NCBI GenBank assembly: GCA_944386495.1
Contig: CALXBE010000010.1
Location: 2,822-66,821 of the forward strand
Length of the DNA stretch: 64,000 bases
Source: an uncultured Gemmiger sp.
GTDB lineage: Bacteria > Bacillota > Clostridia > Oscillospirales > Ruminococcaceae
Reading direction: 5' to 3'
In this document: positions 1 to 64,000 of the stretch, one piece after another
Layout: the number at the start of each line of letters is the position of its first letter
How positions within the stretch are numbered: position 1 is the first letter of the stretch
Notes under the pieces: model-generated
Database searches by the model: none
What the model saw: only the letters and a program-made list of their open reading frames with translations
What the model was told of the DNA's origin: nothing
Position numbers and translations under genes: made by a program

Positions 1-316
1 GGAAGAGAATAAACGGGATTTTGAGGCCCTGCTGCAGGAACTGGAGGTGGAACAGCTCCAGCCTCAGGAAAAGGCTCAGGGAAGCTGCCAGGGGCTTACC
101 TTCGTGATTACGGGAGATGTTCACCATTACAAGAACCGGGCTCAGCTCAAAGAGTATATTGAGTCCCAGGGAGGAACGGTGACCGGAAGCGTTTCCAAGA
201 AAACTTCCTACCTTATTAATAATGATGTGACCTCACAGTCCGGCAAAAATAAGAAAGCCCAAGAGCTGGGAATCCCTATTCTCTCAGAAGATGATTTTGT
301 TGCCCAATTCGGATAA
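1..316 (+). CDS. ligA: NAD-dependent DNA ligase LigA, C-terminal fragment (BRCT domain); 5' end lies outside the window
   Basis: Frame 2 is open from nt 2 to the stop at 316. The tail 'GLTFVITGD...YKNRAQLKEYIESQGGTVTGSVSKKTSYLINND...SGKNKKAQELGIPILSEDDF' is the typical LigA BRCT module. Confidence 0.75.
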   Translation, partial: EENKRDFEALLQELEVEQLQPQEKAQGSCQGLTFVITGDVHHYKNRAQLKEYIESQGGTVTGSVSKKTSYLINNDVTSQSGKNKKAQELGIPILSEDDFVAQFG

Positions 317-320
317 GAAA

Positions 321-358
321 GAAAGCCCACAGAAACAGTCTCTGTGGGCTTTCTTTTA
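321..358. terminator. Bidirectional rho-independent terminator between convergent ligA and the alkylation-repair gene
   Basis: 13-bp perfect stem GAAAGCCCACAGA/TCTGTGGGCTTTC (321-333 / 341-353) with a 7-nt loop, a T-run after it and an A-run before it. Confidence 0.7.
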
Positions 359-1060
359 GGTGCTTTTAATGCGAAGGGTACGGAGCAGCTCCTTCTGCTG
401 CGCATCCAACCGGTAGCTTTCCAGGGCCTTCTGAATGGTTTTGTTGTGGGTCCAGGGGTCCAGCGTGCGGCTGGTAAGATAGGGCAGGGTGGCTTCCCAC
501 TGCTTTGCCAGGGCGGTGGCAAAATACCAGGCAATCATCATGTTCAGATAATATTCCTGGCTTCGGATGACCGAAACCCGCTGCAAAAACTGGGGAGCAA
601 AATCCTCATCCAGGAAAAGCCGCATAAGCACGCCGATTCCGTATCGGGCTACAAAGGGCTTTTCGGACAAAAGCCAATTGTAAACATGGGGGAGCAGTTC
701 CTCCTTATGTTTGGAAAGGCAGCCGGGACAAGGCAGGTCGCAGGTGGCCCAGTTGTCAATATAGGGAAGGAACTCCTCCAATGCTCCTATGCAGGAATCA
801 AAATCCTTCATCTGCCCAATCAGGAGAAGATGAAGGCAGTTTTCCTCAAAATACCGATGGGGCAGAGCTTCCAAAAAGAGCGGAGCCAGGTCACTGGAAC
901 CAAATTCTTTGGCAAACTTCCGCAGCACCGGAGCCCTGATTCCGATGATTAGATCCCGGGGCAAAGTGGGGATGAGCTTGCATTGAAAATCGCGGAATCC
1001 CTGGTCCTGTAAACTGAAAAGCTGTATCTGAGTTTGAGCAACGGCCTGGTCCTGGGTCAT
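356..1060 (-). CDS. DNA alkylation repair protein (AlkD/AlkC-like HEAT-repeat family)
   Basis: 234-aa ORF. Family-typical segments are 'RAPVLRKFAKEF', 'LPHRYFEENCLH', 'FLPYIDNWATCD' and 'YYLNMMIAWYFATALAKQW'. Confidence 0.8.
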   Translation of the reverse strand: MTQDQAVAQTQIQLFSLQDQGFRDFQCKLIPTLPRDLIIGIRAPVLRKFAKEFGSSDLAPLFLEALPHRYFEENCLHLLLIGQMKDFDSCIGALEEFLPYIDNWATCDLPCPGCLSKHKEELLPHVYNWLLSEKPFVARYGIGVLMRLFLDEDFAPQFLQRVSVIRSQEYYLNMMIAWYFATALAKQWEATLPYLTSRTLDPWTHNKTIQKALESYRLDAQQKELLRTLRIKST

Positions 1061-1087
1061 GGATGGTCCCTTCCTTTTTCTTGATAT

Positions 1088-2077
1088 TCAGCTGAGATTG
1101 GGGCGGTCCTGGTCACCGTCCGCCTTGAACATTACAAAATCCTGGGGAAGATTGGTAAAGTAGTAGTATTCTGTGTTTTCGTACAGAGGAGGAGTAAGAT
1201 AATTGGGAATGACGACAGTGTCTTCTTCAAGGCGCTCTGTCAAACCGGTCTGCGCCCAAATTTCAGGGGGAATACCGGCATTATAGCAGTCCAGGTATTC
1301 TGCCCCTGTTTCTGCCAAAAGCTGGTCCAGAGCTTTGCCCAGCCGGGGCAGAACCTGGTCCTCGCCAATGTGATCCACCAGACGCAGCACCGGGATTTCT
1401 CCCGCTTCACCGCTTTGGACTACTCTTGTGACCAGGTAAGCCAGAAGCGCTCCCTGGTCCTGAACTGCCCATACCTGATAATTCAAATGAGGGAAATTGA
1501 AATAGCGCCGCTTGATATACCAAAGATCCTTGGCAGGTGTGTGACGGGTGGCGGGCAGGCCAAGGAACTCCAGTTTGTCTTCTGTAACAGGAGTCATGGA
1601 AAGATCTCCGCTTACAGGCAGGATGACCGGGTCTGTTACCCTTGCCAAGGCATATTCTTTTCGAGGGGCTAAGCGATAGTAATGGGGCAGCCTTTCTGCT
1701 GTCCAGCCAAGGAACCGGTAGAAGGCACAGGTTTTGGGTCTGATGTTGTTGCAGGCTACCACCCTGGCACCCAGCAGCTGGGGCAGGGCATTCATCAGTT
1801 CAAGCCCTACGCCGTTGTGCCCCTTTTTGGCGACCCAGACAGAGACCCACACATCGGGAGTGGGGGCCTGGTTGGCAGGGATATACCCGGCCACGCTGAG
1901 CCATTCTTCTCCCTGCTGAGCAATGGCAAAATGAAGTTTGCCGGGAGATACATAATAGTAGTCAAACCACTCAGGACGGTTGATTAAAGGCAGCTTCCAA
2001 TCAAAATACTGGTTCACAAACTCTTTGATCTGGTTTTCCTCACCGGGGTGAGCCAGACGAAACTTAACTTCACTCAA
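1088..2077 (-). CDS. GNAT-like acyltransferase, last gene of the FkbH/ACP cassette
   Basis: 329-aa ORF overlapping the upstream SDR gene by 8 nt. It has a GNAT motif-A-like 'VWVAKKGHNGVGLELMNAL' followed by 'AFYRFLGW'. The second half is unassigned. Confidence 0.5.
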   Translation of the reverse strand: MSEVKFRLAHPGEENQIKEFVNQYFDWKLPLINRPEWFDYYYVSPGKLHFAIAQQGEEWLSVAGYIPANQAPTPDVWVSVWVAKKGHNGVGLELMNALPQLLGARVVACNNIRPKTCAFYRFLGWTAERLPHYYRLAPRKEYALARVTDPVILPVSGDLSMTPVTEDKLEFLGLPATRHTPAKDLWYIKRRYFNFPHLNYQVWAVQDQGALLAYLVTRVVQSGEAGEIPVLRLVDHIGEDQVLPRLGKALDQLLAETGAEYLDCYNAGIPPEIWAQTGLTERLEEDTVVIPNYLTPPLYENTEYYYFTNLPQDFVMFKADGDQDRPNLS

Positions 2078-2801
2078 TGGCGCTGCCTCCTGTTACAGGT
2101 AAAGTGACTCCGGTAATAAACCGGGCTTCCTCGCTGAGCAAAAATGCCATGGCGGGCACTACATCCTTCACCCGGGCATTCCGGCCCATGGGGTTGTCTG
2201 CGGCACTGGCCTGAACAACCAGGTCAGGAGTATCGGTGAGGAAGCGAGTCTCCATCATGCTGGGAGCCACGCAGTTTACAGTAACTCCAAAGCGGGCGTA
2301 TTCCACAGCCAGGCTTTTTACCAGCCCGCCGATGGCGCTCTTGGCCATAACATAGGCGGCGGTGTTCTTGGGCGGAGCCCCGATGGTGTAACTGGTCTGG
2401 ATAAACAGCACTCTTCCGAACTTTGCCTTGGCCATACGGGGAAGAAGTGCCTTGCAGATTTTCACTGCACTCATCACCTGAACATTCATGTCCAGGAGAA
2501 AACGGGACTCATCAAAATTCTTGAACTTTGCATTGACGACCCTCAGTGCCGGCAAATGAACAAAGTGGGTGGGAAGAGGATATTTTTCGCCAATCTCGGC
2601 AAGAAAGCCATCCAGCGCCGCCGGGTCAGTCAGGTCAATGTCGTAAGAAACGATTTGGCCCGGATGGGCGGAGGAAAGATCATCCAAAAGATGGAGGTCG
2701 CCCATGCCCTGGGCAATCACCAAATCTTCAGGTCCCATAATCCGCTCAATGAGAGCCCGCCCCACATCACTGGTGGCTCCGGTAATCAGATATACTGCCA
2801 T
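2070..2801 (-). CDS. SDR family oxidoreductase (3-oxoacyl-ACP reductase-like)
   Basis: 243 aa with the N-terminal Rossmann motif 'ITGATSDVGRAL' and the catalytic 'YVMAKSAI' (YxxxK). Confidence 0.85.
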   Translation of the reverse strand: MAVYLITGATSDVGRALIERIMGPEDLVIAQGMGDLHLLDDLSSAHPGQIVSYDIDLTDPAALDGFLAEIGEKYPLPTHFVHLPALRVVNAKFKNFDESRFLLDMNVQVMSAVKICKALLPRMAKAKFGRVLFIQTSYTIGAPPKNTAAYVMAKSAIGGLVKSLAVEYARFGVTVNCVAPSMMETRFLTDTPDLVVQASAADNPMGRNARVKDVVPAMAFLLSEEARFITGVTLPVTGGSAIE

Positions 2802-2814
2802 GGATATGTCCTCC

Positions 2815-3231
2815 TTATTGGGCCAGTCCGGCCTTGATGGTGGCCCGGACTACCTTCTTTCCATCCTGGTTCAGAATTTCCCCTCGGATAGTGATTTCCC
2901 GGAAAGTTTCGTTTACTTCTGTCACCGTTCCAACCACGGTAAGAGTGTCTCCGATGAATACGGGCCGGGTAAACTTACTGTCTACCTGGTGAAGGAGGCA
3001 ATGCTCTCCGGGTAAATATACCCCCGCCAGTGTGCTGAGCAGGGAAGCGGAGAGCATGCCGTATACCACCCGGCCTGGGTAACCCCGTCCGGCAGCGTAT
3101 TCTGCATCCATGTGGATGGGGCTGCAATCGCCGGTGATGGCATAGAACTGATCCATCATTTCCGGGGTTACGGTAACGGTGAAGCGTTCTTCCATCCCGG
3201 TATGGATTTGGTCAATGGTGTAATGATTCAT
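2815..3231 (-). CDS. MaoC-like hot-dog fold (de)hydratase
   Basis: Start taken at 'MNHYTID', which has AAGGAG 9 nt upstream. The segment 'AITGDCSPIHMDAEYAAGRGYPGRVVYGML' is the MaoC hydratase signature region. Confidence 0.8.
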   Translation of the reverse strand: MNHYTIDQIHTGMEERFTVTVTPEMMDQFYAITGDCSPIHMDAEYAAGRGYPGRVVYGMLSASLLSTLAGVYLPGEHCLLHQVDSKFTRPVFIGDTLTVVGTVTEVNETFREITIRGEILNQDGKKVVRATIKAGLAQ

Positions 3232-3302
3232 GTTTGCCGGCTCCTTTCCGGTATATAAACAGACTGCCGGGCAGCAGAGCCCGGCAGTCAGAAGGGAAAA
3301 CA

Positions 3303-3545
3303 TCAGGCGGACAGACGGGCGATCAGTTCCAGAATATCCCCTACATTATTCAGATTGCGAACATCCTCAAGTTTGAACTTGATTCCGAACTTCTTCTCCA
3401 TGGCGGTAAGAAGGTTGATCTGCTCCAGGCTGTCCCAGTCTTCAATATCCTGGGCGCTGGTGGCGGGGGTGATCACCAGGGTGTCATCGTCAAAGTTGTC
3501 ACGAAAAATGTTCTGGACAGCATCCAGAATTTGATTTTTATCCAT
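3303..3545 (-). CDS. Acyl carrier protein
   Basis: 80-aa acidic protein with the phosphopantetheine site motif 'DWDSLEQINLL' (DSL). Confidence 0.85.
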   Translation of the reverse strand: MDKNQILDAVQNIFRDNFDDDTLVITPATSAQDIEDWDSLEQINLLTAMEKKFGIKFKLEDVRNLNNVGDILELIARLSA

Positions 3546-3548
3546 GCT

Positions 3549-5339
3549 TTACTCCTTGGTTGGATTGGATTGAGACTGAATCACCTGACACATGGGAGAA
3601 AAATCCTCCGGAATCCGGTAAAGATAGCTCTTGTTTCCCTGGTCGTCACACTCGGTCTCCTCGAATCCGATTGTACCATAAAAATCCTGTACAAGCAAGT
3701 TTTTTGGGGTGGGGGAATAGTGCCCGGTAAGGGTGGTGATTCCGCTGTTCCGGCAAGCCTCCACCAGATGATCGAACATGGCAAATTCCATCTGCCGCTT
3801 GAAGGTCCGGCAGCTCATGATCCACAGCTCGATGTCCAGATTGTTATCCTCTCGGTGCCCGATAATGGCAGAGACGATTCCGTTGTCCCCGAATTTGTCA
3901 GCCAGCTGACCATAGAGGGTGATATATTCCGGACTTTGTATCATGCCTTCTACCTGGGCAGCACTGTACCGCCGGGTGGTGAGATTGAACTGGTTGGTCT
4001 TGTTGATGAGCTGGGTGATCCGAGGGGCGTGCTCCATGTCAAAGGGATAAAAGCCGCCAGTCATTTCCAGGCTTTTCAGGTATTCTTCATAGCTTCCGAA
4101 ATTTTCCTGGGCGGCGGTCCGCTGATAATTTTCCTTGTACATTCTGGCCCGGTTCCGGTCATCTGCCGAAAGGGTGGTGACCTCAAAATACCGGTTCCGG
4201 TCCAGGACCCTGGCGTACTCTTCCGGTGCTGTCATCTCCGGCACAGCCACGCCGGGAAGCTGCTGGCGGATGATTTCCCGCTCGGCAGGATTGTCGTCCA
4301 CAAAAACAAAGCTTTCGGGGAGAATATTGATTTCCTTGGCCATGGCGGACAGGTTCTGGCTTTTGGGCTCCCAGTTGGCCTTGAAGCAGAGGAAGTCCTC
4401 TTCTTTCAAAACACTGTCTTCCCGGGCAAAACCTTCCTTGGCGTTGGCGGGTTCATTTTTGCTGTCCACATTGAGAAGAACGCCCATCTGCCCCAGGTCT
4501 TTTATGTACTGCTGGAACTCAGAATAGGCCATGCCGGTGGGGGATTCGCTTCCCAGCTGGATTCCCTCGGGACCGTCATCCCCAATGATGCCTCCCCAGA
4601 GGGTGTTATCCAGGTCCAGGGCCAGTGCTTTCTTGTTAAGGCCGAAACAGCTTTTGATAATTGCCGCAAGGTTGCAGCAAAGGTCGGGCAGCTTGTCGAT
4701 GGCACAACAGTATTTGTAGGCATACCAGGCGGTCTGGTCACTGAAAGAGTCCATCCCAAACTGAGCCTGAAGATAAGCCAAGTCCTGGAGATACAGGTTG
4801 GGGGTGTTGTCTGCCAGCTGTGCCAGCTTTTCGTTCAGCCGACGGACAAAACGGACTTTGCCGGCAGGAGAACTGGCCTCGTAGTTCCCCATGGGACGAG
4901 TGACAGGCAGATCAAAGTTGTTAAGGATCACCGGACAGCCAAAGCGGAGTCCGGCAAGGGCTGCTTTCTCAAAGCGGGAGTATTCGTCCTCCAGCAGAGC
5001 CTCCGCCTCCTGGGCAGAGGCGGCAGGGGAGGGCCAGTGACGGATATTTCTGCTGCTGGTGTGGATATATATAATGTCAGGTGCAAAGGCTTTCAGGGAG
5101 CCATCGTCAAAGACCAGCTCTTCATAGAACAAGGAATATTCTCCCTGATGAAAGACGGGCCGGATACCGTTGTCCAGAAGGAACAGTTCCAGTAAATTCT
5201 GAATTTCGCCAATGGTGCTTCCGCTGAGAATTGCAATCCGCTTTTCCGGCAGGCCTTCCTTCTCGTTAAGCATCTTTTTCAGCCGGCGCTTTTTTTGCAG
5301 AATCTCTCCCGAATCAAAAGGGTAGGATAACAGATTCAT
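3549..5339 (-). CDS. FkbH-like HAD-superfamily IIIC phosphatase/acyl-ACP loading enzyme
   Basis: 596 aa with the HAD motif I 'LALDLDNTLWGGIIGDDG' and the overall FkbH architecture. It sits immediately upstream of the ACP gene. Confidence 0.8.
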   Translation of the reverse strand: MNLLSYPFDSGEILQKKRRLKKMLNEKEGLPEKRIAILSGSTIGEIQNLLELFLLDNGIRPVFHQGEYSLFYEELVFDDGSLKAFAPDIIYIHTSSRNIRHWPSPAASAQEAEALLEDEYSRFEKAALAGLRFGCPVILNNFDLPVTRPMGNYEASSPAGKVRFVRRLNEKLAQLADNTPNLYLQDLAYLQAQFGMDSFSDQTAWYAYKYCCAIDKLPDLCCNLAAIIKSCFGLNKKALALDLDNTLWGGIIGDDGPEGIQLGSESPTGMAYSEFQQYIKDLGQMGVLLNVDSKNEPANAKEGFAREDSVLKEEDFLCFKANWEPKSQNLSAMAKEINILPESFVFVDDNPAEREIIRQQLPGVAVPEMTAPEEYARVLDRNRYFEVTTLSADDRNRARMYKENYQRTAAQENFGSYEEYLKSLEMTGGFYPFDMEHAPRITQLINKTNQFNLTTRRYSAAQVEGMIQSPEYITLYGQLADKFGDNGIVSAIIGHREDNNLDIELWIMSCRTFKRQMEFAMFDHLVEACRNSGITTLTGHYSPTPKNLLVQDFYGTIGFEETECDDQGNKSYLYRIPEDFSPMCQVIQSQSNPTKE

Positions 5340-5404
5340 ATCAGGTCTCCTTGGGCAAAAATCTTTTAATTATACAAAAATATTCTATCACAAGGAGCTA
5401 TCTG

Positions 5405-5707
5405 TTACAAGCCGTAGTCTTCCAAAAGACTTTCCAGTTCAGAGTCGTTATAAACCGGAACTCCTTTTACAAGAGCAGCCTGATCACTCTCCGGAAGAAG
5501 ACGGGTATAAACCTCATATTCCTCTAAGAAGGTTTCACCATCGGGGGAATAAAGGGCAAGCTTTCCTCCCTGGTCCATAAGCAGATACCGGGGCTGCGGT
5601 ACCTCCGGCTCAACCGCGGCCGGCACAAACATCCAGATCAGTGCTGCTGCCAGGGCAGCCACACAGAGGATGGCCAATACTCCAAACCAGATTTTTTGTG
5701 TACGCAT
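5405..5707 (-). CDS. Small membrane-anchored protein, BofC C-terminal-domain-like
   Basis: Start at 'MRTQKIW' with a GGGGG RBS 7 nt upstream. One N-terminal TM helix is followed by 'YLLMDQGGKLALYSPDG...LLPESDQAALVKGVPVYNDSELESLLEDYGL'. Confidence 0.5.
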   Translation of the reverse strand: MRTQKIWFGVLAILCVAALAAALIWMFVPAAVEPEVPQPRYLLMDQGGKLALYSPDGETFLEEYEVYTRLLPESDQAALVKGVPVYNDSELESLLEDYGL

Positions 5708-5928
5708 AGCAAGACCCCCTTGCTTTTGGAATGAGTATGACACAGTCTGCAACAGCTTATTCAAGGGAAGAAAAACAGGTTCTGAAAAACCTTTGGATTT
5801 TTTTAAGATTATTTCAAATTGTTGAAATTTTGGTTTTTTGGGTGTACTTTTAAGGTGGTGTTGTGCTATAATAGCAACTAGATGACTGCGTTTTGAGACG
5901 ATTCAATGTATCAACGCAGGAAATTGGC

Positions 5929-8331
5929 ATGCCCCCTTTTATGTATGACCCAAGGAGGATTTTTGGTTTGGACAACAATTCTCGTAAATTAAAGACCAGA
6001 GGAGCAGTGGGAAGCAGCTCTTCCCGGCAGGCTTCTGCCCCCAAAGCGGCGGAAACTCCTGCTCCCCGAAAGCCGCATAAGAAGCGGCCGCTCTGGAAGC
6101 GGTTCCTGCGTTTCTGTGCGTATTGCTGCTGTGTGGGTGTTATCCTGTGCAGTATTCTTGCTGTTTTTCTAAGTAAGTATGTGGTGGATGTGACCGAGGA
6201 CGACGCTGAACTCCTGAATCTGGACAACCTGCGTCTTTCCATGAGCACCATCAACTATGACCGGTACGGCAACGAGTACAGCACCTTCAGCGGAAACAAC
6301 CAACGAATCTGGGTGGATGAGAGCGAAGTGCCCGAGTACCTGAAGTGGGCCATTATCTGTACTGAGGATAAGGACTTCTATCGGGAGCGGTGGGGCGTTA
6401 ACTTCAAGCGTACCATTGCCGCCTTCATCAATGAATACACTCCCATCAAGCTGTTTGATTCCCGTCAGGGTGCTTCCACTCTGGAACAGCAGCTGATCAA
6501 AAACCTGACCAACGATGACGATGTGGATGCCATGCGTAAGGTCCGGGAAATTTTCCGGGCCATTGGTTTGTCCAACCGCTATTCCAAGCAGAAGATCCTG
6601 GAAGCCTATATGAACACCATCAGCCTGACCGGTACCATAGCAGGCGTGCAGGCTGGCGCTCAGGAATACTTTGGCAAGGATGTCAGTGACCTGACCCTGG
6701 CAGAATGTGCCGTTATTGCAGGAATCACCAAGAATCCTACCCGGTACAATCCCTTTACCAACCCGGAAGATGTGCTGACCCGCCGGAATGACATTCTCTA
6801 CTTCATGTACACCCAGGGCAAGATCACGGAAGAGGAGTATACCGCTGCTTCCGCTGAACCCCTGGTGCTGGTGGAAAGCAAGAATGCAGCACAGACTTCT
6901 ACCGCTACCTCCAATAACTCCTACTTTACCGATGCTCTCTACTATGAAGTGCTGTCTGATCTCCAGACTGAGCTTGGCATGAGTGCGGATGAAGCCCGGA
7001 ACATGATTTACAACGGTGGTCTGCGTATCTACACCACTGTGGATACCGAACTGCAGTTGGCCGCTGAGCGGATCATGCTGGATGAGGACGGAAGCCGGTT
7101 CAAGCCTTTGTGGCATGAAGAAGAGGTTACCGAACTGGCCGAGGATGATATCCCTGTCTACGAGGAGGACGGAGTTACCCTCAAGACCTCTGAGAATGAG
7201 AAGGGAGAAACCGTCTACTACCGGAAGGTGCGTTCTCAGGGCTCTCTGGTCGTTGTGGACTATGACGGACAGGTCCAGGCTTTGGTAGGCGGCATCGGGG
7301 AGAAGACCAAGGATCTGGCCTTCAACCGCGCCATTGCTCCCCACCAGACAGGTTCTACCATGAAACCTGTTGCAGCCTACAGCCTGGGCATTGAGTACAA
7401 ACTCATCAACTACGGTACTGTTATTCCGGATTCGCCTTTGTACACTGCTGCAGACCGCAAGGTGCTGAACACCGATTACTGTCTCAAGTATGGTTACTCT
7501 CTGAATACTTCTGATCCCCGGACTCTGGCAAACGACGCCTGCTGGCGTGATTGGCCTGTCAACTATTCCGGCGCCGGTTCTGGAAAGAATGTGACCGTTT
7601 CTTATGCAATTGCTCAGTCTCTCAACACTGTAGCAGCCTGGGTTGGCAGCTTTGTGGGAATTGACAATATGTATAACTTTGTCACTGATACTCTTGAGCT
7701 GGAGTATATCACGGAGGCTGATAAGGATTACTCTCCTCTGGTCCTGGGTGGCCAGAGCAAGGGCCTTACCGCGGTGGAGCTGGCTGGCGTTTACACCATG
7801 TTTAACGACGGCAGTTATACCAAGCCCTATATGTACACTCGTATCGAGACCTACACTGGTGATGTCCTGATCGATAAGCAGAGCAATGCAACTACCATTC
7901 AGGCCATCAGCGAGGAAACCGCAACCATTATGAACCGGTTGCTGGCTAATGTTGTCCGTTCCGGCGGTACTGCTGCCGGCAAGAAGCCTGCGGGTCAGAT
8001 GGATGCAGCCGCCAAGACCGGTACCACCAGCGACTTTAAGGACTTTACCTTCGTCGGTATGACTCCCTACTATGTCACCGCTTTGTGGTGGGGCTTTGAT
8101 ACTCCTTACAGCTTCGATAACTTTGGAATCCGGAGTGGTACTCCCACCCAGCAGGCATGGAAGGACCTTATGGAGGAAGTGCAGGCTGATCTGGAATACA
8201 AGGAGTTCTTCTTCTCTGACAATGTGATCGTTCAGAACGGAGGATATTACACCGCAGATAATGTCACGGTGAATACCGAGCCTGATACTGCCACCACCAC
8301 TGAAACTGTGGAACCTGCTCCGGCAGCGTAA
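5929..8331 (+). CDS. Class A penicillin-binding protein (glycosyltransferase + transpeptidase, PBP1A family)
   Basis: GT51 motifs 'ICTEDKDFYRERWGVN' and 'GASTLEQQLIKN', and transpeptidase 'TGSTMKP' (SxxK). The start is ambiguous between TTG 5893, ATG 5929 and ATG 5941. Confidence 0.9.
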   Translation: MPPFMYDPRRIFGLDNNSRKLKTRGAVGSSSSRQASAPKAAETPAPRKPHKKRPLWKRFLRFCAYCCCVGVILCSILAVFLSKYVVDVTEDDAELLNLDNLRLSMSTINYDRYGNEYSTFSGNNQRIWVDESEVPEYLKWAIICTEDKDFYRERWGVNFKRTIAAFINEYTPIKLFDSRQGASTLEQQLIKNLTNDDDVDAMRKVREIFRAIGLSNRYSKQKILEAYMNTISLTGTIAGVQAGAQEYFGKDVSDLTLAECAVIAGITKNPTRYNPFTNPEDVLTRRNDILYFMYTQGKITEEEYTAASAEPLVLVESKNAAQTSTATSNNSYFTDALYYEVLSDLQTELGMSADEARNMIYNGGLRIYTTVDTELQLAAERIMLDEDGSRFKPLWHEEEVTELAEDDIPVYEEDGVTLKTSENEKGETVYYRKVRSQGSLVVVDYDGQVQALVGGIGEKTKDLAFNRAIAPHQTGSTMKPVAAYSLGIEYKLINYGTVIPDSPLYTAADRKVLNTDYCLKYGYSLNTSDPRTLANDACWRDWPVNYSGAGSGKNVTVSYAIAQSLNTVAAWVGSFVGIDNMYNFVTDTLELEYITEADKDYSPLVLGGQSKGLTAVELAGVYTMFNDGSYTKPYMYTRIETYTGDVLIDKQSNATTIQAISEETATIMNRLLANVVRSGGTAAGKKPAGQMDAAAKTGTTSDFKDFTFVGMTPYYVTALWWGFDTPYSFDNFGIRSGTPTQQAWKDLMEEVQADLEYKEFFFSDNVIVQNGGYYTADNVTVNTEPDTATTTETVEPAPAA

Positions 8332-8366
8332 AGGGTGTGTCCTTGCTGTAAACACAAAATCCTCAA

Positions 8367-8411
8367 AAACCCCTGTATCTGTTTTCGGTAAACGGATACA
8401 GGGGTTTCTTT
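8367..8411 (+). terminator. Rho-independent terminator after the PBP gene
   Basis: 13-bp stem AAACCCCTGTATC/GATACAGGGGTTT followed by a T-rich tail. Confidence 0.7.
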
Positions 8412-8597
8412 GTGCAGACACAGTAAACAATGCATGGAAAAACCTTACAATGTAAAAGCGCCGTTGGGGAATAAAATTGTACAAGAGTCCGAAAATTTCC
8501 TTGAAAAGAAAAAACAAACGCACAAACCTTGCACCCGGGGGCATAAAAGTGATATATTAAGCAAGACGAAAACAAATGTGTGCGAGGTGAAAACAGT

Positions 8598-9023
8598 ATG
8601 GAACGCCGATTTCTTTTGGTGGACAGCAGTGTTCTGCCGGAAGTTTTCTTGAAGGTTCTGAAAGCTAAGGAGCTGCTGGCCTCAGGCGCCGCCCGGAATA
8701 TTTCTCTGGCCGCCAAGGAAGCAGGAATCTCCCGCAGTGCATTTTACAAGTATAAAGACAGTGTTTTTGATGCCGAAAGTTCCCGGGAAATTATTACGGT
8801 TCAAGCGGTTCTGCTGGACGAGACGGGAGCCCTTCAAAACCTGTTGGCGGGAATCAGTGCTGCCGGAGGCAGTATTGTTACCATCAACCAATCCACCCCT
8901 GAAAACGGAGCAGCGCAGGTGGCAGTCAGTGTGCGGACCGCTACCATGCAGATGAGTGTTGAGGAAATGCTTCATCGTCTTAGCCGGCAGAGAACCGTAG
9001 TGGAAGTCCGTAGAGGAGCATAA
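8598..9023 (+). CDS. ACT domain-containing protein, UPF0735 (PheB-like) family
   Basis: Start at 'MERRF' with a GAGGTGA RBS. The HTH-like segment 'GISRSAFYKYKDSVF' is followed by an ACT-like domain. Confidence 0.75.
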   Translation: MERRFLLVDSSVLPEVFLKVLKAKELLASGAARNISLAAKEAGISRSAFYKYKDSVFDAESSREIITVQAVLLDETGALQNLLAGISAAGGSIVTINQSTPENGAAQVAVSVRTATMQMSVEEMLHRLSRQRTVVEVRRGA

Positions 9024-9052
9024 GCGACAGAGAGGGAGAGAGGAGCAAGATC

Positions 9053-10282
9053 ATGGCAAAAATAGCGATTATGGGGTTCGGCACCGTAGGCAGCGGCGTG
9101 TTGGAAGTGATTCGCCGGAATGCTCAGAGCATCAGCCGTCGTGTGGGTGAACCGGTGGAAGTTAAATATATCCTGGATGTCCGGGATTTCTCCGGTCATC
9201 CGGATGCTGACCTCTTTGTAAATAATCTGGATGTGATTCTGCAGGACCCTGAAATCAAAGTGGTGGTGGAAACCATTGGCGGTACTAAATTTGCCTATCC
9301 CTATGTGAAGGCTGTTCTTGAAAGTGGCCGGAGCGTCTGCACCAGCAACAAAGAAATGGTTGCCACCTACGGCGCAGAACTGCTTGCACTGGCAAAATCT
9401 CATGGTGCGGCTTTCCTGTTTGAAGCCAGCGTGGGCGGCGGTACTCCCATTATCACTCCCATGCATCAGTGTCTGGTGGCTAACAACATCAGCGAGGTGG
9501 AAGGCATTGTAAACGGCACCACCAATTTCATGCTGACCAAAATGAAGACCGAAAGCATGGGATTTGAAGAGGCCCTGAAAATCGCTCAGGACCTGGGTTA
9601 TGCTGAAACAAAGGACCCGGGAGATGATGTGGATGGTCGGGATGCCTGCCGGAAAATTGCAATTCTCGCCAGCCTTGCCTATGGTCAGCATGTTTATCCC
9701 GCAAATATTCCCACTCGCGGAATCAAAGACATTACCGTTCTGGATATCAAGGCCGCCGAAAAGCTGGATTGTGCTATCAAGCTGATTGCCTGGGCCCGCC
9801 GGGATGAAGCCGGAAACATTGCAGCCGGTGTGGAGCCTATGCTGGTCTCCAGTGAAAATCAGCTGGCCGGTGTGGATGATGTGTTCAATGCTGTCCTCAT
9901 GAAAGGGGATATGCTTGGTGATGTGGTCTTCTACGGCAAGGGCGCGGGAAAACTGCCCACTGCCAGTGCCGTGGTGGCAGATGTAATTGATGCCCTGAAG
10001 AACGGAGCAAAAGTCCATGACAGCCTCTTCTGGCAGCCCAGCATTCCCTATGAAGGTATGTTGGAAGACACTTCCGCTTCCGTTACCTACCTGCGTACCA
10101 AAGGCCTCGCCCCTGAAGTAATGAACACTCTCTTTGGGGAAGGGGAAGTGGTTCTGCGGCAGGAAGATCAGGTGTGTTATCTGGCCCAGTCCATGACCCT
10201 CAAGGAGTTGGAGGATGTCAAGCCTAAGGTCAGCGCCCTGGGCGGAGAGATCCAGCTGTTTATGCGCCGGCTGGAACAGTAA
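9053..10282 (+). CDS. hom: Homoserine dehydrogenase
   Basis: 409 aa with 'IAIMGFGTVGSGV', 'VCTSNKEMVA', 'FEASVGGGTPII' and a C-terminal ACT-like tail. Confidence 0.9.
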   Translation: MAKIAIMGFGTVGSGVLEVIRRNAQSISRRVGEPVEVKYILDVRDFSGHPDADLFVNNLDVILQDPEIKVVVETIGGTKFAYPYVKAVLESGRSVCTSNKEMVATYGAELLALAKSHGAAFLFEASVGGGTPIITPMHQCLVANNISEVEGIVNGTTNFMLTKMKTESMGFEEALKIAQDLGYAETKDPGDDVDGRDACRKIAILASLAYGQHVYPANIPTRGIKDITVLDIKAAEKLDCAIKLIAWARRDEAGNIAAGVEPMLVSSENQLAGVDDVFNAVLMKGDMLGDVVFYGKGAGKLPTASAVVADVIDALKNGAKVHDSLFWQPSIPYEGMLEDTSASVTYLRTKGLAPEVMNTLFGEGEVVLRQEDQVCYLAQSMTLKELEDVKPKVSALGGEIQLFMRRLEQ

Positions 10283-10295
10283 GGAGGAATTCCCA

Positions 10296-11186
10296 GTGAT
10301 TCGGGTAAAAGTACCTGCAACCAGCGCTAATGTAGGCGCCGGATTTGACTCTTTGGGACTGGCAGTTTCCCTTTATAATGAGTTTACTTTTGAAGAGGCA
10401 GAGCGGTTGGAAATCGTTTCTCTGGATGAAACCCCCATTCCCACCGGCCCTTCCAACCTGGTCTACCGCAGTGCAAAAGCAGTATATGATCAGTTGTCCA
10501 TTCCCATGCCAGGGCTGAAGATCACCCAGAAGAATGCCATTCCCATGGCACGGGGACTGGGGTCCAGCTCCAGCTGTATCGTGGCTGGCATCCTGGGTGC
10601 CAATGCTCTTTTGGGCAATAAGTTGACCAGCCGTCAGATGCTGACCATGGCTACTGCCATTGAAGGCCATCCTGACAATGTGGCCCCGGCTATGCTGGGC
10701 GGTTTTGTTACCAGCGTGTTTGACGAGGGCCAGGTATACAGTGTAAAGAAAAACATTGACTCCGGACTTGCTTTTGCGGCTTTTATTCCGGACTTTAAGC
10801 TTCTCACCGAAAAAGCCCGGGCGGCCCTTCCCAAAACCGTTGCCCATAAGGATGCGGTTTATAACCTGTCCCGTGCAGCTTTGGCCACGGCAGCTTTCTG
10901 TGACGGCAACTATGAGCTTCTCAGCATCGCTACCAAGGATGTGCTCCATCAGCCCTACCGGCTGCCTCTGATTGAGGGAGGAGAGGAACTGTTCTCCACC
11001 ATGCATGACTTGGGAGCGCTGGCAGTATACATTTCCGGGGCAGGCCCCACCATTATGGCGGTGGTTCCCAAGGAGGATCACACCTTCTTTATCCAGGCCC
11101 AGAAAGCTCTGGACACGGTTCCTGAACTGAAAAGATTCAGCTTGTATGCCCTGTCTGCAGATAACATTGGAGCCACAGTGGAATAA
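10296..11186 (+). CDS. thrB: Homoserine kinase
   Basis: GTG start after AAGGAGG. GHMP motifs 'VPATSANVGAGFDSLG' and 'IPMARGLGSSSS' are present. Confidence 0.9.
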   Translation: MIRVKVPATSANVGAGFDSLGLAVSLYNEFTFEEAERLEIVSLDETPIPTGPSNLVYRSAKAVYDQLSIPMPGLKITQKNAIPMARGLGSSSSCIVAGILGANALLGNKLTSRQMLTMATAIEGHPDNVAPAMLGGFVTSVFDEGQVYSVKKNIDSGLAFAAFIPDFKLLTEKARAALPKTVAHKDAVYNLSRAALATAAFCDGNYELLSIATKDVLHQPYRLPLIEGGEELFSTMHDLGALAVYISGAGPTIMAVVPKEDHTFFIQAQKALDTVPELKRFSLYALSADNIGATVE

Positions 11187-11265
11187 AATAAGGATACAAC
11201 CAGACAAAAGGCGGCAGGCGCCGCTTTTGAATAGGCCGGCGGTGCCGGTGTAAGGAGGAATTGAA

Positions 11266-12474
11266 ATGGCTTTGATCGTGCAGAAATTCGGCGGCACTTC
11301 CGTAAAGGACCGCAGCCGGATTTATAATGTGGCACGGATTGTTGCCGACACCCGCAATGCGGGAAACGATGTTGTGGTAGTGGTAAGTGCCCAGGGTGAC
11401 ACCACCGACGATCTGATTGAGAAGGCTGCTGAAATCACCAGCAATCCTTCCGCCCGGGAAATGGATATGCTGCTGGCTACCGGTGAGCAGATTTCTATCG
11501 CCCTGCTGACTATGGCTCTCAATGAGATCGGTTGCCCGGCTATCAGCCTGACTGGCTGGCAGGCCGGCTTTAAGACCGACCGGGCCTACACCAAGGCACG
11601 GATTCACCGGATGGATACCGAGCGCCTGGAAAGCGAACTGGGCAGAGGCCGTGTGGTGGTTTGCGCCGGCTTCCAGGGAATCAACCGGATGGACGACATT
11701 ACCACTCTGGGCCGAGGCGGAAGCGATACCAGTGCTGTAGCCATTGCGGCGGCTCTGCACGCAGACCGGTGCCAGATTTTTACTGATGTGGAAGGCGTTT
11801 ATACTGCCGATCCCCGTAAGATTCCCAACGCCAAAAAACTGAAAGAAATCACTTTTGACGAAATGCTGGAGCTGGCCTCTCTGGGAGCCCAGGTCCTGAA
11901 TAACCGCAGCGTTGAGCTTGGCAAAAAATACGGAGTGGAGATGGAAGTGCTGTCCAGCCTGAATCCCATGCCCGGTACTATTGTTAGGGAGGTTTGCAAA
12001 GATATGGAAGGTATGTTGATCAAGGGCGTTGCCCGGGACGATGATGTAGCTGTAATCTCTATTCTGGAGGTGCCGGACCGTCCCGGTATGTCCTTCAAGG
12101 TGTTTGGTTCTCTGGCTCAGAAGAAAATCAATGTGGATATTATCCTCCAGTCTACCGGTCGGAACGGAAACAAGGACCTGACCTTTACCGTTCCTGCCAA
12201 GGATGCCGAGCTGGCTGTAGCCTGCCTGAAGGAAAACAGCGGCCGCATTGGCAGCAGTGACATTCATGTAAACCGTGATGTTGCCAAGGTCTCTATTGTG
12301 GGTGCCGGCATGCAGAGTCACGCAGGTGTAGCTTCCACCATGTTTGAAGCCCTCTATGAGGCAAACATCAATATTATGATGATTTCCACCAGCGAAATCA
12401 AAATCAGCGTGATTCTGGATAAGAAGGATGCTGAGCAAGCTGTCCGCGCCATTCACAGCGCATTTGTTCACTAA
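11266..12474 (+). CDS. Aspartate kinase (with C-terminal ACT pair)
   Basis: 402 aa beginning 'MALIVQKFGGTSV', with 'TTLGRGGSDTSA' and 'TDVEGVYTADPR'. Confidence 0.9.
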   Translation: MALIVQKFGGTSVKDRSRIYNVARIVADTRNAGNDVVVVVSAQGDTTDDLIEKAAEITSNPSAREMDMLLATGEQISIALLTMALNEIGCPAISLTGWQAGFKTDRAYTKARIHRMDTERLESELGRGRVVVCAGFQGINRMDDITTLGRGGSDTSAVAIAAALHADRCQIFTDVEGVYTADPRKIPNAKKLKEITFDEMLELASLGAQVLNNRSVELGKKYGVEMEVLSSLNPMPGTIVREVCKDMEGMLIKGVARDDDVAVISILEVPDRPGMSFKVFGSLAQKKINVDIILQSTGRNGNKDLTFTVPAKDAELAVACLKENSGRIGSSDIHVNRDVAKVSIVGAGMQSHAGVASTMFEALYEANINIMMISTSEIKISVILDKKDAEQAVRAIHSAFVH

Positions 12475-12496
12475 TTACCAGAGGGGTTTTTATACG

Positions 12497-12532
12497 GGAG
12501 GCAGAGCAATAGGCTCTGCCTCCTGCTTTTTT
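12497..12532 (+). terminator. Rho-independent terminator after the aspartate kinase gene
   Basis: 11-bp stem GGAGGCAGAGC/GCTCTGCCTCC followed by TGCTTTTTT. Confidence 0.75.
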
Positions 12533-12639
12533 AAAAGTAAAAGGGTTCGGGTTTACTTTGGGAATACAAAAGCGTATAATGGATAAAGTATTTAAATTGG
12601 TGGTCTATGCTCTTTGGCAGACAGAAAGGGAAAACGCAT

Positions 12640-13461
12640 ATGCAGAAACGAGAGATGCCCGCATCTTCCCGGCGCCGGTTTACCCGCAGGCAGATTATGC
12701 GCAACCGGATTATTTTTGCACTTATATGTGTGGCAATCATAGTGTTGATTGCTTCTTTTATTGCCCGGTTGGCGGGAGGGAAGAATGACGAACCCTCCGG
12801 GCAAAATGAAGGGGAGGCACTTTCCGGGGAACTGTCCTCTCCGGCTCCGGATGCCACCGCAACCCCCAAGCCATATCCGGTGGATATGACTGACTGGCGG
12901 ATGATTCTGGTCAATGGTTCTAACCCTGTGCCGGATGGGTACACGGTAGAAACCCAGTTGGCAGATTCCTACACAGGAAAGGAACTGCAAAAGGAAGCTG
13001 CGGAACAGTATGCCGCTATGAAGGAGGCAGCTCAGGCAGAGGGAATTCAGCTGATTCTCTGCTCCGCCTATCGCAGCGTGGATTACCAGACGGGACTTTT
13101 TGAAAATGAAAAGGCAGAGTGGCTGGCTCAAGGGTATTCCGAAGAGGAAGCCTACAACAAAGCCGCCACGGTGGTTGCCATCCCGGGCTATTCTGAGCAT
13201 AATACCGGCCTGGCAGCTGATATTGTTACTCCGGAATACCAGGACCTCAGCGAGGGCTTTGAGGATACACCTGCTTTTGAATGGCTCAGTCAGCATGCAG
13301 GGGAGTATGGCTTCATTCTCAGATATCCGGAAGGATTGCAGGATGTGACCGGAATTATTTATGAGCCCTGGCATTATCGGTATGTTGGGGTAGAAAATGC
13401 AAAGTATATTCAGGAATCCGGCCTCTGCCTGGAACAGTTTGTAGAGCTTATGGCCGAATAA
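12640..13461 (+). CDS. VanY/M15B-family D-alanyl-D-alanine carboxypeptidase, membrane anchored
   Basis: 'SAYRSVDYQ', 'SEHNTGLAADI' and 'EPWHYRYVG' form the Zn-ligand/catalytic pattern of VanY-type peptidases. There is an N-terminal TM helix. Confidence 0.8.
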   Translation: MQKREMPASSRRRFTRRQIMRNRIIFALICVAIIVLIASFIARLAGGKNDEPSGQNEGEALSGELSSPAPDATATPKPYPVDMTDWRMILVNGSNPVPDGYTVETQLADSYTGKELQKEAAEQYAAMKEAAQAEGIQLILCSAYRSVDYQTGLFENEKAEWLAQGYSEEEAYNKAATVVAIPGYSEHNTGLAADIVTPEYQDLSEGFEDTPAFEWLSQHAGEYGFILRYPEGLQDVTGIIYEPWHYRYVGVENAKYIQESGLCLEQFVELMAE

Positions 13462-13477
13462 TTTTTGGAGGAAACCA

Positions 13478-14755
13478 TTGGAACGCATCAATATAGCACC
13501 TGGTGTTTATCTCACCAGGCTTGAAGCAGAAAAATTCAACAGACAAAGAATCAGTATCCATTTCCAGTTCCCCAATCAGCGAGAGGATGCCACTGCTGCG
13601 GCGGTCCTGCCTCTGGTGCTGGAACGCGGATGGGCTGAGTGCCCGGATATGACCCAGCTCAGTCGTCAGCTGGCCCGGCTTTACGGGGCGAATCTGGGGG
13701 TGGATGCAACCCTGAACGGCGGGAACCGTGTGATCACGGTAGATATTTCCGGCATTAAAAATGAATTTGCCCTGGATGGGGAGGACCTGTCCGCTGAATA
13801 TGCCAAAATCGCTTTGGGGGTGGCATTCCATCCCTATCTGATTCAGGGAGAATTTGACCCGGAAGCGGTAGAAATCGAAAAGCAGAAGCTGGCTCAGCGG
13901 CTGGAAACTGAAATCAACGATAAGCGGCTTTACTGTGTACGGCAGGCTCGTCGTATCTTCTTTGCGGGTAGCCCTGCGGCAGTGGAGCGGGACGGTTATC
14001 TGGAGGAGGTCCCTCAGGTTACAGCCCATACTTTGAAAAAGGTCTATGACCGGATGGTTTCTACCGCCACCATTGATGTGATGGTTCAGGGCGGAGATGC
14101 AGATAAGGTGAAAAAGCAGCTGGAAAGCTGCCTGGCAGGGCTGAACCGTCAGCCTGCCAAACTGATAGAAAACCTGGCCATGCCTGTAACAGAACTCCGT
14201 CATAAGGAAGAGTATTTCGACATGGTTCAGGCAAAACTCTGCATGATGTTTACCTGGGAATCGCCCATGACCTCGGCAGACCTGAATGCTGCCCGGCTGG
14301 CTATGTCCCTGTTTGGCGGAAGTGTCAGCAGCCGCCTGTTCCTGAATGTGCGGGAAAAGCAAAGCCTTTGCTACTATTGCGCCAGCACCTGTTCCACCAT
14401 GACCGGTGCCATGGTTGTGGACAGCGGTGTGGAGCCGGCCAACGCCAAGAAGGCTGAGGCGGCCATTCTTAAGGAATGGGAAAATCTGAAAACCGGAGAA
14501 ATCACCGATGAAGAACTGGAGGACTGCCGCCGCAGTCTTTTGTCCGGAATGGATGCAGTGGGGGATTCTCTGGAAGGGGAAGAAAACTGGTATTATATGC
14601 AGATCTGCCGGGGAGAACCGCTTGTGTCTCCCAGCAAGGGAAAAGAGGCTTTGCTGGCAGTGACCCGGGAAGATGTACGGAGAATTCTGAAAGGATTCCA
14701 TTATTCTCTGGGATATCTGCTGACCCGAAAGGAGAACGGATATGAAACCTTATGA
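13478..14755 (+). CDS. M16-family peptidase-like protein (no HxxEH motif seen, probably the non-catalytic partner)
   Basis: TTG start with a GGAGG RBS. It is 425 aa, overlaps the next M16 gene, and has M16 C-terminal-domain-like composition. Confidence 0.7.
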   Translation: MERINIAPGVYLTRLEAEKFNRQRISIHFQFPNQREDATAAAVLPLVLERGWAECPDMTQLSRQLARLYGANLGVDATLNGGNRVITVDISGIKNEFALDGEDLSAEYAKIALGVAFHPYLIQGEFDPEAVEIEKQKLAQRLETEINDKRLYCVRQARRIFFAGSPAAVERDGYLEEVPQVTAHTLKKVYDRMVSTATIDVMVQGGDADKVKKQLESCLAGLNRQPAKLIENLAMPVTELRHKEEYFDMVQAKLCMMFTWESPMTSADLNAARLAMSLFGGSVSSRLFLNVREKQSLCYYCASTCSTMTGAMVVDSGVEPANAKKAEAAILKEWENLKTGEITDEELEDCRRSLLSGMDAVGDSLEGEENWYYMQICRGEPLVSPSKGKEALLAVTREDVRRILKGFHYSLGYLLTRKENGYETL

Positions 14756-16013
14756 GCAGGCGGCCAGGACCGTCGAATACAAGACCCTGACCCTTCCCAG
14801 TGGTCTTACCGTTCTTATCCGTCCAATGCCCGGGTACAGTGCAGTTCACGCCATTTATGCAACCAAGTTCGGAGCCATTGACCGGGACTTCAAGGTAGAC
14901 GGAAAAGAAGTTCATCTTCCGGCAGGCGTTGCCCATTTTCTGGAACACAAAATGTTTGAGAGCGAGGACGGGGACGCATTTGCAAAATATGCAAAGACCG
15001 GAGCGAACGCCAACGCCTACACCGGATTTGACCGTACTGCCTATATTTTTACGGCCAGCAGTAAAATAGACGAAAGCCTGGATGTGCTTTTGGGAATGGT
15101 AGGCAACCCTTATTTCACTCCCCAGACTATCCAGAAGGAGCAGGGGATCATCGGGCAGGAAATCAAAATGTACGATGACAGCGTGGACTGGCGGCTTATG
15201 ATGGCAATGTTCCAGTCCATGTACGAGAAGCATCCTCTCCGGGATGATATCGCTGGCAGTGTGGAGAGCATTGCTCAAATCACTCCTGAAATGCTTTACG
15301 ACTGCTGTAAAGCATTTTATCGCCCTGAAAATATGGTCCTTGCCCTGGCCGGAAATATTACGGAAAAACAGGTGATGGATGCTTGCCGACGGGAAGGTTT
15401 GGATAAACCTTCTGCCCCTGTAAAGGTGGAACGGCTCATGCCTGAAGAGTCTGCCCTGCCCTGGAGAAGGGAATACGAGATTTCCATGCCCATTGTGCAG
15501 ACCGGTTTTGGACTTGCGTTCAAGGAACAGCCGGTAGAGAAGGGCAACCTGAAACGGGAAATTATTTATGATTTGCTGCCCGATCTGATTTGCGGAGGGA
15601 TGACCCCTCTTTACCGCCGTCTTTACGATGAGGGGCTGGTAAACCCGGAATTTGACGGGGAGACCCTTATGGTAGACGGTGCTGCCTGTGTCCTGTTTAC
15701 CGGAGAAAGCAATCAGTGCGACAGGGTGCTGGAACTTCTCCGGGAGGAAATCCAGAGGATCAAAGCCCAGGGCATTGAGGAAGAACTGTTTACCCTGGTG
15801 AAAAACCAGCTCTACGGCGAAGCCATTGTGGATATGGAAAGTGTGGTAGATGCTGCCAGCAGCATGGCCAGCGCTCACCAGCACGGACGGACCCTGTATG
15901 ATGGAATTCGGACCTTGGCAGCCCTGACCAAGGAAGATGTGGACAGGGAATTGGCCACCATGCTGGACCCCGATACCTCGGTGGTGGTGAAGATACTGCC
16001 TCAGAAATCCTGA
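14742..16013 (+). CDS. M16-family zinc peptidase (pitrilysin family)
   Basis: The inverted zinc motif 'HFLEHKMFE' (HxxEH) lies near the N-terminus. 423 aa. Confidence 0.85.
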   Translation: MKPYEQAARTVEYKTLTLPSGLTVLIRPMPGYSAVHAIYATKFGAIDRDFKVDGKEVHLPAGVAHFLEHKMFESEDGDAFAKYAKTGANANAYTGFDRTAYIFTASSKIDESLDVLLGMVGNPYFTPQTIQKEQGIIGQEIKMYDDSVDWRLMMAMFQSMYEKHPLRDDIAGSVESIAQITPEMLYDCCKAFYRPENMVLALAGNITEKQVMDACRREGLDKPSAPVKVERLMPEESALPWRREYEISMPIVQTGFGLAFKEQPVEKGNLKREIIYDLLPDLICGGMTPLYRRLYDEGLVNPEFDGETLMVDGAACVLFTGESNQCDRVLELLREEIQRIKAQGIEEELFTLVKNQLYGEAIVDMESVVDAASSMASAHQHGRTLYDGIRTLAALTKEDVDRELATMLDPDTSVVVKILPQKS

Positions 16014-16029
16014 AAGGAATATAAAAGAT

Positions 16030-17076
16030 ATGAATGTAATTCAATTTCCGGCATTGGGCCTGGAGTTTACCATAAACAGAATTGCTTTTACCCTTTTGGG
16101 AGTAGATGTGTATTGGTATGGAATCATCCTGGCCACCGGTCTGCTTTTGGGAATGGTTTTTGCCTTCCATTATGCTTCTGATTTTGGCATCGATAGTGAT
16201 CGGCTGGTGGATGTTGTATTTATCGGTACTATTATGGCCATTATCTGCGCCAGAATTTATTATGTGGCGTTTGTGCCCTATGACTATTCCAGTATCTGGG
16301 AGATGCTGGATATTCGGGACGGCGGAATCGGCATTTATGGCGCCTTGGTAGGAGCTTTCGTTTTCGGCGGACTGGCCTGCCGCTGGAGGAAGATTCCCCT
16401 CCTGGCTACTTTTGACCTGGTTTCCATGGGATTCCTCATTGGGCAGGGAATTGGCCGCTGGGGCAATTTTGTAAACCAGGAAGCCTTTGGGACCAATACC
16501 ACTCTTCCCTGGGGTATGTACAGTCAGGCCACCGCTTCCTACCTTGCCTCCCATCAGGAACTTCTGGCACAGGAAGGAATGATGGTAAACCCTTCTCTGC
16601 CGGTCCATCCCACCTTCCTTTATGAGAGCATTACCTGCTTGGCAGGGTTCCTGATTTTCTGGGCACTGATGAAAAAGCGCCAGTATAATGGTCAGCTTTT
16701 TGTCTGGTATCTTATCTGGAACGGAGCCAACCGGTTCTGGATCGAGGGACTTAGAACGGACAGTCTCATGTTCAGCGTGGAACTGAACCTCCGGTCCAGC
16801 CAGGTGCTGGCGCTGGGCATGGTGCTTTTCGGGATTGTAGTGGAGGTTTATATGCACCGGAAGGGTAAGAGCCAGCTTCAGGTTCCTTTGGCCATCTCCA
16901 GTGCGGCCCTCAAAAAGCTGGCGGGAAAAGAGGAAACAACAGAGTTTGTTCATGCCTCTCTTCCGGCAAGCGCCAGCCATAAAGAATTTGTGAGCGCAAC
17001 TGCGGAAATGAATGAGTCTATCCTGAAAGACAATATTGAACAGGAGGAACCGGACGATGGCAGCAGTGAAGATTGA
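16030..17076 (+). CDS. lgt: Prolipoprotein diacylglyceryl transferase with a roughly 70-aa acidic C-terminal extension
   Basis: 'GIGRWGNFVNQEAFG' and 'HPTFLYES' are Lgt signatures. The tail overlaps the folD start. Confidence 0.9.
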   Translation: MNVIQFPALGLEFTINRIAFTLLGVDVYWYGIILATGLLLGMVFAFHYASDFGIDSDRLVDVVFIGTIMAIICARIYYVAFVPYDYSSIWEMLDIRDGGIGIYGALVGAFVFGGLACRWRKIPLLATFDLVSMGFLIGQGIGRWGNFVNQEAFGTNTTLPWGMYSQATASYLASHQELLAQEGMMVNPSLPVHPTFLYESITCLAGFLIFWALMKKRQYNGQLFVWYLIWNGANRFWIEGLRTDSLMFSVELNLRSSQVLALGMVLFGIVVEVYMHRKGKSQLQVPLAISSAALKKLAGKEETTEFVHASLPASASHKEFVSATAEMNESILKDNIEQEEPDDGSSED

Positions 17077-17914
17077 CGGTAAGGTACTGGCAGCCCAGGT
17101 AAAAGAGGAAGTGGCGCAGGAAGTGATCCGCCTGAAAGCCCGGGGCATTGAGCCCTGTCTGGCTGTTATCCAGGTAGGAAACAATCCCGCCAGCACCGCC
17201 TATGTGAACGGCAAAGAACGGGACTGCGGCGAGTGTGGGATTAAGAGCCTTGTTCTCCGTCTGCCCGAGAAAACCACCCAGGAACAGCTTCTGGAAACCA
17301 TGGCCAAGCTCACTGCCGACCCTACGGTTCATGGTCTGCTGGTGCAGCTTCCTTTACCAAAGCACATTTCAGAGGAAGCCGTGATTGAAGCCATCCCTCC
17401 TGAAAAAGATGTGGATGGATTCACCCCCATCAATGTGGGAAATATGACTATTGGCAAACCCTGCTTTTTGCCCTGCACTCCTGCCGGATGCATCCGGATG
17501 ATTCAGTCTACCGGAGTTTCCATGGCAGGGAAGCAGGCGGTGGTGCTCGGCCGGAGCAATATTGTAGGTAAACCTGCCGCTCTGCTGCTGCTCCGGGAGA
17601 ATGCTACGGTCACCATCTGCCACAGCAAGACCCAAAATCTGAAAGAAATCTGCCGACAAGCGGATATTCTGGTGGCAGCCATCGGAAAAGAGGCTTTCGT
17701 TACCGGAGATATGATCAAGGAAGGCGCTGTGGTCATCGATGTGGGAATCAACCGTGGTGCCGACGGTAAACTCCATGGGGATGTAGATTTTGCCGCCGCC
17801 ATGGAAAAAGCTGCATATGTTACCCCTGTTCCCGGTGGGGTGGGGCTTATGACCCGGGCTATGCTGATGGTGAACACTTTGCAGGCTGCAAAGCTGCAAA
17901 ACAGCATGAAATAA
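17057..17914 (+). CDS. folD: Bifunctional methylenetetrahydrofolate dehydrogenase/cyclohydrolase
   Basis: Start at 'MAAVKIDGK' after AGGAGG. 'VQLPLPKHI', 'GRSNIVGKP' and 'TPVPGGVG' are present. Confidence 0.9.
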   Translation: MAAVKIDGKVLAAQVKEEVAQEVIRLKARGIEPCLAVIQVGNNPASTAYVNGKERDCGECGIKSLVLRLPEKTTQEQLLETMAKLTADPTVHGLLVQLPLPKHISEEAVIEAIPPEKDVDGFTPINVGNMTIGKPCFLPCTPAGCIRMIQSTGVSMAGKQAVVLGRSNIVGKPAALLLLRENATVTICHSKTQNLKEICRQADILVAAIGKEAFVTGDMIKEGAVVIDVGINRGADGKLHGDVDFAAAMEKAAYVTPVPGGVGLMTRAMLMVNTLQAAKLQNSMK

Positions 17915-17924
17915 AATATCCAAA

Positions 17925-17949
17925 AAGAGGAAATATCCTCTTGCTTTTT
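17925..17949 (+). terminator. Short terminator after folD
   Basis: Stem AAGAGGA/TCCTCTT with a 4-nt loop, followed by GCTTTTT. Confidence 0.55.
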
Positions 17950-17969
17950 GACAATACTTATGGTATAGT
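17941..17969 (+). promoter_or_regulatory. Putative sigma-A promoter of the rplU-rpmA operon, followed by a ~90-nt leader
   Basis: TTGCTT, 17-nt spacer, TGgTATAGT (extended -10). The leader 17970-18056 might correspond to an L21-leader type element, but I could not verify its structure. Confidence 0.4.
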
Positions 17970-18056
17970 ATTAGGGCCGCATGGTGTGGGCAAATAAGAG
18001 CTGTGCAACATTCAGCCGCCAAAACCAGCGAGACTTATTTAAGTGAGGAATGCACA

Positions 18057-18368
18057 ATGTACGCAGTTATCGTTACCGGTGGCAAACAGTACCGGGTACA
18101 GGAAGGCGATACCATCTACATCGAGAAGCTGTCTGTTGAAGACGGCGCAGCTGTGAGCTTCGATCAGGTTCTGGCTGTTGGCGAGGATGGCAACATGAAG
18201 TTCGGCACCCCCGTTGTTGAAGGCGCTGCTGTTGAAGGCAAGGCTGTCAAGACCGGCAAGGGCAAGAAGCTGAACATCATCACCTATCGGCCCAAGAAGG
18301 GCAGCATGGTTCGCAAGGGCCATCGTCAGCCTTTCACCAAGGTCGAGATTACCAGCATTAAGGCATAA
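18057..18368 (+). CDS. rplU: 50S ribosomal protein L21
   Basis: '[25 protein letters not shown]...'. Confidence 0.95.
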
Positions 18369-18382
18369 GGAGGAAGCGAACA

Positions 18383-18631
18383 ATGGCACATAAAAAGGGC
18401 GTAGGTTCTACTAAGAACGGTCGTGACTCCGAGTCCAAGCGTCTTGGCGTCAAGCGCGCAGACGGACAGTTTGTCAAGGCTGGCAACATCCTGGTTCGTC
18501 AGCGTGGCACTCACATCCATCCCGGCGAGAATGTCGGCATTGGCAGCGATGATACCCTCTTTGCTCTGACTGACGGTCGTGTCAGCTTCGAGCGTTGGGG
18601 CCGTGATCGCAAGAAGTGCAGCGTGCGGTAA
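18383..18631 (+). CDS. rpmA: 50S ribosomal protein L27 (no N-terminal propeptide)
   Basis: '[24 protein letters not shown]...', with GGAGGA upstream. Confidence 0.95.
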
Positions 18632-18648
18632 GCACCAACCAAGAACAA

Positions 18649-18676
18649 AGCCGGGCCGTTTTGGCTCGGCTTTTTC
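18649..18676 (+). terminator. Terminator/attenuator between rpmA and obg
   Basis: Stem AGCCGGGCC/GGCTCGGCT (one G-U pair) followed by TTTTT. Confidence 0.55.
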
Positions 18677-18703
18677 TGTATCAAAACAGGAGGTACTTTC
18701 TGT

Positions 18704-19981
18704 ATGGCAGGAAATTTTGTAGATGTAGCTACCATCTGGCTTCACGCCGGAAAAGGCGGAGATGGAGCGGTCAGTTTCCATCGTGAAAAGTTTGTGGCAG
18801 CCGGCGGTCCCGATGGCGGTGACGGCGGTCGTGGTGCAGACATTATGTTCCAGGCAGACGATAACCTTTCCACCCTGATGGACTTCCGGTACAAGCGGAA
18901 GTATACTGCTGAAAACGGTCAGAACGGCGGAGGTAAAAACTGTACAGGACGGAAAGCGGACCCCATGATTATCCGGGTGCCCCGGGGCACTGTAGTAAAG
19001 GATGCCGAAACCGGTCAGATCATTGCGGACATTTCCGGTGATGAACCGGTGGTTATTGCCAAGGGCGGCCGTGGCGGCTGGGGCAATCTCCATTTTGCCA
19101 CTCCCACCCGGCAGATTCCCAAATTTGCCAAGCCCGGTATGCCTGGGGAAAGTCTGCATGTTACCCTGGAATTGAAGGTGATTGCAGATGTGGGACTGAT
19201 TGGTTTCCCCAATGTGGGCAAATCCACCTTGATCAGCGCCATCAGCGCTGCCAAACCCAAGATTGCAAATTATCATTTTACCACCCTCAGTCCCGTACTG
19301 GGCGTGGTTGCAGTGGGTCCTGAGGCCAGCTTTGTGGCTGCGGACATTCCCGGCCTGATTGAGGGCGCCAGCGAAGGCGTAGGCCTGGGGCATGACTTCC
19401 TGCGCCATGTAGAGAGGTGCAGACTTCTCCTTCATGTGGTGGATGTGTCTGCCAGCGAATGCCGGGACCCTAAGGAAGACTTCGAAAAAATCAATCATGA
19501 GCTGAAGAATTTCAGTGCCCAGCTCTCCCAGCGTCCTCAGATCGTGCTGGGCAACAAGTGTGATATTGCCACCCCGGAACAAATTCAGGAGTTCCGGGAG
19601 TATATCGAGGGACAGGGCCTTACCTTCCTGCCCATTTCCGCAGCCACCCGCCAGGGACTGGATGAACTGCCCGGACTGGTGTATCAGCGGCTGAAGGATC
19701 TGCCTCCCGTGCAGGTCTTTGAGCCCACTTATGTGAAGCCTCAGCCTGAGCAGAACAGCCGCGCCTTCAAGGTGGAAAAGCTGGAAGATCATGTGTTCAG
19801 CGTGGATGCTCCCTGGCTGGAGCGGATCCTTGCGGGCAGCGATGTGGAGGACTACGAAAGCCTTCAGTACTTCCAGATTCAGCTGAGCGAAAGCGGAATC
19901 CTGGACAAGCTGGTTGAGATGGGAGTAGAGGAAGAGGACACCATCATTATCGGAGAATATCAGTTTGACTATGTATTCTGA
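18704..19981 (+). CDS. obg: GTPase Obg/CgtA
   Basis: N-terminal Gly-rich Obg fold 'GGDGGRGADI', G1 motif 'GFPNVGKST', and a C-terminal OCT domain. Confidence 0.95.
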   Translation: MAGNFVDVATIWLHAGKGGDGAVSFHREKFVAAGGPDGGDGGRGADIMFQADDNLSTLMDFRYKRKYTAENGQNGGGKNCTGRKADPMIIRVPRGTVVKDAETGQIIADISGDEPVVIAKGGRGGWGNLHFATPTRQIPKFAKPGMPGESLHVTLELKVIADVGLIGFPNVGKSTLISAISAAKPKIANYHFTTLSPVLGVVAVGPEASFVAADIPGLIEGASEGVGLGHDFLRHVERCRLLLHVVDVSASECRDPKEDFEKINHELKNFSAQLSQRPQIVLGNKCDIATPEQIQEFREYIEGQGLTFLPISAATRQGLDELPGLVYQRLKDLPPVQVFEPTYVKPQPEQNSRAFKVEKLEDHVFSVDAPWLERILAGSDVEDYESLQYFQIQLSESGILDKLVEMGVEEEDTIIIGEYQFDYVF

Positions 19982-19998
19982 TAAAGGAGTGTGTTCCC

Positions 19999-20400
19999 TT
20001 GATTGATTTGGAATATCAGGTACCCATCCAGGAACAGTCTCCCCTGAATTTGGCTTTTGTGGGGGACAGCGTTCTGGAGCTGCTGGTTCGCCATCGTTTG
20101 GCAGCTCACAGCCGTCTTCCGGTTGGAAAGCTGAATGCCTTGAAGGTACCCATGGTCAGCGCTCACGGTCAGTATAAGGCGGTGGAGGCTATTCTTTCCG
20201 CTCTTACCGAGGAGGAAACAGGGGTGCTTCACCGAGGCAGAAATGCCAGCAAAGCCACTGTTGCAAAACATGCCACAGTGGAGGAGTACCGCAGTTCTAC
20301 CGGACTTGAGGCGCTTCTGGGATGGCTCTTTCTCCAGGGCCGCCAGGAGCGGATTCAGGAGCTGTTTGAGATAATTTGGACAGCTCAGCAGCAGGACTAA
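19999..20400 (+). CDS. mrnC: Mini-ribonuclease III
   Basis: TTG start with AAGGAG 9 nt upstream. The RNase III signature 'LAFVGDSVLELLVR' is present. 133 aa. Confidence 0.85.
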   Translation: MIDLEYQVPIQEQSPLNLAFVGDSVLELLVRHRLAAHSRLPVGKLNALKVPMVSAHGQYKAVEAILSALTEEETGVLHRGRNASKATVAKHATVEEYRSSTGLEALLGWLFLQGRQERIQELFEIIWTAQQQD

Positions 20401-20410
20401 AATAATATAG

Positions 20411-20450
20411 AAAAGGCTGCACCAAAGAAAAATCTTTGGTACAGCCTTTT
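20411..20450. terminator. Bidirectional terminator between mrnC (+) and the small K/T/N-rich ORF (-)
   Basis: 18-bp stem AAAAGGCTGCACCAAAGA/TCTTTGGTACAGCCTTTT (one mismatch) with A/T runs on both sides. Confidence 0.75.
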
Positions 20451-20464
20451 CCTGTAAAGAAGAA

Positions 20465-20611
20465 TTACTTGCTGTTGGTGGTCTTGTTCATGGTGCGGTT
20501 GGAAGCACTCTGGACCTTGTTGGAGGCCTTATTGGTGGTCTTGTTGCTGGTCTTGCAGGCCTTGCTGGTAGTCTTGTTGGTGGTCTTCAGGTTGTCAGTA
20601 CGGTTTTCCAT
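20465..20611 (-). CDS. 48-aa highly basic low-complexity protein (Lys/Thr/Asn/Ser repeats)
   Basis: ATG at 20611 lies 9 nt after AAGGAG. The product is 'MENRTDNLKTTNKTTSKACKTSNKTTNKASNKVQSASNRTMNKTTNSK'. It has its own terminator. The DNA shows repeated GGTCTTGTTG-like units. Confidence 0.45.
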   Translation of the reverse strand: MENRTDNLKTTNKTTSKACKTSNKTTNKASNKVQSASNRTMNKTTNSK

Positions 20612-20700
20612 AATACAAATTCTCCTTTCACGGCGGCTTGACCGCCTGTACACTCATTTTGCCCGGCCAGACCGGGTTTATTCAAAAGCAGGTGACGAAC

Positions 20701-22059
20701 ATGGGAATGGAATTTTTTACACAGCGGGAACGGGAGCTTTTAGGAGACAGGTTTGAAAGCCTGTATGCTTATCCGGAGGATACTCCTGCACGGGGAATCA
20801 CCCCCAATCTTCTGCGGGCCCAGGCAGAAAGTGCTCTGGATCAGGCGTTTCCGGGGCTTCTGAAAAATCCTTTCAATGAGAAATGCCGGCTTTTGACAGG
20901 AGAGCAGGAGCGGCCCGGGACCCATCCCTACCATCATGCAGGAGTGTACTATGTTCAGGAACCCAGTGCAGCCAGCGTGGCCCCTTTGCTGGAGGTAGAA
21001 CCGGGAATGAAGGTGCTGGACCTTTGCGCTGCCCCAGGGGGAAAGACCAGCCAGTTGGCCGGAGCATTGCAGGGAAAAGGGCTTTTGGTAGCCAATGAGT
21101 ATATGCCCCAGCGCGCTGAAATCCTGAAACAAAATTTAGAACGGATGGGTGTGCCCAACGCATTGATTTTGAATGAGGACACATCCCGTATTGCTGCCCA
21201 GTTCCCGGGATACTTTGACCGGGTGCTTGTGGATGCTCCTTGCAGTGGGGAAGGAATGTTCCGAAAAGAACCTCAGGCTATGGCGCAGCATAACCAGGGA
21301 CTGGTGGATCAATGCGCCGGACTGGGAAAAGAAATCCTGGAAGCGGCAGCGGCTTGTCTGGCCCCGGGAGGAATTCTGGTCTACTCCACCTGTACCTTTG
21401 CCCCTCAGGAGGATGAGGGGCAAATTGCGGCATTTCTGGACCGTCACCCGGAGTTTTCGCTGATGGAGCTTCCCGGAGACTGGGGAAGTGCCGGAGAGAG
21501 CAACCGCACAGGCGGGCTGCCTCTGGACTGCAGCAAAGTTCGCCGTATCTGGCCCTGCCAGGGAGGGGAAGGCCACTTTATGGCCAAACTGAAAAAAGAA
21601 GAGGGAAGTCGTTGGGAAGACGCCCGCCCCCAAAAGAAAAAAGCCGAAAAGCAGGTTTCCCTTTGGGCGGAGTTTGCTGCCCGGTATTTCCCGGATATAA
21701 AAGGCTGTCAGACACAGCTTTTGGGGGATTTGGTTCTGCTTCCTCCCGTTGGGCTTCCTCCAGTAGGAAAGCTGCATATTGTCCGCAGCGGTGTGGCCGC
21801 CGGACAGCTGCTCAAAGGCCGATTCCAGCCTAACCATCATCTGTTTATGGCATTCGGAGATAAATGCACCAACCGGGAAAACCTTACCCTTGGGGAAGAA
21901 CGACTCTATGCATGGCTGCGAGGGGAGGAAATCCCTGCCTCTCAGGCAGAGAATGGCTGGTGTGCCGTTCTGGTGGATGGATATCCCCTGGGAATGGGAA
22001 AGGTGAGCGGGGGAAGAATCAAAAATCATTACCCCAAAGCCCTGAGAAATCTTAAATAA
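20701..22059 (+). CDS. RsmB/RsmF-family rRNA m5C methyltransferase (NOL1/NOP2/Sun)
   Basis: 'LDLCAAPGGKT', 'DRVLVDAPCSGEGMFRK' and 'LVYSTCTF' are present. The start is ATG 20701 or 20707. Confidence 0.85.
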   Translation: MGMEFFTQRERELLGDRFESLYAYPEDTPARGITPNLLRAQAESALDQAFPGLLKNPFNEKCRLLTGEQERPGTHPYHHAGVYYVQEPSAASVAPLLEVEPGMKVLDLCAAPGGKTSQLAGALQGKGLLVANEYMPQRAEILKQNLERMGVPNALILNEDTSRIAAQFPGYFDRVLVDAPCSGEGMFRKEPQAMAQHNQGLVDQCAGLGKEILEAAAACLAPGGILVYSTCTFAPQEDEGQIAAFLDRHPEFSLMELPGDWGSAGESNRTGGLPLDCSKVRRIWPCQGGEGHFMAKLKKEEGSRWEDARPQKKKAEKQVSLWAEFAARYFPDIKGCQTQLLGDLVLLPPVGLPPVGKLHIVRSGVAAGQLLKGRFQPNHHLFMAFGDKCTNRENLTLGEERLYAWLRGEEIPASQAENGWCAVLVDGYPLGMGKVSGGRIKNHYPKALRNLK

Positions 22060-22196
22060 TCCCGAAACAATTTGAAATTATCCATTAAATGTGATATAAT
22101 GGTACGGCTTGATAGTGTGTTTCTATATCTTGCCGCACTAAAGACAAAATTTGACATACAAGTGCCAAGTTAAAATACAAAACAGGAGGAACTCCC

Positions 22197-22934
22197 ATGT
22201 CCGGACATAGCAAGTGGAACAATATTAAAAAGAAAAAGGAAAAAACCGACGGTCAGAAAGCCAAAATCTTTACCAAGATTGGCCGTGAGATCAGCGTTGC
22301 CGTTAAAGAGGGCGGTCCTGACCCTGCTTCCAACGGCAAGCTGCGGGACCTGATTGCAAAGGCCAAGAGCCTGAATGTTCCCAACGATAACATTAAGCGT
22401 TGCATCCAGCGGGCAGAGGGAGGAGAGAAGGACAACTACGAGTCCATCACCTACGAAGGTTACGGCCCCAACGGCATCGCCATGATGGTGGAGACTCTTA
22501 CCGATAACCGGAACCGTACTGCAGCCAACCTGCGCCATTACTTTGATAAGTTTGGCGGAAATCTGGGCAACATGGGCTGCGTTGGATTCCTGTTCAGCGA
22601 GCAGGGCGTTATCGTTCTGGACGCTGAAGGCCAGGACCCCGATGCAATGATGGAAGCTGCCCTGGAAGCCGGTGCAGACGACTTCGATGCCGGTGATGAT
22701 GTAGCTCAGATCACCACCAGCCCTGATGCTTTCAGTGAGGTTCGTCAGGCTCTGGAAGATGCCGGTTATACTTTCCTCTCTGCTGATGTGGAGATGGTCC
22801 CCAGCACCACCACCGCTCTTACCGACCCGGATCAGATGGTTCAGATGGCCAAACTGCTGGATGCCCTGGATGACGATGACGATGTGCAGAATGTTTGGCA
22901 TAACCTGGAAAACGAGGAAGACCTGGACCGCTAA
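22197..22934 (+). CDS. yebC: YebC/PmpR family DNA-binding transcriptional regulator
   Basis: 'MSGHSKWNNIKKKKEKTDGQKAKIFTK...YEGYGPNGIA'. Confidence 0.9.
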   Translation: MSGHSKWNNIKKKKEKTDGQKAKIFTKIGREISVAVKEGGPDPASNGKLRDLIAKAKSLNVPNDNIKRCIQRAEGGEKDNYESITYEGYGPNGIAMMVETLTDNRNRTAANLRHYFDKFGGNLGNMGCVGFLFSEQGVIVLDAEGQDPDAMMEAALEAGADDFDAGDDVAQITTSPDAFSEVRQALEDAGYTFLSADVEMVPSTTTALTDPDQMVQMAKLLDALDDDDDVQNVWHNLENEEDLDR

Positions 22935-22972
22935 GCCCGGAAAGTCCCCATTTTCATGGAAGGAGTAACACA

Positions 22973-24589
22973 ATGAGCATAGCATCTTTATGCCCCTATT
23001 GCCTGGGAGAAATTGAACTGCCCCGGGATCAGTGTCCCTTCTGCGGAAAGGATTTACAGAATCATAATCCCACCGGTGCATTGGCTCTTGGAACGCAGTT
23101 GTCCGACGGTCGGTACACCATCGGTGAGTATGTATCGGCGGACGGGGAAGGCCTCCTCTACCGGGGTGTAGATAACCAGGCGGCCGTTTTCCTGACCATT
23201 AAGGAATATTTCCCGGTCACTCTTTCCAGCGGCAGAACCAGGGCGGGAAGCATTCAGCCCAAGGCAGGGGCAGAAGTTCTCTTTAAGACCATCCGGATGG
23301 ATTTTGAGGACCTTTACAGCACTCTGCAAAAAATCACTCCTGCTACCGGGCTGGTGAATGTGGTGGATGTGGTGGAAGCCAACAATACCGTTTATGCGGT
23401 CATGGAAAGCGCCCGGGGCGTTACTCTGACCCGGTATATGGAGCTGCATGCCAAGAAGCCTTTGTCTGCCCGGGAGAATGCTGAACTGCTTCGCCCTGTT
23501 ATGGAAGGTGTGGCTTACCTTCACAAGCATGGAATCATGCACCGGGGAATCTGCCCTGATAATATTCTTCTTCCTATTGACGGCTCCGCCTGCCTGACCG
23601 GGTATGCAACTCAGGGACTGCGGACTGCCGGGGGGGAACTTCGCCCCAAACTGTATTCCGGTTATTCAGCGCCGGAACAGTATTCGGCCAACGAGTTCGA
23701 AGGGTTCTTTACCGATGTGTATGCGCTGGCTGCCGTTCTTTACCGGATGGTTACCGGGCGGGTCCCGGTACCGGTTCCTCAGCGGGAAACCGGAGAGGAA
23801 ATGCCGGAGCCTAATTTCATCAATCCTTCGGTTCCGTCCTATATTTCCAGGGTTATTTCCTGCGGACTGCGGATGAATACCCAATCCAGAATGCAGACGG
23901 TAGAAGAGTTTATGGCTGCTCTCAGCGATCAATCTGAAGCCAATGCCATGTTGGGAAAATCCCCTCAAAAGGGAAAGAAACAGAAGCTGACCGGTTCTAT
24001 CCGCTCTGCAGGAAGGCTTTTCACCGTATTTGCAGTGCTTCTGGTTGTGTTGCTTATTCTGGTTTTCTGGATCGTCCTTCGGATAGGAGGCAACGGAGGG
24101 GATTCCAATCCGGTTTCCACTCCCCAGCAGACCTCTCAGCCTCAGACCCAGACTCTCCGGGTTCCGGATTTTGTGGGTATGTCCTATTCGGATATCCGGG
24201 CCAACGAGGAGTATCTGGCTAATTTCCGTTTTGCCATTACAGAGGCATACAGCGATACCCAGGAAGAGGGAACTGTTCTTATGCAGGACCCTGTTGCAGG
24301 TTCCAGCGTGGATGCCGAGACCAAAGCGGTGATTTGCCTGACCATCAGCAAGGGAATCACCCAGATTACCATGCCCGATATCACGGGATATTCTCAGGCC
24401 GATGCCGAGCAGCTTCTTTATGAAAGCGGTATCTCCTTCCGGGTGGTGGAAGTAGAGAATAACGGAGAATACGCTCAAGGATGCGTGGCTTTCTGTGATA
24501 AAGATCCGGGTGAAACCTTCGACAAGGAAACGACCATCACCGTTTACATTGCCGGTGAGCGTACTCAGAGCGCGGAAACAACCGAATAA
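22973..24589 (+). CDS. Zinc-ribbon / Ser-Thr-kinase-like / TM / 2x PASTA protein with degenerate catalytic motifs
   Basis: N-terminal 'CPYC...CPFC'. The kinase fold has 'TIKEY' and 'SAPEQ', but 'HRGICPDN' replaces HRD and 'LTGYA' replaces DFG. A TM helix 'LFTVFAVLLVVLLILVFWIVL' is followed by two PASTA-like repeats. Confidence 0.8.
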   Translation: MSIASLCPYCLGEIELPRDQCPFCGKDLQNHNPTGALALGTQLSDGRYTIGEYVSADGEGLLYRGVDNQAAVFLTIKEYFPVTLSSGRTRAGSIQPKAGAEVLFKTIRMDFEDLYSTLQKITPATGLVNVVDVVEANNTVYAVMESARGVTLTRYMELHAKKPLSARENAELLRPVMEGVAYLHKHGIMHRGICPDNILLPIDGSACLTGYATQGLRTAGGELRPKLYSGYSAPEQYSANEFEGFFTDVYALAAVLYRMVTGRVPVPVPQRETGEEMPEPNFINPSVPSYISRVISCGLRMNTQSRMQTVEEFMAALSDQSEANAMLGKSPQKGKKQKLTGSIRSAGRLFTVFAVLLVVLLILVFWIVLRIGGNGGDSNPVSTPQQTSQPQTQTLRVPDFVGMSYSDIRANEEYLANFRFAITEAYSDTQEEGTVLMQDPVAGSSVDAETKAVICLTISKGITQITMPDITGYSQADAEQLLYESGISFRVVEVENNGEYAQGCVAFCDKDPGETFDKETTITVYIAGERTQSAETTE

Positions 24590-24602
24590 ACGATAAGGAC
24601 TG

Positions 24603-24645
24603 AAAAGGTCCGCAGCTTTACAGAGCTGCGGACCTTTTTTCTTTT
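24603..24645 (+). terminator. Rho-independent terminator after the PASTA protein gene
   Basis: Stem GGTCCGCAGCT/AGCTGCGGACC followed by TTTTTTCTTTT. Confidence 0.8.
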
Positions 24646-24692
24646 CCAGTGAAATCGTTCTAGGAGAAAAGGCAGGGTCATATCCTATAACC

Positions 24693-25556
24693 ATGGGGAG
24701 GGATAAGCCTATGAATGAACCCTATGCCGAAATAGTTTCCCGTTTACCGCCATGGGCGGCGGAGGTACTGCCTTCTCATAGTGACGAAGTTCAGGAAATT
24801 CGCCTTACAGTAGGGGCTCCCGTTTCCGGATTGGAAAAAGGAAGGACCAAAATTTGGGGGAGTCGCTTGCTGACCGAAAAAGAAATCCGGGAGAGCCTTT
24901 ATCTGCTTTGCAATCACGCACTGCCTGCCTATGAGAGCCAATTGGCAGAAGGATATTTTACGGTAAAAGGCTGCCGTGTGGGAGTTTCAGGTCAGCTTCG
25001 GTATGAGGAAGGACAGGTTTGTGGCTATGGCAGAATCCAAAGCCTGAACATACGGATTCCTTGCTCGTTTTCGGTGTCACTGCCTCCGGAAGTGATGGAA
25101 TACATAGAAGAGCCTGATTTGGGTGGAATTATGGTTGCAGGGCCTCCCGGAAGCGGAAAGACCACCTTGCTGGGAGCACTGGGAAGATATCTGGCAGAAA
25201 AGAATAAAAGAACGGTTGTTGTAGATGAAAAGCAGGAACTAAATTGGCTGACAGAATTGAATGCCCCTTTCCTCATGGGGTTTAGCCAGTGTCGCCGGGC
25301 AGACGGAATTCTGTACGGATTACGGGGCTGTAACCCGGAATTTATCCTTTGTGATGAGATCGCAACAGAAGAGGATGTGGCGGCTGTCACCTTGGGAATT
25401 GGCGCCGGAGTTCGCTTTCTGGCAACCGTTCATGCTCTGGGAGTTTCTCAGCTGGAAAAACGCTTTTGCTATAGAGCCCTTCAGCCTGGCTGCTTTGGAA
25501 TGATTGTTCTTCTGGGCCGGTATCCGGGGGAAGCGGTGCAGGTGATGCGGGTATGA
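24693..25556 (+). CDS. spoIIIAA: Stage III sporulation protein AA (ATPase)
   Basis: Walker A motif 'VAGPPGSGKTTLL'. It is the first gene of an eight-gene overlapping operon. Confidence 0.85.
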   Translation: MGRDKPMNEPYAEIVSRLPPWAAEVLPSHSDEVQEIRLTVGAPVSGLEKGRTKIWGSRLLTEKEIRESLYLLCNHALPAYESQLAEGYFTVKGCRVGVSGQLRYEEGQVCGYGRIQSLNIRIPCSFSVSLPPEVMEYIEEPDLGGIMVAGPPGSGKTTLLGALGRYLAEKNKRTVVVDEKQELNWLTELNAPFLMGFSQCRRADGILYGLRGCNPEFILCDEIATEEDVAAVTLGIGAGVRFLATVHALGVSQLEKRFCYRALQPGCFGMIVLLGRYPGEAVQVMRV

Positions 25557-26017
25557 TAAGGGTAATTGGAGTTGTTATTCTCTGCTGTACCGGAGGACTA
25601 TGGGGGGCATATCTTTTGGAACGGAAGAAAAGACAGCTGATCCATATTCAGACAGGAATACAGCTGCTCCGTTTTTTGGGATGGGAGCTGGAGAATTACC
25701 CCAACCAGGCCCAGGAACTGCCCCAAAAGCTGAATGAGCAGCACCAATGGGAGCCCTACCTGGGAAAGGGAATAGATTACCTGAATCAACTACAGGTTCC
25801 GACTACCTTTCCAAGAAATGAGCGCCGGCAGTTGAAGCAGTGCTTTGAAGGATTGGGCTATGGAGGAGTGGCTGAAACGGTACAGGAACTGGAGCAGACA
25901 CTTCATTGGATGGAGGCGCTGGAACTGGACAAGCGGCAAAAATTGGGGCGAGACAACCGTCTTTACCTGCCCATAGGACTTTGCGGCGGACTGGCTGTCG
26001 CTATCTTACTCTTGTGA
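25553..26017 (+). CDS. spoIIIAB: Stage III sporulation protein AB
   Basis: ATGA overlap with spoIIIAA. Size, position and terminal TM helices fit SpoIIIAB. Confidence 0.7.
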   Translation: MIRVIGVVILCCTGGLWGAYLLERKKRQLIHIQTGIQLLRFLGWELENYPNQAQELPQKLNEQHQWEPYLGKGIDYLNQLQVPTTFPRNERRQLKQCFEGLGYGGVAETVQELEQTLHWMEALELDKRQKLGRDNRLYLPIGLCGGLAVAILLL

Positions 26018-26034
26018 TCGGGGAGGGGTCCGGG

Positions 26035-26229
26035 ATGGATGTGGATCTCATATTCAAAATAGCAGCCATCGGTATTATTGTGGCGGTACTTAACCAACTG
26101 CTCATTCGTTCGGGACGGGAAGACCAGGCTATGATGACCACCCTGGCTGGTTTGATTGTGGTGCTTAGTATGTTGGTAACCCAAATCAGTGAGCTTTTCG
26201 TTACCATCAAAGACCTGTTTCAGCTCTGA
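26035..26229 (+). CDS. spoIIIAC: Stage III sporulation protein AC
   Basis: 64 aa, 'MDVDLIFKIAAIGIIVAVLNQLLIRSGREDQA...', with two TM helices. Confidence 0.85.
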   Translation: MDVDLIFKIAAIGIIVAVLNQLLIRSGREDQAMMTTLAGLIVVLSMLVTQISELFVTIKDLFQL

Positions 26230-26231
26230 TC

Positions 26232-26612
26232 ATGGAAATATTTCGGATTGCAGGTATAAGCCTTTTGGTCTGCTGTTTGTCCTTGCTTTTGAAAAAGGAA
26301 AGCGCAGCCTTTTCTTTTCTTATTCTCCTGGCCGGTGTCCTGACAGTTTTTTTCTTAGTCTTTCCCTTAATGTCACCGGTGCTGGCATTGGTGGAGCAGA
26401 TAGAAAAGACACTGTCCGGAGGTGCGCTTTCCTATTTATTCAAAGTGCTTGGAATTGCACTGGCTGCCCAGATTGCCCAGGAGCTTTGCAAGGATGCCGG
26501 AGCAGGAGCCCTTGCCTCCATGGTGGAGCTGGGGGGACGGGCTCTTATTCTGATATCGGTATTCCCGCTGGTGCAGGATGTGCTGAAACAGGTAGAGGGA
26601 CTATTACTATGA
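26232..26612 (+). CDS. spoIIIAD: Stage III sporulation protein AD
   Basis: 126-aa polytopic protein with 'FKVLGIALAAQIAQELCKDAG'. Confidence 0.85.
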   Translation: MEIFRIAGISLLVCCLSLLLKKESAAFSFLILLAGVLTVFFLVFPLMSPVLALVEQIEKTLSGGALSYLFKVLGIALAAQIAQELCKDAGAGALASMVELGGRALILISVFPLVQDVLKQVEGLLL

Positions 26613-27667
26613 GACGAATAGTAGGAATAATAGGAGCACTTTTCTTGGTGTGCCTGATACCATTTGCCGCTTTTGGGGCGGAATATCCGGATGCAGCACA
26701 GGCGGTCATTGACCAGGCTCCCGTTGAAGCGGACAGGTTTCTGAATATGGAACCGGGAGAGTGGGCCGGTTATTTTTGGGAAAAGGCCAAGGAGCCATTT
26801 CTAGCCCCGGTGAAGGCATTAACACAGGCGGCTCTATACCTTATTATGGTCTGCCTGTCCCAGGCGCTTATCTCATCAGGGGCCTTTCAGGATGTGCTGA
26901 AACTGGTTGGGACCTTGGGATTTGCCCAGCTTTCCTGCCAGCAGCTTGGAGGGCTTCTGGCAGGAATGGAGGAAACAAGTCTGGCCTGGCACAGCTATCT
27001 CTGCGGGTTCATTCCTATATTCTCAGGGATAATGGCCATGGGGGGACAGACTGCCAGTGCCGGGGTGTACGGAGGTCTCTTTTTAGGTCTCAGCGGATTG
27101 CTGGCCCAGGGAATCACCCAACTTCTGATTCCTGGGGTAAAAATCTATATTGCCGTATCTGTGGGGGCGCAGCTTTGGGGAAACCAGGGAATAAGGGATG
27201 GGACCCGGATGATCTACAAGGGGGTAAATTGGCTTCTTAAGGGGATCTGCATCCTTTGCGCCGGGGTGCTGGGATTGCAGGGAATGCTTTCTCAAAATAT
27301 GGACAAGGCGGTTTCCAAAGGCGGACAAGCGCTTGTGAACCTTTTCCTGCCAGTAGTGGGGGACCTGGCTGCTCAGGCCATTGCCGGGGTTGCAGCGGGA
27401 ATAAGAGTTTTAAAAGGGACTTTAGCCTTTGCTGCCATAGGAACCATATTTATAGAATTTCTGCCTGTTATGGCAGGGTGTATCAGCGGAATCGTATTAT
27501 TCTGGATTCTGTCTGCCTGTGCAAAGAGCTGCGGCCTGGGGCAGTGTGGCGGTTTGGCCGAAGCCTTTGCGGAGGGAATCCAGCTCTGCCTGTCGGGGAT
27601 GGTCCTCTATTTTGTATTGGTGCTTTCTGTGACTTTGATGATGGCGGTTATGGGAGGAGCGGGCTGA
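26609..27667 (+). CDS. spoIIIAE: Stage III sporulation protein AE
   Basis: Start at 'MRRIVGIIG' with an ATGA overlap onto AD. It has a signal peptide and multiple TM segments. The longer listed ORF (26189) is an out-of-context extension. Confidence 0.85.
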   Translation: MRRIVGIIGALFLVCLIPFAAFGAEYPDAAQAVIDQAPVEADRFLNMEPGEWAGYFWEKAKEPFLAPVKALTQAALYLIMVCLSQALISSGAFQDVLKLVGTLGFAQLSCQQLGGLLAGMEETSLAWHSYLCGFIPIFSGIMAMGGQTASAGVYGGLFLGLSGLLAQGITQLLIPGVKIYIAVSVGAQLWGNQGIRDGTRMIYKGVNWLLKGICILCAGVLGLQGMLSQNMDKAVSKGGQALVNLFLPVVGDLAAQAIAGVAAGIRVLKGTLAFAAIGTIFIEFLPVMAGCISGIVLFWILSACAKSCGLGQCGGLAEAFAEGIQLCLSGMVLYFVLVLSVTLMMAVMGGAG

Positions 27668-28092
27668 TGAATGGAATCTCACATTTTGTCTGGCAGATTT
27701 GTCTGGCCTGTATTCTGGCTTCTGTGGTCCGTCTTTTATTTCCATCCGGAAGAATGAAGCCAGTCATAAATGTGGCTCTCACCCTATATATTGTAACAGC
27801 GGTTCTTCCTATAAAGGGAGAATCTCTGGACTGGAACTGGCAGGGGTTCTCAGAAATGCAATCCACACAGGCGCAGGATTACCAGACTTATGCAGAACAG
27901 CTTTATTTGGAATCTGTCCGGGAGAGCCTTTCTCTTGAACTGGAAAGAGCTGAGATTTCAGCTACCCTCGAGATAAGCCCTTCCGGAAACTGTATGGTCC
28001 AGGTTTCTCAGGAACAATGGGAGCAAACTCAGGAAATCCTGCGTCAGGCAGGCTGGCAGGGTGGTATTATCCGGGAGGAGGCCGGAGAATGA
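27667..28092 (+). CDS. spoIIIAF: Stage III sporulation protein AF
   Basis: Start at 'MNGISHFVWQI' overlapping the AE stop. Size and position fit SpoIIIAF. Confidence 0.7.
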   Translation: MNGISHFVWQICLACILASVVRLLFPSGRMKPVINVALTLYIVTAVLPIKGESLDWNWQGFSEMQSTQAQDYQTYAEQLYLESVRESLSLELERAEISATLEISPSGNCMVQVSQEQWEQTQEILRQAGWQGGIIREEAGE

Positions 28093-28577
28093 AAGAACAT
28101 ATTCTGGAATGGTTTCGCTCGGACAATCGTGCCGCCTGGGGACTGCTGGCACTGGGAATCCTTGGGATGCTTCTCATTGCGGGAGGAGACCGGACAGGTC
28201 TGGAATCTTCGGAGAAGCCGACAGCTGAGACATATCAGGAAACCTATCGCCAAGAGCTTGAACAACGACTGGAAGGGCTTCTGGGAGAAATCCGTGGTGT
28301 GGGCAGTGTGTCTGTAATGATTACCCTGGAGACCCGGGAGGAAACCATCTACGCCCTGGATACCAAGGAAAGTGATGACAGTCTGGAACAAGAGCATGTT
28401 CTTTTGGCAGGGGATGAACCTTTGGTAGAGACGGTTTGGTATCCTCAGGTACTGGGAGTGGCTGTAGTCTGCCAGGGGGCGGACAACATCGAGGTTTGTT
28501 CCCAGATCACCCAGATTGCCAGTGTCCTGACCGGGGTGACCACCAACCGAATCAGTATTGCAAAAATGTGTGAATAG
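28089..28577 (+). CDS. spoIIIAG: Stage III sporulation protein AG
   Basis: Start at 'MKEHILEW' with an ATGA overlap. The C-terminal segment 'VGSVSVMITLE...GVAVVCQGADN' resembles the ring-forming domain. Confidence 0.8.
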   Translation: MKEHILEWFRSDNRAAWGLLALGILGMLLIAGGDRTGLESSEKPTAETYQETYRQELEQRLEGLLGEIRGVGSVSVMITLETREETIYALDTKESDDSLEQEHVLLAGDEPLVETVWYPQVLGVAVVCQGADNIEVCSQITQIASVLTGVTTNRISIAKMCE

Positions 28578-28592
28578 GGGGATATTGGAACC

Positions 28593-29192
28593 ATGCGAAA
28601 AATAAAACTGAATCAACATCTTACCATGCTCTCACTGACGGTGGCTTTGGGGGCTGCGGTTTACCTGAACTGGGAGTATTCCCAGACCGGGGCAAAGACA
28701 GACCAGGAAGAAGTGGTATCAGCTTCTGCTTCCCAGGCAGTATATGATCCTTTGGAAGGGGAGGCTCTGGAAACAGAGGTGACCGGAGACAAAAACTACG
28801 GGGAAGCCCAGCTGGTCAGTGTAGGGGAAAGCACCGGAGATACCTTCTTTGAGGAGGCGCGGCTGAACCGCACCAAGACCCGGGATGAAGTCCTGGATAC
28901 CCTGAAGCAAAGCCTAAAGAACAGTAAGCTGTCCGATGAGGAGAAGCAGGAGCTGACCAACCAGCTGAACAGCACGCTGGAGAGCATAACGGCGGAATCC
29001 GAGATTGAGACCCTGATCAAGGCAAAAGGGTTTGTAGATAGTGTGGTATTCATTGACGGAAGTAAAGTCCATGTTACAGTGATGACCGAGAACGACGGAT
29101 TGACAAAAGGGGAAGTGGCCCAGATCAGGGACATCATTCTTTCCAAATGTGCCACTACGGCGCAGGACATTACAGTGGTGGAGGTGAAGTAA
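28593..29192 (+). CDS. spoIIIAH: Stage III sporulation protein AH
   Basis: 199 aa with an N-terminal TM helix and a C-terminal 'VFIDGSKVHVTVMTE' YscJ/FliF-like segment. It is the last gene of the operon. Confidence 0.75.
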   Translation: MRKIKLNQHLTMLSLTVALGAAVYLNWEYSQTGAKTDQEEVVSASASQAVYDPLEGEALETEVTGDKNYGEAQLVSVGESTGDTFFEEARLNRTKTRDEVLDTLKQSLKNSKLSDEEKQELTNQLNSTLESITAESEIETLIKAKGFVDSVVFIDGSKVHVTVMTENDGLTKGEVAQIRDIILSKCATTAQDITVVEVK

Positions 29193-29224
29193 CAAAAAAT
29201 ACAGTTTTCCATTCAATTAACTGC

Positions 29225-29264
29225 AGCCCCGAAGACCTTACCCTTAGGCCTTCGGGGCTTTTTG
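29225..29264 (+). terminator. Terminator after the spoIIIA operon
   Basis: Stem AGCCCCGAAG/CTTCGGGGCT followed by TTTTG. Confidence 0.75.
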
Positions 29265-29351
29265 CGGCAATAACTGCCGGGTGTGAGTAGGGTTTACACC
29301 GGCTGGGAAACCTGATAAAATGGACACAGTAACAGGAAGTGAGGCCCTCAT

Positions 29352-30749
29352 ATGGCGGCAAAATTAAAAACCATTTATATATGCAGCGACTGCGGGGAAA
29401 CCAGTCCCCGGTGGATGGGGCGTTGCCCCTCCTGCGGCGCCTGGAACACCATGGTGGAGGATGTGGTGGATACTGCACCGGATAAAGGCAAGGGAGCAAA
29501 AGCCCCTCTGACCGGGCAGCGAAAAACTACTCTGACTCCCAGCCGGCTTTCCGAAATCAGTACAGATGAGGAGAGAAGCCGGATCGTCACCGGGATTGGA
29601 GAACTGGACCGTGTTCTGGGCGGTGGCATTGTTCTGGGCAGTGTTGTCCTTTTGGGTGGCGAACCGGGAATTGGCAAGTCTACCGTCTTGCTTCAGCTCT
29701 GCGGGGCCATCAGCCGTGATAGAAATATGCTGTATGTCACAGGTGAGGAGTCTGTCCGGCAGATCAAGCTGAGAGCGGACCGACTGAAGGTACCTCAGCA
29801 GAATATCATGCTGGTGGCAGAGAATGATATAGAAGAAATCTGCGGACTGATTGAGCAGATGAAGCCGGAACTGGTAGTCATTGATTCTATCCAGACCATG
29901 CGGTGCAATGACCTGAACAGTGCCACTGGGACTGTCTCTCAAATCAAAGAGTGTGCAGCCAGGCTGGTGGCTGTCGCAAAAAGCTACGAGATACCGGTAT
30001 TTATTGTGGGCCATGTGAATAAGGAAGGCGCGCTTGCCGGACCTAAAGTCATGGAGCACATTGTAGACACCGTGTTGTATTTTGAGGGAGATAAAACCCT
30101 GCCGTACCGTGTTCTTCGGGCCGCCAAAAACAGATATGGCTCCACCAACGAGATTGGAATGTTTGATATGACCGGAGACGGTCTCAAGGAAATTGAAAAT
30201 CCCAGCCAGCTGCTGCTGGAGGGACGGCCCCTGGGAATCAGCGGGAACTGCGTGGCCTGCACCATGGAGGGGACCCGTCCCATCCTCAGTGAAGTGCAGG
30301 CTTTGGTCGCCAAGAGCGGGCTCCAGGTTCCTCGCCGCACTGCAAGCGGGTTTGATTATAACCGGATGAATCTTCTTTTGGCGGTTTTGGAAAAGCGGGC
30401 CGGGTACCTCTTTGGCAACCAGGATGTTTATCTGAACATTGTGGGCGGATTGCGGCTTGACGAGACAGCTTGTGATCTGGCTGTCTGTGTGGCTTTGGCT
30501 TCCAGCCTGTTGGATTTGCCGGCAGGGGATAAGACGGTAGCCATTGGAGAGGTTGGTCTGGGAGGAGAAATCCGGACAGTTACTCATCTGGAATCCCGGC
30601 TGCGGGAAGCTCAGCGGATCGGATTTGAAAAAGCAATCATTCCTAAACACAGTATGGCGCAGCTTGACCTTAAACAGTTCAAAGGAATGGAGCTGATTGG
30701 GGTCACATACTTGAGAGAGGCTGTGAACGCCATCAAAATCAAGGAATAA
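29352..30749 (+). CDS. radA: DNA repair protein RadA/Sms
   Basis: Zinc finger 'CSDCGETSPRWMGRCPSCGAWNT', Walker A 'GGEPGIGKST', 'KNRYGSTNEIG', and a Lon-like C-terminal domain. Confidence 0.95.
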   Translation: MAAKLKTIYICSDCGETSPRWMGRCPSCGAWNTMVEDVVDTAPDKGKGAKAPLTGQRKTTLTPSRLSEISTDEERSRIVTGIGELDRVLGGGIVLGSVVLLGGEPGIGKSTVLLQLCGAISRDRNMLYVTGEESVRQIKLRADRLKVPQQNIMLVAENDIEEICGLIEQMKPELVVIDSIQTMRCNDLNSATGTVSQIKECAARLVAVAKSYEIPVFIVGHVNKEGALAGPKVMEHIVDTVLYFEGDKTLPYRVLRAAKNRYGSTNEIGMFDMTGDGLKEIENPSQLLLEGRPLGISGNCVACTMEGTRPILSEVQALVAKSGLQVPRRTASGFDYNRMNLLLAVLEKRAGYLFGNQDVYLNIVGGLRLDETACDLAVCVALASSLLDLPAGDKTVAIGEVGLGGEIRTVTHLESRLREAQRIGFEKAIIPKHSMAQLDLKQFKGMELIGVTYLREAVNAIKIKE

Positions 30750-30754
30750 ATCTG

Positions 30755-30796
30755 TCCCGTCGGCTGCATTGTAAAGTGTGCCGGCGGGATTTATTA
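30755..30796 (+). terminator. Probable terminator after radA
   Basis: Stem TCCCGTCGGC/GCCGGCGGGA (one G-T pair) followed by TTTATT. Confidence 0.55.
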
Positions 30797-30829
30797 TATG
30801 GATATTATAGGGATTCAGCTGAAATTGCC

Positions 30830-30857
30830 TTGACAGATTCCGGGGAAGTACTATAAT
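30830..30857 (+). promoter_or_regulatory. Near-consensus sigma-A promoter directed rightwards
   Basis: TTGACA (30830-30835), 16-nt spacer, TATAAT (30852-30857). Confidence 0.6.
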
Positions 30858-30871
30858 AAAGATATAATCTA

Positions 30872-30884
30872 TTTCGCTAAAGAT
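30872..30884. repeat. Left copy of the 13-bp direct repeat (attL core)
   Basis: TTTCGCTAAAGAT, identical to 33899-33911. Confidence 0.8.
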
Positions 30885-30950
30885 TCACAATTTGGCGAAG
30901 CGTTCTGCTTCGCTAAATTTGTCTTTGGCGACATTGCGGACAGTGAGGAA

Positions 30951-30987
30951 ACCGGCTCCCGGATTACAGGAGCCGGTTCTTTTTATG
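30951..30987 (+). terminator. Rho-independent terminator just inside the element's left end
   Basis: 10-bp stem AACCGGCTCC/GGAGCCGGTT with a 9-nt loop, followed by CTTTTTAT. Confidence 0.7.
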
Positions 30988-31007
30988 CCGGCAGAAAGGG
31001 GACGTTT

Positions 31008-31229
31008 ATGCAAAACTACATGGAGGTAACGGTGCTGAGCACCAGCGCCGAGGTATTCCGGGGACGGGGTGGGGACCCCGACAGGACGATGCACCGATTG
31101 TACATTGCCGGAAGTGATGGGCGTGTGGGCTACCTGTACAGCCAGACCCCCCACGAACCCGGCGCAGTGGTTCGCCTGGGCCTGACGGAGCGGGACGGAA
31201 AGTTGAAACTGCGGGTGCTGAAGGACTGA
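31008..31229 (+). CDS. Hypothetical 73-aa protein of the element
   Basis: ATG lies 7 nt after AAAGGGG. Coding-like composition, with no motif I recognise. Confidence 0.45.
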   Translation: MQNYMEVTVLSTSAEVFRGRGGDPDRTMHRLYIAGSDGRVGYLYSQTPHEPGAVVRLGLTERDGKLKLRVLKD

Positions 31230-31244
31230 GAAAGGGGGGCGACC

Positions 31245-31298
31245 TTGACACTGTGAGAGGGGCTACGCCCTCTCACAGTGTCAAGTGTCAGTGTCAAA
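31245..31298 (+). promoter_or_regulatory. Putative double-strand origin: 17-bp perfect inverted repeat with a 6-nt loop, plus adjacent short direct repeats
   Basis: TTGACACTGTGAGAGGG-gctacg-CCCTCTCACAGTGTCAA (31245-31284) is followed by GTGTCA GTGTCAA, abutting the rep start. The loop contains CTACG. Confidence 0.55.
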
Positions 31299-31967
31299 AT
31301 GGGAAAAATGCGGAACAGGTGGTGCAGTCTGGTCCTATACCCGGAAAGCCAGGCAGAAGCCATCGAAAAGGCCACAACCACCTTCCCCTGCGTGTGGATA
31401 ACCCACGACAAGGATAAGGGGCCGGACGGGGAACTCATGAAGCCCCATGTCCATATCTTGTGTCACTTCGGGAATGCCCGGTACTTCTCCGGGATAGCCA
31501 AAGAGTTGGCGGTCCCGGAGGGGGCGGTCAATCGGGTGGACAACCCGGAAAAGGCGTTTGCCTACCTGACCCACGACAACAACCCGGAAAAGTATCAGTA
31601 CGATAAAGCGGACTTATGTTTCCATGACTTCGCCATGGGGGAAGCGGACCAGGCCGGAGCGGCAGAGGAGGAACAGGTGGTGCAACTGCTGGAAATGCCC
31701 CAGGGCCTCACCAGGAGACAGGCGGCAAGGTGGGCCCTGGAAAATGGGTGCTGGGCGGCATACCGGCGGGGGTACGCAATCTTCCGGGACATCCGGGAGG
31801 AAGAGGCGGCGCTTGGGTCTGCCCGTGCCAGGGCTGAGAGAATCGAAGCCCTAGAACGGGCGGCCCAGTACGAAAAGGAGCACCCGGTTTCTGTTGTGAT
31901 GGGTGGCGCAGTAGGGCGGCTGGTTGCCGCCAGTGAGGGGCAACCCTGGACAGGGCCGGAACACTGA
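31299..31967 (+). CDS. Rolling-circle replication initiator, pMV158 RepB-like (Rep_2, HUH endonuclease)
   Basis: 'LVLYPES', 'ITHDKDK', the HUH motif 'KPHVHIL', the catalytic-Tyr region 'AYLTHD', and 'YQYDKADL'. These follow the order and spacing I recall for pMV158 RepB. Confidence 0.8.
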   Translation: MGKMRNRWCSLVLYPESQAEAIEKATTTFPCVWITHDKDKGPDGELMKPHVHILCHFGNARYFSGIAKELAVPEGAVNRVDNPEKAFAYLTHDNNPEKYQYDKADLCFHDFAMGEADQAGAAEEEQVVQLLEMPQGLTRRQAARWALENGCWAAYRRGYAIFRDIREEEAALGSARARAERIEALERAAQYEKEHPVSVVMGGAVGRLVAASEGQPWTGPEH

Positions 31968-32045
31968 AAAGCCGGGGCCTGTCGCACAATTCCGGCAAGT
32001 TCTGGGAAGGAGTTTACATTTTGTGGAAAGTAAAAGAGGGGCAGA

Positions 32046-32585
32046 ATGGGCCGCAGTAGCTGGGTAAGTGATGATGCTATGGGCCACGTACTGGCGGCAC
32101 TTACGCCGCAGAATCGCCTGGTGATGGAGGTGTGTATCAGCACCGGGCTCCGGGTGGGGGACGTGCTGGCCCTCAAAACAGCGGCCCTCCGGCCCCGGCA
32201 AACCATCCGGGAGCAGAAAACCGGAAAGACCAGGCGGGTCCGGTGGAGAAAGGACCTCTACGAAAGGATGTTGGCGGGGGCCGGGCGGCTGTGGGTGTTT
32301 GAGGGCCGCACCGACTGGAAGAGACACCGCACCCGGCAGGCCGTGTGGAAGGACCTGCGAAGGATTGCCCGGGTATTCCTGCCCGGTGGGAGCATACCCA
32401 GAGGGGCACAGGTCAGCCCGCACAGCGCCCGGAAAATGTACGCCGTGGGGCTCCTCCATCAGACCGGAGACCTGCGGAGGGTCCAGAAGGAACTCAACCA
32501 CGATAGTGAGGCTGTGACATTGCTCTACGCAATGGCGGACCAGATAGGCAGGAAAGGAGGTGGAAAATGTGGGCATATTGGATGA
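32046..32585 (+). CDS. Minimal (179-aa) tyrosine recombinase, catalytic domain only
   Basis: The full R-K-HxxR-H-Y set is present: 'GLRVGDVLAL', 'EQKTGKTRRV', 'PHSARKMYA' and 'LNHDSEAVTLLYA'. There is no room for an N-terminal core-binding domain. Confidence 0.75.
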   Translation: MGRSSWVSDDAMGHVLAALTPQNRLVMEVCISTGLRVGDVLALKTAALRPRQTIREQKTGKTRRVRWRKDLYERMLAGAGRLWVFEGRTDWKRHRTRQAVWKDLRRIARVFLPGGSIPRGAQVSPHSARKMYAVGLLHQTGDLRRVQKELNHDSEAVTLLYAMADQIGRKGGGKCGHIG

Positions 32586-32781
32586 GCTAGATCTGTTGAA
32601 TGTACGCCTGCGACTGGTACGGGCTAAATTGGAGCGTGCCCTTGGAGCTGTCGTTGCCTGGGAAGAGGACTGGCCCAGCACGGAGGCGCTGGATGCACTG
32701 AAACAGGCGAACAAGACCCTCGTGGGGATTGTGTGTCAGGTGGACGAACTGAGGACGGAGGAACGGCTGGGGAGGCGGTGA
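32569..32781 (+). CDS. Hypothetical ~70-aa helical protein (possible directionality factor or regulator)
   Basis: GTG lies 6 nt after AAGGAGGTG and overlaps the recombinase 3' end. Heptad-like 'LDLLNVRLRLVRAKLERAL'. A strong terminator follows. Confidence 0.4.
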   Translation: MGILDELDLLNVRLRLVRAKLERALGAVVAWEEDWPSTEALDALKQANKTLVGIVCQVDELRTEERLGRR

Positions 32782-32801
32782 GCCCCGCTCCCCCTGTTGG
32801 C

Positions 32802-32842
32802 GCCCCCGTATAACAACCAAAGGTTGTTATACGGGGGCTTTT
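32802..32842 (+). terminator. Strong rho-independent terminator ending the element's coding module
   Basis: 17-bp perfect stem GCCCCCGTATAACAACC-aaa-GGTTGTTATACGGGGGC followed by TTTTG. Confidence 0.75.
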
Positions 32843-33800
32843 GCGGCTGTACGGTATAGCGGGCCTGTCGGTGCCTGGGCCCACTGGCCCAGGAGAACAA
32901 GGCAAGAAAGCCCCCCCCCAGCGTACCGCAGTACGCCCGAAAAGCGGAACGCCCCCGCCCCCCTGGGGGGGCGGGGGCTTCCGCTTGGCGGTAGCTGGGG
33001 GGGTATTAAGATAAAGGCCACGAGCCCACAAGCGCCCGGCAAGGCGGGTACCGTGGTACACCCGCCGAGCCGCTGGCGCTGTGAGGCAAGGGCCGAGGGT
33101 GCCGGGCACCGGCGGTGGCGGCCGCCGCAGGACCGGCACCCAACCGACCGACGTTGATACGGCCGGGCACCGGCCGTGCAGGGCGGTCAAGGTGGAGGCC
33201 CCCCAAAGGGGGGCACTACCTTGACTGCCCTGCACGACAGTGCAACCGGCAGACATTCGACCCCCCGGCAAGGCCGGGGGGGAGCGGGGCCGCTTGGCCC
33301 CCAGCGGGCGGCAAACAGAAAGAACAGAATCCGCCCGCTACCTTGTGTGTGTGAGGTCTGGGGCCGCTGGGCCGTCCACGGCCCTTGTGGCCCCAGGACG
33401 AACAGGCACCCAGGGCGGGGCAAGGCGGGAGCCTGACCCCTTGGGGGGGCAGGCTGGGGCCGTCCATGAAGAGATGATGCTGACCAGGCCAGCCGCCGCC
33501 GTAGGGTGGCGGCGGCTGGGCCGCAAAAAGAAAGAGACACCAGCTTCACCGGTGCCTCTTTCTTCAATAGGGGACGTTGCCGCCCCACCATCGGGCCACT
33601 ATCATAATACCACCACCGGCCCAGGCTGTCAACCCCCAATTTTGCACTGCCTACCCGTAGGCGTTACCACCCCACCGGAGGGCCGCCCCCCTCCCACGGG
33701 AGGGGCGGGGGGGTGGGCTCACCCTTCGCACCGCCTACCCGTTGCCCCTGGGCCTGACCTCTGGGCGGGGCCGGTCACCGGGTAGCTTGACCGGCCCCTC
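32843..33800. other. ~1-kb G+C-rich non-coding region made of many nested perfect or near-perfect hairpins (candidate large structured RNA or oversized single-strand origin)
   Basis: No credible ORF; the only ORFs are Pro/Gly/Arg/Ala-rich and overlap on both strands. At least 12 stems of 6-20 bp were found by eye, several enclosed by longer-range pairings. Strand undetermined. Confidence 0.4.
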
Positions 33801-33897
33801 ATGGACTTTTGATGACGTCAACTGGAGATTTGTTTCACAAAGGCTCCCGCCAGTTGACGGGGAGAATTGGAGGTGATACCATAGAGCCATGGGAGCC

Positions 33898-33925
33898 GTT
33901 TCGCTAAAGATAAGTTTAGCGAAAT
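33898..33925. promoter_or_regulatory. 28-bp palindromic recombinase-type site (11-6-11) upstream of the xer-like gene
   Basis: gTTTCGCTAAA-GATAAG-TTTAGCGAAAT. With the left flank restored the arms become perfectly symmetric (ATTTCGCTAAA / TTTAGCGAAAT). Confidence 0.5.
33899..33911. repeat. Right copy of the 13-bp direct repeat (attR core)
   Basis: TTTCGCTAAAGAT, identical to 30872-30884. Confidence 0.8.
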
Positions 33926-34036
33926 AGAGGGAAGGGCAAAAGCAGTAAAAAGGCTTTATTTATAGGCTAAGTCCGCAATAAGGCTTGGAATCATTAAAAA
34001 GCTTGGAACCATTAAATTATCATAAGGGTTTTTATT

Positions 34037-35089
34037 ATGAGTTCTTATTTGAATCAACTTCATCCTGAGCGGCATGATGCTTATCTGGATATTCCCCAGG
34101 ATGCTCAGGAATATCTTCATTATCTGGATTATGTGAAACATCTCTCGCCAAGAACCATTCATGGCTATTACCTGGATCTCAGAACTTTCTTCCGATACCT
34201 TATGATTCATAAAGGCATCGTTTCACAGGATACTCCTTTACAAGAAATCGACCCAAGAACTATAACCATCCAGGATATCAGGGCCGTTCAGAAGTCCGTC
34301 ATTTTTGCTTATCTGCAGTATCTGCAGGCCCATAATAATTCCTTCGCAGCTCGCAGTCGCAAGCTGACAGCACTGCGGGGCTTCTATCATTACCTTCTCA
34401 CCCAGGTAGGACGCATCAAATATGATCCCACCGAGGACATTGATTTAGGCTCTCCCAGAAAGACACTGCCCAGATACCTGACCCTGGAGGAAGCTCAATC
34501 TTTGTTAAATAATACACAAAGTGATTTTGCAGAACGAGATTACTGTATAATAACATTGTTTTTGAATTGCGGGATGCGGCTGGTGGAGCTGTGCGGCATC
34601 AGTATGTCGGATTTCAGAGACGATACCATCCGAATCGTTGGCAAAGGCGGCAAAGAACGGCTGGTTTACCTTAATGATGCCTGTCTGGATGCGCTTCGCC
34701 ATTATCTGCCTGTCCGGAATAAACTGAAGCTGACCGAAAAGGATGCGCTGTTTATCAGCAAACGGACTGGAAAACGGCTTACGCCCAGACGAGTGCAGCA
34801 AATTGTGGAGCGCAGTTTGAAAGCGGCCGGACTGGACGGACGCGGATTTTCCCCACACAAACTGCGGCACACTGCAGCTACGCTTATGTATCAATATGGG
34901 AATGTGGATATGTTGGCACTCAAAGAAATTTTGGGGCACGAGAATGTATCCACCACCCAAATTTACACCCACATCAATACAAAGCAGCTGAAAAATGCGG
35001 TAGCCTCCTCTCCCCTTTCTGGTGTTACTTACCCGCAAAAAAAGCTCCGGGAGGAGCCGGAGCCTGAATCAGAGGAAGAGGATTCCTAA
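34037..35089 (+). CDS. Xer-like site-specific tyrosine recombinase (350 aa, acidic C-terminal tail)
   Basis: N-terminal SAM-like domain 'LSPRTIHGYYLDLRTFFRYL'. Catalytic 'GMRLVELCGI', 'GKGGKERLVYL', 'HKLRHTAAT' and 'LGHENVSTTQIYTH'. Confidence 0.85.
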   Translation: MSSYLNQLHPERHDAYLDIPQDAQEYLHYLDYVKHLSPRTIHGYYLDLRTFFRYLMIHKGIVSQDTPLQEIDPRTITIQDIRAVQKSVIFAYLQYLQAHNNSFAARSRKLTALRGFYHYLLTQVGRIKYDPTEDIDLGSPRKTLPRYLTLEEAQSLLNNTQSDFAERDYCIITLFLNCGMRLVELCGISMSDFRDDTIRIVGKGGKERLVYLNDACLDALRHYLPVRNKLKLTEKDALFISKRTGKRLTPRRVQQIVERSLKAAGLDGRGFSPHKLRHTAATLMYQYGNVDMLALKEILGHENVSTTQIYTHINTKQLKNAVASSPLSGVTYPQKKLREEPEPESEEEDS

Positions 35090-35662
35090 AAGAACGCCGG
35101 AAGCAGAAACCGGTGTTGCCGCCACAAGGCAAAGAAGATACCGCAGGAGTGTAGGCTTATAATGTACTTGTTCTGCCTTATCAGGTCCTTTCAGAACTCC
35201 TTTCCCCAGAGCAAGAGCCGTACCAAAAGCTTTGGTCCCAACCAGGCAAAGGAGAACCAGCTTCCCCAGATTGGGAATCCAGAACAGCTGCCAATATTGA
35301 ATCAGCCCCTCGGTCCCTTGCAATAGATACAGAGAGATAATTTCATAGAGGGACGAACCGCCATAAGCCAGAAACAAAAGAGGCAAAAGAAATATTCCGA
35401 GTCCGGAAAGTCCGGCAGCCAAAAGCAGACTGGCCTGAAGAAAAAAGGAAAAATAGCTTTGACCGTATATTTTCAGCCAGTTTCCCTCCTGCCGGTCCGC
35501 CAGCAGCGAGGCGGCGCCCTGGGTGGGAATGGTTATTTTTCCGTTTATGGCAAGGATAAAAAGAAAAAGGGTCCCCAGCAGGAAGCAGGCCAGCAATCCC
35601 CAAAATAGAGCGGATCCGCTATGGGCCTTCTGTGAAGATTCTTTTATCGGTTTACTTTGCAT
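35069..35662 (-). CDS. Polytopic membrane protein, SpoIIM-like (tentative)
   Basis: 197 aa with 5-6 TM helices. The topology and the 'FWIPNLGKLVLL' segment resemble stage II sporulation protein M. It lies next to a xer gene, as in Bacillus. It overlaps the xer 3' end by 21 nt. Confidence 0.4.
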   Translation of the reverse strand: MQSKPIKESSQKAHSGSALFWGLLACFLLGTLFLFILAINGKITIPTQGAASLLADRQEGNWLKIYGQSYFSFFLQASLLLAAGLSGLGIFLLPLLFLAYGGSSLYEIISLYLLQGTEGLIQYWQLFWIPNLGKLVLLCLVGTKAFGTALALGKGVLKGPDKAEQVHYKPTLLRYLLCLVAATPVSASGVLLGILFL

Positions 35663-35663
35663 T

Positions 35664-36083
35664 TTATCCCGCCCTTCTGTGTCTTTTTATCCCGGAAGGA
35701 CGAATTGTTCCCAGATATCCGCCAAAGAGCCCTGCGACCGCAAAGGTAAACAGCTTTAAGGGAGTATGGTATGTGAAAACGGGAATGCCGTTCCAAAAGA
35801 CTCCAATCAGGTAGATGGCGGATACAAAGGCGGCAGCGATTCCGCCGCATAGGATGCCGGCTTTTCCGTTCAGCTTTGCCATGGCGTACCCTGCAGCGGC
35901 GACACCCAGGGCTGCGCCCAAAGTGGCAGGAAGAATTGCAGCCTGAAGTGTCATACCACGGCTTTCTACCAGCTTGGCCAGGAAGAAAAAGATAACGAGA
36001 TTTGAAATGATGCCTGCGGCAAGGCCCATCCCCAGAATATACACAGCTCCTTTTTCCGAACTGTGCTGCTTGTGCTTGGACAT
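35664..36083 (-). CDS. Small Gly/Ala-rich integral membrane protein (TIGR04086/YrzE-like)
   Basis: Start at 'MSKHKQH' with a GGGAGGTG RBS. 139 aa, 4 TM helices. The longer listed ORF has no RBS. Confidence 0.55.
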   Translation of the reverse strand: MSKHKQHSSEKGAVYILGMGLAAGIISNLVIFFFLAKLVESRGMTLQAAILPATLGAALGVAAAGYAMAKLNGKAGILCGGIAAAFVSAIYLIGVFWNGIPVFTYHTPLKLFTFAVAGLFGGYLGTIRPSGIKRHRRAG

Positions 36084-36153
36084 AAAAACACCTCCCAGAT
36101 ACCAAATAGGTATACAGGAGGTGTTTTGTTTATTCTTTAGGGAACCTAAAAAA

Positions 36154-36465
36154 TCACTTGTCGCCCATATCCAGCTTTTCCAGGCTGGCGATAGCGCTCT
36201 TCCGGAAACGAATCTTGACACGGTCACTGCCGGTCTCCAGAACAAAGGTATCATCCTTGATGGCAACTACACGGCCAACGATTCCGCCAATGGTGGTGAC
36301 TTCATCGCCAATGTCCATGCTGTTCCGCATTTCGGCGTCCTTCTTGTTCTGCTTGCGCTGGGGCAGATAAATGAGCAGGTACATCATGACCAGCATGATG
36401 CCGACAGTAATCAGAAGGCTCCAGCTGCTGCCGGCACCCTCAGCGGTCAAAAGTGCAATGTTCAT
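36154..36465 (-). CDS. yajC: Preprotein translocase subunit YajC
   Basis: 103 aa with 'YLPQRKQNKKDAEMRNSMDIGDEVTTIGGIVGRVVAI'. Confidence 0.9.
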   Translation of the reverse strand: MNIALLTAEGAGSSWSLLITVGIMLVMMYLLIYLPQRKQNKKDAEMRNSMDIGDEVTTIGGIVGRVVAIKDDTFVLETGSDRVKIRFRKSAIASLEKLDMGDK

Positions 36466-36542
36466 AGTGAGTAACTCCCTTGTTTTTAACTAAAGTGATT
36501 ATATTATACCTAAATTTGTTTCGTTATGCAAGAGGAAAAGGT

Positions 36543-38060
36543 TCAGGAATAATGGGTGTCCAGCCAGGTAAGACGCTGGGTGCAGTACTCATAAAGCTTT
36601 TCCTGAGTATCTACACCATCATGGAACATGCCCCAGCGTTCCAGTTCCCGTTGGTAAGCCCCACTGGAAAGAATGCGCTCGCGGTTATAGTCCAAAAGCG
36701 AGATGATGGCATTTTCCGAGAAAAGGGTGGAACGCAGTTCATGCCACCGCTGTGCTAAATCCCGATCCGTTTCTTCTGAATAAAGCTGCGCGGTGTAATA
36801 TTCTATTCTGTGAATATCTGCCGTCAGACGCTTTTCGAAATCATAGGCAAACCCATTGTCCCAGTAAAATCCAAAGGACATGTCCGTATCCCAGGGAATG
36901 AAGTAAAGGTCGTAGCCGTCCCGGTCAGAGTCATACTTTAGGTAATAGAACATATTCTTGAACCCGGCATTGTCCGAACCGGCAAGATAATTGATGAGAA
37001 GGCTCACATCGATAAAATTGGCCCGGTGGAACTTATTTGCTCCGGTACCATCCCAGGTGTCCACCATCAAATCGTAGGTCTCCTCCTCATTGTAGGGAGA
37101 GGAAACAATCTCGTATCCACCCAAAAGAGTATCTGACGAATTTCCTTTCAGGAGGACATCCACATCCCGGTCAATATCCAGGTATTTTTCATCTACCCGG
37201 CGCTGTAAAAGGTACAGTCCCTTGTATTCGCCATTGAGAATCAGCTCCAGATATTCGCCGGAAGACATCTTGTAGTTCCACTCACAGGTTTCTACAAAAG
37301 AATTCCAAAGATCCATCACAGTCTTTTCCCGGAGTTTGGTATCATCCAGAACCATAGGATTAAGAATCCAATCGTCGTCGGCTCCCAGTCCCAGGAAATC
37401 ACAATCCTTATTGTCTCCGCTTTTATCCTTCAAAGTGACTTTATAGGACTTTTTATCATACTTGGCAGTAGTCTCTCCCCGGGTGTGCCACTCAAGGTTA
37501 CTGGTCTGAACGGAGTAAGACTGTGTTGAAGGGTCATAGCCGGTGAAGAGGACACAATCGCCCGCCATCTCAAATCCAAATTTGGCAGGAACATCCGTCT
37601 CTGCTCCCTCGATTCGGAGCACCGGAAGGGTGGTCAAAACTACCCGGACGGGCCGGTAAGAATCACCTTCCACTACTATGAGGGAAAAAGGAGCCCCCGA
37701 CTCTACTGCTGTGCGCGGCTCCTGAAGCGCTTCATCCAGCACAAGATAAAGACTTTGCTCAGAAATATTGCTGGCAAGGGTGCCCTGTAAATCTGTAAAA
37801 CCATCCAGTGCAGAATCCGGCTGGGAAAGGTAAATAGTACCGTCAGCCAAATCCAGCGGAGCTTTTTCGCCGTTGAAAGTCAGGCCGCTCAAATCCAGAT
37901 TGGAATCCAAGGTATACTGGGCAGTTTGTTCCGGAGCGATGACCGGGACCCCCAGGGCATATTTCCTCTCTTCAAGACGGAACCACACCAAGGCAGCCGC
38001 CAATAAAGCCAGGGCAACCAGAAATAAGGTTATCCGCTTTGTTTTTTCTTCCAGTAACAT
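36543..38060 (-). CDS. CotH-family atypical protein kinase (spore coat protein H-like), N-terminally anchored
   Basis: 505 aa with 'ELILNGEYKGLYLLQRRVDEKYL', 'NMFYYLK' and 'LYFIPWDTDMSFG'. Confidence 0.85.
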   Translation of the reverse strand: MLLEEKTKRITLFLVALALLAAALVWFRLEERKYALGVPVIAPEQTAQYTLDSNLDLSGLTFNGEKAPLDLADGTIYLSQPDSALDGFTDLQGTLASNISEQSLYLVLDEALQEPRTAVESGAPFSLIVVEGDSYRPVRVVLTTLPVLRIEGAETDVPAKFGFEMAGDCVLFTGYDPSTQSYSVQTSNLEWHTRGETTAKYDKKSYKVTLKDKSGDNKDCDFLGLGADDDWILNPMVLDDTKLREKTVMDLWNSFVETCEWNYKMSSGEYLELILNGEYKGLYLLQRRVDEKYLDIDRDVDVLLKGNSSDTLLGGYEIVSSPYNEEETYDLMVDTWDGTGANKFHRANFIDVSLLINYLAGSDNAGFKNMFYYLKYDSDRDGYDLYFIPWDTDMSFGFYWDNGFAYDFEKRLTADIHRIEYYTAQLYSEETDRDLAQRWHELRSTLFSENAIISLLDYNRERILSSGAYQRELERWGMFHDGVDTQEKLYEYCTQRLTWLDTHYS

Positions 38061-38074
38061 GGGCTTATATCCTT

Positions 38075-38776
38075 TTATCGGGAAATCGGAAAGTCTCCGC
38101 TCAGGGCAAGCCGCCCCAGATAATATTTGGAGAATGCGGTCTGACGCAATTTCCCCAAATCCAACTGCCGGTGAATCACATCCGGAAGGAGTTCGTCATA
38201 TTTTACCTCCAGAATCTGCATTCCGGCAGGAAGCACCGGCACCGAGTCGGCAATCGTATCATCCAAAAATGCTCCGCAGCAGGCGCTGGCGGAAATATTC
38301 CGGTCAAATGTGATACGGACATTCCCGGTGGGATGAACAAAGGCAGTCCGCTCGTAGGAAATAATGGCTTTAGGCGCCATTCCGGAGCATTTCATCTGGA
38401 GAAGAAGCTGATTCAATGTAGGACGGTTAGAATCAAACTCGGGGCAATCCCCCACCTGTATCCGGGAGAGTTCTTCCGATCCCAGACTGCAGGAGGTCTT
38501 TTTGGTGAATCCGCTTTTCTTTTCCTTGATTTCCAGCTTCATAATACCGGAGGCCGGGTCATAAGTACGAATACGGTATTTTTTCCGATAATCCACGCCG
38601 GCATCATTTTCTTCCAGGCAGCTGTCCCGGAAATCGTCAAAATACAGGCTTCGAATCTGATAGCAACCGCCCTGCTGGTGGATGTCCTTCTCCATTATGC
38701 CGTCAAGGCGGCTGGCAAGAAGGGTCAGGTCCATGTCAGAAACCAGATATTTTCTCTCAACCCGGTATTCTACCAT
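38075..38776 (-). CDS. VTC-domain (polyphosphate polymerase-like, CYTH tunnel fold) protein
   Basis: 233 aa with 'RVERKYLV', 'IRSLYFDD' and 'KYRIRTYD'. Confidence 0.8.
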   Translation of the reverse strand: MVEYRVERKYLVSDMDLTLLASRLDGIMEKDIHQQGGCYQIRSLYFDDFRDSCLEENDAGVDYRKKYRIRTYDPASGIMKLEIKEKKSGFTKKTSCSLGSEELSRIQVGDCPEFDSNRPTLNQLLLQMKCSGMAPKAIISYERTAFVHPTGNVRITFDRNISASACCGAFLDDTIADSVPVLPAGMQILEVKYDELLPDVIHRQLDLGKLRQTAFSKYYLGRLALSGDFPISR

Positions 38777-39450
38777 CAGACCCGAACCTCACCGCTGTGG
38801 GTCATGAGATGGATATTGGACATATGCTCAAGCCCCATTACATTGCGCACAAGCTGAGTTTCATCCTTGACCTGAAGTTCCAGAATCCACTCCACACCCC
38901 GCTGGGTAACATTCCGGCTGCGAATCTTATACCGCTTGCAATGCTTTGCCACACAGTCAAACAAATCCTTTTCCTGGTCAATGGATTCTCCGGTGACCAC
39001 CAGCAGACAGGGAGCCCGGAAAGTGGGGAGCAAATCCAGAGCGGACACCAGAACCGCTACGGCAAGGCTTACAAGAAGCGCAAGTTCAAACAATCCGGCG
39101 CCGGTGACGATGCCCAGGCTGATGCTCCAGAACAGATAGGTAAGGTCGGCAGGGTCCTTGATGGCGTTGCGAAAACGCACAATGGAAAGAGCACCCACCA
39201 TACCTAAGCTGATGGTGAGGTTGCTGCCCATAGCCAGCATGATGGCAGCGGTGATTACCGGCAGAGTAGCCAGAGATTTATTGAAATCCCGGTTATAGAA
39301 TCCGCTGCGGCTGTTCATCCGGTAAACAAAATAGATAAACAGTCCCAGGAGAATAGCCATCCCTAAGGTGACAGCGATTGTGGTAGTGCTCAGGTCGGCA
39401 GTCTGAAATTTATCCAGAACAGACTTTTTGATCATATCGGAAAAGCTCAT
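38776..39450 (-). CDS. DUF4956 family membrane protein
   Basis: 224 aa with 'LGMVGALSIVRFRNAIKDPADLTYLFWSISLGIVTGAG'. Confidence 0.75.
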   Translation of the reverse strand: MSFSDMIKKSVLDKFQTADLSTTTIAVTLGMAILLGLFIYFVYRMNSRSGFYNRDFNKSLATLPVITAAIMLAMGSNLTISLGMVGALSIVRFRNAIKDPADLTYLFWSISLGIVTGAGLFELALLVSLAVAVLVSALDLLPTFRAPCLLVVTGESIDQEKDLFDCVAKHCKRYKIRSRNVTQRGVEWILELQVKDETQLVRNVMGLEHMSNIHLMTHSGEVRV

Positions 39451-39494
39451 GAGAACAGCCTCCTTTTTACATCCTTCTTTGAATTCTTTTCAAA

Positions 39495-41673
<2,179 letters not shown>

Positions 41674-41896
41674 CTGGTTATTTCCCCTCCGGATTTTGTT
41701 GACAGACAGCATTGAAAATGCTATATTTAGTCCATAAAAAGGCGGATTTTGCGCCCTTAAATTTATAGCGCTCTCAGGCGCAATATACTTTTATATTATA
41801 TTGCATCCGGCGCCGGTTTTCAAGCCGGTTTTTTTATTGTTTGTAATGTGGTCAAAATGACTGCATACATATAGATGGGAAAGGATTTGTAGCATT

Positions 41897-42976
41897 ATGA
41901 AAGAGTATCGTGTAGGCATTGTAGGCGCAACCGGAATGGTGGGTCAGCGGTTTGTAACCCTGTTGGCAGATCACCCCTGGTTCAAGATTACCAAGCTGGC
42001 AGCTTCCGGACGGAGCGCCGGCAAGAAATACGGCGAACTGATGGAAGGCCGCTGGCTCATGACCTCCCCCCTGCCGGAGCAGGTCAAGGATATGGTCGTG
42101 CTGGACGCTTCCAAGGTAGAGGAGATGGCCCAGGGTCTGGACTTTATCTTCTGCGCCGTCAACATGAAGAAGGACGAGATCAAGGCTCTTGAGGAGGCTT
42201 ACGCCAAGGCAGAGTGCCCTGTTGTCTCCAATAACAGCGCCCATCGCATGACCCCTGATGTACCTATGGTGGTTCCTGAAATCAACGCAGACCATCTGGC
42301 AGTGATTGAAAGCCAGCGCAAGCGTCTGGGCACCAAGAGGGGCTTTATTGCGGTTAAATCCAACTGCAGCCTCCAGAGCTATGTGCCCGCTCTCCATCCC
42401 CTGATGGCTGAGTATAAGCCCACCAAGTGCCTGGTCTGCACTTATCAGGCTATTTCCGGAGCAGGAAAGACCTTCGAGACCTTCCCCGACATTCTGGACA
42501 ATGTAATCCCCTATATCGGCGGCGAGGAAGAGAAGAGCGAGCAGGAGCCCCTCAAGCTGTGGGGTCATGTAGAGAACGGCCAGATCGTACCCGCCACCTC
42601 CCCTGCCTTCACTGCTCAGTGCCTGCGTGTGCCTGTTTCTGACGGTCACACCGCTGCTGTATTTGTGAGCTTTGAGAAGAAGCCTACCAAGAAAGAAATG
42701 CTCAAGGCCTGGGCAGAGTTCCAGGGCGAAGCCCAGAAGCTGGAACTCCCCAGCGCTCCCAAGCAGTTCCTCCATTACTTTGAGGAAAATGACCGTCCTC
42801 AGCCCAAGCTGGACCGGAATCTGGAAAACGGCATGGCTGTAAGCATTGGCCGTCTCCGGGAGGATACCCAGTACGATTACAAGTTTGTATGCCTGAGCCA
42901 CAACACCCTGCGAGGGGCCGCCGGCGGAGCCGTTCTGCTGGCTGAATTGCTGGCCAAGAAAGGATATTTTGACTGA
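41897..42976 (+). CDS. asd: Aspartate-semialdehyde dehydrogenase
   Basis: 'VGIVGATGMVGQRF', active-site 'SNCSLQS' and 'AISGAGK'. Confidence 0.95.
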   Translation: MKEYRVGIVGATGMVGQRFVTLLADHPWFKITKLAASGRSAGKKYGELMEGRWLMTSPLPEQVKDMVVLDASKVEEMAQGLDFIFCAVNMKKDEIKALEEAYAKAECPVVSNNSAHRMTPDVPMVVPEINADHLAVIESQRKRLGTKRGFIAVKSNCSLQSYVPALHPLMAEYKPTKCLVCTYQAISGAGKTFETFPDILDNVIPYIGGEEEKSEQEPLKLWGHVENGQIVPATSPAFTAQCLRVPVSDGHTAAVFVSFEKKPTKKEMLKAWAEFQGEAQKLELPSAPKQFLHYFEENDRPQPKLDRNLENGMAVSIGRLREDTQYDYKFVCLSHNTLRGAAGGAVLLAELLAKKGYFD

Positions 42977-42994
42977 GAAAGGGAGGGCCTTTTT

Positions 42995-43882
42995 ATGAAA
43001 CAACCTCTGTTTACCGGTTCCGGAGTGGCTCTGGTCACCCCTATGCACCAGGACGGCTCCATCAACTATGAGACCCTGGCCAAGATGCTGGATGATCAGA
43101 TTGAGAACGGCACTGATGCCATCTTTGTCTGCTGCACCACCGGTGAAGCTCCCACCCTGGAAGATCCCGAGCACCTGGAATGCATCCGGTTTACTGTGGA
43201 GCATGTTGCCGGACGGGTTCCTGTGATTGCCGGAACCGGAAGCAACAATACCGACCACGCTATTATGATGACCAAGGAAGCCCAGGAAATGGGTGCTGAT
43301 GCGGTTCTGCTGGTAACTCCGTACTACAACAAGACCAGCCAGAGAGGACTGATCCAGCATTTCAAAGCCATCGCTCAGTCCACCACTCTCCCCTGTATCG
43401 TTTACAATGTGCCCAGCCGTACCGGTGTAAACATTGCTCCTGAAACCGCCCTGGAGCTTTCCAAGATTCCCAACATGGTGGGCATCAAGGAAGCCAGCGG
43501 AAACATCAGCCAGGTGGCTAAGATTGCCCGTCTCTGTGGCGATGACCTTTATATCTACTCCGGCAATGATGACCAGATCGTTCCTGTTCTCTCTCTGGGC
43601 GGCAAGGGCGTGGTCAGCGTTCTGGCCAATGTTGCTCCCAAGGTTGCCCATGATATCTGCCAGCTCTGGTTTGACGGTAAGCCTCAGGAGAGTATGGAGC
43701 TTCAGCTGAAGTATCTGGACCTCTGCAACGATTTGTTTATGGATGTAAACCCCATTCCTGTAAAGCATGCGCTCAACGAGTTGGGCTATGAGGCCGGTTC
43801 CTGCCGCCTGCCCCTTTGCGATATGCCTCAGGAAAAGCAGGAAGCCCTGCGGAACACCATGAAGGCCGCCGGTCTGCTATAA
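42995..43882 (+). CDS. dapA: 4-hydroxy-tetrahydrodipicolinate synthase
   Basis: 'GSGVALVTPM', 'GTTGEAPTL', 'YYNKTSQ' and 'VGIKEASGN'. Confidence 0.95.
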   Translation: MKQPLFTGSGVALVTPMHQDGSINYETLAKMLDDQIENGTDAIFVCCTTGEAPTLEDPEHLECIRFTVEHVAGRVPVIAGTGSNNTDHAIMMTKEAQEMGADAVLLVTPYYNKTSQRGLIQHFKAIAQSTTLPCIVYNVPSRTGVNIAPETALELSKIPNMVGIKEASGNISQVAKIARLCGDDLYIYSGNDDQIVPVLSLGGKGVVSVLANVAPKVAHDICQLWFDGKPQESMELQLKYLDLCNDLFMDVNPIPVKHALNELGYEAGSCRLPLCDMPQEKQEALRNTMKAAGLL

Positions 43883-43949
43883 GCCAATTGGCCGGGCGCA
43901 GCTCCCAGAAGGGCTGCGCCCTTATTTGTGGATAAGAGAGGATGTAAAC

Positions 43950-44708
43950 ATGATTGATATTGTAATTCAGGGATATAATGGCAGAATGGGCCGGGTGCTT
44001 CAGCAGATTATTTCAGAGCGCACCGACTGCCGCGTGGTGGCCGGAATCGACATTGCCCCTCAGGATGGGCCAATCCCTGTCTATACCAGCCTGGACCAGC
44101 TGCAGGGCGCCGGCGATGTACTCATTGATTTCAGCTCCCCCGCAGCCACCAAGAAAGCTATTGCATACTGCAAAGAGCATGGTATGCCCGCTGTGATCTG
44201 CACCACTGGTCTGGATGAGGAGACCAATCTGGAACTGGTAGAGCTGAGCAAGAGCTGCGCTGTTTTCAAAAGCGCCAACATGTCCATGGGAATCAATCTG
44301 ATCATTTCCCTTGCCCAGAAAGCTGCCAGGCTCCTGGGTGAATCCTATGATGTGGAAATCATTGAGAAGCACCACAACAGAAAGCTGGATGCCCCCAGCG
44401 GAACCGCTTTGATGATTGCCGACGGAATCAACAAAGCCTGTGGAGACCGGTATGAGTATGTATATGACCGGCACAGTGTCCGTCGTCCCCGCGGAAAGCA
44501 GGAGTTGGGAATCAGTGCTGTCCGGGGCGGCACTATTGTAGGCGAGCATGAGGTTCTATTCTGTGGCAATGACGAGGTGATCACCCTCTCCCACAGTGCC
44601 GCAAGCCGCGGCGTCTTTGCCACCGGTGCAGTCAATGCAGCGGTATACCTGGCAGGTAAAGGCCCCGGTCTGTATGACATGAGCGATATGCTGGAGAATC
44701 TGCTGTGA
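43950..44708 (+). CDS. dapB: 4-hydroxy-tetrahydrodipicolinate reductase
   Basis: Start at 'MIDIVIQGYNGRMG'. 'EKHHNRKLDAPSGTA' is present. Confidence 0.9.
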   Translation: MIDIVIQGYNGRMGRVLQQIISERTDCRVVAGIDIAPQDGPIPVYTSLDQLQGAGDVLIDFSSPAATKKAIAYCKEHGMPAVICTTGLDEETNLELVELSKSCAVFKSANMSMGINLIISLAQKAARLLGESYDVEIIEKHHNRKLDAPSGTALMIADGINKACGDRYEYVYDRHSVRRPRGKQELGISAVRGGTIVGEHEVLFCGNDEVITLSHSAASRGVFATGAVNAAVYLAGKGPGLYDMSDMLENLL

Positions 44709-45931
44709 ATCCCCGTGCCTCCCGGCTCAGATCCGCCCTGTTTGCCGTTGTAGTGCTGCTGGTGGTGGCAGTAGTCCTGATGGTGGCCTTCGGAATCAAA
44801 ACAGAGCTTGGGCATCCTGCTGCCGCACCTGTGATTTCCACACCGGAGCCATCCCCTACGCCGACTCCCGGCCCTCAGGTATATCAGGTACGCTTCTCTG
44901 CAACCGGAGATAATCTGATTCACGATGGAATCTATAAGCAGGCCAGAAATCGCGCTCAGGATGGCGGCTACGACTTTGACTATGCCTACGAAAATGTAAA
45001 AGACTTTTACAGCCAGTTTGATTTGAATTGGATCAATCAGGAAACGCTTCTCACCGATGCCTGTGAGCCTTCTGGCTACCCCTGCTTTGCTACCCCCACA
45101 GATATCTTTGATAGTCTGTACGATGTGGGCTGGCGTGCCTTCAATGTAAGTACCAACCACAGCTATGATAAGGGTGCTTTGGGAATTTCCAGCAGTATGG
45201 AATTCTGGAACAGCACTTCGGATGATGTGGCCTGGAGCGGATTTTACGATTTGTCCAGCTATGACAATTACACCTACCAGACTGTAAACGGAATCAAGTT
45301 TGGGTATCTCTCCTATACCTATGGAACCAACGGAATTCCAACCCCTTCCGATACACAGTATGGTGTGATTTATACCGATCAACTGGATATCATTCAGCAG
45401 CAGGTTGCCGCTGTACGCCCCAACTGCGATGTCCTGATTGTCAGCTGCCACTGGGGAACGGAAGGCAGCCATACCATTCATCCCAGCCAGACACAGCTGG
45501 CACAGCAGCTGGCAGATTGGGGCGCCGACTTGATTATCGGTACCCATCCCCACATGATTCAAGACTGCCAGTGGCTCACAGCTCAGGACGGCAGACAAGC
45601 CTTTGTGGCCTATTCTCTGGGAAATTTCCTGAACTTTCAGGCATCTGCGGACAATCTGATCGGCGGTGTCCTGGACATCACCATCCAGAAAACCGTTTAT
45701 CCGGACGGAAGCCAGACCATAGAGCTGCTTAATCCCCAAATTCATGGCGCCATCAGCCATTATGACGGCGGGTACCGGGACGGACGGGTTTATATGTTCT
45801 CTGATTATACACAGGAGCTGGCCCAAAGCCATGGAATCAGAAGCAGTTATCCCTCCTTCAGCCTGGAATACATACAGCAAGTCCTGGAAGCCAATGTGAG
45901 TCCTGAATTTTTAAGCCAAAATCAACAATAG
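44705..45931 (+). CDS. CapA-family metallophosphatase-like protein, membrane anchored
   Basis: GTG start overlapping the dapB stop. N-terminal TM helix, then 'SATGDNLIH', 'VSCHWGTE' and 'IGTHPHMIQ'. Confidence 0.8.
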   Translation: MNPRASRLRSALFAVVVLLVVAVVLMVAFGIKTELGHPAAAPVISTPEPSPTPTPGPQVYQVRFSATGDNLIHDGIYKQARNRAQDGGYDFDYAYENVKDFYSQFDLNWINQETLLTDACEPSGYPCFATPTDIFDSLYDVGWRAFNVSTNHSYDKGALGISSSMEFWNSTSDDVAWSGFYDLSSYDNYTYQTVNGIKFGYLSYTYGTNGIPTPSDTQYGVIYTDQLDIIQQQVAAVRPNCDVLIVSCHWGTEGSHTIHPSQTQLAQQLADWGADLIIGTHPHMIQDCQWLTAQDGRQAFVAYSLGNFLNFQASADNLIGGVLDITIQKTVYPDGSQTIELLNPQIHGAISHYDGGYRDGRVYMFSDYTQELAQSHGIRSSYPSFSLEYIQQVLEANVSPEFLSQNQQ

Positions 45932-45952
45932 TAGAAACGGAGGAGATCTATT

Positions 45953-46417
45953 ATGTACGGAGTAAGCAAAATCACCAGCGAACAGAATATTATGTTGGTA
46001 ACCTTCCCCGATGCAAAGTACAGCGCCAGAAGTCTGGCAGAGCATCTCCAGGTATTTGCAGACAATAACATTGTTCTGGATATGATTTGCCAGAGCGCTC
46101 CCCACGGCTCCAAAACCGACTTCAGCTTTACCACCAGCTATGACAACTTTACTACTGTCATGCGCACCATCCCCCAGGCACTGGTTGGCCGGGACGAGCC
46201 CGCTCCCTTTATCAGCGGCGGTTATGTAAAGATCAATCTCTTCGGTGAGGAAATGGTCACCAGCTGCGGCGTAGCGGCCCGGGCTCTGGCTGCCCTGGCC
46301 AAGAAAGGAATCGAAGTAAACCTGATTACTACCAGCGATTTGGATATCAGCCTTCTCATCCGGGGCGAAAACGAGGATGCAGCGCTGGAAGTGCTCAAAG
46401 AAGCCTATCAGCTCTGA
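45953..46417 (+). CDS. Stand-alone tandem ACT-domain protein (aspartokinase regulatory-subunit-like)
   Basis: 154 aa. 'VKINLFGEEMVTSCGVAARALAALAKKGIEVNLITTSDLDISLLI' resembles the C-terminal ACT pair of aspartate kinases. Confidence 0.65.
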   Translation: MYGVSKITSEQNIMLVTFPDAKYSARSLAEHLQVFADNNIVLDMICQSAPHGSKTDFSFTTSYDNFTTVMRTIPQALVGRDEPAPFISGGYVKINLFGEEMVTSCGVAARALAALAKKGIEVNLITTSDLDISLLIRGENEDAALEVLKEAYQL

Positions 46418-46557
46418 TCCCTGTTGCAATTAAAAATAGAAAAATCAGCCTGGGCAACCTTGGACGGCCTGGGCTGATTTGTTTTTAAAGCAGTTTCATT
46501 TGCTGAATTCCAGGACGCAGAATGCAGAGTTCTATTTGGAGCAAACAATTGCAGGAA

Positions 46558-46586
46558 TTGAAACTTTGCCAATATTTGTGTATAAT
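46558..46586 (+). promoter_or_regulatory. Putative sigma-A promoter of the LytTR/HK operon
   Basis: TTGAAA, 17-nt spacer, TATAAT, with TGtG immediately upstream of the -10. Confidence 0.5.
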
Positions 46587-46644
46587 ATACGAGAGAAATT
46601 TTTGCTTATTGTAAGGCTATTTTATTGGGAAGGAGGCCCCAGCC

Positions 46645-47349
46645 ATGCGGATCGCCGTGGTAGAAGACGAACAGGAACAGCGGGACCTGCTTAGCGGATA
46701 CATTCAGAAATTCGCCCAGGAAACCAACACCCAGCACACCATAGACCTTTTTGAAAATGGTCTTAAACTTTTGGAAGATTTCAAGCCCGAATATGATATT
46801 ATCCTGCTGGATATTGAAATGCCGGGAATCAACGGGATGGAAACGGCAGAACAGATCCGCGCCCTTGACGAGAATGTGGTGCTGATGTTCATCACCAACA
46901 TGGCGCAGTATGCGGTGGGGGGCTACTCCGTGGGAGCCTTGGATTTTGTACTTAAGCCCATCAACTACACCACCTTTTCCATTCGTTTTTCCCGGGCGGT
47001 AAAGCGGGCCGGGCTACGGCAAAGCGCTCAGATACTGCTGAATCTTCCCGACTGTGTCCGGCGGATTGAAACCCAGCAAATCTACTATGTGGAAGTCATG
47101 AATAAGATGCTCCACTATCACACGCAGCTTGGTGAATTTGTTCTGCGAGGCACCATGCAAAGCGTGGAAAGCATGCTCGCCCAATATAACTTTGTGAGAT
47201 GCAACCACTGGTATCTGGTCAATCTGCGTCATGTAACAGAGATTCGCCGGGATACCGTATTGGTAGGCGGCGATGAGCTGGAAATCAGCAGGCGCAACCG
47301 AAAAGCCTTCCTTACTGCACTGACAGCCTATGTGGGAGGGAGCTTCTAA
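46645..47349 (+). CDS. LytTR-family response regulator
   Basis: Receiver domain 'IAVVEDE...ILLDIEMPGINGME' plus a C-terminal LytTR domain 'IYYVEV...RCNHWYLVNL'. Confidence 0.9.
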   Translation: MRIAVVEDEQEQRDLLSGYIQKFAQETNTQHTIDLFENGLKLLEDFKPEYDIILLDIEMPGINGMETAEQIRALDENVVLMFITNMAQYAVGGYSVGALDFVLKPINYTTFSIRFSRAVKRAGLRQSAQILLNLPDCVRRIETQQIYYVEVMNKMLHYHTQLGEFVLRGTMQSVESMLAQYNFVRCNHWYLVNLRHVTEIRRDTVLVGGDELEISRRNRKAFLTALTAYVGGSF

Positions 47350-48650
47350 TGACTTTTCAGGAATTTCTGGTTGAGCTTTGGCGCTTTACGGCCCTTTGGT
47401 CTATGGGAATAGTATTTCTTGCGCCCTTGGAGAAAAAGAAAAGCAGACTTTTTTCCTATGGGGCCAGCTGTATTCTCCCCTGCTTTGCTGCCTTTTTCCT
47501 GCTGAAAATCCTGCCGGCAGGATTTTATAAAATCTGGATTTCCCCTGCCATTGCCCTGTTTTTTGTCTCCCTGTTTTTCTGGCGCTGTGCAGAGCTTTCC
47601 CTCAAGTCGTCTGTTTACTGCGGTGTATGGGTAACTATGGTGGGAAATTTGGTGGTCATGATAAGCACACTGCTCTATCCCAGGTTTCCTTTTCTGGTGG
47701 CTTTCGGAATCAGTACTTTCATGCTGCTGATTCTTCTTTTTGTCATCTATGCCACCATTGCCCGTTGGATGCCTGACAAGGGAAAATATCATACCGGCCC
47801 CAGACAGTTTACCTTTGCTCTGGTGCTTTGGGTAATTTCGGTGATAACTGATCTGTGGTTTGCCATTGCCGCTCCTGCATCTGATCATTTTACCCAGTGC
47901 CTTCTCATGCTTCTGATCAAGTTCTACTGTATCACGGTCCTCTATCTGCAGCATGGGCTGTTCCAGAAAAGTGCCATTCGACAGGAGCTGGCGCTTTTGA
48001 ATACTCTTTGGGCTCAGCAGAAGAATCAATATGCCCTTTCCAAGGAAAACATTGCCCTCATCAATCAGAAGTGCCACGACCTGAAACATCAGATCAAAGC
48101 CATGCAGACCATGTTTGCGGGAGAATCCCGGGAAAAGTATCTTCAGGAAATTGAACGATCTGTCCGTATCTACGATGTGCGTGCCAAAACCGGAAACGAG
48201 GTCTTGGATACCGTTCTGACCGAAAAAAGCCTTCTCTGTGAAGCCAATGGAATTCAGGCCAACTGTGTGGCAGACGGAAGGCTCCTTTCCTTCATGGACC
48301 CGGTGGACCTGTATACTATCTTTGGAAACGCCATGGATAACGCCATAGAAAGCGTTTCTACCATTGAAGACAGAAACCGGAGAATCATTGATGTTCAGGT
48401 CTACAGAGAAAAACAGATGATGGTGATTCAGATCATCAATCCGGTGACTCAGAACATCCGGTTTGATTCAGATGATCTTCCCATAACCACCAAGGAAAAC
48501 AATGGATACCATGGGTTCGGGCTGCGGAGCATCCGTCATACCATAAAAAAATATGGTGGGTTCATGACTGTAAAAGTGGAGGACGGTTCCTTTTATCTCC
48601 GCCTCCTTCTTCCCTGCCGGTCTAAAGCCTCCCCTATAACCGCCCAATAA
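47349..48650 (+). CDS. AgrC/ComD-like (HPK10) GHKL sensor histidine kinase
   Basis: About 6 N-terminal TM helices, H-box 'CHDLKHQIKAM', N-box 'GNAMDNAIES' and 'GYHGFGLRSI'. TAATG overlap with the regulator gene. Confidence 0.85.
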   Translation: MTFQEFLVELWRFTALWSMGIVFLAPLEKKKSRLFSYGASCILPCFAAFFLLKILPAGFYKIWISPAIALFFVSLFFWRCAELSLKSSVYCGVWVTMVGNLVVMISTLLYPRFPFLVAFGISTFMLLILLFVIYATIARWMPDKGKYHTGPRQFTFALVLWVISVITDLWFAIAAPASDHFTQCLLMLLIKFYCITVLYLQHGLFQKSAIRQELALLNTLWAQQKNQYALSKENIALINQKCHDLKHQIKAMQTMFAGESREKYLQEIERSVRIYDVRAKTGNEVLDTVLTEKSLLCEANGIQANCVADGRLLSFMDPVDLYTIFGNAMDNAIESVSTIEDRNRRIIDVQVYREKQMMVIQIINPVTQNIRFDSDDLPITTKENNGYHGFGLRSIRHTIKKYGGFMTVKVEDGSFYLRLLLPCRSKASPITAQ

Positions 48651-48662
48651 TATTTCAAATAA

Positions 48663-48694
48663 GAAAGAGACCGCCCAACCGGACGGTCTCTTTC
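48663..48694. terminator. Bidirectional terminator between the HK (+) and SDR (-) genes
   Basis: Stem GAAAGAGACCG/CGGTCTCTTTC with a 10-nt loop. Confidence 0.7.
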
Positions 48695-48754
48695 ACATTT
48701 ATAGGAGGATTAGAAGAAATTGCGTTTCTAAAAGGGAGCGTTTCCTTTTGGAAA

Positions 48755-49609
48755 TCAAACTCCGGAATAGGCGGAAAAGCCGCCGTCAATGGGAATACAT
48801 ACACCAGTAATAAAGCTTGCTGCCTCGTTGTTCAGAAGGAACAGCACTGCACCTGCCAGCTCTTTTTCGGTGTCGCCAAAACGGCCCATGGGAGTGGCAG
48901 CCAGAATCTTGCCGGTCCGGGCAGTGGGAGTGCCATCCTCATTGTAGAGGAGCTTCTGGTTCTGCTTGGTGGAGAAGAATCCGGGAGCAATGGCATTGAC
49001 ACGGATTCCCACCTTGCTGAAATGAACAGCCAGCCACTGGGTAAAGTTGCTGACGGCAGCCTTGGCGCCGGAGTAAGCAGGAATCTTGGTAAGGGGGGTG
49101 TAGGCATTCATGGAGGAAATATTGAGAATATTGCAGCCTTCCTTCCCTACCATCTGACGGGCAAAAGCCTGAGTGGGCAACAGAGTACCAATGAAGTTCA
49201 GATTGAACACAAACTCCACACCGCTGGTCTCCAAATCAAAGAAGCTCTTGGTATCTCCGTCGATGTCGCCAATTTCAAAGTATTCCTTGTCAGTGGTGGC
49301 CCGGGGATTGTTTCCGCCTGCACCATTGATAAGGATATCGCAGCTGCCCAGGTCAGCAGCTACTGCATCAGCCACGGAATAGCAGCTGTCTTTGTCCAGA
49401 ACATTGCACTTGTAGGCTTTGGCTACGCCGCCCTCGGCTGTGATTTCATCGGCAAAAGCCTGGGCAGCTTCCTGGTTCAGGTCCAGCAGAGCCACCTTGG
49501 CGCCGGCCCGGGCCAGCACTTTTGCAAAGGCAGAGCAGAGAACTCCGCCGGCACCGGTAACGACCGCTACCTTACCGGTAAGGTCGGTATTCAGTACATT
49601 CTTTTCCAT
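48755..49609 (-). CDS. SDR family oxidoreductase (YjmF/UxuB-type, hexuronate-pathway-like)
   Basis: 'VTGAGGVLC', 'NGAGGNNPRATT' and 'YSGAKAAV'. 284 aa. Confidence 0.8.
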   Translation of the reverse strand: MEKNVLNTDLTGKVAVVTGAGGVLCSAFAKVLARAGAKVALLDLNQEAAQAFADEITAEGGVAKAYKCNVLDKDSCYSVADAVAADLGSCDILINGAGGNNPRATTDKEYFEIGDIDGDTKSFFDLETSGVEFVFNLNFIGTLLPTQAFARQMVGKEGCNILNISSMNAYTPLTKIPAYSGAKAAVSNFTQWLAVHFSKVGIRVNAIAPGFFSTKQNQKLLYNEDGTPTARTGKILAATPMGRFGDTEKELAGAVLFLLNNEAASFITGVCIPIDGGFSAYSGV

Positions 49610-49661
49610 ACTATGATTTTCCTTTTTCTATTAAAGTTCAATCTTAAATCTAAAGCTGAAT

Positions 49662-51227
49662 TCAGCTGCGGAACTGTGCAGGAACCTGATCCATAGTCTG
49701 CCAGGTCTTCATGGCTTCTTCAATGCTCATACCCTTGGAAATGGCATCTTTCCGAACTGCATTCACGGCCTGAATTTCTTTCATCCGTTCGCCGGTCAGA
49801 CTGTAGTTCTTCATTGCCAGCAGGGTGGCAGCCCAAGCCAGCATGGGAATGATGCAGAACAGTACGATGACGACCCAGTTCATTCCTTCAGTGTAGGGGC
49901 TGTACTGAGTGGGCAGAATATCCAGGCCAATCAAGCCCACTGCAATACCTACAACGGTTGCAGAGAGGCTGGAAACCAGCTTGTCCACCAGGCTGAACAG
50001 GGTGCCCATAATACCGGGGATGTACTTGCCGGAACGATAGGTCTCGTAGTCGGAGCAGTCGGCCACCATGGGAATAGGCATATCAGCGGTAGCATAGTAG
50101 GCGCCGTAGCCCACACCAAAGAAAGCAATGAAGAGGATGGTGTACAGGTTGACAGCCAGGCCGTTCTCGTTCCAGAGGGACAGAGTAAATGCATCTCCAC
50201 GACCCCAGAGCAGAAGCAGTACCAGAACGCCCACATAGCACACGAGGGCCACGGTTACATACCGCATCAGGCTGGCCTTCTGGCCCAGCTTCTGACTGGT
50301 ACGAACAGTAAGCAGAAAGAAAGGTACGCTGAACACATAGCCCAGCACCATCATGGGCAGATACAGACCATCATAATTCCCCATCATACAGCCGTAAAGC
50401 ATGCAGAGAACGGTGGTGTTGGTGGCAATGGAAAGAGCCAGCTTGCAGCCTGCACCGGCAACCATCAGCCGCTGCATGGGGTTGTTCTGACGAATAATCT
50501 GGATGTACTCCCGAACCTTGATTTTTTCAGTCTTGTCCCCGCCCAGGCCAAAGTACTTGGGACAATCCTTTTCCCAGATGCCCACAATGGCCAGAATGGT
50601 CAGAATCACAGAAATAATGATTCCCACGGGAGCCAGAACACGGAAGAACTCGGCAGAAGAGTAGCCGTTTTCAAAATTTTTAGCCAGGAGCGGTGCGAAG
50701 AACTGCATGGCTCCCATACCCAAAAGGCTGCCGATGGTATTGAAAATGGTAAAGAGAGGACGCTGCTTGGGGTCGTTGGTCAGAACAGTCTGACCGGAAC
50801 GGGTGCAGCTGGTCTGGAAGGTGTATCCGATGACCCAGACCGCATACAATGCCACGAAAGCGGCATACCGGGCAGCCATCATATCTGCAGGGATAATAGG
50901 GGTCAGGCCATACAGCACCAGAATGCTGACCGCCATAATAATGTTGCCAATCACCATAAAGGGACGGAACTTGCCGAACTTGCCGTTAGTTCTATCCATC
51001 AAAGCGCCGATAATGGGATCGGTAAGTGCGTCAAATACACGCATGCCGGTGACCATAACAGAGGCAAACAGAGTTCCCAGGCTCAGAACATTGGCACCAA
51101 AGGTGGCAATGTAGCTGAGAACCAGAACATAATAAACATTGGTGGCGCCATTATTCAGGGGAAAGAGAACCAGCTGATACAGCTTCGCCCGATTCAGGGT
51201 GTTGGACTGAGAAGATTGGGTACCCAT
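49662..51227 (-). CDS. GPH-family glycoside/glucuronide:cation symporter
   Basis: 12-TM protein with the GPH signature 'DALTDPIIGALMDRT..KFGKFRPF'. ATG 51227 is preferred because AAGGAG lies upstream. Confidence 0.85.
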   Translation of the reverse strand: MGTQSSQSNTLNRAKLYQLVLFPLNNGATNVYYVLVLSYIATFGANVLSLGTLFASVMVTGMRVFDALTDPIIGALMDRTNGKFGKFRPFMVIGNIIMAVSILVLYGLTPIIPADMMAARYAAFVALYAVWVIGYTFQTSCTRSGQTVLTNDPKQRPLFTIFNTIGSLLGMGAMQFFAPLLAKNFENGYSSAEFFRVLAPVGIIISVILTILAIVGIWEKDCPKYFGLGGDKTEKIKVREYIQIIRQNNPMQRLMVAGAGCKLALSIATNTTVLCMLYGCMMGNYDGLYLPMMVLGYVFSVPFFLLTVRTSQKLGQKASLMRYVTVALVCYVGVLVLLLLWGRGDAFTLSLWNENGLAVNLYTILFIAFFGVGYGAYYATADMPIPMVADCSDYETYRSGKYIPGIMGTLFSLVDKLVSSLSATVVGIAVGLIGLDILPTQYSPYTEGMNWVVIVLFCIIPMLAWAATLLAMKNYSLTGERMKEIQAVNAVRKDAISKGMSIEEAMKTWQTMDQVPAQFRS

Positions 51228-51314
51228 AATCCGTGATTTCTCCTTTTTAATGAGGGACAAGAGGGCCCGCCTGTTCAGGTAGGCAGGCCCCCTTGTTAAA
51301 ACCTCAAGTTGGTC

Positions 51315-51743
51315 TTATGCGGCCTTGGCAGATTTGCAGAAGCTGCCCACAATGAGCAGGATGCAAGCCACGATCATGCATACCGCACAGCCGACAGTGG
51401 CATAGAAGATGGTCCAGCCCAGAGTGTTGCCGGAGTTGTAAGAAAACAGACCGGCAATGAGCAGAATCCGCTGAAGGACACATTGTCCGTAAACATAGCT
51501 GTACAGGGCAATGGAAGCCAGTACAGAGACAGCGGTAACCGGATTGTGGTCCCCCATCCGGGCAGGGGCCCAGGCAGCAAGAACCACCAGAATAACTCCT
51601 GCTACCCCGGCAGCAATGACAAGACCGCCGTTGCTGAGGGCATTTTCAGTAGAGAGGGAGCTGCTGTAGCCAGCAAGAGCTACACCTGCAGCGCCCAGCA
51701 GAGCAGCTACCAGGTTAAGGTAAAAAACGATACCTTTTTTCAT
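51315..51743 (-). CDS. Hypothetical 142-aa four-TM membrane protein
   Basis: GGAGG RBS. Starts 1 nt after the GH3 stop. Very hydrophobic, Gly/Ala/Val-rich. Confidence 0.5.
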   Translation of the reverse strand: MKKGIVFYLNLVAALLGAAGVALAGYSSSLSTENALSNGGLVIAAGVAGVILVVLAAWAPARMGDHNPVTAVSVLASIALYSYVYGQCVLQRILLIAGLFSYNSGNTLGWTIFYATVGCAVCMIVACILLIVGSFCKSAKAA

Positions 51744-51744
51744 C

Positions 51745-54700
51745 TTACTCTTCCTCCTTCTTGTGGGCGGAAGCCATAATGTACACGCCTACACCCGCCA
51801 GCATTACGATACCGGAAACGCCTGCCATGCCGTAGTAGACAGCACGCCACCAGGTCAGCTGGCTCTCAATATGGGTAGTAGCATTGTACCGGTTCATCAG
51901 ATGGCTCTCGGTCCATGCGTAAATATTCTTGTGAACAGCTTCCTTCAGCTTGAGCTGGAGGTTGGCGTCGCCGTCGATGAAGTGCTCATCCAGGCCACGG
52001 CCCTCTACCAGGTTCTGGAACAGGTTGGAGCTGCTCAGGGTAGTGGTGCTGTAGAAGCCGGCTTGTCCACGGGTGTCGAAGCAGGTAGTGCCAGAGTTGA
52101 GAACGGCGCTCCACAGGTCGGTATCATCGTAAATGTCGGTTACTGCGTAGCCGATGAAGCCCCATTCGTTGGCCAGAATCTCAGTCATCAGGCCTTCGCT
52201 GGTGGTGCACTCGATGGAACCGATCTTGGAGAAGGAGGTCATGAGACCACGCATACCTGCATCGTAATCCTCGGTGTCGTACTTGGTAGCCTCGAAGGCG
52301 ATCTGGTAAGCACGCAGCTCAACCTCGCGGGCACGCTGCTCGGTCATGTAGGGAGATACGCCGCCACGCTCAGATTCCTGGTCGTTGAAGGCGAAGTGCT
52401 TGGGAGCGGCAACCAGACCGTAGTCCAGAGCGCCGATGGCAAATTCCATAGCTGCCACACCGGACAGGACGGGATCTTCAGAGTAGTACTCGCCGTTCCG
52501 GCCATTGTAGGCATGACGATGGGTGTTCAGGCCGGGTCCCCACAGGATATTGATGCCGGTGAAGAGAGACTCAATGCCGGTGAACTCGCCCAGTTCGTAC
52601 ATGAGATCAGGGTTAAAGGTGGAAGCGCCCAGAGGAGCGTTGCCGAATACTTCGGGATGCCAGTTGCCGTTGGGGTCGGAAGCAGGGATAGCCCAGGGAG
52701 CAGCAGGATCCTTGGAAGCGTTCAGGTTAACGGCAATACCGTTTCCTGCGTTCTCGGTCATGTAGGTCTCTACAGTACCGATGGAGTCAGCGCCAGGGAT
52801 GGAGGGGCCGCCGAAGGTGAAGATGTACATGGCCTCTTCCAGAGTCAGCTGATCCAGCAGCTGATCCCACTTGGGATCGTCGTAAGGCACACCGAACATC
52901 TCGTAGAACTTGATGCCGTTGTCCTGACCCCACAGAATGTCGGAGGTGTCGTCCTCGGTCTGGAGGGTATAGGTCTTACCGTTCAGGTTGTTGATGAGTT
53001 CCTCATTGGTGAGGGTCATATCAGTGTAGCTCTTGGGATAGGTGCCTGCCCAGTCAGTACGGCTCAGGTAGGTCACTTCACCGGGCTGATAGTAATTCCA
53101 GTCAGCGTAGGGCAGCTGGTTGGAGATGGGGTAACCGGTCTTGGAAACAGAGAACAGGGTCTTGGAAATAAAGTCCTCGGTGATTTCCTTGACATAGACC
53201 TGGGCAGCATTGCCCACCCCTACCATCTTGGAGGTATCCATGCCCTGGGCAACCATAATGTTGTTCAGAGCATCGTGAGCACCGTTGCCCACAGAGAAGT
53301 AGTAGCTGCCGGGGTCCATAACATAGGTGCCGGTGGTGCCGTCGCCGTTGTCATAGGTCTCATCATAGCTGGCAATGTACTGGAGGTCAACCTTGACAGA
53401 GACTACCTGGGACTGGCCGGGCTCCAGAACATCAGACTTTTCAAAGTTCAGCAGCTGAATAGCAGACTTTTCCAGTCCGCCGATGGTATAGGGAGCCTGA
53501 CCGTAGATCTGTACAGAGGTCTTGCCGGCCACATCGCCCACATTGGTGACCTTCACATCGAAGGTGGCATAGGCATTGGGAGCGCCGGTCTCGCTGTCAA
53601 CAGAAATGTCGAAGGTGGGCTCGCCCTGGAATTCAAAGGTGAAGTCGGTGTAGCTCAGACCATAGCCAAAGCCATAGGTGACTTCCTTGTCGTAATCCCA
53701 GCTTTCAGTGGAGGCATAAGCGCCCACGGGGCTGGAAGCATTTCCGCGGCCAGCTACAGAATCATAGTAGCGGGTCTCGTAGTAACGGTAACCAACATAC
53801 AGGCCCTCGGCCTCGATGGTGTAAGCGCCGGGAGTGAAGCCCATAACGCCGCCGGTGCGGGTGATGACTTCATCGGTGTTGGAGTAATACATCTTGCCCA
53901 TGTTCTGCATGGCAGGAGCAGACATATTGTAGGTGGTGAAAATGTCAAACAAACCGCCGGAGGGGCTGACCCGTCCGCAGAGGATGTCTGCTACACCCAG
54001 CATGCCGTAGCAGCCGGGAGCGCCGATCCAGAGGATGGCATCAACATCGGGATCGTCTTTCAGAGTGCCGATCTCAACAGAAGCGGAGCTGGAAATAAGC
54101 ACGATAACCTTGTCGCTGGCTTCCTTGGCCAGTTCGATGGCATCCAGTTCGTTCTTGGTCAGGGAGAGAGGCTCGCCGTGCTCAAACTCCACACCCTCGG
54201 CTACGCCACCGGGCAGGTAGTCAACAGACTCAGCGCTGGGACGAGCAATCACTACAATGGCGGCATCGCCATATTCAACAAAGCTGTCCTTATAGCTTCC
54301 GTTCACGGCAGCGATCTCGTCTACAGAGGGCTCACCGGGATCGTACACTTCGGCAGCGGGCTCGTTCTCGTAATGAACATAGGTCTCGCCCAGCTTCTCA
54401 TAAATGTCGATCATGGTCTGGTTCAGGTTGAAGCCGGCCCCCTCGAAATCAAACTCGTCACCCTTCCACTCGGTGATGGTGGCGGAGGGAGCAGCGCCAC
54501 GGCTGCCTACGCTCCAGGCAATGGTGTTGGCAAAGTCGGTGCGGTTCTGGCTGAGAGCCTGCTCCAGGCTGATGTAGGGGCCCTGGGCCTTTACGCCGAA
54601 GCTGGAACCCAGCAGGTTTACATGGGAGCGGATGCCCAGCAGGGTAACATTGGAGCCGCTCTCCAGGGGCAGAGCGCCGTTGTTCTTGAGCAGAACGCTG

Positions 54701-54987
54701 CCTTCAGCAGCCTCACGGCGGCCCAGATCGATGGCGGCAGAGATAAGAGCATTGGAATTGCCGGTGCCGTCCTCGTTCAGCAGTTCCTCAGGGGGAGTGA
54801 ACTTATCATAAAGAGGGTTCTCCTCGTCGTTATCAGAGGCCAGAACCTCGCTGGTGGTTCCCAGGTAGGTGTCGATGGTAGCCGCATTGGCTTCCAGGGC
54901 AATTCCCAGGATCATGGACAAGCAAAGGCTGAAGCAAGCAATACCGCTGATTCCCCGCGCCAATGCTTTTTTGGTTTGCAGTTTCAT
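51745..54987 (-). CDS. Glycoside hydrolase family 3 enzyme, secreted, with a C-terminal TM anchor
   Basis: 1080 aa with a signal peptide. GH3 segments 'YSEDPVLSG', 'KHFAFNDQE' and 'GFIGYAVTD'. The C-terminal helix 'YYGMAGVSGIVMLAGVGVYIM' is followed by KKEEE. Confidence 0.9.
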   Translation of the reverse strand: MKLQTKKALARGISGIACFSLCLSMILGIALEANAATIDTYLGTTSEVLASDNDEENPLYDKFTPPEELLNEDGTGNSNALISAAIDLGRREAAEGSVLLKNNGALPLESGSNVTLLGIRSHVNLLGSSFGVKAQGPYISLEQALSQNRTDFANTIAWSVGSRGAAPSATITEWKGDEFDFEGAGFNLNQTMIDIYEKLGETYVHYENEPAAEVYDPGEPSVDEIAAVNGSYKDSFVEYGDAAIVVIARPSAESVDYLPGGVAEGVEFEHGEPLSLTKNELDAIELAKEASDKVIVLISSSASVEIGTLKDDPDVDAILWIGAPGCYGMLGVADILCGRVSPSGGLFDIFTTYNMSAPAMQNMGKMYYSNTDEVITRTGGVMGFTPGAYTIEAEGLYVGYRYYETRYYDSVAGRGNASSPVGAYASTESWDYDKEVTYGFGYGLSYTDFTFEFQGEPTFDISVDSETGAPNAYATFDVKVTNVGDVAGKTSVQIYGQAPYTIGGLEKSAIQLLNFEKSDVLEPGQSQVVSVKVDLQYIASYDETYDNGDGTTGTYVMDPGSYYFSVGNGAHDALNNIMVAQGMDTSKMVGVGNAAQVYVKEITEDFISKTLFSVSKTGYPISNQLPYADWNYYQPGEVTYLSRTDWAGTYPKSYTDMTLTNEELINNLNGKTYTLQTEDDTSDILWGQDNGIKFYEMFGVPYDDPKWDQLLDQLTLEEAMYIFTFGGPSIPGADSIGTVETYMTENAGNGIAVNLNASKDPAAPWAIPASDPNGNWHPEVFGNAPLGASTFNPDLMYELGEFTGIESLFTGINILWGPGLNTHRHAYNGRNGEYYSEDPVLSGVAAMEFAIGALDYGLVAAPKHFAFNDQESERGGVSPYMTEQRAREVELRAYQIAFEATKYDTEDYDAGMRGLMTSFSKIGSIECTTSEGLMTEILANEWGFIGYAVTDIYDDTDLWSAVLNSGTTCFDTRGQAGFYSTTTLSSSNLFQNLVEGRGLDEHFIDGDANLQLKLKEAVHKNIYAWTESHLMNRYNATTHIESQLTWWRAVYYGMAGVSGIVMLAGVGVYIMASAHKKEEE

Positions 54988-55076
54988 GTTGCGTATTTCC
55001 TCCTCATTTTTTTATGATTGCCATAATGTAGGTTTTGGTGACCTCGCTCCTTTCCGTATGGTTTTTTATGAAAGCC

Positions 55077-56999
55077 TTACACCCAGTTAGCGCTCTTGCT
55101 GCCGGACTTTTTCAGCCGGTATTCCGGGTTGGGCTGTTTCACATACCGAAGGGTGCAGCTGTCCTGGCACTGACCGGCCACAGCTTTGATCTGGACCTGG
55201 CCTTCCAGGGGAATCTGGAAGGTAAATACCTTCTCCCCTTTCTTCTCTTCTACCAGTTTTCCGTCAACGAAAAGGGCAACTTCGGGCTGGTTGGAGTAAA
55301 CCTTTACGGTGGTCACCTTCTCAGGACGGTCCACATAGCGGCTGCCGCAGAGGTGAACAAAGGGCTCCTTGCTCCAGTATGCTTTGTAGAGGTAGAAGCT
55401 GTCCTTTTTGATTTTCCGGTCAAAGGTGACCAGACCTTTGTGGTTCATACCAGGCTCGCCGCCCTGGTCCCGGGCATCTGCTGCGAAGTCGAACATATTC
55501 CAGGCATGAGTGCTCCACATGTAGGGATGCCGCTCAAAGCACTTGGCCATAAATTCATGGTAGACTGCCTGATACTCCTCAGAATGATCCCCGCGGCGGG
55601 GCTTGGAGGAGTGAAGATTGGGCATACCCTCGCAGCCGTATTCGGAGTAACCCAGGCAGCGGTTGGGATAAACCTTATGGAAGAATCCGATCCACCAATC
55701 GTTGAGGAACAAACCGGGCACATACCATCCCAGATACAGGTTCCAGGACACCAGGTCAGACAGGTGAGCCACCGGATTGAAGGGGCCGCACATGGCATAG
55801 CAGGCCAGGCTGGTGGGACGGGTGGGGTCCATCTCATGGCAAAGCTCATTGAGGACCCGATGGTTGTCCAGCATATCCTTCTTGTCCTTGGTAGAGATGG
55901 TAATCTCGTTGGAAAGTCCCCAGGTCACAATGGAGGGATGATTGTAGTTCTGTACAATCAGCTCCTTCATCTGGCTGATGGTATTTTCCCGTCCATTGGG
56001 CATGTGCTCAGAAATGTAAGGAATTTCTGCCCAGACGATCATGCCGTACTGGTCGCACAGGTCATAGAAATATTGGTTGTGCTGGTAATGGGCCAGCCGG
56101 ATGGTGTTGGCACCAATCTCCCGGATCAGGTCCATGTCTTCCTTGTGGTGCCGGGGAAGCAGTGCATTGCCCAGGTTTTTCCGGTCCTGGTGACGGGCTA
56201 CGCCCCGGAGCGGATATTTCCGACCGTTCAGGAAGAAGCCCTCTTTGGGGTCCATCCGGAAGGTCCGCACACCAAAGGCGGACTGAATTTCGTCCACGAC
56301 CTGGTCATTTTCCAGAAGCCGGAGGGTAGCGTGGTAGAGGTAGGGGTCCTCTACGCCGTCCCAGAGATGCACCTGAGGAATCCGGAGGGTGACATCGGTG
56401 CCTTCCCCTTTGACAACTTCCCTGCCTTCAGCATCAGTAATGATTACCTGAACCTGAGGATCGGGCTGATTGCACCAGCTCTCTACCCGGACTTCTCCAT
56501 CCTCTCCCTTAACTACAGGAGTGATTTTCAGGCCGGGACCGCCCAAGTGATCCATGTCAAAGCGGTGCTTGCTGACCACAATCAGACTTACATCCCGGTA
56601 AATGCCGCCATAGAAGGTGAAGTCGGCTTTCTGGGGATAAACACGGTCGTTAATGCCATTGTCCACCTGAACAGTCAAGTGGTTTTCATTTTTCAAAAAG
56701 CGGGTAATGCATGTGCGGAAGGTAGAATAGCCACCATCGTGGGAAAGAATTTTCTCTCCGTTCAGTTCTACCAGTGCGCTGGCATTCACTCCCTGGAATT
56801 CCAGATATACATCCTGAGTCTCGGAGTCAAACTCAGGAGTCGAAAACAGCTTTTTGTAGGTGCAGGTTCCACGCCAGTAATCATTGCCGCCGTCCTGTCC
56901 ATCCCGATTATTCCAGGTATGAGGAATATCAACGGTAATTACATCACCTTTCGGCCCATAGAACTCCCAGTTCTGATTCAAGTCCAGTTTTTTTCTCAT
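55077..56999 (-). CDS. Glycoside hydrolase family 2, probable beta-glucuronidase
   Basis: 'LNQNWEF', acid/base region 'TWGLSNE', nucleophile region 'GYSEYG', and the N-x-K motif 'MNHKGLVTFDRK'. Confidence 0.8.
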   Translation of the reverse strand: MRKKLDLNQNWEFYGPKGDVITVDIPHTWNNRDGQDGGNDYWRGTCTYKKLFSTPEFDSETQDVYLEFQGVNASALVELNGEKILSHDGGYSTFRTCITRFLKNENHLTVQVDNGINDRVYPQKADFTFYGGIYRDVSLIVVSKHRFDMDHLGGPGLKITPVVKGEDGEVRVESWCNQPDPQVQVIITDAEGREVVKGEGTDVTLRIPQVHLWDGVEDPYLYHATLRLLENDQVVDEIQSAFGVRTFRMDPKEGFFLNGRKYPLRGVARHQDRKNLGNALLPRHHKEDMDLIREIGANTIRLAHYQHNQYFYDLCDQYGMIVWAEIPYISEHMPNGRENTISQMKELIVQNYNHPSIVTWGLSNEITISTKDKKDMLDNHRVLNELCHEMDPTRPTSLACYAMCGPFNPVAHLSDLVSWNLYLGWYVPGLFLNDWWIGFFHKVYPNRCLGYSEYGCEGMPNLHSSKPRRGDHSEEYQAVYHEFMAKCFERHPYMWSTHAWNMFDFAADARDQGGEPGMNHKGLVTFDRKIKKDSFYLYKAYWSKEPFVHLCGSRYVDRPEKVTTVKVYSNQPEVALFVDGKLVEEKKGEKVFTFQIPLEGQVQIKAVAGQCQDSCTLRYVKQPNPEYRLKKSGSKSANWV

Positions 57000-57095
57000 A
57001 GCAGATTTTCTTCCCTTCTGAGCCTGCCGCCCTTGAATTTTTGCCGATCACAAAACCAACAGATTTTTTTCATATCCTTGACATAATTATAAAAA

Positions 57096-57124
57096 TTTGA
57101 TTATTTCTTTTCAATTTCGTTTCC
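57096..57124 (-). promoter_or_regulatory. Putative sigma-A promoter for the GH2-GH3-transporter operon
   Basis: On the minus strand: TTGAAA, 17-nt spacer, TATAAT. Confidence 0.5.
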
Positions 57125-57201
57125 CCAAGTGGGCTAAAATCGGGTATATGTGGCAACTACAAGTACAACAAAAGTTGTCTTTTGTTGTTTAAATTGCACA
57201 A

Positions 57202-57244
57202 ATAGAGTTCCCCTGTCGGAGCAAATCCGGCAGGGGAACTCTAT
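57202..57244. terminator. Terminator downstream of the zinc-uptake operon
   Basis: 14-bp stem ATAGAGTTCCCCTG/CAGGGGAACTCTAT with an inner 4-bp helix. Confidence 0.7.
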
Positions 57245-57291
57245 GAATTGATTCTCTTTTGAGTTTAATAATCTTTTTGTTATCTTTGGAT

Positions 57292-57774
57292 TCATTCAAA
57301 AATTACATTCTCTAACCGCAGAAAAATGAATCCATACTCCTGTAATTCCTGGTCGATCTGCAATTCACCTACGATTGTCACTTCCGTGTCTGAAGCGGGA
57401 TAGTCCTCAGGATATACTGCATCCTCCGGCATGATCACATCAAATCCCTGGGCGCAGCAGGCTGCTGCATCTTTTACAAAAACACCGCAGCGAATTGCGC
57501 CGTTTTCCTGATCCTCATAGGAGGTAAAGGTACCTTTTAACCGGACTATCTTCCCAATGTAATCGTCCGGTGACATCATCATATTGTACACCTCAGCATA
57601 TACCATGGTGCTGCTCAAGGTAGTTAAATCAACATCTACCGAAGGTCTCTTACCTGTAGATACCCTTTCGGAGGGCTGCGGCAAAGAGATTTCCGGAGAG
57701 GGCGACTGTTCGACAGAAGAGCAGGCCGTAAATACCAAAGCAATTCCAAGTAAAAGGATAATAAAGCGTTTCAT
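57292..57774 (-). CDS. Lipoprotein of unknown function, last gene of the zinc-uptake operon
   Basis: The lipobox 'LVFTAC' follows a signal peptide. 160 aa, contains 'KDAAACCAQGFD'. Confidence 0.6.
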   Translation of the reverse strand: MKRFIILLLGIALVFTACSSVEQSPSPEISLPQPSERVSTGKRPSVDVDLTTLSSTMVYAEVYNMMMSPDDYIGKIVRLKGTFTSYEDQENGAIRCGVFVKDAAACCAQGFDVIMPEDAVYPEDYPASDTEVTIVGELQIDQELQEYGFIFLRLENVIFE

Positions 57775-57777
57775 TTT

Positions 57778-58623
57778 TCACCGTCTCCCGGCCAGTCCAA
57801 TGCCCCAGCAAAGCACAAAGGTGATAATTTCAACTGTAACAATGGTGGCGCCAACCGGTGTTCCTGCAAGAATGGATACAACAATGCCAGCAGCAGCACA
57901 GAAAACGGAAAGTCCGGCGGAAAAGATGGTGACAGCCTTGAAGCTGTGAAACAACCGCATGGCAGACATGGCAGGAAAAATGACCAGCGCAGAAATCAGC
58001 AGCGATCCTACCAGATTCATTGCCATCACAATAACCACCGCCGTTACAACAGCTAAAATAAGATTATACCGTTTTGCGTTCGTGCCCGTAGCCGAGGCAA
58101 AGCTTTCGTCAAAAGTAATGGCAAAAATTTTATGGTAAAAGAAAACATACAGGAGTACTACCAGCGCCGAAAGAATCACACACATCCAGACATCTGATTT
58201 TGATAAAGTAAGAATAGAAGTTGCTCCAAAAAGCGTAGTGCAAACATCCCCGGCCAGATTTGAAGATACCGAAAACAGGTTCATGACCAGATATCCCACA
58301 GCCAATGCTCCTACTGAGAACATGGCCATGGCGGCATCCCCTTTTATTTTAGAGTTTTCTCCTGCGCCTAGAAGAAATACAGCGCAAAGTACCGTTACGC
58401 CCATAACCAAGGGCATATCACTTGCAAGATTTAGAACAGAGGCAACCGCCATAGCGCCAAAGGCCACATGAGAAAGACCGTCCCCAATAAAGGAAAAGCG
58501 CTTTAACACCAAAGTGACTCCCAGCAAAGCTGCACAAAGTGCTACCAGTACCCCCACAGCAAGGGCATACCGCACAAAAGGATACGCCCAGTATGCAACC
58601 AGCTTTTCAAGCATCATTCCCAT
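57778..58623 (-). CDS. Metal (Zn/Mn-type) ABC transporter permease
   Basis: 281 aa with about 8 TM helices. 'FIGDGLSHVAFGA' is typical of ZnuB/AdcB-type permeases. Confidence 0.9.
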   Translation of the reverse strand: MGMMLEKLVAYWAYPFVRYALAVGVLVALCAALLGVTLVLKRFSFIGDGLSHVAFGAMAVASVLNLASDMPLVMGVTVLCAVFLLGAGENSKIKGDAAMAMFSVGALAVGYLVMNLFSVSSNLAGDVCTTLFGATSILTLSKSDVWMCVILSALVVLLYVFFYHKIFAITFDESFASATGTNAKRYNLILAVVTAVVIVMAMNLVGSLLISALVIFPAMSAMRLFHSFKAVTIFSAGLSVFCAAAGIVVSILAGTPVGATIVTVEIITFVLCWGIGLAGRR

Positions 58624-59326
58624 AAGGTTCTCCTTTCTGCTTCAGGTATCGCCTTCCCGGGACAGAGCGGACAAATTCCTTGCAGGTTCCAAAGAATACC
58701 TGCTCGCCCAGATAGAGAATGTGGCTGGCGTAATGGAGTGCTGCCTCCATATCATGGGAAATCATAAGAATGGTCATTCCATCCTTTTTATTGAGGCTGT
58801 CGATCATTTCATACATATCCCTGCAAGCTGCAGGGTCCAAACCGGATACCGGTTCATCCAGCAGCAGAATTTTGCTTGCGGCACAAAGGGCGCGAGCCAA
58901 TAGCACACGCTGCTGCTGACCACCGGATAATTCCCTGTAACAACGGTCAGCAAAATGCTCCATATCCATTCTACGGAGAGACAGTCGAGCCTTTTCTTTT
59001 TCTGTTTTATTGTAAAAAGGACGAAGACCGCACTTCCCCTGGCAGCCGGACAAAGTCACCTCCCAGACGGTGGCAGGAAAGTCTCGCTGGGCCTGAGTCT
59101 GCTGAGGGAGATACCCTATTTCCTGGGCCTTCACGCCCTCCCCCCAGGAAACTCTCCCCTCTAACGGCGACTGAAGTCCCAGAATTGTTTTCATTAAGGT
59201 CGACTTTCCGGAGCCGTTTTCTCCTAAAATGCAGAGATAGTCTCCTGCACTTACCGAAAAATTCAGTCCACGGACCAAGGCCGCATCGTATCCCAAAGCC
59301 AATCCCTGGCAATTTATTTGAATCAT
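58607..59326 (-). CDS. Metal ABC transporter ATP-binding protein
   Basis: Walker A 'GENGSGKST', signature 'LSGGQQQR', Walker B 'LLLDEP'. ATG 59326 has a GAGAGG RBS. Confidence 0.9.
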   Translation of the reverse strand: MIQINCQGLALGYDAALVRGLNFSVSAGDYLCILGENGSGKSTLMKTILGLQSPLEGRVSWGEGVKAQEIGYLPQQTQAQRDFPATVWEVTLSGCQGKCGLRPFYNKTEKEKARLSLRRMDMEHFADRCYRELSGGQQQRVLLARALCAASKILLLDEPVSGLDPAACRDMYEMIDSLNKKDGMTILMISHDMEAALHYASHILYLGEQVFFGTCKEFVRSVPGRRYLKQKGEPYGNDA

Positions 59327-59337
59327 TTGTATTCCTC

Positions 59338-60315
59338 TCAATTTAAGGCGGTTTTCAGAACTTCCAGATTCTGCTTCATAATAGAAAGGTAGGAAACGCC
59401 TTCTTCTATCTGGGCGGTAGTTACAGACTGCATGGAATCCAAGGTAAGAACATTCTGATCTTGAGTTTTCGTGCTGCTTACCACCGTCTTTGCCACCTGC
59501 CCGTCAGAACCATCTATGGTCAAAACGCAGGGCAGCCCCAGTTCATCTACCTTACCTGCAAGAAAAGCCACCGTTTCAAAGCTGGCTTCTGTTTCAGCAG
59601 AGCAACCGGAAAATGCCGCATAATACTTTAAATTGTAGTCATCCATCAAATATCTGAAGGGAAAGCGATCTGCAAACAACAGGGTATCCCGCTGGGCTGA
59701 CCCCAGTACCGCTTGATATTCTTCGTCCAATCCTTTGAGTTCTTCAATGTACCGGGCTGCATTTTCTGCATACTCTTGACCATGTTCAGGATCAATCGTT
59801 CCAAGGGTTTCTGCGATTTCATTGCAAAGCCGGGCAGCATTGACAAGGGAAAGCCAGATGTGTTCGTCCGGGTGTTCGTGCTCCTCTTCCTCGTCATGGG
59901 TATGTTCATCCTGCTGCATTCCCTCCACGACCTCTTCCTCTTTTACATCTTCCCCCATTAAATCCAACAGATTCATAGCTGCCAAATTTGGATTGGCATT
60001 AGCAAGAGCTTCTTCCACCCAGGCATCAGATTCTCCGCCGGTATAGATCAGCAGATCACAGTCTGAAATTATGATCATATCATCAGCCGAGGGCTGGAAG
60101 CTGTGGAGATCCACGCCGTTGTCAAGAAGAAGGGTAAGGTCCACATTCTCTGCCTGGCCTCCCAGAATTTCTCTAACCCAATCATAAATAGGAAAGATGG
60201 TCGTCACAACCTGTAACTTTTCGCTTTTGGACTGGATCGGCTGATCATTCGCACATCCGGTCATAATTACAAGCATTATCACAAGCGCCGCTATAACGGC
60301 AATAGCTTTCTTCAT
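59338..60315 (-). CDS. Zinc ABC transporter substrate-binding lipoprotein with a His/Glu-rich loop
   Basis: Start at 'MKKAIAVIAALVIMLVIMTGC' (lipobox). The loop 'QQDEHTHDEEEEHEHPDEH' is typical of ZnuA/AdcA. Confidence 0.9.
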   Translation of the reverse strand: MKKAIAVIAALVIMLVIMTGCANDQPIQSKSEKLQVVTTIFPIYDWVREILGGQAENVDLTLLLDNGVDLHSFQPSADDMIIISDCDLLIYTGGESDAWVEEALANANPNLAAMNLLDLMGEDVKEEEVVEGMQQDEHTHDEEEEHEHPDEHIWLSLVNAARLCNEIAETLGTIDPEHGQEYAENAARYIEELKGLDEEYQAVLGSAQRDTLLFADRFPFRYLMDDYNLKYYAAFSGCSAETEASFETVAFLAGKVDELGLPCVLTIDGSDGQVAKTVVSSTKTQDQNVLTLDSMQSVTTAQIEEGVSYLSIMKQNLEVLKTALN

Positions 60316-60416
60316 ATTTATAAACCTCCAAAATAAAAAACCGTATAAGGAAATCCAGTGAGCCAACAAGTATAATTCGATGCTTCCTCGTTAGGATTGG
60401 CTCTCTGGGAGGTTTA

Positions 60417-60707
60417 TCAATTCTGAAGCTTTACCCCAAGCAGAACAGGAGAAAAGGCGATAATAATTCTTGCGGATATAAAAACACAACCTGAAAGTAA
60501 GGAAAGCAAGATAAGAGTGCGCTTTAAATCATTCCGCACCGCCCCGGTCAGAAAATTCTGATATAGGCGGACCTGGCGGCAGGTCCCGCAATGGTCACCT
60601 ATACAGTGATGACTAGTCTGGACTGTCGTCATGAAGAAGGAAAAAAACACTGCAAAAAGTATAAGAAATACGCCCAAAAGCACCGCTGTCCGTTTTAGTT
60701 TGGCCAT
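60417..60707 (-). CDS. Small two-TM membrane protein with an 'HHCIGDHCGTC' Cys/His cluster
   Basis: ATG 60707 lies 6-7 nt after GGGAGGGAG. An alternative ATG at 60728 overlaps the zur stop (ATGA). It sits between zur and the binding-protein gene. Confidence 0.55.
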   Translation of the reverse strand: MAKLKRTAVLLGVFLILFAVFFSFFMTTVQTSHHCIGDHCGTCRQVRLYQNFLTGAVRNDLKRTLILLSLLSGCVFISARIIIAFSPVLLGVKLQN

Positions 60708-60727
60708 GTTTTTCTCCCTCCCTTCCA

Positions 60728-61132
60728 TCAGGGGTTTCTTTCTTTTCTACAGTCCTCACATACGCCCAACAGAACCGTATTGAGAATATCCAGCTGGAAC
60801 CCCTCTTCCAGGCACAACGCCTGTTTCAGATGCATGGTATGGTTCTCGGCCAGATGAAATGTTTTCCCGCAGCAGGTGCAGGACATATGCAAATGATTTT
60901 TGCAGGCCGGGGCTCCCATGTACTGATAAAAAGCTTCCCTGCTCCCCTGCTTCACCGATTTGCGAATTACGCCCTCCTCTTCGAGTTGGGACAAGTTTCG
61001 GTAAACCGCACTCAAACTGATTTGTTTCTGTGACAGAGTATCAGCAACCTGTCGTACTGACAGCAATTCGTCAGGATGATGGTCGAGAAACTCAATCAAT
61101 ACATCTCTCTGGCGTGTATCATATTTTTTCAT
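60728..61132 (-). CDS. zur: Fur-family metalloregulator, Zur by context
   Basis: 134 aa with a winged-helix N-terminus plus 'HLHMSCTCCG' and 'CEDC' metal sites. It is the first gene of the zinc transporter operon. Confidence 0.75.
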   Translation of the reverse strand: MKKYDTRQRDVLIEFLDHHPDELLSVRQVADTLSQKQISLSAVYRNLSQLEEEGVIRKSVKQGSREAFYQYMGAPACKNHLHMSCTCCGKTFHLAENHTMHLKQALCLEEGFQLDILNTVLLGVCEDCRKERNP

Positions 61133-61146
61133 ACTTCAGCTCCAAA

Positions 61147-61165
61147 TTTGCAAATGATTCGCAAA
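61147..61165. promoter_or_regulatory. Candidate Zur/Fur box (9-1-9 imperfect palindrome) just upstream of zur
   Basis: TTTGCAAAT-g-ATTCGCAAA, with one mismatch per arm, starting 15 nt upstream of the zur start codon. Confidence 0.45.
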
Positions 61166-61283
61166 TCAGAATATCATCCCGGTGGGAACTTGTCAAGCTG
61201 TTATTTTTTATTTGAAAATGTTCCTAAAATACTCTCTTTATAGTATAATGAAACAAACTTAGTATAATATTGGGAGAGATTTC

Positions 61284-62021
61284 ATGAAGATACTGATTAT
61301 CCGGCACGGTGATCCGGATTACGCCCGAGATTCTCTTACCCCCAAAGGCTGGCAGGAGGCACGGCTTCTGGCTCAGCGACTGGCTCCCCAACCCATTGAT
61401 GCTTTTTATGTTTCACCTCTGGGAAGAGCTAAGGACACGGCCAGCTGTACCCTGGAACTGGCCGGGCGTTCCGCCACAGAATGTGATTGGCTTACCGAAT
61501 TCAATCCGCCCTCGGTGCAGCGGCCCGATCTGGAGGAGGGCAAGCGGTTTGTGGCTTGGGACTGGCTTCCTTCCCACTGGCTTGACCGTGCCATTCTTAT
61601 GGACCGGGAGCATTGGTTTGAGGAGCCGTGTTTCTCGGAAGCCGGTGTAGGGCAGGCTTATCACAGGGTAACTGCTGCTTTTGACCAACTGCTGGCACAG
61701 CACGGTTATCAGCGTGAGGGGCTCACTTATCGGCCTGTGAAACCCAACCACGATACTATATGTTTGTTTTGTCACTTTGGAGTGCAGGGAGTGCTTCTTT
61801 CCCATCTTCTCAATGTTTCTCCTATGCCCTTATGGCAGGGGTTTGCAGCGGCTCCTTCCTCTGTGACCACCCTGACTACCGAAGAACGCCGGGAAGGTAT
61901 TGCTATTTTCCGTATGAGCAGTTATGGTGACATTTCCCACCTTTATGCCGGGCAGGAACCTCCTTCCACAGCCGCCCGCTTCTGCGAATGCTTTACTGAT
62001 TTCCAGGACCGCCACGACTAA
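61284..62021 (+). CDS. Histidine phosphatase (phosphoglycerate mutase-like) family protein
   Basis: The catalytic 'IIRHGDPDY' (RHG) is at the N-terminus. 245 aa. Confidence 0.8.
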   Translation: MKILIIRHGDPDYARDSLTPKGWQEARLLAQRLAPQPIDAFYVSPLGRAKDTASCTLELAGRSATECDWLTEFNPPSVQRPDLEEGKRFVAWDWLPSHWLDRAILMDREHWFEEPCFSEAGVGQAYHRVTAAFDQLLAQHGYQREGLTYRPVKPNHDTICLFCHFGVQGVLLSHLLNVSPMPLWQGFAAAPSSVTTLTTEERREGIAIFRMSSYGDISHLYAGQEPPSTAARFCECFTDFQDRHD

Positions 62022-62052
62022 AAAAAGCTCCCCTTTCGGGGAGCTTTTTTAA
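62022..62052. terminator. Bidirectional terminator
   Basis: AAAAAAGCTCCCC-tttc-GGGGAGCTTTTTT. Confidence 0.85.
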
Positions 62053-62069
62053 TGTAATGCGCACCAGTT

Positions 62070-62726
62070 TTACAGCACATTGTGGCAGGAATCCGGAATT
62101 CCTATGTCTGCCAGGAGCACCTCACCGCAGTACATTTCAGCCTCAGGAAGAGTGTGTACCGGCTTCAAACTGTCAAAGGCCACGGTAAAGTCAGCCTGAA
62201 CTGCGCCTTCTGCAGCTTCTCCTGTGTCAGCTGTTAGGCCGCTGGGAAGGTCTACTGCCAAAAGAAAGGCACCCTCATCTCGGGAATCGTTCATAATCTT
62301 ACAGGCTCTCAGCCCATCCGGGCGCAAGTTTCCGTGAAAGCCGGTCCCGTACAAGCTGTCCACCACTGCGTTCCACCCTTTATGGGAAGGTGCATCTTCT
62401 TTCTCCAGAATCGTTACCGAAAGCTCTGCCAGCAGATTAAAGTTGGTGACAGCATCGGGAGTCTGCGGCGCACCTTCGGCCAGCCAAACAGTGACCTGCC
62501 AGCCGGATTTGGCTGCCATTCTGGCAATTACAAACCCGTCTCCCCCATTGTTCCCTTTTCCGGCCACCACCAGCAATTGTCCAGCCGCAGGGAATCTCTC
62601 AGCCAAGGCTTTCCAGGCGGCCCGCCCGGCATTCTCCATCATCTGAATGTACAGAAGTCCATTTTCATTGGCTGCCCGTTCAATGGCTTTCATCTCTGCC
62701 GCAGTAACAACTGCCCTGTTTTTCAT
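62070..62726 (-). CDS. nnrE: NAD(P)H-hydrate epimerase (YjeF N-terminal domain only)
   Basis: 218 aa with 'VVAGKGNNGGDGFVIAR' and 'VDSLYGTGF'. Confidence 0.85.
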   Translation of the reverse strand: MKNRAVVTAAEMKAIERAANENGLLYIQMMENAGRAAWKALAERFPAAGQLLVVAGKGNNGGDGFVIARMAAKSGWQVTVWLAEGAPQTPDAVTNFNLLAELSVTILEKEDAPSHKGWNAVVDSLYGTGFHGNLRPDGLRACKIMNDSRDEGAFLLAVDLPSGLTADTGEAAEGAVQADFTVAFDSLKPVHTLPEAEMYCGEVLLADIGIPDSCHNVL

Positions 62727-62902
62727 GGCTGAAAACCTCCTGACCTGAATTCTTTCATTCTCATATTACCAGTTTCCAAAAGAAAATTAAAGCGGTTACA
62801 TTCCGTTAACCTGACAGCAACAAAGCTGAAACCTTCTCCCTGTATAACCAGAGTAACGGAGCTGAGATAGCACCGAATAATTTTGGTTTAAGGAGTGGAA
62901 GC

Positions 62903-64000
62903 ATGAAAATTTCAAGAAAAGTAAAACTGGTCGCCCTGTCTTTGGCGGCAGTTATTCTTACGGCCTGCGGCGGAGAACCGGCTCAGACTGCACCACAGGA
63001 ACAGACCGTCCCCACTGTGAATCCCGGAGACACAACCCCCATCACCCACATCGCTTACCTTGACCTTGGTTCAGAATTTGCGGCATCTCCTGATGGGCTG
63101 TATACCATAGCTCAGCTGCGCCCGGGTGCAAGAAATCTTTTTTATGTGGACATGGAAACACAGCAGGAAACTTATCTGTGTTCTGTGCCGGGCTGTGCTC
63201 ACGACAACGAAAGCTGTACCTCCTATTTCTACATGGGTGAGAGGTCTATTGGCATTTCTTTGTTCTATTTTCAAGACCATCTCTATGCCATTCAAAATGT
63301 ACCGGCCAACGGTAAAAATGCCAATATTATCCGCATGGACCCGGACGGTTCAAACAGAGAAACAGTTGTAACTCTGAATGATGACGAAACCTTTGCCGGA
63401 CACATATTCGGATACGGAGATTCCATCCTCTGTGAAATAGGCGTTTCTGATTCGAAAAGAGAAAGCTGGAATCAGCTGCTGGAACGGATCGATCTGGAAA
63501 CCGGGACCCGGGAAGTGATTTTCCAATATCCCGGCGAAAATGGACAATCCGGAATTTCTTTGATGGGCGCAACCGGAACCAATCTTTACTATCTGAGCCA
63601 GGGAGGCCAGGCAGAAGCTTTTCAGTATTACAAGGTTGATTTGTCCCTGGGCTCTGCTGCCATCGACACCATGAAGGAGAATCCCGTTGGCCCCGAGTTT
63701 GATAATATTGAGACCTTCTGCACCATTCAGAATGATTATTTCTGTACCTATGACTCCAAGAGTAACCTTTTAAGCTATGAGAACCTCCTTACCGGGGAGA
63801 GAAAAGAGTTCCCTGCTCCGGAGCTGGAAGAGGGCGAAAAGCTGTACGGCTTGGTTCATCTCTACGATGACCGGTTTGCTCTGTCCATAGACGATGCTGA
63901 GAGAAATGTTGTAATGGTACTCCTTGACCCAGAAACCAATCAGCCCACCGGAGTTCGTCATACGGTCAGCGAAGAAAACAGCCAGACCATTCTGGGCACA
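62903..64000 (+). CDS. Lipoprotein of unknown function, 3' end outside the window (not in the supplied ORF track)
   Basis: ATG lies after AAGGAG. 'MKISRKVKLVALSLAAVILTACGG' is a lipobox. I translated the frame by hand and it stays open to nt 64000. Confidence 0.6.
   Translation, partial: MKISRKVKLVALSLAAVILTACGGEPAQTAPQEQTVPTVNPGDTTPITHIAYLDLGSEFAASPDGLYTIAQLRPGARNLFYVDMETQQETYLCSVPGCAHDNESCTSYFYMGERSIGISLFYFQDHLYAIQNVPANGKNANIIRMDPDGSNRETVVTLNDDETFAGHIFGYGDSILCEIGVSDSKRESWNQLLERIDLETGTREVIFQYPGENGQSGISLMGATGTNLYYLSQGGQAEAFQYYKVDLSLGSAAIDTMKENPVGPEFDNIETFCTIQNDYFCTYDSKSNLLSYENLLTGERKEFPAPELEEGEKLYGLVHLYDDRFALSIDDAERNVVMVLLDPETNQPTGVRHTVSEENSQTILGT

Follow-up and report, generated by a model that had tools for sequence, protein, structure and literature searches.

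A 3-kb putative rolling-circle plasmid integrated at a dif-like site beside xer in an uncultured Gemmiger

We analysed a 64-kb stretch of DNA from an uncultured Gemmiger sp. (hereafter, the window) and found a 3-kb segment that is best explained as a miniature rolling-circle plasmid, also existing as a free circle, which integrated at a xer-adjacent, dif-like site by means of a copy of the host site. We assign this reading a probability of roughly 0.78. The features on which it is based are listed in Table 1.

Table 1. Features of the element and of its flanks (positions counted from the first base of the window).
Feature	Position	Strand	Description
Host radA	29352..30749	+	Left flank gene; Pfam AAA_25/KaiC/Zn-ribbon/ChlI pattern
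Host promoter-like site	30830..30857	+	TTGACA-16-TATAAT, 12/12
attL	30871..30934	+	Sequence and repeat analysis; left direct repeat 30872-30884
Terminator-like hairpin	30950..30999	+	Stem 30950-59/30969-78, then TTTTT
orf73	31008..31229	+	Small conserved five-stranded beta-barrel protein, OB-like
Candidate double-strand origin	31244..31297	+	Hairpin and three repeats, directly ahead of the rep ATG
Rep	31299..31967	+	pMV158 RepB-type HUH rolling-circle initiator; Pfam Rep_OBD
Recombinase	32046..32585	+	Catalytic-domain-only tyrosine recombinase, 179 aa; Pfam, PHROG
orf70/73	32560..32781	+	Small protein; gene called in all close copies
G+C-rich non-coding region	32782..33898	.	1.1 kb, G+C 0.68; conserved hairpins, densely packed
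Terminator in non-coding region	32802-32838		
Strong promoter-like site	33604..33632	-	TTGACA-17-TATTAT, TG; points into the hairpin region
Element promoter-like site	33854..33882	+	TTGACG-17-TACCAT, TG; right att arm 16 nt downstream
attR	33898..33925	+	Regenerated dif-like site; right direct repeat 33899-33911
Host xer	34037..35089	+	Full-length 350-aa Xer-like tyrosine recombinase

Boundaries, empty sites and free circles

The integrated segment (30885-33911) measures 3,027 bp with one repeat copy counted. The identical 13-bp direct repeats reported at its ends in a preliminary description are present at both positions. As for the concern that the 13-mer could be a common genomic motif, TTTCGCTAAAGAT occurs exactly twice in the window, above chance (two matches were reached in 0 of 100 window shuffles). 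The arm word TTTCGCTAAA, searched with at most one mismatch, gave six matches, a total not above chance, and only the 13-mer exceeds it; the two matches outside the att sites are both the one-mismatch word TTTCGGTAAA, at 8383 and 60996. The same description also proved right on the higher G+C content of the insert (0.630 against 0.513 in the remaining window) and on its four genes, orf73, a RepB-type Rep, a 179-aa tyrosine recombinase and orf70. No transfer genes were found among them by gene calls and profile searches, no coat, Zot, morphogenesis or membrane-protein genes by gene calls, Pfam and PHROG, and no credible gene between 32782 and 33898.

Removing the insert in silico gives ATTTCGCTAAA-GATAAG-TTTAGCGAAAT, an 11-6-11 site. 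It had been taken for a perfect 28-bp palindrome; actually, the 11-bp arms are perfectly inverted and the 6-bp centre is not palindromic. Using RadA as the same-species anchor for comparing empty and filled alleles, we found contigs encoding an identical RadA protein in which radA and xer are separated by 243 nt, without the insert (L195 with nine similar places, L197, L198, L201, L202 and L203); the flanks of same-species contigs are 98-99.8% identical. The empty site of L202, ATTTCGCTAAAGATAAGTTTAGCGAAAT, is exactly the predicted sequence. The remaining empty alleles have GACAAG in the centre, and the commonest of them (GAC) is thus one base off the presumed target (GAT) of the filled allele. 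Empty sites also occur in the nearest species (L012, L013). Within the host species, some strains carry the element and others lack it. Every contig bearing the window's exact Xer allele is filled, so the element looks stably inherited in that sublineage; L003 is filled, with SNPs inside the element.

A 3.02-kb circle, free or tandem, is a second form of the element. Three contigs from three runs, assembled independently (L008, L094 and L095), carry 30-nt terminal overlaps giving circles of 3,018-3,021 bp, with 94-95% identity across aligned stretches. In each of them the right end meets the left end through a single copy of the 13-mer, and the same junction lies inside a fourth contig. The evidence consists of assemblies, all from samples other than that of the window, and the circles could be tandem arrays instead of episomes. 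Together, empty sites and circles support the earlier suggestion of a small rolling-circle plasmid captured in, or cycling through, the chromosome.

Replication genes and the hairpin-rich region

HMM searches supported the previous assignments of both Rep and the recombinase. Rep matched Pfam Rep_OBD (PF01719) at 9.1e-17 and RepB in the PDB (8amt/3dkx; E 6e-5), in an alignment where the HUH (HvHiL) and YLTH motifs correspond. Its relatives belong to lactobacillus RCR plasmids and to gut "Inovirus sp." and bajarodino virus records; the best N-terminal matches are plasmid Reps, and the C-terminal half is unrelated to that of RepB. In origins of the pMV158 type, the nick site lies in the loop of a hairpin and direct repeats are present. 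The hairpin and repeats previously noticed ahead of rep are both there: a perfect 18-bp stem with loop GCTACG (31244-31285) and three GTGTCA repeats (31278-31296). Aligned in five copies, this candidate origin is invariant bar one compensatory pair, G:C to A:T.

The terminator-like hairpin stands between attP and orf73. An RSB-like word, TTATGCCG-GC-AGAAAGG (30983-30999), overlaps this feature and the orf73 ribosome-binding site; given the RSB consensus TTATGCCGAGAAAATTT (PMC4598088), it is a weak lead towards an RSB of ssoA, and no CS-6 was found at the expected distance from it. As regards copy control, no CopG/RHH match was found in the element's proteins with Pfam, the gene before rep encoding the OB-like barrel, and no antisense RNA II was matched in the element with Rfam.

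The orf73 product has no Pfam match and no PDB sequence match. The best Foldseek neighbours of its AF2 model (pLDDT 87) are OB folds (PrgE, RPA, HIN-200 and, at rank 21, Ff gene V), an assignment made from weak scores (E of at least 0.018) and a 3-sequence alignment; on this model, the protein is probably nucleic-acid binding. Homologues of orf73 with 35-84% identity occur together with the recombinase in elements of the Rep_OBD and rep323 types. The orf70/73 product, without a family match in Pfam and other profile searches, appeared helical by the look of its sequence.

The consensus fold of the non-coding region, computed on seven copies, has 335 pairs; compensatory changes occur in 24 of these, 1.7% of cells are non-standard, and the scores of the two strands are similar. 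No Rfam family was matched beyond hairpin-type noise. This region is a candidate for a single-strand origin plus regulatory structures. At the position equivalent to its minus-strand promoter-like site, L101 has a TTGACA-17-TACAGT box. The plus-strand site near the right end reads out through attR in the direction of xer; in the circle it reads through attP. Stronger equivalents were found in L101 (CTTGACAG...), L171 (TTGACA-17-TATAAT) and the circles L135, L138 and L139.

The host target, the crossover and the recombinase

The host Xer matched Phage_integrase (1e-38) and a SAM-like N domain in Pfam, and remained below the curated cut-offs of XerC, XerD, XerA and XerS in the profile search. 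In about 55 of 80 genomes an 11-6-11 site lies 10-490 nt upstream of xer, with arms that are mostly perfect (1-2 mismatches in some) and co-vary by lineage. This module, in which a promoter and one xer gene flank the target, is kept across Oscillospirales. In empty alleles the host promoter-like site reads through the dif-like site into xer; its sequence is identical upstream of the empty sites L195 and L197, and analogous boxes occur in L012, L013 and L171.

GC skew switches sign at the site within the window. Across 49 genomes the mean skew was +0.038 upstream and −0.052 downstream (p=5e-5), calculated on 13-kb stretches in which the switch is confounded with convergent gene orientation; 28 loci flip, 5 are reversed and 16/49 have no sign change. 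We infer that the target is probably the chromosomal dif, with one Xer acting on it, and a conventional dif with XerC/D may exist elsewhere in the host. Two observations, the adjacency of xer and the co-variation of the arms, point to the host Xer as the putative arm-binding protein.

In attL, the host F arm ATTTCGCTAAA (30871-81) is followed by GAT/TCACAA (9 nt; the slash closes the part shared with the host), R1 TTTGGCGAAGC (30891-901), GTTCT, F2 GCTTCGCTAAA (30907-17), TTTGTC and R2 TTTGGCGACAT (30924-34). This F-(8-10)-R-(4-5)-F-6-R layout recurs in L010 and L101, and its F1-(8-10)-R1 portion also in L116, L122 and the circles L135-L139. The attP thus contains a second 11-6-11 site with canonical spacing (30907-30934); the crossover was elsewhere, inside the 13-nt identity of attP and attB, where the attP copies the host left (F) arm and, from the 6-nt centre, the first 3 nt only. 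In attR, GTTTCGCTAAA-GATAAG-TTTAGCGAAAT, the first base G is element-derived, as in the L008 attP, and the remainder is identical to the empty site of L202.

In five independent pairs of element and host (window, L101, L116, L122 and L171), attP/attB identity is likewise limited to the F arm and to 3-6 nt on the left side of the centre. The centres are GAT/AAG versus GAT/TCA in the window and TGTA/AA versus TGTA/TA in L101, the shared left parts are TAA/ in L116 and TGC/ in L122, and the entire 6-nt centre is common to element and host in L171; centre homology is one-sided in four pairs out of five. Moreover, the element arm tracks the host arm class (TTTCGCTAAA, ACTATACAAAA and, in circle L181, ATTATACAAAA). 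As far as sequence goes, this attP pattern is that of Xer-exploiting elements.

The 179-aa recombinase matched Phage_integrase at 5e-13 (profile positions 23-168 of 172) and the PHROG integrase at 2e-21. Residues R36, K58/K61, H126, R129, H152 and Y161 are invariant across 30 diverse homologues, Pfam revealed no N-terminal DNA-binding domain, and beyond the catalytic motif the protein is unrelated to the host Xer. Recombinases of the elements differ by about 40-45%. The gene is the hallmark of thousands of replicons, 2.5-4.6 kb in size, whose Reps belong to no fewer than four types; three of these types were seen integrated beside xer. It is the family's most conserved gene and travels with the dif-mimic attP across three Rep types. 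Every integrated relative recovered carries it, the recombinase itself being the search query. Among 80 metagenome loci of the family, 19 are closed circles. Rep_1-type circles have the recombinase and no recognisable dif arm, and a gene-less 840-bp insert with att-like ends occupies a dif site in L126.

Integration model and relation to known systems

We propose that the first step of integration is a single pair of strand exchanges where the F arm meets the centre, as in CTX/VGJ; because the right half of the centre is heterologous, either replication or a specialised second exchange would complete the junction. The element's catalytic-domain-only recombinase would be needed for this, most likely partnering the host Xer bound to the mimicked arm; it would supply FtsK-independent activity and perhaps occupy the aberrantly spaced right arm of attP. 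In the free circle, Rep would nick the hairpin origin before its own gene and copying would pass through a single-stranded intermediate, with the hairpin-rich, G+C-rich third as lagging-strand origin; the OB-like orf73 protein may bind ssDNA. Insertion would also swap promoters: the host promoter would face the element, behind the terminator-like hairpin, and the promoter-like box at the element's right end would face xer.

A possible, if doubtful, alternative is that the 179-aa recombinase alone recombines attP and the site, with the host Xer uninvolved and the dif-like site being a conserved safe target. The FimB/FimE type of recombinase, about 200 aa long, acts through a catalytic domain only; the presence of the recombinase in all the integrated relatives (found through it), its invariant catalytic residues and the whole-centre sharing of L171, which would permit a normal two-exchange reaction, are coherent with this view. 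However, the one-sided homology in 4/5 pairs is a heterology that as a rule stops a simple integrase from carrying out its second exchange, the attP arms follow the host arm class and not a recombinase-specific sequence despite the 40-45% divergence, and the enzyme has no N-terminal DNA-binding domain.

It is unlikely that the host Xer alone integrates the element through the dif mimic, leaving to the small recombinase a task such as multimer resolution (at F2-6-R2) or excision. One-sided centre homology and arm mimicry are indeed the signatures of CTX/VGJ/TLC-type IMEX and of LME-1/XerL (PMC4246890, PMC9765430). The second attP site unused in the crossover, the gene-less insert of L126 and the Rep_1-type circles point the same way. 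Nevertheless, IMEX lack a recombinase by definition, and here it is the most conserved gene and accompanies dif-mimic sites over three Rep types; furthermore, rolling-circle plasmids of small size seldom depend on a resolvase of their own.

Improbable is also a satellite or defective form of a filamentous phage, its ssDNA packaged by a helper inovirus, with orf73 as a gene-V-like ssDNA-binding protein and a packaging signal in the hairpin region. In its favour, the Reps of gut "Inovirus sp." and bajarodino virus genomes match about 75% of the length of the element's Rep at 24-32% identity, Ff gene V is among the OB folds that the orf73 model resembles, and the Vibrio TLC and RS1 satellites integrate at dif (PMC6744903). 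Against it stand the absence of the phage genes searched for, the plasmid Reps as best N-terminal matches, the absence of PHROG matches for Rep, orf73 and orf70, and the distribution of the recombinase family, with one close match (53%) and nine more at 24-36% in IMG/VR and none in phage records. Finally, an inactive, vertically inherited remnant, with repeats and circles as assembly artefacts or ancient history, would fit the filled contigs with the exact Xer allele and the L003 SNPs but is very improbable, given the presence/absence polymorphism among contigs with identical RadA, a 13-bp repeat that cannot close a cycle in a k=31 graph (implied by the 30-nt overlaps), the junction shared by three circles, the four intact and conserved ORFs and the 19 closed circles.

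The preferred reading, a plasmid with its own recombinase integrating at a dif-like site that it mimics, can be compared to several known systems. LME-1 of Legionella is a large phage-like element. It is reported to rely on the host XerL and, like our element, to use a dif mimic for entering the dif of a single-recombinase Xer system (PMC9765430); in both cases the place of insertion reveals that system and integration leaves a modified dif copy. Unlike LME-1, our element has its own small recombinase, and xer immediately adjoins its site. CTXphi replicates by rolling circle via ssDNA, and the attP of IMEX mimics dif arms (PMC4246890, PMC4439123). IMEX (CTXphi, VGJphi and TLCphi of Vibrio, the gonococcal genetic island) share with the element the 11-6-11 dif-type target, the arm mimicry and the one-sided centre homology that implies a single strand-exchange pair and, for CTXphi, the replication mode, which is predicted for the element. 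Conversely, the element encodes its own recombinase, has only 3 kb without phage genes and resides in a Gram-positive gut anaerobe with an apparent single Xer and palindromic arms.

The putative host module resembles XerS/difSL of streptococci and lactococci and XerH/difH of Helicobacter, single-recombinase dimer-resolution modules (PMC1914069, PMC2731167, PMC5241119), in having one xer linked to a site near the GC-skew switch and (near-)palindromic arms around a short centre. It differs in its Xer, which scores below the curated cut-offs, and in its 28-bp site, which has perfectly palindromic arms and lies between promoter and xer. With the pMV158/pLS1 family the element shares a RepB-type Rep_OBD with HUH and catalytic Tyr, the few-kb size and, as a candidate origin, a hairpin and direct repeats ahead of rep; in contrast, neither a CopG/RNAII control module nor Mob was recognised, the Rep C-terminal half is unrelated, and the element has a recombinase, a dif-mimic attP, the integrated state and one third of G+C-rich hairpin DNA. 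The AICEs of actinomycetes (pSAM2, SLP1, pMEA300; PMC2440964) similarly alternate between integrated and free rolling-circle forms using a tyrosine recombinase, but they are 9-24 kb long, with full-length Int and Xis, transfer genes and tRNA-gene targets instead of dif; the AICE hallmarks (full-length Int and Xis, tRNA target, Tra/Spd) are absent from the element.

Free-circle relatives are already deposited, unannotated, from the rat-caecum plasmidome: the pRGF... circles (HG796788 etc.), free and 2.2-3.8 kb long, carry the same recombinase family at 41-52% identity, with unnamed CDSs. The paper only counts "phage integrase" domains (PMC3913684) and describes neither an integration site nor a dif mimic nor a chromosomal form. 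The preliminary description did not recognise the class of this replicon, which holds in part, since the element combines features of IMEX with those of integrative rolling-circle plasmids. It belongs to a large, undescribed family in gut Clostridia, and what is new here is a dif-type target and a dif-mimic attP together with the element's own recombinase, unlike Xer-exploiting elements.

The element and its free form

The most fitting description of the element is a miniature integrative rolling-circle plasmid which, by mimicking an arm, targets the dif-like site linked to the host xer gene, and which carries its own minimal tyrosine recombinase. The 13-mer TTTCGCTAAAGAT that bounds it occurs exactly twice in the 64-kb window, and two matches were found in 0 of 100 shuffles of the window. 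The 10-nt arm word, searched in the window with up to one mismatch, matched the att sites and two further places with one mismatch (8383 and 60996), a total not above chance; only the 13-mer exceeds chance. The G+C content is 63.0% between the repeats (68% in the right third of the element) against 51.3% in the rest of the window, and five other integrated copies have 4-16 percentage points more G+C than their own flanks. The G+C excess over the host is a trait of the whole element family. The direct repeats, the compositional contrast and the four genes of the preliminary description were all recovered, and profile searches matched both of its enzymes. From 32782 to 33898 the ORF listing gave only chance ORFs, as expected for G+C-rich DNA.

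Features of the element and sequences of its attachment sites. Positions are those of the window; a slash marks the end of attP/attB identity within the centre.
Feature	Position	Evidence or sequence
13-bp direct repeat, left	30872-30884	TTTCGCTAAAGAT
Terminator-like hairpin	30950-30984	after the host promoter, on the element side
orf73	31008-31229	ORF call
Rep	31299-31967	Rep_OBD 9.1e-17
Tyrosine recombinase, 179 aa	32046-32585	Phage_integrase 5e-13; PHROG integrase 2e-21
orf70/73	32560-32781	ORF call
13-bp direct repeat, right	33899-33911	TTTCGCTAAAGAT
attP (circle L008)		GTTTCGCTAAA-GAT/TCACAA-TTTGGCGAAGC-GTTCT-GCTTCGCTAAA-TTTGTC-TTTGGCGACAT
attB (empty allele L202)		ATTTCGCTAAA-GAT/AAG-TTTAGCGAAAT
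attL		host A first, then GATTCACAA
attR		element G first, then GATAAG

Filled and empty alleles of the locus and free circles were all found. Contigs encoding exactly the Xer of the window carried the right end of the element in all cases, in four further samples, one of them with SNPs inside the element. Among contigs with exactly the RadA of the window, L200 is an additional filled allele, and L195 (with nine similar places), L197, L198, L201 and L203 are empty: in these, xer or its leader directly follows radA, with a gap of 243 nt where the contig includes xer, and the site reads ATTTCGCTAAA-GACAAG-TTTAGCGAAAT. The empty site of L202, ATTTCGCTAAA-GATAAG-TTTAGCGAAAT, is exactly the one that had been predicted. 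Compared with L195, the two flanks of the window show identities of 99.8% and 98.1%. The filled allele, after subtraction of the insert, exceeds the empty intergenic region by 18 nt because of a duplication in the xer leader.

A search with the Rep protein gave a cluster at ≥90% identity, with several members on contigs of 3,034-3,052 bp. Three of these contigs (L008, L094 and L095), from three different runs, have a terminal overlap of 30 nt each, giving circles of 3,018-3,021 bp in which the right end is joined to the left end via one 13-mer (...CCATGGGAGCTG-TTTCGCTAAAGAT-TCACAATTTGGCG...); in L096 the same junction is internal to the contig. The 30-nt overlaps imply a k=31 assembly graph, in which a repeat of 13 bp is too short to close a cycle; the reads must therefore contain the circular (or tandem) junction. 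With empty alleles and circular junctions both present, a 13-mer that is not common and profile matches for both enzymes, the proposal of a small rolling-circle plasmid captured in, or cycling through, the chromosome is supported.

Assembly coverage was 139 for L184 (ERZ1024349 NODE_624) against 21 for L152 and 5 for L186 of the same assembly, and 46-62 for L135, L157, L166, L177 and L179. The very high values of some circles of the recombinase family, taken for the circles alone, are consistent with multicopy episomes.

Two further differences were observed among alleles. Position 3 of the site centre is polymorphic: most empty alleles have GACAAG (6520-6547 in L195), and the empty L202 and both filled junctions (window 33898-33925) have GAT. 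Either the element enters the GAT allele only or the base is converted, and the GAC allele might be refractory to integration. The xer leader of the window (33984-34020) contains a tandem duplication of 17-18 nt (ggaatcattaaaaagcttggaaccattaaatt), absent in L003 and in the empty L195 and L197.

The host site and the geometry of integration

The restored host DNA, earlier taken for a perfect 28-bp palindrome, actually consists of perfect 11-bp inverted arms around a non-palindromic 6-bp centre, ATTTCGCTAAA-GATAAG-TTTAGCGAAAT. With the host Xer as query, species-representative genomes yielded 80 loci in Subdoligranulum, Gemmiger, Ruminococcus, Acutalibacteraceae and Oscillospiraceae. In about 55 of these, xer is preceded at a distance of 10-490 nt by a site of this 11-6-11 form, the majority of the sites having perfectly palindromic arms and some one or two mismatches, and the gene order radA-site-xer is frequent. 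The arms are lineage-specific yet palindromic (ATTTCGCTAAA, ACTTCGCTAAA, ATTATACAAAA, CTTATACAAAA, ATTGCACCAAA and others), and the centre is variable and mainly A+T-rich. The nearest two species, whose Xer proteins are 65% and 61% identical to that of the host, have uninterrupted sites, GTTTCGCTAAA-GATAAG-TTTAGCGAAGT and ATTTCGCTAAA-GATGAG-TTTAGCGAAAT, and in both a TTGACA...TAxxxT box precedes the site.

The GC skew of the window is +0.09 to +0.17 at 8-34 kb and about zero or negative beyond 34 kb, and gene orientation converges at ~34 kb, where the skew changes. Over 49 genomes the mean skew switches sign exactly at the site, from +0.038 upstream to -0.052 downstream, a pattern found in 28 loci versus five reversed (Wilcoxon p=4.8e-5). 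In a profile search the host Xer fell under the curated cut-offs of XerC, XerD, XerA and XerS. The XerS/difSL, XerH/difH and XerL/dif single-recombinase modules are defined by geometry, xer linkage, arm co-variation and skew switch together (PMC1914069, PMC2731167, PMC9765430). Since the site studied here combines the same four properties, we infer that it is the dif of a single-Xer system. The Oscillospirales module of promoter, 11-6-11 palindrome and xer is probably an apparently undescribed single-recombinase dif/Xer system; a literature search of incomplete coverage found no description of such a single-Xer module in Clostridia.

The att sequences place the crossover within the 13 identical nucleotides, towards the left arm, whereas attP and attB differ in the right half of the centre. 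Four other element/host pairs gave the same picture of the crossover: the S. variabile element L101 (TGTA/AA versus TGTA/TAGTAA, with a repeat of 15 nt), L116 (centre identity TAA/), L122/L142 (TGC/, in reversed orientation relative to xer) and L171 (host arms ACTATACAAAA, with a 19-nt repeat made of the arm and the entire centre). As circles of the rep323 type, which have a 323-aa initiator, bear the same arms, and the 2,540-bp circle L181 has two tandem sites on ATTATACAAAA, another host arm class, the element arms follow the host dif arms. In Rep_1-type circles, 0 of the 14 catalogued arm classes are present, and dif targeting is thus not claimed for this branch. In Xer-exploiting elements one strand pair is exchanged and the junction is completed otherwise, with one-sided central homology as the hallmark (PMC4246890, PMC3442271). 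By analogy, the window element would undergo a single strand-pair exchange, the junction being finished by other means.

A CTX-like forked hairpin of attP single-stranded DNA was rejected as evidence, as it follows automatically from tandem palindromic sites; the fold is good in the window type (z -6.1), and L101 prefers two separate hairpins.

Regarding transcription, a host 12/12 promoter-like box lies just left of attL, and the element has a TTGACG-17-TACCAT box of its own, 16 nt ahead of its right arm, with stronger counterparts in L101, L171 and the circles. From the layout of these promoter-like boxes, insertion is predicted to swap the xer promoter for an element-borne one and to put the host promoter before the element. 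No rep promoter was identified among such boxes. On the minus strand, a strong promoter-like TTGACA-17-TATTAT box with TG (33604-33632) points leftward into the hairpin region and has a counterpart in L101 (~9350-9390); it could serve a single-strand origin as an ssDNA promoter, or drive transcription of a structured RNA.

Other arrangements were observed at related loci. In L122, L123 and L142 (xer 3119-4126, minus strand; element 4359-8355) the orientation of the insert relative to xer is opposite to that of the window, which implies that the centre of a palindromic-arm site is usable, or oriented, either way in different hosts. L126 carries at its dif-like site an ~840-bp A+T-rich insert (890-1756) without rep or recombinase, bounded by an attL-like F-9-R-6-F cluster (F being the host left arm) and an intact dif. 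A copy of ~95 nt of the host DNA upstream is present at each end of this insert, which could represent an element that is non-autonomous or has decayed. In L124, L126, L128 and L158 a rep323-type relative (~4400-7700) lies ~1.6 kb downstream of xer (1808-2818), lacks TTCGCTAAA arms and leaves the dif upstream of xer intact. These relatives seem to use a different attachment site.

Replication region and recombinase family

The solved pMV158 RepB domain aligns with the element Rep, and the alignment matches both the HUH motif and the tyrosine motif YLTH. The hairpin and iteron origin proposed before rep is present: a perfect hairpin of 18 bp, which has GCTACG as its loop, precedes three GTGTCA units. 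This origin is identical in five copies apart from one compensatory change of a G:C to an A:T pair. The 1.1-kb non-coding region is structurally conserved: the consensus fold of seven copies (77-99% identical) has 335 pairs, 24 of which show compensatory changes, and 1.7% non-standard cells. Plus and minus strands are near-equal in compensatory counts and mismatches; ssDNA(+), RNA or both may fold. The region could comprise the lagging-strand origin and regulatory hairpins of the rolling-circle replicon. An assignment to ssoA from an RSB-like word was judged too weak, and an Rfam scan of 30000-35000 gave sub-threshold miRNA-like hairpin matches alone and no true family.

The non-coding region has only two A+T-rich islands (32999-33019 and 33594-33614), which are 81% complementary. 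At 33150-33250, copy L092, elsewhere approximately the close-copy consensus, differs in its central long hairpin (L092 ~4400-4500), which is the version of the 80%-identity variants L009 and L010; this swap indicates recombination between element variants. The Rep also shares 24-32% identity, along ~75% of its sequence, with Reps encoded in records named 'Inovirus sp.' (MT1352xx) and bajarodino virus (PQ0061xx), which are 4-7-kb gut filamentous-phage-like genomes; plasmid Reps match it over the N-terminal 100 aa only. The longer phage-like coverage hints that gut inoviruses and plasmids of this kind have exchanged their rep genes.

The orf73 family has ~25 short representatives at 50% clustering and co-occurs with the recombinase in Rep_OBD- and rep323-type elements. 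Its AF2 model, from an alignment of only three sequences, is a five-stranded barrel (pLDDT 87), nearest to nucleic-acid-binding OB folds (PrgE of pCF10 with DNA, RPA, Ta0387, HIN-200 and Ff gene V), all weak matches (E≥0.018).

The Phage_integrase match spans profile positions 23-168 of 172, which means that the whole recombinase is a catalytic domain only. At E≤1e-3 its family comprises 4,875 clusters, of which the 120 best are 167-300 aa long (all but five 167-207 aa), 51-97% identical and mostly on 2-5-kb contigs. An alignment of 30 diverse members shows no variation at R36, K58/K61, H126, R129, H152 and Y161. Among 80 metagenome loci of the family, 19 are closed circles of 2.5-4.6 kb, and others show integration adjoining xer or radA. 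The recombinase accompanies at least four initiator types: Rep_OBD, the 323-aa protein, Rep_1 (4e-70) and REP_ORF2-G2P (1e-11). The 323-aa protein of the S. variabile relative had no match in Pfam, NCBIfam or PDB; by our own reading, its motifs may be Rep_trans-like. For the S. variabile lineage, the contig collection has 649 blocks that list the exact recombinase protein, and wherever the surroundings were read (24 contigs, 3 places) the element is directly upstream of xer-yajC-tgt-queA. In PLSDB, seven unannotated rat-caecum plasmidome circles encode the family; it is absent from phage records, with one close match only in IMG/VR. Past the catalytic motif the small recombinase shows no similarity to the host Xer, and descent from that protein was rejected on this ground.

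Recombination and place among known systems

Three readings of the recombination were ranked. The first is that the host Xer and the small recombinase cooperate in integration (probability about 0.4). One specific form of this cooperation, which we propose only tentatively and regard as rather unlikely, is that the 170-190-aa 'half' recombinase, without DNA recognition alone, forms a mixed synapse with the single Xer of the host. The host Xer would read the mimicked dif arm and the plasmid protein would sit on the mis-spaced right arm, giving FtsK-independent activation or catalysis. The ssDNA form of the plasmid may also fold the tandem dif-like sites into a recombination substrate, as in CTXphi. 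If true, this would be a split, host-parasitic recombination system common to thousands of tiny rolling-circle plasmids. Ranked second, and somewhat doubtful, is that the small recombinase performs the recombination alone. The third, that the host Xer recombines alone and the small protein is a resolvase or excisionase, is improbable.

Compared with known systems, the element resembles integrative mobile elements exploiting Xer (IMEX) in site choice and crossover geometry but encodes a recombinase, whereas the IMEX criterion is to be without one. It resembles pMV158-type plasmids in replication but is without the control module of that family, and actinomycete integrative rolling-circle plasmids (AICEs) in lifestyle only. 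In a literature search of incomplete coverage, no earlier description was found of dif-targeting rolling-circle plasmids or Xer systems in Clostridia.

The element would represent a third way of using dif, in which a plasmid combines mimicry of the site with a minimal recombinase of its own. This way stands between IMEX, with no recombinase, and classical integrative elements, with a full integrase and their own site. The Oscillospirales hosts of the module (Subdoligranulum, Gemmiger, Ruminococcus and Acutalibacteraceae) are major human-gut anaerobes, in which, to our knowledge, chromosome-dimer resolution is unstudied. Besides this probable new module, a second lead of wider interest is that such plasmids form a very large family in gut metagenomes. 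As the recombinase family exceeds 4,800 clusters, mostly on 2-5-kb contigs and in some cases at high coverage, the elements may rank among the commoner small gut replicons. A length of 3 kb and a defined landing site in the chromosome recommend them as natural vectors, for shuttling or integration, in gut Clostridia that are genetically intractable.

Follow-up and report, generated by a model that had tools for sequence, protein, structure and literature searches.

The segment 32843-33800 of the window (the whole 64-kb stretch of DNA that was analyzed) is the non-coding third of a ~3-kb integrative rolling-circle plasmid residing in the chromosome of a gut Clostridia member. The element spans 30869-33911 (3.04 kb) and is flanked by radA and a xer-like gene. 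In three ~3.02-kb contigs from other samples (L004, L092 and L093), which have 30-nt terminal overlaps and are 93-95% identical to the window copy, window position 33911 is joined to 30869, corresponding to the circular form; in L004, this junction shows a 16-bp overlap. L090 and L091 carry the element integrated at the same site as the window copy, and the att site is occupied in eight genomes. A sister element also occurs in Owariibacterium komagatae 13GAM1G (NZ_AP031406). Megablast searches of phage and plasmid databases with the region gave no match, and no literature was found on this element family or on giant GC-rich single-strand origins (sso). The features of the locus are as follows:

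30830..30857, plus strand: host promoter TTGACA-16-TATAAT (12/12 consensus match)
30869..30884, no strand: attL core TTTCGCTAAAGAT, left end of the integrated element, placed by the L004 junction and repeated directly at 33899
30950..30985, plus strand: terminator-like hairpin with T-run in the attP-orf73 interval, a possible attenuator as read from the sequence
31008..31229, plus strand: orf73, small conserved protein (tblastn homologues with 52-62% identity)
31244..31285, plus strand: candidate double-strand origin, a perfect inverted repeat of 18 bp (loop GCTACG) with GTGTCAA repeats after it
31299..31967, plus strand: rolling-circle initiator of the pMV158/RepB type (Pfam Rep_OBD PF01719, E = 9e-17)
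32046..32585, plus strand: tyrosine recombinase of 179 aa, catalytic domain only (Pfam Phage_integrase, E = 5e-13)
32560..32781, plus strand: orf70/73, small ORF that overlaps int at its end and is also annotated as a gene in L001, L004 and L006
32802..32842, plus strand: intrinsic terminator closing the rep-int operon, with the conserved palindrome ATAACAACC-nnn-GGTTGTTAT
32843..33522, no strand: hairpin field of 680 nt with at least ~15 GC-rich, near-perfect stem-loops
33522..33603, minus strand: predicted small RNA of ~80 nt, a 5' single-stranded/hairpin recognition region followed by an intrinsic terminator
33604..33632, minus strand: small-RNA promoter TTGACA-17-(TGg)TATTAT (11/12, extended -10)
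33641..33658, plus strand: direct repeat B1 (TTTGCACTGCCTACCCGT), with an 89% identical copy B2 at 33725-33742, 84 nt apart
33664..33684, plus strand: predicted small-RNA target site CCACCCCACC-GGA-GGGCC, identified by covariation
33683..33716, plus strand: hairpin and G-run motif (consensus GCTCCCGCCC-cacg-GGGCGGGCGGGGGGTGGGG), with conservation on the strand of the integrase
33767..33798, plus strand: hairpin of 11 bp on the downstream side of the G-run motif; the alifold helix 33767-33777/33788-33798 does not vary among close relatives
33854..33882, plus strand: outward promoter TTGACG-17-(TGa)TACCAT (9/12 match with TG)
33899..33928, no strand: attR, core TTTCGCTAAAGAT with the host half of the palindrome (TTTCGCTAAA-GATAAG-TTTAGCGAAA)

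The integration site is a palindrome with 10-14-bp arms and a 6-bp spacer. The host promoter lies outside the element boundary set by the circular copy L004; it would normally precede the attB palindrome and the xer-like gene, and is predicted to fire into the integrated element. The outward promoter, in turn, would read across att into orf73-rep in the circle and into the host xer-like gene after integration. By eye, TTGACA-17-TGGTAnnnT promoters are found 25-40 nt left of attR in L010, L014, L020, L008, L011 and L087. Integrative mobilizable elements and XerCD-exploiting elements (IMEX) form the comparison class. Like these, the present element is very small and uses a palindromic recombinase-type site beside a host xer-like gene. 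Unlike these, it has its own short tyrosine recombinase and rolling-circle Rep, and its site does not look like a chromosomal dif site.

The recombinase has 4875 homologues, mostly on contigs of 2-5 kb. Among 74 integrase loci, the gene upstream of int encodes a G2P-type protein in 41, a Rep_OBD protein in 10, and a Rep_trans-like or a Rep_1 protein in seven each; sister elements have a RepDE/pT181-like initiator (PDB 4CWE, E = 7e-9). As judged from these matches, the relatives of the element carry rolling-circle initiators of four families. In both the window element and the sister element L011, a nick-type hairpin is located on the plus strand, directly upstream of rep. The window element has the loop GCTACG, which we take to resemble the pMV158 nick sequence TACTACG/AC, and L011 has a pT181-like ..TATCT/AATAG.. 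hairpin at the position of the candidate double-strand origin. Homologues of orf73 occupy the same position in L008-L011, L014, L020 and L087 (tblastn), and in L008, L009, L011 and L087 a hairpin with T-run is also found 5' of the homologue. Neither orf73 nor orf70/73 matches a family in Pfam or NCBIfam. The operon terminator, noted as strong in a preliminary description of the region, consists of a 17-bp perfect stem (32802-32818/32822-32838) followed by CTTTTG, with compensatory changes in its outer stem in L004 and L005.

Downstream of this terminator, the same description had reported a dense series of hairpins in 32843-33800, all of which were recovered to within a few bases. They are located at 32921-32936, 32942-32986 (enclosed by a C9/G-run helix at 32907-32917/32997-33007), 33024-33087, 33097-33141, 33160-33178 (stem of 8, loop GCA), 33175-33236 (interrupted, with 29-nt arms that are 86% complementary), 33261-33281, 33303-33339, 33358-33396, 33487-33521, 33528-33564 and 33688-33705. 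Non-coding DNA extends over ~1.06 kb in total. Folded as RNA, the plus strand of the stretch reaches -599.6 kcal/mol, compared with -492 ± 7.5 for shuffled sequences (z = -14.3), and the minus strand has a z-score of -12.1; as single-stranded DNA, 32843-33522 folds to -250 kcal/mol, compared with -180 ± 4.7 for shuffles (z = -14.75). Perfect hairpins cover a fraction of 0.21 of the stretch; in the remainder of the window, the 95th percentile of this coverage is 0.07.

The high GC content gives rise to mechanical ORFs of 150-215 aa. These have no Pfam match, are interrupted by frameshifts or stops in copies that are 93-95% identical, and have substitutions that are not enriched at third positions; protein coding in the field was therefore rejected, in agreement with the initial view that there is no credible conserved ORF here. 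In an alignment of 32781-33911, representing ~4 lineages, 24 of 327 pairs show double compensatory changes. The stretch is indeed non-coding and selected for structure. It is, however, not the single object of ~1 kb that was first proposed but a composite, as the right-hand ~280 nt form separate modules: an opposite-strand small RNA gene, a co-varying target with the G-run hairpin, and flanking direct repeats.

The predicted small RNA folds as two hairpins (z = -5.6) and has a terminator at 33564-33525 followed by TTTTT. Homologues of the cassette are found in L008-L011, L014 (inverted), L020, L087, L023, L032, L037 and L046, and the promoter (TTGACA-17-TGnTAnnnT) and terminator are conserved in 12 elements. 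At the level of sequence, the promoter, terminator and conservation expected of a functional RNA are thus all present. A different promoter, TTGCCG-17-TATCAT at ~33576-33604, had been suggested previously. It matches the consensus at 9/12 positions and lacks conservation, L004 having TTACTG; on the opposite strand, it is overlapped by the conserved promoter (11/12). A weak Rfam match to BjrC68 at the small RNA (19.6 bits, compared with a gathering score of 39) does not amount to membership.

The conserved strong promoter would give rise to a minus-strand RNA of ~80 nt (33632-33522) ending at the intrinsic terminator, the 5' part of which may pair with the plus-strand site 33664-33684. The predicted duplex consists of 6-7 bp, a 3x3 loop with tandem G·A, and a further 10-12 bp. 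Across 12 elements with three Rep types, predicted cognate duplexes average -32.7 kcal/mol and non-cognate ones -19.9 kcal/mol. The cognate target ranked first in 11 of the 12, and none of 100,000 permutations reached the observed total. In L014, the cassette is inverted yet still matches its own target. The distance between target and small RNA gene ranges from ~65-70 nt in the window element to ~900 nt in L032. We infer that the small RNA is transcribed and that its target is a plus-strand RNA, although no plus-strand promoter of the sigma-70 type was found upstream of the target site, either in the window element or in other elements. Alternatively, the co-varying direct repeats could be protein-binding sites rather than partners in an RNA-RNA pair. 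A 10-nt match of the small RNA to the orf73 ribosome-binding site of the window element was discarded, as it is undistinguished in duplex scans and unconserved.

The target is located immediately 5' of the hairpin of the G-run motif (33683-33716), which is present in at least 13 loci with three different Rep types. In L037, the motif abuts the rep ATG; in the window element, it is followed only by a 14-codon ORF and not by rep. A scan of IMG/VR with the motif retrieved a single contig, lacking the Int and Rep of the element. Two other functions considered for the motif were rejected. As a promoter, it would correspond to TTGATA-16-TAGACT in L023, which is not general; a role as double-strand origin is contradicted by its presence in elements with different Rep families, the nick-type hairpins being next to rep. 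Because the motif constitutes the rep ribosome-binding region in a distant relative, the small RNA may exert antisense control of the copy-number or incompatibility type.

This arrangement resembles the countertranscribed RNAs (ctRNAs) of plasmids, such as pMV158 RNAII, pT181 RNAI/II, R1 CopA/CopT and pAD1 par RNAI/RNAII, in several respects. In all 12 elements, the sequence specifies a short RNA equipped with a strong promoter of its own and an intrinsic terminator; by prediction, the 5' region of this RNA pairs beside a hairpin and ribosome-binding-like motif of the replication region; and the recognition sequences diverge fast and co-vary, as do incompatibility determinants. Complementarity and covariation are thus both seen, with a location in the rep leader only in L037. 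It differs in that the target lies outside the small RNA gene rather than opposite to it, so that there is no cis-antisense overlap, in that the cassette can be inverted (L014), in the conserved 3x3 G·A bubble of the duplex, and in the lack of a match to any Rfam ctRNA family. The closest counterpart is pAD1 par, where complementarity likewise stems from a diverged direct repeat.

The hairpin field itself (32843-33522) is a candidate single-strand (lagging-strand) origin or ssDNA-folding region. The preliminary description had already placed the stretch on a circularizing rolling-circle element, upstream of the double-strand origin. The Rep_OBD initiator and the circular ~3.02-kb copies agree with the former, and the likely double-strand origin at 31244..31285 agrees with the latter, which makes a lagging-strand origin a reasonable reading. 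Since the relatives all carry rolling-circle initiators, of four families, the field is best read as a single-strand origin, a plausible, albeit unproven, assignment. Published single-strand origins are non-coding, fold only when single-stranded, act independently of Rep and are flexible in position. Their function rests on structure rather than sequence, and some plasmids have two (PMC4595007, PMC5703833). Similar to the known ssoA/palA, ssoU, ssoT, ssoW and ssoL, the field is a non-coding part of a rolling-circle replicon, the displaced strand of which would be extensively paired with itself (ssDNA z = -14.75, as above). It is also independent of Rep type, located upstream of the double-strand origin, and keeps its structure while its sequence drifts. 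All eight Rep_OBD and all seven Rep_trans elements, along with 18 others, contain a GC-rich hairpin field of at least 400 nt.

In contrast to the known single-strand origins, which are AT-rich, the field is GC-rich. Its size differs as well: characterized sso elements measure ~160-340 nt (PMC4595007, PMC5703833), whereas the field or stretch measures 680-960 nt, and the 680 nt of the field alone are 2-4 times the 168-340 nt given for characterized elements in PMC4595007, beyond the size of the ssoA/U/T/W classes. These classes share a conserved RSB (TTATGCCGAGAAAATTT) and CS-6 (TAGCGT/A) (PMC4598088, PMC5703833). The signature sequences of ssoA, ssoU, ssoT and ssoW are absent from the element: the best match to RSB has six mismatches, and CS-6 (TAGCG[TA]) does not occur on the plus strand. 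No folded single-strand promoter was recognized by eye in the field. The small-RNA promoter (33604-33632), the only strong one, was rejected for this role, as its boxes are unpaired in the plus-strand fold, with the -10 in a loop and the -35 unpaired, and the cassette is inverted in L014. Moreover, with helices that are almost strand-symmetric, the sequence gives no reading of the orientation dependence by which an sso is defined. Two further observations speak against an sso: some relatives, such as L037, have no GC-rich field, and the position of the field relative to rep varies (between the G-run motif and rep in L023 and L032).

Clusters of hairpins on the displaced strand serve complementary-strand priming in the intergenic region of the Ff phages (f1/M13), where they also function in packaging, and in sti of the Streptomyces plasmid pIJ101, a second-strand site (sso) in GC-rich DNA. 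Most relatives of the element share with Ff phages a G2P-type (phage gene II-like) initiator. Differences are that the element has no coat or assembly genes and that its field is larger than the Ff region or sti.

A large ornate non-coding RNA had been put forward as the other possibility, with the field or the whole 1 kb working as RNA. We consider this rather unlikely. In its favor are the extreme RNA fold z-scores of both strands and the maintenance of base pairs through compensatory changes. The RNA could be produced by read-through of the rep-int operon terminator (plus strand), which has four Ts only, or of the small-RNA terminator (minus strand), which is itself weaker in the plus direction, and in L023 and L032, hairpin-rich sequence is found in the interval from the G-run motif to rep, in a probable mRNA leader. 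Additionally, the alignment fold shows a slight plus-strand advantage (-375 compared with -351 kcal/mol, and 58 compared with 31 G·T cells). Against this, 176 of the ~215 field pairs are common to both strands, and wobble pairs are rare, accounting for 2-4% of pair cells when the alignment is folded as a consensus (alifold, 219 pairs in the field) and for 5-9% of pairs in single-sequence folds. Their strand preference reverses between the window element and L011, and combined with GCA/TGC triloops they reveal no consistent bias by which a strand could be assigned. A promoter scan found none inside the field or at its edge, and the field is bounded by a plus-strand terminator on the left and a minus-strand terminator on the right, both facing inward. 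An Rfam scan of the whole window, as advocated earlier, returned no match at gathering thresholds, and a permissive one (E ≤ 10) only sub-threshold matches to generic mir-like hairpins. Like GOLLD, ROOL, OLE, HEARO and raiA, the stretch is long, non-coding, highly structured and carried by a mobile element. These known ornate RNAs keep their cores, whereas the field shares no sequence block or helix order with relatives whose integrases are 55-69% identical, and it lacks their tetraloop and tertiary-motif signatures (of 29 tetraloops across the family, one is GNRA and none UNCG). Thus, the promoter, strand-specific G·U pairs and conserved core typical of functional RNAs are all missing, and the large-RNA proposal finds no support.

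Other explanations place the field outside replication or deny it a function. It might be palindromic filler, produced by template-switch (snap-back) errors that homogenize the arms mechanically, which we regard as distinctly unlikely. Its perfect stems with 3-4-nt loops are what snap-back synthesis would yield, and whole hairpins are replaced or deleted between 80% relatives, such as 32942-32986, or 33261-33281, which is removed by a 13-nt deletion in L005 and L006. Beyond these relatives the field is unalignable (similarity in blastn and shared-word comparisons with 80 integrase loci plus L088 and L089 ends there, and a metagenome scan with a conserved 21-mer gave only chance matches in unrelated GC-rich DNA), and some relatives, such as L037, have no GC-rich field at all. 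Functionless filler is, however, difficult to reconcile with a field identity of 0.80 (0.75 in unpaired columns), compared with 0.57-0.66 at third codon positions of the neighboring genes, or with the persistence of asymmetric internal loops amid changing stems, such as GGAG/ACT in the 33177-33234 hairpin. Furthermore, in every Rep_OBD and Rep_trans element, the field is held at 65-81% GC in hosts of 45-60% GC, which argues for selection. The GC content of 32843-33800 also differs from that of its host, one of several observations that make a patchwork of host REP/MITE-like palindromes scarcely credible: this possibility, raised at the outset, has only the palindromic appearance in its favor, no part of 32843-33800 has another, dispersed copy in the 64-kb window, and circular contigs of other samples contain the stretch in full as part of the plasmid. 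Finally, the hairpins might act in double-stranded DNA or in transfer, as an array of oriT-like or recombination sites used by relaxases or recombinases of a helper, or as a structural device countering host defenses against plasmids. They are numerous and diverse, rolling-circle Reps can serve as relaxases (PMC5703833), and such tiny elements without transfer genes must use helpers. The proposal is purely speculative and improbable, given that the loops do not contain conserved nick-site-like sequences; with no repeated consensus among the hairpins, no single protein site is evident.

Taken together, the stretch is best viewed as a control and maintenance region of the plasmid, built from separate modules, in which the field most probably works as DNA, through the displaced plus strand. 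Rep would nick the origin hairpin upstream of rep and the plus strand would be peeled off, with the hairpin field among the last parts to be exposed; once folded, it may offer the host one or more entry sites for priming of the complementary strand, as one sso or several redundant ones. To the modular model as a whole, comprising the field as a probable sso, an antisense RNA with its target, and the promoter/attP module, we assign about an even chance on sequence grounds. A bolder version, which we hold to be quite doubtful, is that the field is a new type of element, either a giant, fast-diversifying multi-hairpin sso or 'ssDNA armour', or a ~0.7-kb RNA without known relatives, accompanied by an antisense RNA that is encoded in trans and has a recognition code evolving in step with the conserved G-run hairpin. 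In its sso/armour form, it could be common to integrative rolling-circle mini-plasmids of gut Oscillospiraceae that together make up a large family not yet described.

Elements of ~3 kb such as this one, pairing a minimal tyrosine recombinase with interchangeable rolling-circle initiators of four families, are apparently abundant among the gut Clostridia of humans and animals, with thousands of members in the integrase family. About one third of each element genome is non-coding DNA that is held GC-rich and hairpin-rich against host composition. If the field is a lagging-strand origin, it would far exceed all described ones in size and GC content, and would serve as a model of origin evolution via structure alone. 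The small RNA and its co-varying target constitute a directly testable copy-number or incompatibility switch, and may provide a handle for vectors in genetically intractable gut anaerobes.

The element under study, set off by a GC content of 60-65% (~30869-33911), is inserted in a Clostridia-type chromosome (~51% GC, spoIIIA operon present) amid the following genes:

29352-30749, window chromosome: radA
within the element, plus strand throughout: orf73, a rolling-circle initiator of the pMV158 type (match to Rep_OBD, E = 9e-17), a 179-aa tyrosine recombinase and a small overlapping ORF
34037-35089, window chromosome: xer-like recombinase gene

It occurs as a free circle too and recurs at one site. 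A Logan contig (L004; 3,048 bp, 30-nt terminal overlap, 94-95% identity to the element) connects window position 33911 straight to 30869, and other samples contain more circles (L092, L093 and L094, the last with the same ends joined) as well as copies integrated at the same site (L090, L091). TTTCGCTAAAGAT is common to the element junctions, and attR reads TTTCGCTAAA-GATAAG-TTTAGCGAAA, which is the arrangement of a typical recombinase core.

At least eight elements from different genera (the window element, L008-L011, L014, L020 and L087) use one host site, the palindrome ATTTCGCTAAAT-N6-ATTTAGCGAAAT between radA and the xer-like gene (window 30830-30931 and 33899-33928). Integration swaps promoters, with a 12/12 host promoter now facing the element and the outward promoter of the element facing the xer-like gene. 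In several elements (window 30950-30985), a hairpin and T-run separate attP from the orf73 ribosome-binding site; they also lie upstream of the orf73 homologue in L008, L009, L011 and L087, and would stop or attenuate transcripts arriving across att. A 9-bp inverted repeat, GTCAACTGG ... CCAGTTGAC (33816-33859), shares bases with the -35 box of this outward promoter and is a possible operator.

Homologues of the short recombinase number in the thousands and come mostly from gut Oscillospiraceae contigs of 2-5 kb. Scanning one genome per species yielded 80 loci, seven of which (the sister elements L008-L011, L014, L020 and L087, including one in the complete chromosome of Owariibacterium komagatae) occupy the radA-xer site with an identical att palindrome. 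Each sister element has 0.9-1.7 kb of non-coding DNA 3' of int, with 65-81% GC. Their replication protein differs from that of the window element: it is ~320 aa long, matches a RepDE/pT181-type initiator (PDB 4CWE, E = 7e-9; motif KLYNK...TRLELT) and has a pT181-like nick hairpin upstream of its gene. Directly 5' of the window rep, GTGTCAA repeats follow a perfect inverted repeat of 18 bp with the loop GCTACG. The inverted repeat, which resembles the pMV158-type nick region, is taken as a putative double-strand origin, making the plus strand the displaced strand. The gene upstream of int, assessed at 74 loci, is G2P-type (41), Rep_OBD (10), Rep_trans-like (7) or Rep_1 (7); all four types are rolling-circle initiators, so single-stranded intermediates are common to the whole family irrespective of Rep. 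The linkage of one short tyrosine recombinase to these four unrelated initiator families implies modular Rep swapping in a common backbone. Locus L043 carries a G2P-type element twice in tandem (period ~3417 nt, int at ~3999 and ~7416), through either integration in tandem or double assembly of a circular genome.

The densely nested hairpins listed in the preliminary description of 32843-33800 were recovered by a repeat finder, a perfect-hairpin scan and an alignment fold. Relative to dinucleotide shuffles, this stretch folds as RNA with z = -14.3 (plus strand) and -12.1 (minus strand), and the 680-nt hairpin field within it (32843-33522) folds as single-stranded DNA with z = -14.75. Perfect hairpins cover 0.21 of the stretch; in the rest of the window, where no part of the stretch recurs, the 95th percentile of this coverage is 0.07. 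The strong terminator reported before it is that of the operon (17-bp perfect stem, 32802-32838, then CTTTTG). The reported lack of a credible ORF was likewise confirmed: mechanical ORFs of 150-215 aa, a product of high GC, have no Pfam match, are not conserved, are broken by frameshifts or stops in 93-95% identical copies and show no third-position excess of substitutions. A palindrome, ACAACC-nnn-GGTTGT, occurs inside the operon terminator (32810-32832) and in the small-RNA promoter spacer of L010 (~5985-6013), L014 (~5782-5810) and L020 (~2873-2901); it is a possible operator for a regulator that the element encodes.

Sequence comparison shows that the hairpin field is under constraint. For the non-coding region at 32781-33911, seven distinct sequences from roughly four lineages give a consensus fold of 327 pairs, with both sides changed in 24 and one side in 13. 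Within the field, GCGTAC/GTACGC is replaced by the compensatory GCGCAC/GTGCGC, two pairs are changed in the stem at 33487-33521, the stem at 32942-32986 is substituted by other sequence that still pairs, and the hairpin at 33177-33234 keeps its asymmetric internal loop GGAG/ACT while its stems differ between relatives. Identity of the field to L005, a relative of ~80%, is 0.80 (paired columns 0.82, unpaired 0.75), versus 0.57-0.66 for third codon positions in rep and int; selectively neutral accretion of palindromes seems quite improbable. Hairpin fields are widespread in the family without being present in every element: all Rep_OBD and all Rep_trans elements and 18 others have a GC-rich one of 400 nt or more, further loci have hairpin-dense stretches at lower GC, and none was seen in some elements, e.g. 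L037. Their position relative to rep varies.

The proposal that the stretch encodes a large ornate RNA fared less well, as expected features of a large functional RNA are missing from the field. Rfam has no family matching the stretch; no promoter was detected within the field, which is bracketed by a plus-strand terminator on the left and a minus-strand terminator on the right. Its helices are nearly all Watson-Crick (1-2 G·T-type single mismatches in ~310 pairs; GU fractions 5-9%), and hairpin loops are mostly 3-4 nt, with GNRA in only one of 29 tetraloops in the family. The strand favoured by the fold differs between the window element and L011, and 176 of ~215 pairs in the alignment fold are common to both strands, the plus-strand advantage being modest. 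Moreover, nothing in the field is alignable to elements with 55-69% identical recombinase. We therefore consider a large structured RNA unlikely, and 32843-33800 is not one ornate RNA.

A role on single-stranded DNA appears to fit the field better, because stable pairing is selected with little sequence conservation and a near-absence of wobble pairs, and because the field is transcriptionally insulated and present with different Rep families. Every relative is copied via a displaced plus strand, on which the complementary strand has to be primed at a site that depends on the host and not on Rep. Published single-strand origins (sso) are non-coding hairpin clusters that function by structure more than sequence, are flexible in position and can occur in two copies, for different hosts (PMC4595007, PMC5703833). 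The field has the clustering, the precedence of structure over sequence and the flexible position in common with them, and an sso function is plausible. Its length exceeds that of known sso elements two- to fourfold, and the RSB and CS-6 signatures were looked for and are absent, which places it outside the described sso classes. For these reasons we give about even chances to the reading as an sso or ssDNA-folding region, possibly of several redundant origins.

The right-hand part of the region is a predicted RNA-based control module with the following features:

33564-33525, minus strand: small-RNA terminator, plus TTTTT
33632-33604, minus strand: small-RNA promoter, TTGACA-17-TGgTATTAT (11/12), the best promoter-like site within the element
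33683-33716, plus (integrase) strand: hairpin and G-run motif, consensus GCTCCCGCCC-cacg-GGGCGGGCGGGGGGTGGGG

TTGACA-17-TGnTAnnnT occurs at the corresponding position of the sister elements and also in G2P-type elements, with an intrinsic terminator within 40-120 nt. The predicted ~80-nt small RNA folds as two hairpins (z = -5.6). In L014, the entire cassette (promoter, RNA and terminator; 5782-5913) is flipped with respect to int and the G-run motif, and its small RNA still matches its own target; the cassette thus behaves as an independent gene. A permissive scan gave a sub-threshold Rfam match to BjrC68, a Bradyrhizobiaceae sRNA (19.6 bits, gathering 39, E = 0.036), falling exactly on the predicted small RNA (33525-33602, minus strand) and probably driven by the terminator hairpin.

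The G-run motif, ~65 nt right of the small-RNA gene and always on the integrase strand, is the sole sequence conserved across the wider family. The ~20 nt directly 5' of it are complementary to the first portion (5') of the small RNA from the same element, in a predicted duplex of two blocks around a 3x3 bubble (tandem G·A possible); the blocks vary by element and co-vary. Over 12 elements, which represent three Rep types, the mean duplex energy is -32.7 kcal/mol for cognate pairs and -19.9 (sd 6.1) for non-cognate ones, the cognate target ranks top for 11 of the 12 small RNAs, and 0 of 100,000 permutations reach the observed total. Binding of a protein to two diverged repeats is a formal alternative to this RNA-RNA pair. 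Since the G-run motif adjoins the rep ATG in L037, the module may control translation or expression of the replication region, by analogy with plasmid counter-transcripts. Promoter searches found no plus-strand promoter for a target RNA, and only a 14-codon ORF follows the motif in the window element.

A second direct-repeat pair, TTTGCACTGCCTACCCGT / TTCGCACCGCCTACCCGT (33641-33658 and 33725-33742), whose copies lie 84 nt apart, interleaves with the repeat pair formed by small-RNA gene and target. Relatives of the G2P type have a small ORF of ~50-58 aa, Cys-rich and zinc-ribbon-like (L037 2965-3140, L023 ~2190-2360), which separates the promoter of the small RNA from the target/G-run motif preceding rep. 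The motif also occurs as GCTCCCGCCC-TTGG-GGGCGGGCGGGGGGTGGGGG at 866-893 of a 7.6-kb viral contig (L108, IMGVR_UViG_3300037467_002595) with no homologue of the integrase or of any Rep type, and could be of wider regulatory use in these bacteria.

No description of the small-RNA/target module or the hairpin fields was found in the literature and databases searched (including Rfam and phage and plasmid collections), and both appear undescribed. The preliminary observation holds, and its interpretation is upheld in part: the assignment to a small rolling-circle element and the plausibility of an sso are retained, and neither the single object nor the ornate RNA is supported. The region 32843-33800 is composite, serving both replication and control in a small plasmid of the integrative rolling-circle type.

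Follow-up and report, generated by a model that had tools for sequence, protein, structure and literature searches.

The locus described here raises the question of what a 28-bp inverted repeat does directly upstream of a gene for a Xer-type tyrosine recombinase, and of why a small plasmid-like element is inserted in it. The window, that is the whole stretch of 64,000 nucleotides that we analysed, comes from an uncultured Gemmiger sp. (contig CALXBE010000010.1 of assembly GCA_944386495.1). From comparison of the site, its neighbours and its counterparts in related genomes, we consider it highly probable that the palindrome is the dif site (the dimer-resolution site) of the source Oscillospirales bacterium, and that the adjacent 350-aa Xer-family protein is its enzyme; small plasmid-like elements use this site as a landing pad.

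As it now stands, the dif-type site (33898..33925, unstranded; GTTTCGCTAAA-GATAAG-TTTAGCGAAAT, or GTTTCGCTAAAGATAAGTTTAGCGAAAT as a whole) has 11-bp arms, complementary at 10/11 positions, around a 6-bp centre, and it is at the same time the attR junction of the inserted element, which supplies only its outermost left base, a G. At the left junction (30871-30884, ATTTCGCTAAAGAT) the host base, an A, is retained, and the empty host site rebuilt with this A, ATTTCGCTAAA-GATAAG-TTTAGCGAAAT, is a perfect 11-6-11 palindrome. The crossover identity is a 13-bp direct repeat, TTTCGCTAAAGAT, which matches exactly between its left copy (30872..30884, + strand) and its right copy (33899..33911, + strand) and spans arm positions 2-11 plus three bases of the centre; these two copies are the only ones in the window and in the whole 1.89-Mb, 26-contig source assembly, within which the site arms are also unique. 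The gap between the end of the site and the ATG (34037) of the gene for the 350-aa recombinase, here called xer, is 111 nt.

A sequence-only reading of this DNA had proposed that the uninterrupted site would be a perfect 28-bp palindrome of 11-6-11 form, that it lay some 110 nt upstream of the 350-aa Xer-type gene, and that the 13-bp duplication comprised the left arm, minus its first base, plus three nucleotides of the centre. The last two proposals agree with our measurements, and the first is borne out both by the retained host A and by a second genome of the same genus (G001; recombinase 82% identical). This has the uninterrupted locus, in the order radA, TTGACA/TATAAT promoter, GTTTCGCTAAA-TGTAAG-TTTAGCGAAAT and xer, and so validates the reconstructed empty site. 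Palindromy alone is not rare: the assembly holds 279 palindromes of 11-6-11 form with at least 10/11 matches, mostly G+C-rich hairpins (the arms are AT-rich in 17), and the significance of the site therefore rests on its conservation and not on the palindrome as such.

Of 41 related genomes, 37 have an ortholog of the 350-aa protein (one best match each, 41-82% identity), and named records place the ortholog clade in the Oscillospirales (Gemmiger, Faecalibacterium, Acutalibacter, Oscillospiraceae, Acutalibacteraceae); outside this clade there is a steep fall in identity, with values of at least 39% giving way to at most 35%, the matches there being generic XerC/D proteins of other phyla. An 11-6-11 palindrome with at least 9/11 matches lies 1-273 bp upstream of the orthologous xer in 23 of 30 Oscillospirales loci, where the distance is taken from the chosen ATG, or from the start of the match where the automatic ATG was misplaced. 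More such sites are present in named Gemmiger, Faecalibacterium, Acutalibacter and Oscillospiraceae records, and such a palindrome is absent from all 43 XerC/D loci of other phyla that served as controls. The possibility raised beforehand, that relatives keeping the xer-like gene would lack the palindrome, is thus not what we find: the two are co-conserved across the order, with symmetric covariation of the arms.

This covariation is seen in orthologous sites from 48 loci, all of which have equal arms and a centre of exactly 6 bp, and in which the inner AAA/TTT is invariant. The arms occur in lineage-specific versions (ATTTCGCTAAA, ATTGCACTAAA, ATTATACAAAA, ACTCAACAAAA, GTTTCACCAAA and ATTGCGTAAAA), the two arms changing together. 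Per-position complementarity of the arms is 42-48 out of 48 sites overall, and 44-47 at arm positions 4, 5, 6 and 8, percentages that are inflated because the sites were gathered by a palindrome criterion; this does not affect the variety of compensated pair types, of which there are two to four at each of these four positions. The centre is free to vary, and its positions 13-16 are complementary in just 8 of the 48 sites.

Symmetric covariation would also be explained if the palindrome were only an autoregulatory operator, or a 5′-leader RNA hairpin, of the xer-like gene, with its position at the terminus (see below) being a matter of inherited synteny. We regard this as very improbable, and the arrangement of the leader is what speaks for it. 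A host promoter-like sequence, TTGACA-16-TATAAT (30830..30857, + strand), agrees with the consensus at 12/12 bases; without the insertion, which now cuts it off from xer, it points into that gene with 13 nt between its end and the palindrome, and the -35/-10 pair is found at the same distance in many relatives. In many relatives a conserved GGGGAG-N-GAAAA box also follows 3-4 nt past the right arm, and in short leaders this box serves as the ribosome-binding site. Lying between promoter and ribosome-binding box, the site also has the position expected of an operator, and autoregulation is a plausible second role. As RNA, the site makes a hairpin with an 11-bp stem (z = -3.8 for an 81-nt context), and the neighbours radA and yajC are partly conserved, each of them being a neighbour in 12 of 76 loci.

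Two further observations concern transcription here. Reading the palindrome as a terminator was rejected, there being no T-run downstream and no call by a terminator scan. Within the element, a promoter-like sequence that is a weak match to consensus (TTGACG-17-TACCAT with an upstream TG, 9/12; 33854..33882, + strand) faces the site and xer. Its register is almost that of the severed host promoter, which it could replace.

A further argument for a dif site is its place in the chromosome. Along the source contig, cumulative GC skew climbs until 33-34 kb of the window, beyond which it flattens or declines, and host genes run rightward through radA (29352..30749, + strand), the last rightward host gene before the site, and leftward after xer, from 35069, with the site at the convergence of gene direction. 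The concern that the locus might lie far from the terminus is met by this flip of both skew and gene orientation at the site. The closed genome of a relative, G032 (2,229,578 bp, dnaA at base 22), carries a perfect ATTATACAAAA-TAGATA-TTTTGTATAAT as a single copy at 1,145,998, in the 2-kb interval where the skew changes sign, flanked by the last rightward gene (ending at 1,145,967) and the first leftward one (from 1,146,051). The closed genome G210, of about 2.7 Mb, has dnaA at 28 and the site at 1,447,031; in G268, where the palindrome is again single-copy, the distance from dnaA to the site is about 1.34 Mb in about 2.7 Mb. In all three of these closed or near-closed genomes the site is about 180 degrees from dnaA. 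The maximum of cumulative skew coincides with xer in G010, and in 10 of 11 further loci skew values on the left of the site exceed those on its right, and gene orientation converges there.

These relatives are kin, and radA and yajC are partly conserved as neighbours, so the terminus position may in part be inherited synteny. That this is the whole story is argued against by G032, where the site has parted from xer and is nevertheless at the flip: xer is 8 kb away, radA is inverted and the convergent genes flanking the site are unrelated. A palindrome that served only as operator or leader hairpin of xer would not be expected in such a position, and the same holds for the recombination of elements inside the site, with a defined crossover, in at least eight cases (described below), for the constancy of the 6-bp centre, for the single-copy state of the site and for the missing T-run after it. 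An operator role as such is compatible with dif function, and dif function, perhaps with autoregulation beside it, is the reading that we carry forward. A gene of the FtsK_SpoIIIE family is present in the source assembly (contig C2, position 116642; 222 bits). G-rich and purine-rich words converge on the site, but this pattern is confounded by GC skew and gene orientation; since a KOPS-like polarity is inseparable from these two, we have not counted it as evidence.

The presumed enzyme at the site, the 350-aa Xer-family tyrosine recombinase (34037..35089, + strand), is recognised by its catalytic residues and its profile scores. The catalytic set (R181, K206, H274, R277, H301 and Y310) is invariant across 23 orthologs, and the protein matches PF00589 with 133 bits. 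Its best curated model is XerC, at 221.5 bits, which is below the cut-off of 335; it is similarly below cut-off for XerD (195.8 bits against 330), archaeal XerA (186.9 against 220) and the XerS equivalog NF003462 (143.4 against 267), the orthologs scoring 137-153 bits on the XerS model. With all curated cut-offs missed, the protein belongs to none of the named equivalogs, and by these cut-offs it is not XerS, XerC or XerD. A search of PDB gave XerA at 104.4 and 97.7 bits, XerD at 97.8 and XerH at 66.9, this search being the whole of the comparison with XerH, for which the libraries searched contain no model. In the databases searched, neither the cluster of the 350-aa protein nor that of the 179-aa recombinase of the element bears a name.

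That XerC is the best curated model, and that the source assembly is 81% complete (contig C10, which bears the site, having 51.6% G+C against about 56-58% for most of its contigs), can be set in favour of another explanation, which we think very unlikely: that the site is a dif served by two recombinases, of which the 350-aa protein would be a divergent XerC and the other a XerD, required by it but missed in the incomplete assembly. XerD does occur in the order. XerD-grade genes (at least 295 bits) are present in 8 of the 41 relatives, mostly from sister families, and abut xer in the carriers examined; the second recombinase of G032, beside its xer ortholog, is a genuine XerD, at 329.9 bits against a cut-off of 329.6. 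Closer to the source, the picture is different. The PF00589 genes of the source assembly are two, xer and the 179-aa gene of the element; no XerD-grade match was found in three genomes of the source genus, and 23 of the 24 genomes of the source family lack one, many of these 23 being at least 96% complete. G009, which is 100% complete, has exactly one tyrosine recombinase (PF00589) in total. Furthermore, in the XerD carriers G032, G040 and G036 the site is still a perfect palindrome, and arms that are identical over all 11 positions even with XerD present fit a single binding specificity.

We read the 350-aa protein as a divergent Xer that probably serves both arms, XerD having apparently been lost in the source family. 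The suggestion of a single-recombinase system, made when the locus was first read, thus stands for the source family and fails for the order as a whole, as some sister families keep XerD beside xer. Neither a XerC/D pair nor a canonical dif turned up elsewhere in the 81%-complete assembly: for dif of the Bacillus, Clostridium and E. coli types, the best matches in the whole assembly and in 200 kb of the G032 terminus had 8-9 mismatches in 28, which is chance level. The sequence-only reading had remarked that the site does not look like Bacillus or E. coli dif, and a best match with at least 8 mismatches in 28 upholds its assignment to a different site family.

The second part of the question concerns the element. 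Its body (30885..33898, + strand; 3,027 bp including one copy of the 13-bp repeat, 62% G+C) is that of an integrated rolling-circle plasmid-like element, with DNA of 61-65% G+C inside a contig of about 51%. By domain match it encodes a Rep protein of RepB type (Rep_OBD, PF01719; 31278..31967, + strand) and a 179-aa tyrosine recombinase (PF00589; 32046..32585, + strand) that consists of the catalytic domain only and has the full catalytic set. The idea that this recombinase is a recent derivative of the host Xer was rejected (BLASTP E = 0.064 over 45 residues). The far junction, attL (30871..30901, unstranded), is a hybrid of 11-9-11 spacing, ATTTCGCTAAA-GATTCACAA-TTTGGCGAAGC, in which the xer-distal arm of the host and three centre bases are followed by the remainder of the element's centre and a degenerate arm.

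Homologs of the 179-aa recombinase are present in 16 of 401 genomes of the order, from 13 genera (that of the source included) and at least nine families. In 11 of the 15 loci from relatives, a distance of 100-900 bp separates the gene from a dif palindrome; eight of these 11 have xer adjacent as well, and in seven of the eight the gene faces the site and xer. The elements are 2.4-3.3 kb long, and at their far junction there is a second site, whose xer-distal arm is of the host's own arm type and in which either the centre is 9-10 bp long or the other arm is degenerate. In G283, for example, the far-junction site is ACTCAACAAAA-TAAACTGCCG-TTTTGTTGAGT, compared with ACTCAACAAAA-TAAAAA-TTTTGTTGAGT for its dif. 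The identity between attL and attR amounts to the xer-distal arm plus 2-4 centre bases in eight elements, the source's included; in the source genome and in G349, putting the host-derived arm back yields a perfect palindrome, while the present arm at dif has a single mismatch that comes from the element. Such junctions are what would be expected from strand exchange at one arm/centre boundary. The same explanation had been offered for the duplication in the source genome alone, at the boundary of the left arm, and the pattern recurs in the seven further elements, from other genera. The predicted attP circle junction had no match in metagenome_contigs or viral_contigs, and no empty allele of the source species was found among five same-species contigs from other samples, all five of which have the element at the site.

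These observations could also be turned round, to make the site a conserved attachment site for element recombinases (the 179-aa family and others), with the host's Xer-like protein having some other function and dimers being resolved elsewhere or without Xer. The element does have a PF00589 recombinase of its own with a full catalytic set, and there are extra copies of the half-site inside elements. Recombinases of about 200 aa, such as the FimB/FimE-type invertases, are known to work without a large N-terminal domain. We consider this explanation highly unlikely nonetheless: the 179-aa recombinase occurs in only 16 of 401 genomes, while site and xer are nearly universal, and a perfect palindrome kept by purifying selection in genomes without an element calls for a function in the host. 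The sequence of the arms tracks the host lineage, and no other dif or Xer pair was found.

Taking the palindrome as dif, we propose that one Xer monomer would bind to each of the identical 11-bp arms, and that the two dif sites of a chromosome dimer would synapse at the septum, probably after translocation by FtsK; cleavage at both arm/centre boundaries, 6 bp apart, would then lead through a Holliday junction to monomers. In many lineages, occupancy of the site by Xer probably also autoregulates xer. A site that is perfectly symmetric offers no obvious cue for the order of strand exchange except in its centre. The 3-kb element probably entered by site-specific recombination between dif and a dif mimic of its own, which shares with dif just the xer-distal arm and three bases of the centre; integration left an intact dif on the xer side and the mis-spaced 11-9-11 hybrid on the far side. 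With an intact dif regenerated and the far hybrid mis-spaced, the host would keep its dimer resolution, and routine action of Xer should not excise the element.

Integration of this kind recalls the CTX-phi type of integrative mobile elements exploiting Xer (IMEX), in which homology is confined to one side of the centre and an intact dif is regenerated (review PMC5357621). Here too an element sits in dif, its attP mimicking one arm and no more of the centre than the part next to it, so that one pair of strand exchanges is to be expected; a functional dif is regenerated. Unlike classical IMEX, which have no recombinase, the element encodes its own 179-aa tyrosine recombinase together with a RepB-type rolling-circle Rep. 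Host Xer, the 179-aa protein or both are candidate catalysts of the integration. It is possible, though we put this forward with considerable reserve, that the 179-aa recombinase teams up with the host Xer on the mis-spaced dif mimic, with its centre of 9-10 bp, and that the elements of 2.5-3.3 kb beside the site in 13 genera form a new class of dif-targeting replicons. If this is so, the 179-aa protein could, for example, provide the second strand exchange, activate it, or circumvent control by FtsK, and would be a recombinase-type counterpart of XafT, the activation factor of the TLC satellite phage.

No published description of a dif site or of dimer resolution in these bacteria was found in the literature searched, and the supplementary tables searched from the dif survey of Kono et al. 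2011 (PMC3025954) hold no Oscillospirales genome. Among described systems, XerS/difSL of Streptococcus and Lactococcus (Le Bourgeois et al. 2007, PMC1914069; Nolivos et al. 2010, PMC2965235; review PMC5357621) is similar in having, in a Firmicute host, one Xer gene of about 350 aa directly beside its own terminus site, as one module, in having A/T-rich arms that end in AAA/TTT, and in the presence of FtsK. The 350-aa protein described here, however, scores lower on the XerS model than on those of XerC, XerD and XerA, and difSL is a 31-bp site with an 11-bp centre and unequal arms, whereas in the source site two identical 11-bp arms enclose a centre of 6 bp. XerH/difH of Helicobacter and Campylobacter (Debowski et al. 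2012, PMC3325230; Bebel et al. 2016, PMC5241119) is likewise a single recombinase linked to its site, with a geometry of about 11-6-10/11 and GAAAA/TTTTC-like inner arm ends. It belongs to another phylum and is the weaker match in sequence (66.9 bits, compared with 98-104 for XerA/XerD), and its arms are imperfect, where those of the Oscillospirales are usually perfect.

The XerL/dif system of the Legionellales, which was found through the integration of LME-1 (Nicholson et al. 2022, PMC9765430), provides a parallel of a different sort: there too a lineage-specific single-recombinase system was exposed by a dif-mimic element integrating at the terminus, which leaves the downstream dif modified or retained. 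The two cases differ in host phylum and in the sequence of the site, and in ours the site abuts the recombinase gene and the elements carry a small recombinase of their own. With XerC/XerD-dif (CodV/RipX-dif in Bacillus subtilis) the source system shares a 28-bp site of 11-6-11 form at the terminus, XerC as top curated model and, in some sister families, the retention of XerD next to xer. It departs from that system in scoring below both equivalog cut-offs, in the lack of a XerD match in the source genus, and in arms that are identical and off-consensus.

The Oscillospirales include lineages (Faecalibacterium, Gemmiger, Ruminococcus-like, Acutalibacter) that count among the most abundant bacteria of the human gut, and a 28-bp site with a linked enzyme gives a marker of the replication terminus that can be used in fragmented metagenome assemblies. 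The site explains a recurrent integration hotspot of small plasmids and phages, and together with its recombinase it offers a natural landing pad on which to build genetic tools for organisms difficult to engineer. A perfectly symmetric dif also poses the mechanistic question of what sets the order of strand exchange, and the lineages with and without an adjacent XerD are a natural series in which the collapse from a two-recombinase to a one-recombinase system may be followed.

Directly beyond the 28-bp dif-like site, a conserved G-rich box (window 33926-33945, here AGAGGGAAGGGCAAAAGC) begins 3-4 nt past the right arm. Its consensus is approximately T-N-R-GGGGAG-Y-GAAAA; it occupies the equivalent position in most of the xer loci that we compared, and it is kept whether the xer start codon lies 7 or 111 nt away. 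In the short-leader lineages this box is the ribosome-binding site. The right end of the integrated element holds a promoter-like sequence that faces outward, TTGACG-17-TACCAT, whose -10 is extended by a TG (window 33854-33882). This match lies about 15 nt ahead of the site and mimics, in position, the host promoter that the insertion separated from xer.

In the PDB, the 350-aa Xer protein itself has its best full-length match (108 bits, residues 19-325) in the 401-residue chain 9i5v_14, labelled ‘Ribosome-associated translation inhibitor RaiA’; this label looks wrong for an Xer-like sequence. In the Gemmiger genome, the contig carrying the window (C10, 51.6% G+C), together with C26 (51.7%) and C1 (53.4%), is of lower G+C than the other contigs (55-59%). 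The lower values reflect either the base composition of the terminus region or faulty binning of this metagenome-assembled genome.

In several sister families, a XerD-grade recombinase gene (scoring at least 295 bits on the curated XerD model) is convergent with the xer ortholog, at a distance of some 100 bp to 1 kb. Such genes lie in the related Oscillospirales genomes G032 (C1:1155768-1156646), G040 (C25:217897-218757), G196 (L148, the extracted locus, 13939-14754), G131 (L151 7273-8088) and G245 (L156 6850-7590). No XerD-grade gene was found in the genus of the window, and nearly all of its family lacks one too; the dif palindrome is perfect both with and without this neighbour.

The closed genome G032 carries another perfect 11-6-11 palindrome, AATTCCATGTG-TGTTTA-CACATGGAATT (C1:1154865-1154892; L011 2462-2489), starting 5 nt past the xer stop codon, so that the gene order runs xer, palindrome, a 272-aa gene and then the genuine XerD. 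Its sequence is unrelated to that of the G032 site at the GC-skew flip, and this palindrome might serve as a terminator or as a target of XerD. At the skew-flip site, the left half-site ATTATACAAAA is found again as an exact copy 687 bp to the left (C1:1145311-1145321), which may be the leftover junction of a small past insertion.

Close relatives of the element's 179-aa recombinase (protein cluster members at least 90% identical) sit on Logan contigs whose lengths, 3034, 3048 and 3050 bp, are what free circles of the 3,027-bp element should give when assembled. Additional dif-like half-sites or whole sites, which may be accessory binding sites, occur within elements at 25-110 bp from a junction, one example being GCTCAACAAAA-CGGCTA-TTTTGTTGGCG. 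They were located in G283 (L149 10481-10508), in G245 (L156 9594-9622) and in the window element (30891-30933), where TTTGGCGAAGC-GTTCT-GCTTCGCTAAA is followed by TTTGGCGACA. Small-recombinase elements or their remnants form tandem or nested arrays adjoining dif in G196 (contig C11; L148 8886-9209 and 12007-12543), G131 (L151 9716-9787, 9871-10284 and 13291-13398) and G194 (L154 11310 and 17899). Junction sequences recur within these arrays, as with the identical 35-nt flank present at two spots in G194, and the whole is reminiscent of the tandem IMEX arrays of Vibrio.
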